A stretch of DNA of 7,368 nucleotides, taken from a virus (taxonomy: Duplodnaviria > Heunggongvirae > Uroviricota > Caudoviricetes). Made by a program: the position numbers and the translations under genes. The stretch lies in the IMG/VR virus record IMGVR_UViG_2537561685_000009. One strand, written 5' to 3'. Positions 1-7,368 of the stretch are shown here, piece after piece (the stretch's first letter is position 1; each line of letters opens with the position of its first letter). The notes below the pieces were generated by a model, which was given only the letters and a program-made list of their open reading frames with translations, searched no databases and was not told the origin of the DNA.

Positions 1-1
1 C

Positions 2-82
2 CGGATTTCGCCGGATGATGGCGGAAGCTGTCATCTCTGGCTTGGGCGGGGCGTACCGCCTGCCGTTAACCGTCGCCGCTGA
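2..82 (+). CDS. FII: 3' end of head-tail joining protein FII-like gene (partial, 5' truncated by window edge)
   Basis: Reading frame starting at position 2 translates to RISPDDGGSCHLWLGRGVPPAVNRRR and stops at TGA 80-82. This matches my recollection of the lambda gpFII C-terminus. It lies 11 nt upstream of the Z start, as expected for FII-Z synteny. Confidence 0.65.
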   Translation, partial: RISPDDGGSCHLWLGRGVPPAVNRRR

Positions 83-93
83 AAGGGGGATGT

Positions 94-672
94 ATGGCCA
101 TAAAAGGTCTTGAGCAGGCCGTTGAAAACCTCAGCCGTATCAGCAGAACGGCGGTGCCCGGTGCCGCCGCAATGGCCATTAACCGCGTTGCTTCATCCGC
201 GATATCGCAGTCGGTGGCACAGGTTGCCCGTGAGACAAAGGTACGCCGGAAACTGGTAAAGGAAAGGGCCAGGCTGAAAAGGGCCACGGTCAAAAATCCG
301 CAGGCCAGAATCAGGGTTAACCGGGGGGATTTGCCCGTAATCAAGCTGGGTAACGCGCGGGTTGTCCTTTCGCGCCGCAGGCGTCGTAAAAAGGGGCAGC
401 GTTCATCCCTGAAAGGTGGCGGCAGCGTGCTTGTGGTGGGAAACCGTCGTATTCCCGGCGCGTTTATTCAGCAACTGAAAAATGGCCGGTGGCATGTCAT
501 GCAGCGTGTGGCCGGGAAAAACCGTTACCCCATTGATGTGGTGAAAATCCCGATGGCGGTGCCGCTTACCACGGCGTTTAAACAGAATATTGAACGGATA
601 CGGCGTGAATGTCTTCCGAAAGAGCTGGGCTATGCGCTGCAGCATCAACTGAGAATGGTAATAAAGCGATGA
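94..672 (+). CDS. Z: Minor tail protein Z (tail completion protein)
   Basis: Intact 192-aa ORF (MAIKGLEQAVENLSRIS...HQLRMVIKR), near-identical in length and sequence to lambda gpZ as recalled. Purine-rich RBS (AGGGGGA) a few nt upstream of ATG 94. Stop TGA 670-672 overlaps the U start (ATGA). Confidence 0.9.
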   Translation: MAIKGLEQAVENLSRISRTAVPGAAAMAINRVASSAISQSVAQVARETKVRRKLVKERARLKRATVKNPQARIRVNRGDLPVIKLGNARVVLSRRRRRKKGQRSSLKGGGSVLVVGNRRIPGAFIQQLKNGRWHVMQRVAGKNRYPIDVVKIPMAVPLTTAFKQNIERIRRECLPKELGYALQHQLRMVIKR

Positions 673-1064
673 AACATACTGAACTCCGTGCAGCCGTACT
701 GGATGCACTGGAGAAGCATGACACCGGGGCGACGCTTTTTGATGGTCGCCCCGCTGTTTTTGATGAGGCGGATTTTCCGGCAATTGCCGTTTATCTCACC
801 GGCGCTGAATACACGGGCGAAGAGCTGGACAGTGATACCTGGCAGGCGGAGCTGCATATTGAAGTTTTCCTGCCTGCTCAGGTGCCGGATTCAGAGCTGG
901 ATTCGTGGATGGAGTCCCGGATTTATCCGGTGATGAGCGATGTCCCGGCACTGTCAGATTTGATCACCAGTATGGTGGCCAGCGGCTATGACTACCGGCG
1001 CGACGATGATGCGGGCCTGTGGAGTTCAGCCGATCTGACTTATGTCATTACCTATGAAATGTGA
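669..1064 (+). CDS. U: Tail tube terminator protein U
   Basis: 131-aa ORF starting at ATG 669 ([18 protein letters not shown]...LTYVITYEM), matching lambda gpU with a few substitutions. The track ORF 609..1064 is an upstream in-frame extension; the real start is the ATG overlapping the Z stop. Confidence 0.9.
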
Positions 1065-1071
1065 GGACGCT

Positions 1072-1799
1072 ATGCCTGTACCAAATCCTGTAATGCCGGT
1101 GAAAGGTGCCGGGACCACCCTGTGGGTTTATAAGGGAAGCGGTGACCCTTATGCGAATCCGCTTTCAGACGTTGACTGGTCGCGTCTGGCAAAAGTTAAA
1201 GACCTGACGCCCGGCGAACTGACCGCTGAGTCCTATGACGACAGCTATCTCGATGATGAAGATGCAGACTGGACTGCGACCGGGCAGGGGCAGAAATCTG
1301 CCGGAGATACCAGCTTCACGCTGGCGTGGATGCCCGGAGAGCAGGGGCAGCAGGCGCTGCTGGCGTGGTTTAATGAAGGCGATACCCGTGCCTATAAAAT
1401 CCGCTTCCCGAACGGCACGGTCGATGTGTTCCGGGCTGGGTCAGCAGTATCGGTAAGGCGGTGACGGCGAAGGAAGTGATCACCCGACGGTGAAGTCACC
1501 AAGTGGGCGTCCGTCATGGCAGAAGATCGCAGACGGTACGCGGCAACCGGATGACGTGACGCCTGCCAGCCTCGGTGGTGAAAGGGCAGAGCACCACGCT
1601 GACCGTGGCATTCCAGCCGGAGGGTGCAACTGACAAGAGCTTCCGTGCGGTGTCAGCGGATAAAACAAAAGCCACCGTGTCGGTCAGTGGTATGACCATC
1701 ACCGTGAATGGCGTTGCTGCAGGTAAGGTCAACATTCCGGTCGTATCCGGTAATGGTGAGTTTGCTGCGGTTGCAGAAATCACCGTCACCGCCAGTTAA
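1072..1799 (+). pseudogene. V: Major tail tube protein V, reading frame disrupted between about 1430 and 1575
   Basis: ATG 1072 ([31 protein letters not shown]...) is preceded by a GAGGA RBS. The N-terminal frame matches lambda gpV up to ...GTVDVFR, then ends at TGA 1462-1464. The continuation [17 protein letters not shown] is encoded in another frame (1434-1484), followed by short frame-hopping pieces (TVK, GRPS, MAEDR). The C-terminal Ig-like portion ([16 protein letters not shown]...AEITVTAS) is intact in the frame of ORF 1575..1799. The span 1072..1799 is 728 nt, not a multiple of 3. Confidence 0.8.
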
Positions 1800-1814
1800 T
1801 CCGGAGAGTCAGCG

Positions 1815-2237
1815 ATGTTCCTGAAAACCGAATCATTTGAACATAACGGTGTGACCGTCACGCTTTCTGAACTGTCAGCCCTGCAGCGTATTGAGCATCT
1901 CGCCCTGATGAAACGGCAGGCAGAACAGGCGGAGTCAGACAGCAACCGGAAGTTTACTGTGGAAGACGCCATCAGAACCGGCGCGTTTCTGGTGGCGATG
2001 TCCCTGTGGCATAACCATCCGCAGAAGACGCAGATGCCGTCCATGAATGAAGCCGTTAAACAGATTGAGCAGGAAGTGCTTACCACCTGGCCCACGGAGG
2101 CAATTTCTCATGCTGAAAACGTGGTGTACCGGCTGTCTGGTATGTATGAGTTTGTGGTGAATAATGCCCCTGAACAGGCAGATGACGCCGGGCCAGCAGA
2201 GCCTGTTTCTGCGGGAAAGTGTTCGACGGTGAGCTGA
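1815..2237 (+). CDS. G: Tail assembly chaperone G
   Basis: Intact 140-aa ORF (MFLKTESFEHNGVTVTLSEL...PVSAGKCSTVS), lambda gpG-like. GGAGAG RBS upstream of ATG 1815. Stop TGA 2235-2237. Confidence 0.9.
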   Translation: MFLKTESFEHNGVTVTLSELSALQRIEHLALMKRQAEQAESDSNRKFTVEDAIRTGAFLVAMSLWHNHPQKTQMPSMNEAVKQIEQEVLTTWPTEAISHAENVVYRLSGMYEFVVNNAPEQADDAGPAEPVSAGKCSTVS

Positions 2238-2653
2238 GTTTTGCCCTGAAACTGGCGCGTGAGATGGGGCGACCCGACTGGCGTGCCATGCTTGCCGGGA
2301 TGTCATCCACGGAGTATGCCGACTGGCACCGCTTTTACAGTACCCATTATTTTCATGATGTTCTGCTGGATATGCACTTTTCCGGGCTGACGTACACCGT
2401 ACTCAGCCTGTTTTTCAGCGATCCGGATATGCATCCGCTGGATTTCAGTCTGCTGAACCGGCGCGAGGCTGACGAAGAGCCTGAAGATGATGTGCTGATG
2501 CAGAAAGCGGCAGGGCTTGCCGGAGGCGTCCGCTTTGGCCCGGACGGGAATGAAGTTATCCCCGCTTCCCCGGATGTGGCGGACATGACGGAGGATGACG
2601 TAATGCTGATGACAGTATCAGAAGGGATCGCAGGAGGAGTCCGGTATGGCTGA
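1815..2653 (+). CDS. G-T: Tail assembly chaperone G-T fusion produced by programmed -1 ribosomal frameshift
   Basis: Slippery heptamer G GGA AAG at 2213-2219 lies near the 3' end of G. The -1 frame continues open from 2219 to TGA 2651-2653 and encodes the gpT-like sequence (FDGELSFALKLAREMGRPDWRAMLAGMSS...GIAGGVRYG). There is no independent strong start for T. This is the well-known lambda G/GT recoding arrangement. Confidence 0.8.
2213..2219 (+). promoter_or_regulatory. Programmed -1 ribosomal frameshift slippery site (GGGAAAG) for G-T synthesis
   Basis: Exact XXXYYYZ heptamer GGGAAAG positioned so that zero-frame codons are GGA AAG, 6 codons before the G stop, with the T frame open in -1. 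Confidence 0.8.
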
Positions 2654-5221
2654 ACCGGTAGGCGATCTGGTCGTTGATTTGAGTCTGGATGCGGCCAGAT
2701 TTGACGAGCAGATGGCCAGAGTCAGGCGTCATTTTTCCGATACGGAAAGTGATGCGAAAAAAACAGCGGCAGTCGTTGAACAGTCAATGAACCGGCAGGC
2801 GCTGGCTGCACAGAAAGCGGGAGTTTCCGTCGGGCAGTATAAAGCCGCCATGCGTATGCTGCCTGCACAGTTCACCGACGTGGCCACGCAGCTTGCAGGC
2901 GGGCAAAGTCCGTGGCTGATCCTGCTGCAACAGGGGGGTCAGGTTAAGGACTCCTTCGGCGGGATGATCCCCATGTTCAGGGGGCTTGCCGGTGCGATCA
3001 CCCTGCCGATGGTGGGGGCCACCTCGCTGGCGGTGGCGACCGGTGCGCTGGCGTATGCCTGGTATCAGGGCAACTCAACCCTGTCCGATTTCAACAAAAC
3101 GCTGGTCCTTTCCGGCAATCAGGCGGGACTGACGGCAGATCGTATGCTGGTCCTGTCCAGAGCCGGGCAGGCGGCAGGGCTGACGTTTAACCAGACCAGC
3201 GAGTCACTCAGCGCACTGGTTAAGGCGGGGGTAAGCGGTGAGGCTCAGATTGCGTCCATCAGCCAGAGTGTGGCGCGTTTCTCCTCTGCATCCGGCGTGG
3301 AGGTGGACAAGGTCGCTGAAGCCTTCGGGAAGCTGACCACGACCCGACGTCGGGCTGACGCGATGGCACGCAGTTCCATAACGTGACGGCGGAGCAGATT
3401 GCGTATGTTGCTCAGTTGCAGCGTTCCGGCGATGAAGCCGGGGCATTGCAGGCGGCGAACGAGGCCGCAACGAAAGGGTTTGATGACCAGACCCGCCGCC
3501 TGAAAGAGAACATGGGCACGCTGGAAACCTGGGCAGACAGGACAGCACGGGCATTCAAATCCATGTGGGATTCGGTGCTGGATATTGGTCGCCCGGACAC
3601 TGCCCAGGGAATGCTGGAGAAAGCAGAAAAGGCTTTTGATGAGGCGGACAAAAAATGGCAGTGGTATCAGAGCCGGAGCCACCGGCGCGGTAAAACCTCA
3701 GCATTTCGTGCCAATCTCCGGGGAGCATGGGAGGACAGAGCGAATGCGCAACTTGGACTTTCAGCCGCCACGTTGCAGGCCGATCTTGAAAAGGCCAGAG
3801 AGATGGCAGCAAAGGACTGGGCCGAGTCTGAGGCATCACGGCTGAAATATACCGAAGAGGCGCAGAAGGCTTACGAACGGCTGCAGACGCCGCTGGAGAA
3901 ATATACCGCCCGTCAGGAAGAACTGAACAAGGCACTGAAAGACGGGAGAATCCTGCAGGCAGATTACAACACGCTGATGGCGGCGGCGAAAAAGGATTAT
4001 GAAGCGACGCTGAAAAAGCCGAAACAGTCCGGCGTGAAAGTGTCTGCGGGCGATCGTCAGGAAGACAGTGCTCATGCTGCCCTGCTGACGCTTCAGGCAG
4101 AACTCCGGACGCTGGAGAAGCATGCCGGAGCGAATGAGAAAATCAGCCAGCAGCGCCGGGATTTGTGGAAGGCTGAAAATCAGTTCGCGGTACTGGAGGA
4201 GGCGGCACAACGTCGCCAGCTATCCGCACAGGAGAAATCCCTGCTGGCGCATAAAGATGAGACGCTGGAGTACAAACGCCAGCTGGCTGCACTTGGCGAC
4301 AAGGTTACGTATCAGGAGCGCCTGAACGCGCTGGCGCAGCAGGCGGATAAATTCGCACAGCAGCAACGGGCAAAACGGGCCGCCATTGATGCGAAAAGCC
4401 GGGGGCTGACTGACCGGCAGGCAGAACGGGAAGCCACGGAACAGCGCCTGAAGGAACAGTATGGCGATAATCCGCTGGCGCTGAATAACGTCATGTCAGA
4501 GCAGAAAAAGACCTGGGCGGCTGAAGACCAGCTTCGCGGGAACTGGATGGCAGGCCTGAAGTCCGGCTGGAGTGAGTGGGAAGAGAGCGCCACGGACAGT
4601 ATGTCGCAGGTTAAAAGTGCAGCCGCGCAGACCTTTGATGGTATTGCGCAGAATATGGCGGCGATGCTGACCGGCAGTGAGCAGAACTGGCGCAGCTTCA
4701 CCCGTTCCGTGCTGTCCATGATGACAGAAATTCTGCTTAAGCAGGCAATGGTGGGGATTGTCGGGAGTATCGGCAGCGCCATTGGCGGTGCTGTTGGTGG
4801 TGGAGCATCCGCGTCAGGCGGTACAGCCATTCAGGCCGCTGCGGCGAAATTCCATTTTGCAACCGGAGGATTTACGGGAACCGGCGGCAAATATGAGCCA
4901 GCGGGGATTGTTCACCGTGGTGAATTTGTCTTCACGAAGGAGGCAACCAGCCGGATTGGCGTCGGCAACCTGTACCGCCTGATGCGCGGCTATGCCACCG
5001 GCGGTTATGTCGGTACACCGGGCAGCATGGCAGACAGCCGGTCGCAGGCGTCCGGGACGTTTGAGCAGAATAACCATGTGGTGATTAACAACGACGGCAC
5101 GAACGGGCAGATAGGTCCGGCTGCTCTGAAGGCGGTGTATGACATGGCCCGCAAGGGTGCCCGTGATGAAATTCAGACACAGATGCGTGATGGTGGCCTG
5201 TTCTCCGGAGGTGGACGATGA
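2646..5221 (+). pseudogene. H: Tail tape measure protein H, frameshifted near 3341-3385 into a 246-aa N-terminal ORF and a 612-aa C-terminal ORF
   Basis: ATG 2646 overlaps the end of G-T (ATGGCTGA). The N-terminal ORF (MAEPVGDLVVDLSLDAARFDEQMARV...EAFGKLTT) runs to TGA 3384-3386. The continuation (SAEQIAYVAQLQRSGDEAGALQAANEAATKGF...) is in a different frame from 3383 and runs to TGA 5219-5221, with a long Ala/Gln/Glu-rich helical middle and a Gly-rich hydrophobic segment typical of tape measure proteins. DPTSG and MAR fragments are visible in alternating frames inside 3341-3373. Confidence 0.8.
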
Positions 5222-5547
5222 AGACCTTCCGCTGGAAAGTGAAACCCGGTATGGATGTGGCTTCGGTCCCTTCTGTAAGAAAGGTGCGCTTTGGTGATGG
5301 CTATTCCCAGCGAGCGCCTGCCGGGCTGAATGCCAACCTGAAAACGTACAGCGTGACGCTTTCTGTCCCCCGTGAGGAGGCCACGGTACTGGAGTCGTTT
5401 CTGGAAGAGCACGGGGGCTGGAAATCCTTTCTGTGGACGCCGCCTTATGAGTGGCGGCAGATAAAGGTGACCTGCGCAAAATGGTCGTCGCGGGTCAGTA
5501 TGCTGCGTGTTGAGTTCAGCGCAGAGTTTGAACAGGTGGTGAACTGA
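5218..5547 (+). CDS. M: Minor tail protein M (tail tip assembly)
   Basis: Intact 109-aa ORF (MKTFRWKVKPGMDVASVPSVRKVRFGDGYSQRAPAGLNANLKTYSVTLSVP...), lambda gpM-like. ATG 5218 overlaps the H stop (ATGA). Stop TGA 5545-5547 overlaps the L start (TGATG). Confidence 0.9.
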   Translation: MKTFRWKVKPGMDVASVPSVRKVRFGDGYSQRAPAGLNANLKTYSVTLSVPREEATVLESFLEEHGGWKSFLWTPPYEWRQIKVTCAKWSSRVSMLRVEFSAEFEQVVN

Positions 5548-6244
5548 TGCAGGATATCCGGCAGGAAACACTGAATGAATGCACCCGTGCGGAGCAGTCG
5601 GCCAGCGTGGTGCTCTGGGAAATCGACCTGACAGAGGTCGGTGGAGAACGTTATTTTTTCTGTAATGAGCAGAACGAAAAAGGTGAGCCGGTCACCTGGC
5701 AGGGGCGACAGTATCAGCCGTATCCCATTCAGGGGAGCGGTTTTGAACTGAATGGCAAAGGCACCAGTACGCGCCCCACGCTGACGGTTTCTAACCTGTA
5801 CGGCATGATCACCGGGATGGCGGAAGATCTGCAGAGTCTGGTCGGCGGAACGGTGGTCCGGCGTAAGGTTTACGCCCGCTTTCTGGATGCGGTGAACTTC
5901 GTCAACGGAAACAGCGAAGCCGATCCGGAGCAGGAGGTGATCAGCCGCTGGCGCATCGAGCAGTGCAGCGAACTGAGCGCGGTCAGTGCCTCTTTTGTAC
6001 TGTCCACGCCGACTGAAACGGATGGCGCTGTTTTTCCGGGACGTATCATGCTGGCCAACACCTGCACCTGGACCTATCGCGGTGATGAGTGCGGTTATAG
6101 CGGTCCGGCGTCGCGGATGAATATGACCAGCCGACGTCCGATATCACGAAGGATAAATGCAGCAAATGCCTGAGCGGCTGTAAGTTTCGCAATAACGTCG
6201 GCAACTTTGGCGGCTTCCTTTCCATTAACAAACTTTCGCAGTAA
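5547..6244 (+). pseudogene. L: Tail tip protein L, frameshifted near 6100 so the written ORF ends early at 6173
   Basis: ORF 5547..6173 (MQDIRQETLNECTRAEQSASVVLWEIDL...TWTYRGDECGYSGPA) matches lambda gpL and then diverges into SRMNMTSRRPISRRINAANA*. The expected C-terminus (DEYDQPTSDITKDKCSKCLSGCKFRNNVGNFGGFLSINKLSQ*) is encoded in the +1 frame from about 6103 to TAA 6242-6244. The span 5547..6244 is 698 nt, one short of a multiple of 3. Confidence 0.8.
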
Positions 6245-6248
6245 TCCC

Positions 6249-6986
6249 ATGACAGAGACAGAATCAGCGATTCTGGCGCACGCCCGGCGATGTGCGCCAG
6301 CGGAGTCGTGCGGCTTCGTGGTGAGAACGCCGGAGGAGGAAAGATATTTTCCCTGCGTGAATATCTCCGGTGAGCCGGAGGCGTATTTCCGGATGTCGCC
6401 GGAGGACTGGCTGCAGGCAGAATGCAGGGTGAGATTGTGGCGCTGGTCCACAGCCACCCCGGTGGTCTGCCCTGGCTGAGTGAGGCTGACCGGCGGCTGC
6501 AGGTGCAGAGTGATTTGCCGTGGTGGCTGGTCTGCCGGGGGCGATTCATAATTCCGCTGTGTGCCGCATCTCACCGGGCGGCGCTTTGAGCACGGGGTGA
6601 CGGACTGTTACACGCTGTTCCGGGAGCTTACATCTGGCGGGATTGAGATGCCGGATTTTCATCGCGGGGATGACTGGTGGCGTCACGGTCAGAATCTCTA
6701 TCTGGATAATCTGGAGGCCACAGGGTTTTACCGTGTCGCACTGACAGAGGCACAACCTGGCGATGTGCTGCTGTGCTGCTTTGGTTCATCGGTGCCGAAT
6801 CATGCCGCCATTTACTGCGGCGACGGTGAGCTGCTGCACCATATTCCTGAACAACTGAGTAAACGAGAGAGGTATACCGACAAATGGCAGCGACGCACAC
6901 ACTCCCTCTGGCGTCACCGGGAATGGCACGCATCTGCCTTTACGGGGATTTGCAACGATTTGGCCGCCGCATCGACCTTCGTGTGA
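6249..6986 (+). pseudogene. K: Tail tip assembly protein K (MPN/JAMM plus NlpC/P60-like), frameshifted at about 6421 and again at about 6540-6556
   Basis: ATG 6249 (MTETESAILAHARRCAPAESCGFVV...FRMSPEDWLQAE) is followed by a frame break. The conserved MQGEIVALVHSHPGGLPWLSEADRRLQVQSDLPWWLVCRG, which contains the JAMM-type HxH-x7-S-x2-D motif, is encoded in another frame from 6422. Frame 0 resumes at 6561 (PHLTGRRFEHGVTDCYTLF...NHAAIYCGDGELLHHIPEQLSKRERYTDKWQRRTHSLWRH...STFV*) to TGA 6984-6986. An alternative shorter start at ATG 6393 (MSPEDW) corresponds to the shorter lambda annotation as I recall it. Confidence 0.7.
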
Positions 6987-7368
6987 AAACGGGGGCCGAA
7001 GCCATCCGGGCGCTGGCCATGCAGATCCCGGCGTTTCGTCAGAAGCTGAGCGACGGCTGGTATCAGGTACGCATTGCCGGGCGTGATGCAGGTAAAACCG
7101 AATTGTCTGCCCGTCTTAATGAGCCGCTGGAAAATGGTGCCGTGATCCATATCGTGCCGCGTCTGGCAGGAGCCAAAAGTGGCGGTGTGTTTCAGGCTGT
7201 GCTGGGGGCGGCTGTTATGGCGGTTGCTATATGGATGCCGGGGGTAGGAATTATGGCGAGTAATCTGCTGTTTTCTCTCGGTGCCAGTATGGTGCTCGGT
7301 GGTGTGGCGCAGATGCTGGCACCGAAAGCCAGAACTCCCCGTACACAGACAACGGATAACGGCAAACA
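6884..7368 (+). CDS. I: Tail tip assembly protein I (5' portion; runs off the window end)
   Basis: Open frame from ATG 6884 (MAATHTLPLASPGMARICLYGDLQRFGRRIDLRVKTGAEAIRALA...GVFQAVLGAA...LFSLGASMVLGGVAQMLAPKARTPRTQTTDNGK) with no stop to the window edge, lambda gpI-like. It overlaps the 3' end of K in a different frame. An alternative start is ATG 6923. The central segment differs from lambda gpI as I recall it. Confidence 0.75.
   Translation, partial: MAATHTLPLASPGMARICLYGDLQRFGRRIDLRVKTGAEAIRALAMQIPAFRQKLSDGWYQVRIAGRDAGKTELSARLNEPLENGAVIHIVPRLAGAKSGGVFQAVLGAAVMAVAIWMPGVGIMASNLLFSLGASMVLGGVAQMLAPKARTPRTQTTDNGK

Follow-up and report, generated by a model that had tools for sequence, protein, structure and literature searches.

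The gene for the major tail tube protein, V, is interrupted in the window, i.e., the whole stretch of 7,368 nucleotides that was analyzed (positions 1-7368, + strand), and this raises the question of whether the gene has decayed in a prophage or whether the record is at fault. The window is a complete draft contig, AQCA01000042.1 (GCA_000359055.2), and the two sequences are identical. Alignments with lambda and with annotated prophages of E. coli delineated a lambda-type tail module that consists of the end of FII, followed by Z, U, V, G, T, H, M, L and K, and the start of I. Gene V is laid out as follows:

1072-1799, + strand: gene V, major tail tube protein; 728 nt in the window compared to the normal 741 nt
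1072-1464, + strand: N-terminal V ORF, truncated, 130 aa; in GenBank as "major tail protein V"
1433-1572, + strand: 13 dropped columns of V, with gaps after 1433, 1486, 1494, 1502, 1507, 1515, 1532, 1537, 1539, 1550, 1555, 1570 and 1571
1575-1799, + strand: C-terminal V ORF, orphan, 74 aa, Ig-like Big_2 domain; stop at 1797-1799

The frame that starts with the ATG at 1072 stays in register up to GTVDVFR, then shifts and ends with TGA at 1462-1464, and further TGA triplets are found at 1491 and 1557. The first-pass annotation had reported these three stops, together with pieces of V that continue in alternating frames, and all of the pieces are present: a 17-residue peptide at 1434-1484, TVK at 1487-1495, GRPS at 1505-1515 and MAEDR at 1516-1530. 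The Ig-like C-terminal block resumes, as reported, with the ORF that is read from 1575. The fragments carry the Phage_TTP_12 and Big_2 domains (PF16461, PF02368). In the Z-U-V-G-T context, homology to gpV-type proteins covers the tube domain at the N-terminus as well as the Ig-like domain at the C-terminus, and the deposited sequence lacks the single ORF of ~246 codons. Compared to lambda gene V (J02459.1, 8955-9695), there is full-length alignment over both domains, and the gene order Z-U-V-G-T-H-M-L-K-I is the same; however, the frame in the window is broken by 13 missing bases, and the true allele is closer to that of one of two prophages of enterotoxigenic E. coli (ETEC) strain 120899, described below.

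Missing bases in gene V and differences between two prophage copies

In the interval 1000-1900, the window contains 901 bases compared to 914 in every relative, i.e., V shows 13 single-base deletions and no insertions. The first-pass annotation had estimated about a dozen losses and described the events as indels. The estimate agrees with the 13 deletions counted against lambda and the closest prophage of E. coli, but the term was too broad: every event is a one-base deletion. The best E. coli match for the interval 1000-1900 is NZ_CP025916.1 (strain 120899), with an identity of 98.6% that is made up of 13 gaps and no mismatches; lambda aligns over the full length of the same interval with 96.8% identity. 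Twelve of the missing bases of V are at third codon positions and one is at a first position, and ten of the 13 deletions coincide exactly with differences between lambda and the 120899 prophage.

Strain 120899 is the closest complete genome and carries two lambdoid prophages on one chromosome, copy A (locus L001, the numbering of which is used below) and copy B (locus L087). The closest V allele is that of copy A, and there are no substitutions between the window (943-2177) and this copy. Within L001 7382-7635, the V genes of copies A and B have exactly 13 differences, namely:

7435, 7489, 7498, 7507, 7513, 7522, 7540, 7546, 7549, 7561, 7567, 7583 and 7585

When these 13 discordant columns are removed from copy A, the resulting string is the same as that obtained from copy B by removal of the same columns, and both are identical, base for base, to window 1381-1621 (241 nt). 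All 13 anomalies in V coincide with differences between the copies. The probability that 13 random deletions among 254 columns land on exactly those columns is 4.6e-22. It should be noted that, in this dense cluster, the gaps were taken from the exact-string test and run-aware placement, whereas the three-way MAFFT alignment misplaced several of them ("DEL(A==B)" at 7508 and 7547-7548).

Re-insertion of the bases of copy A yields a V gene of 741 nt that is identical to copy A, encodes 246 aa and contains no internal stop. Because the 13 re-inserted bases restore the frame exactly, the failure of the V frame is most likely a property of the record, not of the gene. The first-pass annotation had also considered that, if the damage is real, this prophage would be unable to make a tail tube; this reading is not supported, given that the V obtained by putting the 13 bases back is intact and identical to that of a finished genome. 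From these sequence comparisons, the scrambling of V is almost certainly a consensus artefact, in which a repeat of near-identical prophage tail modules was collapsed in a draft assembly of the short-read era. The alternative that the first-pass annotation had offered, a low-quality stretch of the assembly, was correct with regard to an artefact; the explanation is more specific, in that the missing bases are the 13 sites that differ between two co-resident V alleles.

In the closest finished genomes, there are 5-7 matching places per genome, including copies A and B in 120899, and up to eight in the relatives of 120899; by analogy, the source strain probably has both copies as well. Both alleles are found on one chromosome in the finished relatives 120899, 103605, 204446, 504237, ETEC-2265 and others. 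The same artefact could also arise if two strains or sub-populations had been sequenced together, so that the second allele came from the mixture and not from a second copy on the same chromosome, and any mixture of A and B reads would yield identical dropped columns. We consider this version very unlikely: the closest finished relatives each carry both alleles on one chromosome, and the effect is seen in several separately assembled isolates, so that paralogy is a simpler source than mixture.

Deletions in H, L and K and the sites on which they fall

The first-pass annotation had confined the damage to 1425-1580. This limit does not apply to the contig, where H, L and K hold 11 more deletions of the same kind. 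Across the whole contig, there are 25 one-base deletions and no insertions, 12 of them outside V (four in H, one in L, one in the L/K spacer and six in K):

3340-3371, + strand: H (tape-measure gene), four dropped columns; gaps after 3340, 3351-3354, 3359 and 3370; all at third codon positions, all A/B SNPs
6109-6110, + strand: L, one dropped column; A/B SNP T/G, third codon position
6242-6243, + strand: spacer between the L stop and the K start, one-base gap; copy B and 13 of 56 IMG/VR loci lack this base as well
6420-6641, + strand: K, six dropped columns; gaps after 6420, 6541, 6551, 6625, 6630 and 6638-6641; five are A/B SNPs

As a consequence of these deletions, H is split into two ORFs, 2646-3386 (246 aa) and 3383-5221 (612 aa), L is truncated to 208 aa (5547-6173), and K is fragmented (6207-6986). 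The broken H, L and K result from the same artefact as V. The gap after 6242 is an exception, in that it probably reflects natural indel variation and not the artefact. At 6420, the missing base belongs to an AAA run (L001 12441-12443), and this is the sole deletion that matches no A/B difference in 120899; an equivalent placement is a GAA/GAG wobble site at L001 12442, which is polymorphic in the population (A37/G18). The copies of the source strain may differ at this site, or a third copy may be involved.

Third codon positions account for 21 of the 25 deletions in the contig (binomial p = 2.6e-7). For a comparison with the population, 80 IMG/VR loci in which V is intact (246 aa) were piled onto the reference, and a column was considered polymorphic when the minor-allele fraction was at least 0.1. 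By this measure, polymorphism is found in 23 of the 25 deleted columns, compared to 8.5% of the full set of 7,393 (Fisher p = 5e-23). The two non-polymorphic deletions lie in short homopolymer runs and are equally placeable on the polymorphic neighbors 12442 and 12667 (L001); all 25 deletions can be assigned to columns that vary among natural alleles. With run-equivalent placement allowed, 23-24 of the 25 deletions in the window fall on A/B differences, compared to the expected 5.8%; this count includes the 6242 indel that is common to copy B, and 7582 is merely an alignment alternative of 7585.

These distributions bear on two other explanations. The first is random sequencing error or low coverage, e.g., homopolymer miscalls, with no second allele involved. 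Each event is a one-base deletion, which on some platforms is the commonest type of error, and two or three of the deletions are in short runs (L001 9367-9370, GGGG; 12441-12443, AAA; 12664-12667, GGGG). However, most of the deleted bases are outside homopolymers, as in CCG[T]GGC and CCG[T]ACG, random errors would not be expected to favor wobble sites or to fall on A/B differences in 23-24 of 25 cases, and the same sites recur in independent assemblies. Accordingly, random error is a negligible candidate.

The second explanation is genuine pseudogenization, whereby V truly lost 13 single bases and formation of a tail tube would be impossible. ETEC lambdoid prophages are visibly decaying in other ways (e.g., copy B has an IS66-family element in Z, and copy A is adjoined by a truncated terminase), and the identical truncated product in three deposited assemblies could resemble inheritance. 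However, natural deletions have no reason to favor third positions or the exact 13 inter-allele sites, and the affected stretch contains neither insertions nor substitutions. The lesions of a genuine pseudogene would be blind to codon position and to allelic sites, and would usually include substitutions, insertions and larger deletions; those found here differ on each count. The first-pass annotation had called so many indels in so short a space unusual for natural decay. The pattern is indeed far from random, not just in the number of losses but in their location, on wobble and inter-copy SNP sites. Comparison with E. coli lambdoid prophages that have truly decayed and become cryptic leads to the same point. 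The tail genes are broken in both cases, but the real decay in 120899 takes the form of an IS66-family element inserted into Z and of truncation of a terminase; clusters of one-base losses at wobble or polymorphic sites only are not part of it. Together with the sister contigs and finished genomes considered below, these observations leave pseudogenization of V highly improbable.

Sister contigs, mosaics and finished genomes

The truncated V of 130 aa is on record on only three contigs (5.8-7.6 kb), from three assemblies (7,368, 7,552 and 5,813 bp), and is found in GenBank three times as "major tail protein V" (END29443.1, ENG48623.1 and ENH51250.1). Of the protein names recovered for these entries, two of three refer to E. 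coli P0305293.5 and P0305293.13. P0305293.1 is listed as an ETEC isolate from Bangladesh, 2011, which was sequenced at GSCID (PMC4309559). A literature search with the WGS and assembly accessions found no paper. Because GenBank holds the truncated product, the deletions belong to the records as deposited and did not arise at a later step; the possibility that ambiguity codes were stripped by a downstream database was rejected on these grounds for all post-GenBank steps. The 130-aa product belongs to a 90% cluster of 313 V fragments, which are mostly partial and come from draft contigs.

An exact search of viral contigs with the 77-nt scrambled stretch identified an IMG/VR contig (L003) with a different sequence that has 12 of the 13 V deletions in common with the window; among the genome contigs searched, this stretch had no exact match. 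L003 is one of three sister contigs, together with L004 and L006. The deletions of the three sisters fall on A/B differences in 30 of 31, 13 of 13 and 37 of 38 cases, in no particular order, again compared to the expected 5.8%. The four contigs, i.e., the window and its three sisters, hold different subsets of deletions. In L006, for example, neither deletion of the 7583/7585 pair occurs and H is intact, and L003 lacks the 7435 deletion but has many extra deletions downstream. With regard to the deletions at 7435 and 7582/3, all four combinations of presence and absence are found among the four contigs; therefore, a single line of descent is impossible. This result argues against pseudogenization, under which sister isolates would have inherited the same set of lesions.

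Among the ~3,500 complete E. coli genomes in which V has a match, none carries the V deletions; the best identity is 94.9%, which corresponds to 13 gaps in 254 columns. The anomalies do not form one reproducible haplotype: they vary among sister assemblies and are absent from finished genomes.

The four contigs differ not only in deletions. At 244 A/B SNP sites (L001 6650-13100), each base called in any of the four contigs is either the A or the B allele, never a third, and the contigs represent four different mosaics of A and B blocks. In the window, there are 152 A sites, 72 B sites and 20 gaps. Among complete genomes, the mosaic of the window is absent, with 98.6% as the best whole-window identity. 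The substitutions in the four contigs are probably the result of a phase-switched consensus and do not represent real haplotypes.

One more reading takes the deletions as real and in vivo: a process that acts on the heteroduplex between co-resident prophage copies would remove one base per mismatch. If true, this would represent a mutagenic effect of inter-paralog recombination that has not been described before; we assign to it only a minute probability.

Proposed origin of the record and its consequences

For the preferred reading, the collapse of near-identical tail modules, the following scheme can be proposed. The source is an ETEC colony isolate of the P0305293.x series, with a draft assembly of 2013, and the strain would carry at least two lambdoid prophages with near-identical tail modules, as its closest finished relatives do. 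The assembler would have piled the reads of two, possibly more, copies into one contig of 7.4 kb. In a column where the copies disagree and no base wins, no base would be emitted, so that a SNP becomes a one-base deletion; other columns would follow either copy, which would produce a chimeric A/B mosaic. Two routes to the loss of a column can be envisaged: (i) a SNP that is represented as two half-gap columns, each of which would lose the majority vote; (ii) ambiguity or low-quality symbols that would be stripped prior to submission. A simple rule by which every inter-copy difference is dropped was rejected: it fails for the copies of 120899, where most A/B SNPs are resolved, and therefore the drop of a column depends on local conditions.

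Collapsed-repeat mis-assembly has been described in detail (Phillippy, Schatz and Pop 2008, Genome Biol 9:R55; PMC2397507), and correlated differences between copies are its textbook signature (PMC2397507). As in that work, the reads of near-identical copies appear to be joined, the inter-copy sites mark the collapse, and the unit is a short stand-alone contig that contains only a multi-copy prophage module. There are, however, two distinctions from the cases in PMC2397507. In the latter, the SNPs are visible as disagreements in the read alignment, and the consensus can still be correct, whereas the consensus of the window lost those columns. In addition, the consensus of the window switches phase between the copies.

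The scrambled V is a matter of data quality, not a biological feature, and the inference of tail-less particles from this record is not warranted. Because the V genes that underlie the record are most likely intact, it is no basis for classifying the prophage as tail-less or cryptic. Beyond this locus, the implication is that the 2013 batch of ETEC drafts (P0305293.x and relatives) includes prophage contigs that are chimeric consensus sequences, in which SNPs between paralogs were turned into frameshifts, and that the three GenBank entries above are false truncated proteins that are now in public databases. Such contigs would mislead counts of pseudogenes, calls of prophage intactness and analyses of recombination. 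A signature suitable for screening without reads consists of one-base deletions only, in wobble or polymorphic columns only, on short contigs that contain only the repeat.

Both prophages of 120899 are themselves truly damaged, via IS insertion and not via small deletions. In copy B, an IS66-family element (ISCro1, tnpA and tnpB) is inserted in the tail gene Z (L087 3516-6801); copy A adjoins an IS66 tnpA and a terminase that lacks the N-terminus (L001 1-766).

In lambda-type phages, G and T are fused via programmed -1 frameshifting. In the window, the slippery heptamer GGGAAAG is intact at 2213-2219, just 5' of the G/T overlap (2219-2237); one match to this heptamer is the chance expectation, so that its position alone carries meaning.

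Follow-up and report, generated by a model that had tools for sequence, protein, structure and literature searches.

Clustered deletions in a lambda-type prophage tail module of an ETEC draft genome as a probable artefact of merged prophage copies

Four genes of the lambda-type tail module analysed here, V, H, L and K, appear to be disrupted by small deletions, and these lesions are almost certainly an artefact of assembly or consensus calling that arose from merged paralogous prophage copies. The missing bases coincide with inter-copy differences and polymorphic sites, the lesions belong to individual assemblies, and finished genomes lack the deleted V allele; the preference of an earlier, sequence-only reading for sequence error over a decayed prophage is thus borne out. 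Judging from comparison with related genomes, the genome itself most likely holds each of these genes intact in at least two copies.

The window (the whole stretch of DNA analysed, 7,368 bp) is the entire contig AQCA01000042.1 of the ETEC isolate E. coli p0305293.5 (assembly GCA_000359055.2), a short contig of 7.4 kb that stands alone. The sequencing project used Illumina HiSeq2000 reads at >200x average coverage, assembled with Celera Assembler; the link between p0305293.5 and the paper describing these methods is drawn from the isolate naming scheme and a GSCID statement.

The gene order Z-U-V-G-T-H-M-L-K-I is that of the lambda-type siphovirus tail module, as seen from annotated relatives and from Pfam matches on the called genes (Minor_tail_Z, Phage_tail_U, Phage_TTP_12/Big_2, Phage_TAC_2, Phage_tail_T, TMP_2/Tape_meas_lam_C, Phage_min_tail, Phage_tail_L and NLPC_P60), the same families as in lambda. 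DNA identity to lambda records is about 97%, and the description of the intact genes as near-identical to lambda was roughly right: a Lambda record aligns to 95% of the window with 97.4% identity. As in lambda, the G-T slippery site is intact, and nine full-length genes without internal stops are obtained once the 25 missing nucleotides are put back. Unlike lambda, the window combines two ETEC prophage haplotypes in a mosaic (A-type and B-type, after the two copies of strain 120899 described below), four of its genes carry very probably artefactual frameshifts as deposited, and the 859-aa H has a segment at about 3627-3822 that is divergent from HK630/lambda. The features are as follows, with splits and truncations that are most probably false marked as apparent.

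1 to 7368, plus strand: stand-alone repeat contig with a lambda-type tail module, a mosaic of A-type and B-type prophage-copy haplotypes
94 to 672, plus strand: Z, tail protein, 192 aa, intact (PF06763)
669 to 1064, plus strand: U, tail terminator, 131 aa, intact (PF06141)
1072 to 1799, plus strand: V, major tail protein, apparent split into 130/140-aa and 74-aa fragments; 246 aa after restoring 13 nt
1433 to 1570, plus strand: V patch, 12 deletion events (13 nt) from alignment to the intact relative
1815 to 2237, plus strand: G, tail assembly chaperone, 140 aa, intact
2219 to 2653, plus strand: T reading frame (part of the G-T fusion), intact
2646 to 5221, plus strand: H, tape measure protein, apparent split into 246-aa and 612-aa fragments; 859 aa after restoring 4 nt
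3340 to 3371, plus strand: H patch, 4 single-nucleotide deletions, all four placeable on sites that differ between copies A and B
5218 to 5547, plus strand: M, 109 aa, intact
5547 to 6244, plus strand: L, minor tail protein, apparent truncation to 208 aa with 1 nt missing at 6109/6110; 232 aa restored
6249 to 6986, plus strand: K, C40 peptidase, apparent split into 90-, 55- and 141-aa ORFs with 6 nt missing; 247 aa restored
6950 to 7368, plus strand: I, tail assembly protein, 5' part running off the contig end, without lesion

The intactness of Z, U, G, T and M, claimed from the sequence alone, is confirmed both in the ORFs and after alignment and restoration. Within the G/T overlap, at the 3' end of G, the natural -1 slippery motif GGGAAAG lies at 2213-2219; this motif serves as the slip site of lambda G-T. 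All the fragments reported for V, H, L and K (140, 74, 246, 612, 208, 90 and 141 aa) can be found among the ORFs, and the warning that annotation of the raw ORFs would mislead was well founded. Fragments were deposited as ENH51250.1, ENH51251.1, ENH51254.1, ENH51255.1, ENH51257.1 and ENH51258.1, and at least six very probably spurious truncated proteins from this contig now stand in GenBank/nr.

Indels were called against the closest intact relative, a prophage of ETEC TW10722 (98.6% identity). There are 24 events, all of them deletions in the window, amounting to 25 nt (23 single-nucleotide events and one of 2 nt); the alignment contains no insertion in the window. V lacks 13 nt, at junctions 1433/4, 1486/7, 1494/5, 1502/3, 1507/8, 1515/6, 1532/3, 1537/8, 1539/40, 1550/1, 1555/6 and 1569/70 (2 nt), and H lacks 4, at 3340/1, in the G run 3352-3354 (one G), at 3359/60 and at 3370/1. 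One nucleotide is missing from L (6109/6110) and one from the L stop/L-K spacer (6242/6243). The losses in K (6420/1, 6541/2, 6551/2, 6625/6, 6630/1 and 6638/9) total 6 nt, so that K is back in frame after 6639. The lesions had been described as patches of single-nucleotide deletions ending at 6565. The deletions extend further, to 6638/9, and the event at 6242/3 is a natural length variant common to 14 panel sequences and to copy B of strain 120899 that leaves L undisrupted.

The deletions share several properties. Codon position 3 is a possible placement for 23 of the 24 events, and the gaps between deletions within patches are multiples of 3. All four kinds of base are missing, 14/24 events lie outside any homopolymer, and the longest run involved is of 4. 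In a set of 84 related sequences, uncompensated non-3n indels of such kind and number occur in the window alone, and the pattern goes far beyond what chance would give.

The missing bases were compared with polymorphism in a panel of 83 related loci, where sites with a minor allele frequency of at least 0.05 were counted as polymorphic (12.3% of sites as background). All 25 missing nucleotides can be placed on polymorphic sites (hypergeometric p~1e-23); without freedom among equivalent gap placements the count is 16 of 25 (p~1.6e-9). A second comparison was with differences between co-resident copies. In the finished genome of ETEC strain 120899, one chromosome contains a pair of tail modules, copies A and B; they differ at 310 of 7,091 sites, and these sites hold 24/25 missing nucleotides (p~2e-32), or 16/25 under strict placement (p~2e-16). 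In the 220-bp V patch the copies differ at 13 sites, which are exactly the 13 missing nucleotides, and all retained sites are concordant; a panel pair (L001/L073) likewise explains 12 of the 13. In L and K the 120899 copies explain 7 of 8 sites, and the panel contains no perfect pair for this region. The exception is the nucleotide missing at 6420/1 in K, where A and B agree and the panel is A/G polymorphic. A search of complete genomes for the exact L/K haplotypes gave a best match of only 96.6%.

Sites that differ between A and B are only partly dropped. Of 291 such sites that are retained, 213 are A-type, 73 B-type and 5 other, that is, 286 have been resolved to one allele or the other. Merging would thus have to be limited to tracts, unless the copies of this clone are identical outside those tracts. 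When the window was probed for a chimeric consensus by building it as a minimal mosaic copied from panel sequences, it required 17 segments in reference positions 5751-6800, where the median is 6.5; this number is also reached by 9 of the 56 real sequences.

Genuine pseudogenisation of V, H, L and K, by true single-nucleotide losses in a decaying lambdoid prophage, has next to no probability in the light of these results. E. coli often harbours defective lambdoid prophages, whose tail genes likewise look disrupted, and real decay is seen in relatives: an IS66-family element (IS66/ISCro1) is inserted in Z of copy B in strain 120899, and a V frameshift that leaves a 44-aa fragment is reproducible across 13 contigs, complete genomes among them. 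The lesions of the window, unlike these, are not reproducible and lie on inter-copy SNP sites only. Pseudogenes would require 23 independent deletions without any insertion, nonsense mutation or larger lesion, with 23/24 events at wobble positions and all on SNP sites between intact relatives. We know of no mutational process that deletes only wobble or SNP sites. Decay would be expected to be independent of codon position and polymorphism and to be accompanied by other damage; the deletions show no such independence, and no further lesions are left after restoration.

The distribution of the lesions also argues against pseudogenes. Not one of 4,195 copies from 3,500 complete E. coli genomes, nor any of 81 phage records, has the V allele with the deletions; the best identity to it there is 94.4% (221/234), that is, 13 gaps and zero mismatches. 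The V junction string was not found in collections of species-representative genomes and metagenomes, and the K junction is in no IMG/VR record except that of the window. The deleted V allele was found only in contigs of the sibling colonies p0305293.3,.4 and.11, the last being the only one to have the H junction in common with the window; fragments are also in common with siblings.10 and.13. The sibling contigs with the deleted V allele contain 27-47 deletions and 0-2 insertions, in site sets that overlap without being nested. Colonies of the same patient, assembled separately, therefore differ in their deletions, although these fall on one class of sites throughout, and at least five sibling assemblies are affected at the prophage locus. 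Lesions that are neither identical in siblings nor present in finished genomes or phages do not behave as heritable; they are specific to the assembly.

Random sequencing error, from low coverage or from error-prone or long reads, was the cause favoured by the sequence-only reading. Single-base deletions in tight patches within a draft assembly are what such error might produce, and we nonetheless consider it hardly credible as an explanation. The published platform is Illumina HiSeq2000 at high average coverage (the isolate being linked to it by naming scheme), most events lie outside homopolymers, and insertions are lacking. There is no excess of private substitutions, with 5/291 retained informative sites matching neither copy. 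The positions are non-random, coinciding with polymorphic and inter-copy sites at p values of 1e-23 to 1e-32, and random error would not reproduce in three sibling assemblies the one 28-mer spanning three deletions that is found again there.

The same consensus mechanism could in principle act on heterogeneity between cells or templates, either through a mixed culture or through cross-sample carry-over of two strains. Mixed ETEC populations were reported for 2/12 patients of the same project (PMC4462620). In the same paper, isolates of the project are described as single colonies, and its account is also the basis on which the colonies of patient P0305293 are taken to be clonal. Since one chromosome of a finished ETEC genome holds both haplotypes, the window hits a median of 3 places per matching E. 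coli genome, and the effect recurs at the prophage locus across sibling assemblies, a two-strain mixture appears very improbable.

The explanation we prefer, collapse of prophage copies within one genome, would operate as follows. The ETEC clone of P0305293 very probably carries at least two lambda-type prophages with tail modules that are near-identical mosaics of each other; that p0305293.5 is multi-copy is suggested by the related finished genome 120899 and by the sibling colonies. During Illumina/Celera assembly, reads or unitigs of both copies would have been fused over some tracts of the contig, and within these tracts columns where the copies disagree would have given no base in the output, with concordant columns kept. 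As to the exact software step, we infer that a dropped column might be a gap call in the consensus, or an ambiguity code stripped before submission. The inter-copy differences are mostly synonymous third-position SNPs clustered in recombination tracts, which would result in tight patches of 1-nt deletions at multiples of 3 that frameshift V, H, L and K. With Illumina/Celera data of >200x, as the isolate naming implies, the cause is very probably consensus failure at paralogue-discordant columns.

Two other sources of such patches were considered. Stripping of ambiguity codes by the present data pipeline is ruled out, since the frameshifted fragments are already GenBank proteins of this record; the deletions were thus already in the submission, and stripping before that point is possible. 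A diversity mechanism of the DGR type, or other templated hypermutation, was rejected, as no repeat of at least 25 nt resembling the patches was found and bases of all four kinds have been deleted, not substituted.

Correlated discrepancies in multi-alignments are known to arise when near-identical repeat copies collapse (PMC1868940). The window resembles the "correlated SNP" signature of the Hawkeye/AMOS literature in that two near-identical copies seem to be represented in one contig, with discordant columns at inter-copy differences, a short stand-alone contig and an assembly-specific effect. A collapsed repeat usually receives the majority base or an ambiguity code and is chimeric but in-frame, whereas here the SNP columns appear as 1-nt deletions that create false frameshifts. 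We found no published account of columns emitted as nothing; the literature found gives general collapsed-repeat cases only.

An unlikely variant is that the A/B mosaics, and the deletion tracts that differ among siblings, stem in part from actual gene conversion still under way between co-resident tail modules during the clonal infection, in which case the dropped tracts could mark segments that are still heterogeneous. More modestly, there may be a systematic, undocumented consensus defect across the project. If so, false pseudogenes would have been seeded at multi-copy prophage loci across its approximately 200 ETEC drafts. Fragments similar to those of the window occur in sibling assemblies.3,.4,.10,.11 and.13, and also in a second patient series, P0304816; the indels of those colonies were looked at in less detail.

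Under collapse of prophage copies the locus is biologically ordinary, an intact lambda-type tail module of which the genome would hold several copies. At multi-copy prophage loci, such drafts would inflate counts of pseudogenes, calls of prophage intactness and pan-genome gene clusters. Artefacts of this class can be flagged simply and without reads, by comparison with a reference, from deletions that occur without insertions, are spaced by multiples of 3 and lie on SNP sites among relatives.

The plus strand of the window carries a lambda-type tail cluster (ORF map), which shows 97.4% identity to Lambda-group phages and 98.6% to a prophage of ETEC strain TW10722, annotated in the order FII, Z, U, V, G, T, H, M, L, K, I, J. 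The products of its frameshifted ORFs, looked up by exact match, identify the window as the whole of contig AQCA01000042.1 (7,368 bp) in assembly GCA_000359055.2, from Escherichia coli p0305293.5. In a global alignment with the intact TW10722 module, the window has 76 substitutions and lacks 25 nt in 24 indel events, every one a deletion; there are no insertions. The disruption of V, H, L and K noticed in the sequence-only reading is therefore real, and each fragment length it listed (140, 74, 246, 612, 208, 90 and 141 aa) is found in the ORF table. The K events reach slightly beyond the end of its range (1425-6565), to 6639.

Deletion events in the window, from alignment to the TW10722 tail module
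1433-1570, plus strand: gene V, 12 events (13 nt)
3340-3371, plus strand: gene H, 4 events
6109/10, plus strand: gene L, 1 event
6242/3, plus strand: L stop/spacer, 1 event
6420-6639, plus strand: gene K, 6 events

The event at 6242/3 keeps the TAA stop and is a natural length variant, common to 14 related sequences. Among 84 related sequences, only the window has many uncompensated indels of lengths not divisible by three. Within each patch the missing bases are separated, in reference positions, by multiples of 3, and the third codon position can accommodate 23 of the 24 events; the exception is position 1 of K codon 99, an A/G difference between references. Homopolymers are not involved in 14 of the 24 events. 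When the 25 bases are put back, nine full-length genes without internal stops result. The frameshift fragments have been deposited as GenBank proteins (ENH51254.1, ENH51255.1, ENH51257.1, ENH51250.1, ENH51251.1 and ENH51258.1); thus, the lesions belong to the public record itself and did not arise downstream.

The G/T overlap is no further lesion: its overlapping frames are normal, and GGGAAAG (2213-2219), the natural slippery site for programmed -1 frameshifting from G to T, is intact. Gene H encodes 859 aa in the window versus 853 aa in HK630 (annotated CDS of 2,562 nt). Its stretch at 3627-3822, a divergent and mosaic part of the tape measure gene, lines up cleanly with ETEC prophages, whereas alignment with HK630/lambda requires many small indels. 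In Escherichia phage Kati (L002, PP925833.1) a 1,497-nt "hypothetical protein" is annotated on the minus strand across L and K (5962-7458), with tiny ORFs where M, L and K should be; this looks like an annotation error in a tail module that is otherwise intact.

The missing bases coincide with sites that vary among relatives. Across the V patch (220 bp of gene V), a four-way alignment shows that all columns discordant among the intact references are missing from the window, bar one SNP private to Kati, and the remaining columns are all invariant. Two sequence types, that of TW10722 and L005 and that of L073, differ here at exactly 12 sites; the window lacks each of these 12, and wherever it keeps a base the two types are identical. 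When 83 related loci (80 IMG/VR contigs and three annotated records) were projected onto the reference, 25 of 25 missing bases fell on sites with a minor-allele frequency of at least 0.05, against a background of 12.3% of all sites (p~1e-23). With no freedom among equivalent gap placements, 16 of 25 did so (p~1.6e-9).

Both haplotypes occur on one chromosome in the finished ETEC genome 120899, which has two tail modules (copy A at 4.75 Mb, copy B at 0.57 Mb) differing at 310 of 7,091 aligned sites. The 13 nucleotides missing from the V patch are exactly the 13 sites at which these copies differ there; of all 25, inter-copy sites can take 24 (p~2e-32; strict placement 16/25, p~2e-16). At the 291 such sites retained, the window has the A allele at 213, the B allele at 73 and neither at 5, and nearly all its "substitutions" relative to its closest relative are the other copy's allele. 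The lesions are not biological but a consensus artefact, located where paralogues disagree in a contig merged from prophage copies; in the organism itself the tail genes are almost certainly intact. That the heterogeneity lies between cells instead of between paralogues is disfavoured by the presence of both haplotypes on one finished ETEC chromosome. Templated hypermutation was also rejected, as no repeat pair is present and the changes are losses of bases of all four kinds.

Correlated discrepancies in multi-alignments are documented to arise when near-identical repeat copies collapse (PMC1868940). We infer that reads or unitigs from both prophage copies were layered together and each mismatch column resolved as a gap. 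A mismatch might have been split into two half-gapped columns; alternatively, an ambiguity code might have been dropped before submission. The consensus at 5990-6760 (L-K) switches many times between A-type and B-type alleles, and its best match among complete E. coli genomes is 96.6% (8 gaps and about 18 mismatches); it may be a chimera matching no real molecule.

By its naming scheme, isolate p0305293.5 would belong with those of Sahl et al. (PMC4462620), who sequenced several colonies per patient in Dhaka (Illumina HiSeq2000, 300-bp inserts, >200x average coverage, Celera Assembler, contigs of at least 500 bp retained); P0305293.1 is listed as GSCID-sequenced, Bangladesh 2011. This platform and its depth, the absence of homopolymer bias and the coincidence of missing bases with polymorphic and inter-copy sites all contradict the low-coverage or error-prone reads favoured in the sequence-only reading. 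The two patients named in PMC4462620 as having mixed populations do not include P0305293, whose population was thus probably clonal.

A 28-mer spanning three V deletions had no match in the species-representative genome set or the metagenome collection, and the V patch had no match above 94.4% at 4,195 places in 3,500 complete E. coli genomes, nor in 81 phage records. The best match (221/234) has no mismatches and all 13 gaps. The 28-mer is present in three IMG/VR contigs, identified via their own frameshift fragments as p0305293.11, p0305293.4 and p0305293.3, separately assembled isolates of the same patient; p0305293.13 and p0305293.10 also hold fragments identical to the window's V pieces. 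The three contigs have 27-47 deletion events and 0-2 insertions, likewise enriched on polymorphic sites (p 1e-23 to 1e-29). Their sites overlap those of the window without nesting (10-14 of 25 shared), and their V deletions form contiguous blocks with different end points. Deletion tracts in these sibling contigs often lie at changes from A-runs to B-runs. All differences between the window and.11 (80/80) or.3 (87/87) are at inter-copy sites. Inherited lesions would be the same throughout a clonal population, and random errors would not hit the same sites again; only a deterministic failure at inter-copy differences, with different read or unitig merges in each assembly, fits. Genuine prophage decay is excluded for practical purposes: the window lacks insertions, stops and large lesions, its lesions are restricted to wobble/SNP positions, the deleted allele is not found in finished genomes, and sibling colonies do not reproduce the lesions. 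The artefact is a warning for users of these draft genomes.

Contig L077 (IMGVR_UViG_2534682175_000013) has isolated, uncompensated 1-nt deletions in L and K (reference positions 5973, 6747 and 6765), of which two lie on polymorphic sites. Fragments from this contig are deposited in GenBank as proteins of E. coli P0304816.10 and P0304816.5, colonies from a different patient in the same project, and the artefact probably extends beyond one patient series.

Genuine prophage decay is seen in copy B of strain 120899 (L088 3270-5885, NZ_CP025916.1), where an IS66-family element (tnpA, tnpB, ISCro1-like transposase) interrupts gene Z. ISCro1 annotations also lie under whole-window matches in strains 602354, O177:H21, SEC470 and H10407. 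At the start of V in the compared sequence L085 (3285-3419), a 1-nt G deletion (position 1639 of L001) gives a 44-aa V fragment, which is found on 13 contigs, among them Logan assemblies and complete chromosomes of 5.2-5.5 Mb, and is also named for p0305293.15. Unlike the lesions of the window, this frameshift seems to be genuine and inherited in some lambdoid prophages.

Follow-up and report, generated by a model that had tools for sequence, protein, structure and literature searches.

Four one-base gaps split the tape measure gene of a short Escherichia coli prophage contig and very probably derive from collapsed prophage copies

The DNA analysed here, a stretch of 7368 nt referred to below as the window, carries a lambda-like tail module in which the tape measure gene H is split into two open reading frames (ORFs). 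The break is a property of the deposited sequence, and chance is not at issue. Comparisons with related tail modules indicate that the split is very probably an assembly-consensus artefact, resulting from the collapse of near-identical prophage copies, and not a biological feature. The window is a complete contig of a draft genome:

1–7368, + strand: contig AQCA01000042.1 of draft assembly GCA_000359055.2 (E. coli p0305293.5), equal to the whole window (accession, synteny)

The module comprises the end of FII, the genes Z, U, V, G, T, H, M, L and K and the start of I, and many lambdoid phages are 95–97% identical to it. The closest real sequence found for the window is a prophage of the closed ETEC 120899 chromosome (NZ_CP025916.1; locus L182). 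The two sequences are collinear from end to end, and the window differs from this prophage by 78 mismatches (1.06%) and 25 one-base deletions, with 0 insertions. The deletions form three clusters, located in V, H and L/K, and the 1.8- and 2.7-kb stretches between the clusters are free of indels. We interpret the window as a collapsed-repeat contig. Being an entire short contig, it fits a repeat that the assembler was unable to place.

Upstream of H, window 2213–2219 contains an intact GGGAAAG, the heptamer of the programmed −1 frameshift in G/GT, and both the G ORF (1815–2237) and the T-frame ORF (2219–2653) are undisturbed. At the 3′ end of the window, the portion in gene I (7088–7368) shows many apparent indels relative to Kati, PhiR34_1 and HK630 but is collinear with the ETEC 120899 prophage. 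The apparent deletions from 7088 onwards vanish against that prophage. This segment is another natural allele of gene I and not an artefact.

Gene H immediately follows the G/T chaperone pair, which contains the slippery site, and is itself followed by M-L-K-I; the locus is syntenic with HK630 and PhiR34_1. The ORF list bears out the split described in a first-pass annotation of this DNA, with the upstream ORF ending at 3386 and the downstream ORF beginning at 3383 in a different frame. Alignment to three intact relatives and to the closed-genome prophage identified four one-base deletions in the gene. The window was also aligned to the profile of a panel of 83 related tail modules, from which the allele counts below were taken.

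2646–3386, + strand: ORF of the N-terminal fragment of H, 246 aa, frame 3 (ORF list; PF06791 TMP_2)
3383–5221, + strand: ORF of the C-terminal fragment of H, 612 aa from an incidental GTG, frame 2 (PF09718, lambda tape measure C-terminal domain)
3340–3341, + strand: first missing base of H, third position of a Thr codon (ACA/ACT; panel alleles A 63, T 20)
3351–3355, + strand: second missing base of H, third position of TCG/TCA or of GGA/GGG (alignment; panel)
3359–3360, + strand: third missing base of H, third position of a Thr codon (ACA/ACG; panel alleles A 15, G 68)
3370–3371, + strand: fourth missing base of H, third position of an Arg codon (CGT/CGC; panel alleles T 3, C 80)

The 246-aa ORF encodes true H up to approximately residue 231 and then runs out of frame to the stop codon TAA at 3384–3386. 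The TGA found four bases after this TAA belongs to the frame of the downstream ORF. Both fragments are present in GenBank as proteins of E. coli p0305293.5, namely ENH51254.1 (246 aa) and ENH51255.1 (612 aa). Across the break, the expected H peptide has to be assembled from VEVDKVAEAFGKLTT, DPTSG, LT, AMAR and QFHNVTAEQ, read in frames 3, 2, 1, 3 and 2 in turn. About four single-base deletions within some 35 nt had been predicted for this region, and an alignment across the break had been proposed as a check; against the intact relatives, four deletions were indeed located, all within about 30 nt. The second missing base follows 3351–3354, and its placement is ambiguous inside a G run, where both candidate sites are polymorphic.

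As deposited, H spans 2576 nt and is distributed over two ORFs in place of a single ORF of about 853–859 codons. Restoration of the four bases yields one ORF of 859 aa with zero internal stops. The resulting 2580 nt correspond to 859 codons and a stop codon, and the uninterrupted H genes annotated in Kati, PhiR34_1 and ETEC 120899 have the same length. The repaired length of roughly 859 aa given in the first-pass annotation is therefore correct, and the uninterrupted H of about 855–860 aa that was to be sought in related phages and prophages exists, with 859 aa, in all three of these relatives. Two domains are recognised in the repaired protein, PF06791 TMP_2 (E = 8.9e-70; aa 54–256, full profile) and PF09718 Tape_meas_lam_C (E = 1.6e-20). 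The break, at about aa 232–243, lies inside the TMP_2 domain.

The window H shares its position between G/T and M, as well as its Pfam domains, with the 859-aa variant of lambda gpH (Kati, PP925833; PhiR34_1, PV340559; ETEC 120899, NZ_CP025916.1, WP_000840312.1). After repair, it is also equal in length and aligns without gaps to H of Kati and PhiR34_1, with 841–842 of the 859 residues identical (98%); the H of ETEC 120899 likewise aligns gap-free at 98% identity. In the deposited form, it differs from these relatives in that four one-base gaps interrupt the gene.

The 859-aa variant of H is carried by Kati, PhiR34_1 and ETEC prophages and exceeds the classical 853-aa H of lambda/HK630 by six residues. 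Alignment of the repaired H with the 853-aa type contains six gap columns, and these six, together with 55 of the 64 amino-acid differences, are concentrated in alignment columns 300–420. A mosaic central segment at about aa 300–420 (window ~3545–3905) sets the longer variant apart from the lambda/HK630 type. The six additional residues thus belong to an already known mosaic variant. The length of the tail is proportional to the length of H, at about 0.15 nm per residue (Katsura and Hendrix). By this measure, six residues lengthen a tail of about 150 nm by a negligible 1 nm or so. A marginally longer tail had been suggested on the basis of 859 versus 853 aa; the difference in protein length holds, whereas the effect on the tail is insignificant and the variant is not a new one.

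Two side observations concern other sequences with H. In the deposited annotation of Kati (L001, PP925833), M, L and K are missing at locus 5407–7158; the features listed there are small ORFs of hypothetical proteins and, on the minus strand, a hypothetical protein of 1.5 kb. This is probably an annotation error. A 5.6-kb contig (L107, IMGVR_UViG_2698536418_000006) contains an identical 47-nt H segment at both 3089–3135 and 4705–4751, 1.6 kb apart. The repeat may reflect either a mis-assembly or a duplication inside a tape measure gene.

Gene H is not the only affected gene of the contig. Two further clusters of missing bases are present:

1433–1570, + strand: V cluster, 13 missing bases (12 third positions and one polymorphic first position)
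6109–6639, + strand: L/K cluster, 8 missing bases

The deletions in V extend over about 137 nt, just upstream of and at the start of the C-terminal Ig-like (Big_2) part, and split the gene into 1072–1464 and 1575–1799. All of them are located at polymorphic sites. One of the bases missing in the L/K cluster is the second base of the stop codon of L, where a TGA/TAA polymorphism exists. L is truncated (called as 208 aa), and K is called as fragments. The lesions in V and L/K appear to be the same artefact as that in H. The first-pass annotation remarked that a split tape measure is normally incompatible with tail assembly. A real split with such consequences is unlikely, since V and L/K are hit in the same manner and all the missing bases lie on allele-variable sites.

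The placement of the deletions was evaluated statistically against the panel. Ties between equal-scoring gap placements were resolved toward polymorphic sites, and the null distribution was obtained from 3000 simulated random deletions taken through the identical alignment procedure. All 25 deletions of the window can be placed on panel-polymorphic sites with zero mismatches (25/25; null 0.23, P ~ 1e-16), and 23/25 correspond to codon third positions (null 0.36–0.40, P ~ 1e-8 to 6e-8). The other two affect, in V, a first position that is polymorphic and, in L, the second base of the stop codon. Within the clusters, the spacings between deletions are multiples of three in reference coordinates. 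The missing bases coincide with positions that vary between copies. The lesions are strongly non-random in placement and are accompanied by no insertions, and no stops are left after repair, a combination that does not conform to a pseudogene. The bias toward polymorphic and wobble positions is the signature of a consensus artefact and not of mutation.

The pattern was further examined under a model of merged alleles, in which the contig is represented by the consensus of two alleles minus their discordant columns, and pairs of natural haplotypes were tested for an exact match to the window. In the H cluster (151 nt), the window string is exactly reproduced by 1 of 276 haplotype pairs, formed by the A,A,A,T type (PhiR34_1, L050) and the T,G,G,C type (L012). 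An exact match in the V cluster (176 nt) was likewise obtained with a single pair (1/820), the 13 discordant columns of which are the 13 missing bases. Random-deletion controls were reproduced by a haplotype pair in 0/5000 cases for the H region and in 0/5000 cases for the V region. The T,G,G,C allele of H is rare and has a 100% match in only 11 complete-genome records, in essence those of the closest ETEC relatives of the window. Among the matches listed for the closest closed ETEC genomes, the A,A,A,T allele did not occur, and no genome with both H alleles was found by contig names in IMG/VR.

A search for the lesion in other sequences returned a single further carrier. The H deletions occur in 0/5426 complete E. 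coli genomes, the best of which match window 3200–3520 at 321/325 positions, with the four gaps as the only differences. Among 185,579 species-representative genomes, none contains the exact 43-mer that covers all four deletions; in IMG/VR it was found once, in a 24-kb contig of an isolate draft genome (L004, IMGVR_UViG_2531839579_000014). At the corresponding locus (2214–8170), L004 and the window have in common all four deletions of H, 10 of the 13 in V and five private SNPs; L004 lacks three of the window deletions and possesses 28 further deletions of its own. Altogether, L004 contains 42 deletions and 0 insertions, and 42/42 deletions lie on polymorphic sites. One-directional loss combined with otherwise high identity is a feature of both contigs. 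L004 probably comes from a sibling isolate whose genome went through the same assembly pipeline. As the two contigs share some deletions and differ at others, the same process would have acted on different segments. Inheritance can hardly account for such a pattern in two contigs of one prophage lineage, with deletions partly shared, about 30 of them different and all at SNP sites. It is readily understood if two assemblies merged an identical mixture of copies over different segments.

Two other short whole-contig UViGs have similar features. Compared to intact references, L141 (IMGVR_UViG_2537561686_000004) has 62 missing and 5 extra bases, and L147 (IMGVR_UViG_2537561684_000005) has 41 missing and 0 extra bases, with about 2% mismatch in each. 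This suggests that the artefact recurs in viral-contig collections derived from draft genomes. A literature search with the accession of the window contig found no mention of it.

The following origin of the split is proposed. The ETEC p0305293.5 genome represented by the draft would contain two or more lambda-like prophages with near-identical tail modules, and short reads of these copies would have been collapsed into the single 7.4-kb contig. The consensus would then emit no base at columns where the copies are discordant, so that each inter-copy SNP becomes a one-base deletion; one possibility would be a re-alignment that turns mismatch columns into pairs of a gap and a base and then decides for the gap. 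In H, four synonymous third-position differences between the alleles, all within 30 nt, would give rise to four deletions and a net −1 frameshift, and the real gene would be an ordinary intact lambda-type tape measure of 859 aa. We infer both the co-residence of the two alleles in p0305293.5 and the software step that drops the column. No documentation of a Celera Assembler consensus that drops discordant columns was found. Lambda-like H-M-L places are repeated in E. coli, with a median of 2 and a maximum of 9 per genome, and the closest closed ETEC genomes possess 3 places matching the H segment and 4–7 places matching H-M-L.

The P0305293 series consists of ETEC isolates obtained in Bangladesh in 2011 and sequenced at IGS/GSCID (PMC4309559). 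The IGS multi-colony ETEC study employed Illumina HiSeq2000 paired-end sequencing at >200× coverage and the Celera Assembler (PMC4462620). To judge by its strain name, p0305293.5 would be a part of this set. A flow-space (454) consensus in which half-signals are averaged to zero was also considered as the source of the gaps and was dropped because the IGS ETEC project combined Illumina HiSeq with the Celera Assembler. Stripping of ambiguity codes by the scan pipeline was rejected because the GenBank proteins ENH51254.1 and ENH51255.1 already carry the frameshift. Stripping of such codes before deposition is possible and would constitute the same class of artefact.

Collapsed near-identical repeats produce correlated SNP columns in the multi-alignment of reads (Phillippy, Schatz and Pop 2008, PMC2397507). 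The window resembles mis-assemblies of this kind, in which copies are merged and their differences appear in correlated columns: the affected columns are inter-copy SNPs, and the contig is short and stands alone. The resemblance has a limit, as PMC2397507 describes SNP columns in the read alignment, whereas the consensus of the window lacks the column altogether, a step that is proposed here.

The same consensus artefact could also have arisen with alleles contributed by a mixed DNA sample, through a second strain or through contamination with a phage or lysogen variant. The data show that two alleles were merged and not where these alleles resided. In line with such a mixture, closed relatives with both alleles of the exact pair were not among the matches listed. 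However, tail modules are present in multiple copies in most E. coli genomes, so the collapse of paralogous copies needs no extra assumption, and the sibling-like contig L004 displays the same merging. A mixed sample is considered unlikely on these grounds.

Cryptic lambdoid prophages with broken tail genes are common. The deletions of the window might accordingly be real, with V, H, L and K as pseudogenes of a defective, decaying prophage. They are present in the GenBank record and in the annotated proteins ENH51254.1 and ENH51255.1, and the recurrence of the four H deletions in L004, which is another assembly, is readable as inheritance. Nevertheless, mutational deletions have no reason to favour polymorphic or wobble sites, yet such sites account for 25/25 and 23/25 of the losses. 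The 25 deletions are accompanied by 0 insertions and no nonsense codons, and the repaired H is 98% identical to that of Kati and PhiR34_1. The complete absence of the lesion from the 5426 complete E. coli genomes also argues against decay, as does the difference of about 30 deletions between L004 and the window despite their common private SNPs. Independent high-quality genomes with the same lesion, which would characterise a pseudogene, were not found; the sole other carrier, L004, is draft-derived and bears the artefact signature. Real decay is thus very unlikely.

Homopolymer under-calls relative to the lambda sequence were the initial reading of the gaps. Contraction of a homopolymer from at least one natural allele could indeed account for 16/25 deletions, including three of the four in H (GGGG>GGG, GG>G and CC>C). 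It is impossible for the other 9/25, among which is the first H deletion. Moreover, only 2 of 92 homopolymer runs of at least 4 nt are touched, so that 90/92 are intact, and 0 runs of A, T or C of at least 5 nt are affected. On the basis of these counts, the initial reading was rejected. Ordinary random sequencing errors of any kind unrelated to repeat collapse are extremely improbable as well, given that the deletions are clustered (spacing of 3–18 nt within the V and H clusters) and track polymorphic sites, and that random indels do not survive into the consensus of Illumina data at >200× coverage.

Physically real deletions that arose at heteroduplex mismatches are very improbable. The scheme would involve recombination between two co-resident, slightly diverged prophages and aberrant repair that removes one base per mismatch, and it would leave clusters of one-base deletions at polymorphic sites, most of them wobble positions. 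Both heteroduplex repair and the consensus artefact predict deletions at inter-copy SNPs, so sequence alone cannot separate the two. No repair process of this type is known.

The programmed −1 frameshift in lambda G/GT is likewise a frame change within the same tail module, and a real one. It operates at one conserved slippery site and gives a defined ratio of two products, in contrast to the lesion in H, which consists of four scattered missing bases and has no slippery motif. A genuine two-gene arrangement or programmed recoding in H can be dismissed with near certainty: the 4-nt overlap of the ORFs (3383–3386) is superficially like translational coupling, but the H peptide needs four separate frame changes, the break falls within the single Pfam domain TMP_2, all intact relatives have one H ORF, and the true programmed frameshift of the module (GGGAAAG, G/T) lies elsewhere, at 2213.

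With the collapse of prophage copies as the preferred reading, the split of H carries no biological weight, and the underlying gene would be an ordinary, known 859-aa tape measure of the lambda type. The artefact is recognisable from the sequence by itself, through the presence of deletions only, their clustering, their multiple-of-three spacing and their location on copy-variable sites. Short prophage contigs of short-read draft genomes, and the viral-contig collections derived from them, can carry clusters of deletions that mimic pseudogenes. The proteins ENH51254.1 and ENH51255.1, together with the broken V, L and K of this contig, should not be scored as prophage decay.

Follow-up and report, generated by a model that had tools for sequence, protein, structure and literature searches.

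The frameshift that cuts short the tail tip gene L in a lambda-type prophage of Escherichia coli p0305293.5 is, with high probability, a consensus error of the draft assembly and not a mutation. The real L gene most likely encodes a normal gpL of 232 residues with all four cysteine ligands of the [4Fe-4S] cluster, since the missing bases, including the third base of the Ala188 codon, lie on naturally polymorphic and mostly synonymous sites.

The L frameshift and the iron-sulfur ligands

The stretch of DNA analysed here (the window, 7368 bases) is the entire contig AQCA01000042.1 of GCA_000359055.2, the Illumina draft genome of E. coli p0305293.5. The contig lies entirely within a prophage and its ends fall inside the genes FII and I. 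It contains a lambda-type tail module, Z-U-V-G-T-H-M-L-K plus the start of I, and all the features described below are on the plus strand. L starts at 5547 and is flanked by M (5218–5547) on one side and by K (from 6251) and the I fragment (up to the contig end) on the other, a position that fits the tail tip gene order H-M-L-K-I-J.

As written, the L ORF (5547–6173) encodes 208 aa, namely gpL residues 1–188 followed by 20 out-of-frame residues after Ala188 (SRMNMTSRRPISRRINAANA), and is closed by the stop codon TGA at 6171–6173. The native gpL residues 189–232 are encoded out of frame with respect to this ORF, at 6110–6244; translation of the frame from 6110 gives VADEYDQPTSDITKDKCSKCLSGCKFRNNVGNFGGFLSINKLSQ and ends at the TAA at 6242–6244. 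The alignment to lambda L proposed as a check in the original prediction was run, together with an alignment to E. coli TW10722, and it located a single missing base at the junction 6109–6110, where the window reads GGC-GTC and both references read GGCTGTC. The absent base is the third one of the Ala188 codon; lambda and TW10722 have T there, other alleles G or A. Thus the original prediction was right about a frame shift in L, about an ORF ending at 6173 after 20 unrelated residues and about a native C-terminus running in another frame up to the TAA. The G-run that it had named as the site and cause was wrong: the position is an isolated T/G/A synonymous polymorphism between GGC and GTC, with no homopolymer slippage.

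Lambda gpL is known to bind an Fe-S cluster (Tam et al., 2013, as cited in PMC10721106), and the cryo-EM structure of the tail tip gives Cys173, Cys182, Cys205 and Cys212 as the [4Fe-4S] ligands (PMC10721106, citing Tam et al., 2013), which agrees with the earlier statement that the cluster is bound through cysteines including those of the C-terminal motif. The codons of Cys173 (6063–6065) and Cys182 (6090–6092) are upstream of the shift (6063–6092), both in frame, while those of Cys205 (6158–6160), Cys208 (6167–6169) and Cys212 (6179–6181) come after it. The motif CSKCLSGC had been placed at about 6145–6170, but its codons occupy 6158–6181. The predicted loss of the cysteine cluster is therefore correct for Cys205, Cys208 and Cys212, but of the four Fe-S ligands it takes away just Cys205 and Cys212, Cys173 and Cys182 being kept as the only ligands of the written ORF. 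All four ligand codons are present in the DNA, in one frame once the base is restored.

The gene belongs to the lambda gpL family and is unremarkable within it. The Pfam profile PF05100 (Phage_tail_L) matched the written ORF with 270.8 bits (cut-off 25) over residues 29–188, corresponding to profile positions 1–161 of 206, and matched the repaired L with 337.2 bits over profile positions 1–206. At the DNA level, the window L shares 97.7% identity with lambda L (J02459, 13429–14127) over the gene, with the same M-L-K-I order and the same PF05100 family, and it matches the lambda gpL structures deposited as PDB 8IYK, 8IYL, 8K35, 8XCG and 9E7M. After repair the two proteins are alike also in having Cys173, Cys182, Cys205 and Cys212 in a chain of 232 aa, and they differ by few substitutions, e.g., V88I, M95L and Y124E; the written L differs in being out of frame after Ala188 and in missing Cys205, Cys208 and Cys212.

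Another deletion concerns the L stop, where the window has one A fewer in TAAA (6242–6243); the stop is kept and there is no coding effect. The same gap is present in 13 of 81 panel loci (the panel is described below), and natural variation of the spacer, rather than an artefact, may account for it.

Single-base deletions across the tail module

The window was compared by global alignment with TW10722, the closest complete genome (98.6% identity). The alignment contained 76 substitutions, 25 single-base deletions and no insertion, with 7368 bases in the window vs 7393 in TW10722. Intact ETEC prophage modules such as this one, whose L is WP_001152639.1 (NZ_CP035841.1; module 98.6% identical over 7.4 kb), have the 25 bases of which the window is short. 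Thirteen deletions lie within 137 bases of V, four within 31 bases of H, one in L, one in the TAAA of the L stop and six in K, and none of the 25 is in a long homopolymer. The V cluster (1433–1569) splits the gene into the ORFs 1072–1464 and 1575–1799, and the surrounding region of the window, 943–2177, has 13 deletions and zero substitutions. The cluster in the tape-measure gene H (3340–3370) affects only third codon positions and splits H into 2646–3386 and 3383–5221. The deletions in K (6420–6638) follow positions 6420, 6541, 6551, 6625, 6630 and 6638 and leave K in fragments.

With the 25 bases put back, all four genes are full-length: V encodes 246 aa counted from its real start, H 859 aa, L 232 aa and K 247 aa. 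The repaired L is an exact match to a deposited protein of 232 aa (EKI54019.1/UPI00028CF0DC) carried on 22 contigs, and the repaired V is an exact match to a deposited protein carried on 112 contigs. The broken forms have been deposited as well: ENH51257.1 is the written 208-aa L ORF, found on a single contig, and the two halves of H are separate proteins of the same record, ENH51254.1 and ENH51255.1. As these three proteins correspond to the broken ORFs, the error is already in the record itself. We therefore rejected the possibility that it was introduced when the window was extracted, the contig and the deposited protein sequences already carrying the deletions. The window's own contig (L091) is listed in three samples, with its truncated L protein on only one contig under one accession; this mismatch probably reflects several versions of one assembly.

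The third codon position accounts for 21 of the 25 (binomial P about 3e-7), and 21 of the 25 are at polymorphic sites, against a module background of 11.3% (P about 1e-16), a site being called polymorphic when at least 10% of a panel of 80 lambda-like loci from IMG/VR had an alternative allele. At the L site the panel counts are T 57, G 20 and A 4, corresponding to the synonymous alanine codons GCT, GCG and GCA. Some deletions fall in short runs of the same base, where the placement is ambiguous, and could be moved to polymorphic neighbours (6440 to 6441; 6663 to 6665 or 6666); with such shifts, the deletions beyond the 21 can also be set on a site of this kind.

To reconstruct the V patch, we took positions 1400–1620 of the TW10722 reference and removed the 13 columns at which it differs from the allele of loci L080, L079 and L016; the result was window 1400–1607, exact over 208 bases. 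The same procedure with the alleles of L032 and L003 reproduced two patches of K. These reconstructions indicate that the window patches are what two natural alleles share, the mismatched columns having been dropped. To our knowledge, no mutational process drops the mismatch columns between two alleles, an outcome that is possible for a consensus taken over collapsed copies. For the H cluster, no single allele of the panel differs at all four deleted sites; three of the four match L081 and L077, and the fourth is C/T polymorphic.

These results bear on the possibility that L has suffered a real single-base deletion and is a pseudogene in a decaying cryptic prophage, which we consider very improbable. 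The deletion is present in the deposited sequence, prophage tail genes do decay (e.g., the chromosomal copy of ETEC strain E1779, whose annotation gives L an internal stop and marks H and K as frameshifted), and the L deletion stands alone, the nearest other one being about 130 bases from the junction. Taken alone, this isolated deletion could be a real mutation that fell on a polymorphic site, with a chance of about 11% for a random site. Under real decay, however, bases are gained as well as lost, homopolymers are hit preferentially and codon position plays no role, while the window has 25 deletions vs no insertions, concentrated at third positions and polymorphic sites, and its V patch is rebuilt exactly by dropping the mismatch columns of two natural alleles. 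Moreover, the repaired L is, apart from the missing base, an intact deposited protein, no clean homologue has the deletion, and a real mutation in L alone would need to have hit a polymorphic synonymous site by chance amid 20-odd artefactual deletions of the same kind.

A programmed event of translation was also considered, in which ribosomes shifting by +1 or −2 at the junction would yield full-length L. In lambda, a programmed −1 frameshift between G and T produces the tail assembly chaperone GT. The slippery heptamer of this event, GGGAAAG, is intact in the window at 2213–2219, at the end of G, with the G stop at 2235–2237 and a T-frame ORF from 2219; judging from the sequence, the G-T frameshift should work in the window, as a real signal, unlike the artefactual shifts. 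A true programmed frameshift is found near L, but the sequence at GGC-GTC lacks a slippery motif, L is encoded in a single frame at each of the homologous loci that span the site (100/100), and more than 20 further recoding events would be needed in V, H and K of the same contig. We regard recoding in L as vanishingly unlikely, and the homologues exclude it in practice.

The junction in other genomes and contigs

The deletion was found in 0 of the 2860 complete E. coli genomes holding the 101-base stretch around the junction, the best match being 101/102. Among the 100 fetched loci covering the L site, the missing base was absent from none (0/100), all having T, G or A, and among the fetched loci the junction string occurred only in the window's own contig. 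It was likewise absent from the metagenome contigs and the species-representative genomes that were searched. Exact-protein look-ups for sibling isolates or for a second copy of the module returned intact relatives, with no contig assignable to siblings of p0305293.

One other contig with the junction was found in IMG/VR, L105 (IMGVR_UViG_2531839454_000013). The L-K-I stretch of this public, isolate-derived contig (positions 9239–11026, 1.8 kb) contains about 60 single-base deletions along with a few insertions; the deletions show a bias for the third codon position and are on columns that vary among homologues. L105 is another instance of this artefact and not independent support for a variant, and its signature points to a systematic artefact of a pipeline.

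The occurrence of homologues with the same short C-terminus had been put forward as an argument for a real variant. The search gave no such homologue with a clean sequence, but only L105, which is itself ridden with deletions. A real loss of the L C-terminus, which the original prediction implied, is unsupported: the L deletion is one of 25, without any insertion, on columns that vary between alleles.

Collapsed prophage copies as the proposed origin

The characteristics of the deletions are those of an assembly artefact: the errors are on allele-variable sites, they are deletions only, clustered and outside homopolymers, and they do not recur in clean assemblies. To account for them we propose that p0305293.5 would carry two copies of the tail module, about 99.7% identical to each other. 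A short-read assembler would have merged both copies into one contig, ending in FII and I, where the copies would diverge further. At columns where two bases were present in about equal numbers, the consensus would have emitted no base, possibly through a layout that gave each allele a half-gap column of its own, next to the other's, or through the discarding of ambiguous calls. Multi-colony ETEC isolates of the sequencing centre were sequenced as HiSeq2000 paired ends at >200x coverage and assembled with Celera Assembler (PMC4462620). The P0305293 isolates are ETEC from Bangladesh, 2011, and we infer the assembly method of p0305293.5 from the text of PMC4462620 on the Bangladesh ETEC isolate collection.

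The presence of two copies in p0305293.5 is plausible from what is seen in other genomes. E. coli genomes bearing the module have a median of three matching places each. In ETEC E1779, 96 sites separate two copies of the module, and five of these are deletion sites of the window; one copy (L093) is on NZ_LR883007.1, a phage-sized circular record of 46,243 bp named ‘plasmid 2’, and the other (L094) on the chromosome, NZ_LR883006.1. Many module genes of E1779 are flagged as frameshifted, the internal stop in L and the frameshifts in H and K being annotated in the chromosomal copy, and these flags may be either long-read errors or real decay.

The 76 substitutions between the window and TW10722 are patchy, being located at window positions 600–950, 2170–3150, 3700–5000 and 5800–6760; 39 of them correspond to the E1779 ‘plasmid 2’ allele and 11 to the E1779 chromosomal allele. 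This makes the window backbone either a mosaic made up of known alleles or, possibly, the chimeric consensus that two collapsed copies would give.

Collapsed repeats in short-read drafts usually give rise to chimeric base calls or ambiguity codes. The window resembles such cases in being a short, all-prophage contig with errors only where paralogous alleles differ, a signature shared by L105; it differs in that every mixed column became a deletion, which indicates a specific behaviour of the consensus. In a variant of this explanation, the mixed sites would have received ambiguity letters (Y, R, K, etc.) that were stripped after assembly, before annotation and deposit. Stripping predicts the same pattern, with deletions only and each exactly at a mixed site, and would have to precede annotation, the deposited proteins already showing the loss. 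Stripped letters and a consensus gap call leave the same sequence, and we know of no documented step of ambiguity stripping for that pipeline. We consider the stripping of letters rather unlikely.

The apparent loss of the Fe-S domain in L is very probably no real feature, and the finding is above all a warning on data quality, in that every site differing between two prophage copies has very probably been turned into a one-base deletion in a public draft contig. As a consequence, spurious truncated or split V, H, L and K proteins are present in protein databases (ENH51257.1, ENH51255.1, ENH51254.1), and at least one other public contig is alike. Surveys of prophages in such assemblies that look for pseudogenes, recoding or lost domains will run into these artefacts, for which a quick test is whether the errors are exclusively deletions and, at the same time, lie at third codon positions and on polymorphic columns. 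Should the base be truly absent in p0305293.5, to which we give a very slim chance, gpL would be cut after Ala188 with two of its four Fe-S ligands kept, and the prophage would offer a natural experiment on the need for the Fe-S domain in tail tip assembly. The import for the biology of the phage is small, since its gpL is most likely an ordinary one that includes the iron-sulfur site.

Follow-up and report, generated by a model that had tools for sequence, protein, structure and literature searches.

The window analysed here, a stretch of 7,368 nucleotides, carries a tail module of the lambda type, consisting of the 3' end of FII, the genes Z, U, V, G, T, H, M, L and K, and the 5' part of I; the K gene, its motif and the deletion sites of the window described below lie on the plus strand. 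The window is byte-identical to the entire GenBank WGS contig AQCA01000042.1 (7368 bp; assembly GCA_000359055.2), and its annotated proteins, ENH51257.1 and ENH51258.1 among them, are deposited under Escherichia coli p0305293.5. The database lists 3 samples for this contig, with the K and L fragment proteins found on one contig only, and this figure probably counts one assembly more than once, as versions or copies. No literature was found under the WGS accession AQCA00000000.

Gene K (6249..6986), which encodes the tail tip assembly protein with a JAB/MPN and an NlpC/P60 domain, is located between L and I in the order Z-U-V-G-T-H-M-L-K-I and, as deposited, bears six one-base deletions. From its start, the ATG at 6249, the gene reads to ...SPEDWLQAE up to about 6420, where the first deletion (6420..6422) removes one A that is present in every intact homologue, converting GAAATG to GAATG (the window letters at 6420-6424 are g-a-a-t-g); in the alignment, the gap may equally be assigned to the wobble base of the GAA codon. 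Beyond this point, the segment MQGEIVALVHSHPGGLPWLSEAD, which is encoded in the ORF 6422-6589, is translated in the next frame, and with it the JAMM motif HSHPGGLPWLSEAD (HxH-x7-S-x2-D; 6449..6490), which is, as an earlier reading of the sequence alone had recognized, out of frame with the K start. The second and third deletions (6541..6552) lie between 6541/6542, where the relatives have A or G, and between 6551/6552, where they have G or A. Each corresponds to an A/G difference between the tail modules of two lambdoid prophages that reside together in ETEC strain 120899, a relative, at 4750559-4757951 and 568358-577161 of NZ_CP025916.1. These modules served as our reference pair and are denoted here copy A (GGGGGACG...TAAGTT in this region) and copy B (GGGGGGCG...TAAATT). 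The original frame is regained at the 6551/6552 deletion. Alignment to intact homologues bears out the net loss of 3 nt that the sequence-only reading had deduced, and the two stops of the original frame that it had placed between the breaks are there, namely, TGA at 6477-6479 and TAA at 6549-6551. That reading located the three breaks at 6420, 6541 and 6551 correctly and overlooked three more losses (6625..6639), which follow positions 6625, 6630 and 6638 and fall on copy A/copy B SNPs (T/C, T/C and G/A, respectively), so that K carries six one-base deletions rather than three. The second trio is inside the NlpC/P60 domain, where it changes FRDAYHLAGIEM to FRELTSGGIEM, rewriting DAYHLA to ELTSG; it makes no stop and is frame-neutral overall.

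With the six bases restored, K becomes a protein of 247 aa that matches the Pfam family Prok-JAB (PF14464; 54 bits with a cut-off of 25; residues 4-104) and the NLPC_P60 family (PF00877; 47.9 bits with a cut-off of 23; residues 111-224), and shares 94% identity with lambda gpK along 199 aa. Therefore, the gene identity and the domain assignment proposed from the letters alone, that is, a K of the lambda type in which a JAB/MPN domain precedes NlpC/P60, are correct, and the profile search of the repaired protein that had been suggested as a check recovered both domains above their cut-offs. Without the repair, two fragments cover Prok-JAB profile positions 4-58 and 66-102 separately, the latter being the 55-aa out-of-frame JAMM fragment, and the ORF 6561-6986 matches NLPC_P60 with 38.8 bits. 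The N-terminal frame of K includes, within APAESCGFVV, a candidate for the upstream glutamate that is catalytic in JAMM domains. A search of PDB sequences yielded only a weak match to a JAB domain (2kks_A, E = 4e-05). Lambda gpK is the tail tip assembly protein K, annotated as a C40 family peptidase. It shares with the K of the window the gene order M-L-K-I, the succession of Prok-JAB and NlpC/P60, and an identical JAMM motif, and, judged by sequence, the repaired protein is an ordinary member of the gpK family, with all the tested family features present. What sets the K of the deposited window apart from lambda gpK is the six one-base deletions.

The lambda reference itself calls for a comment, given that its K has 199 aa, against 247 aa in the window, other lambdoid prophages and re-sequenced lambda. 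Re-sequenced lambda (PV340536.1, KT232076.1), other lambdoid phages and the window all have a G that is missing from the reference (J02459 / NC_001416), where it would fall between coordinates 14266 and 14267 (866-868 of the extracted segment); owing to this gap, the annotated reference K comprises 199 aa and begins at Met49. PV340536.1 annotates K as 247 aa. The 48 residues that are absent from the reference K hold the beginning of the JAB domain, with the candidate JAMM glutamate among them. The shorter form of K is found in only four records, two of which are the reference itself, and the missing G probably reflects either a mistake in the 1982 reference or a difference between strains; a '+G at 14266' correction appears to be listed for commercial lambda DNA.

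The deletions in K are part of a larger set. In a global alignment with the closest complete genome, that of ETEC TW10722, the window shows 76 substitutions, no insertions and 25 one-base deletions, which are clustered in V (13), H (4), L (1), the L stop codon (1) and K (6). The 13 deletions in the major tail gene V (1433..1570) include 12 at third codon positions; the 4 deletions in the tape-measure gene H (3340..3371), all on A/B SNP sites, split this gene into ORFs of 246 and 612 aa; and the one-base deletion in L (6109..6110), at an A/B SNP (T/G), cuts the product to 208 aa, compared to the intact 232 aa in both contigs from sibling isolates that are described below. The deletions in V and in H are spaced by multiples of three, and third codon positions hold 21 of the 25 deleted bases as first placed, with the AAA-run deletion in K also placeable there. 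The change at the L stop codon (6242..6244), where copy A has TAAA and the window TAA, is a case apart: because copy B of 120899 and both sibling contigs share this allele, it is a natural indel allele and no artefact.

Copy A and copy B differ at 303 of the 6894 comparable sites (4.4%), and 23 of the 25 deletions in the window fall exactly on these differing sites (hypergeometric P about 7e-30). One of the two exceptions is the V deletion after window position 1569 (reference position 1581), which adjoins the matching site 1582. The other is the AAA-run deletion in K, where there is no difference between the two proxy copies. As such, this first K deletion counts against an artefact linked to paralogue differences, although its wobble site varies across the population, with A present in 85 of 121 K copies and G in the other 36; a three-base A/B difference (CAG vs AGT) is found a few bases upstream. 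The substitutions tell of a chimeric consensus: 73 of the 78 that separate the window from copy A are the copy B allele, and across the 242 informative sites, the window agrees with A at 149 and with B at 73, and has no base at 20, with 31 switches between the A and B haplotypes. The gaps tend to sit at or near these switches. In the related ETEC genomes, the window has 4-8 matching places per genome.

This distribution bears on the possibility of generic base-calling errors, such as homopolymer miscalls or faulty low-coverage read ends, arising without any repeat collapse. The first K deletion does lie in an AAA run, a few others touch short G runs, and the clustering of the deletions is what low-quality stretches would produce. 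However, most of the deleted bases lie outside homopolymers and track paralogue SNPs, on which grounds homopolymer-type sequencing error was rejected as a candidate, and random hits would account for neither the coincidence of 23 of 25 deletions with SNP sites nor the chimeric alleles. Moreover, the sequencing was by Illumina at more than 200x (PMC4462620), a platform that rarely gives indels. We consider such errors a highly improbable source of the breaks.

Assemblies of sibling isolates offer a further comparison. The truncated V protein of the window is also found on contigs APZI01000532.1, from E. coli p0305293.13, and AQBV01000050.1, from p0305293.12, two isolates obtained from the patient who yielded p0305293.5. 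The P0305293 isolates are ETEC from Bangladesh, obtained in 2011 in association with cholera-like illness (PMC4309559). The isolates of the large ETEC multi-isolate study with this naming scheme were sequenced on Illumina HiSeq2000 with 300-bp inserts, at more than 200x, and assembled with Celera Assembler; the populations were clonal in 10 of the 12 multi-isolate patients, the exceptions being P0299917 and P0299438 (PMC4462620). P0305293 is not named in the main text of that article (PMC4462620), and we infer from the isolate numbering and from its absence from the two named exceptions that it belongs among the clonal subjects.

The substitutions of the two sibling contigs relative to copy A are B alleles without exception (212/212 and 112/112). 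APZI01000532.1 has a base at all six of the K sites and follows haplotype B throughout K and, therefore, both alleles exist in the clone. Wherever the siblings cover the sites of the K, H and L deletions of the window, they read bases: the four H deletions are absent from both contigs, and both H (859 aa) and L are intact in AQBV01000050.1. The A/B mosaics and the sets of deletions differ among the window, APZI01000532.1 and AQBV01000050.1, and the only deletions common to all three assemblies are eleven of the 13 V sites, along with the natural indel at 6242. The siblings also have breaks of their own, with G of 45 + 64 aa, H of 602 + 242 aa and K of 204 aa in APZI01000532.1, and V split in AQBV01000050.1; the fragments resulting from the sibling breaks are deposited as proteins. 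The frame breaks of the sibling contigs are likewise considered artefactual.

The lesions of the window K appear to be without precedent in the sequences surveyed. The K deletions were found in 0 of 14,274 K copies from 5,426 complete E. coli genomes. The best match to K among the complete genomes is 301/307, and that to the V cluster is 201/214, with the gaps as the sole differences in both cases, six of them in K. A 30-mer spanning the 6420 deletion had no match in IMG/VR, the GTDB genome set or the JGI metagenomes, and a search of phage records for the same lesions found none.

These comparisons weigh heavily against the view that the window represents real pseudogenization, that is, a decaying, defective lambdoid prophage in which frameshifts have gathered in V, H, L and K. 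Such decay would not be unusual in itself: E. coli often harbours defective prophages whose tail genes are broken, as exemplified by the J pseudogene in NT1F25 and the IS66-disrupted Z in strain 120899, and the window resembles cryptic lambdoid prophages with tail pseudogenes in that the frame-broken genes belong to a prophage tail module and that several of them are broken together. That eleven V deletions recur in each of the three sibling assemblies is also compatible with a real mutation common to them and, in this respect, argues against an artefact, but eleven single-base losses, all on paralogue SNPs, are not plausible as mutations. Furthermore, decay would have to produce deletions but no insertions, would have to leave gaps as the sole differences from complete genomes over stretches of 201 and 301 bases, and would have to hit paralogue SNP sites in 23 of 25 cases in a sequence with 31 haplotype flips, and the lesions in K, H and L have no counterpart in the clonal siblings or in any other genome. 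Real pseudogenes are expected to be reproducible across the assemblies of one clone and to include lesions beyond the paralogue SNP sites; the window displays neither property. With prophage decay rejected on the strength of the sibling comparison, we deem this scenario very unlikely.

The implication of the earlier reading, that tail tip protein K is genuinely disrupted, is not supported: the lesions are at paralogue-differing sites inside a chimeric consensus, are missing from the p0305293.13 contig and from all the K copies in complete E. coli genomes, and belong to a set of 25 such deletions that affects V, H, L and K of a draft contig built from short reads. The reading itself had named an uninterrupted K frame in the source as the observation that would overturn the claim, and such a frame is indicated, indirectly, by the haplotypes and by the sibling isolate. 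In contrast to the artefact, a tail gene is genuinely disrupted by the IS66-family insertion (ISCro1-like, with tnpA/tnpB/transposase) in gene Z of copy B (3488-6773 of the extracted NZ_CP025916.1 locus, strain 120899), which is also present in several related ETEC genomes, including that of H10407.

Another conceivable reading is that K is expressed through programmed recoding, with ribosomal frameshifts at the deletion sites. The same tail module does have a site of this kind, the heptamer GGGAAAG at 2213-2219, which we take to be the expected slippery site for the programmed -1 frameshift that yields the G-T tail assembly chaperone in lambda-like phages. This heptamer lies where G (1815-2237) overlaps T (2219-2653) and is a single match, a count that is not significant alone. 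Recoding of K, however, would require six shifts, there are no slippery heptamers at the respective sites, and the lesions are not conserved even among the sibling isolates. All homologues, including that of re-sequenced lambda, use a single frame, which led us to reject programmed frameshifting in K; the probability of this reading is vanishingly small.

Taken together, the coincidence of the deletions with SNP sites, the chimeric alleles and the disagreement between the siblings point to an artefact, and we conclude with high confidence that the frame breaks in K are consensus errors stemming from a collapsed repeat, with no pseudogene involved. Under this explanation, the strain would carry at least two lambdoid prophages with tail modules (Z to I) that are about 96% identical, and the assembler would merge the reads of both copies into a single 7.4-kb contig, so that the consensus would alternate between the two haplotypes; at some of the columns where A and B differ, especially near haplotype switches, no base would be emitted, resulting in single-base deletions. 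The step at which the assembler would drop a base is suggested by the pattern of the gaps, and we know of no documentation of such behaviour of Celera Assembler at biallelic columns. The sibling contigs with the other allele make it likely that both copies are present in p0305293.5 itself. The deletions that break V, H and L would have the same cause as those in K. The window thus shares with collapsed-repeat errors in short-read drafts of multi-prophage E. coli a short contig whose sequence is multi-copy in the relatives, switching between two haplotypes, gaps at heterozygous columns, and an outcome that varies among the assemblies of clonal isolates.

There is also an extremely slim chance that the deletions are real and arose in vivo in p0305293.5, for example, through error-prone handling of mismatches in heteroduplexes as the resident tail modules underwent gene conversion with each other. 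If true, this would imply a mutational process that deletes bases specifically at paralogue mismatches and varies between sibling colonies.

The explanation by repeat collapse carries a caution, because the contig and its fragment proteins are public as if they were real: ENH51258.1, a 55-aa 'hypothetical protein', is the out-of-frame JAMM segment, and ENH51257.1 is the truncated L. When a short-read draft shows frame breaks in a prophage region that exists in multiple copies, read-level support is needed before pseudogenes are called. As for gpK, the results offer no hint of new biology; each copy of K in the real genome is most likely an intact 247-aa protein combining the JAB/MPN and NlpC/P60 domains.
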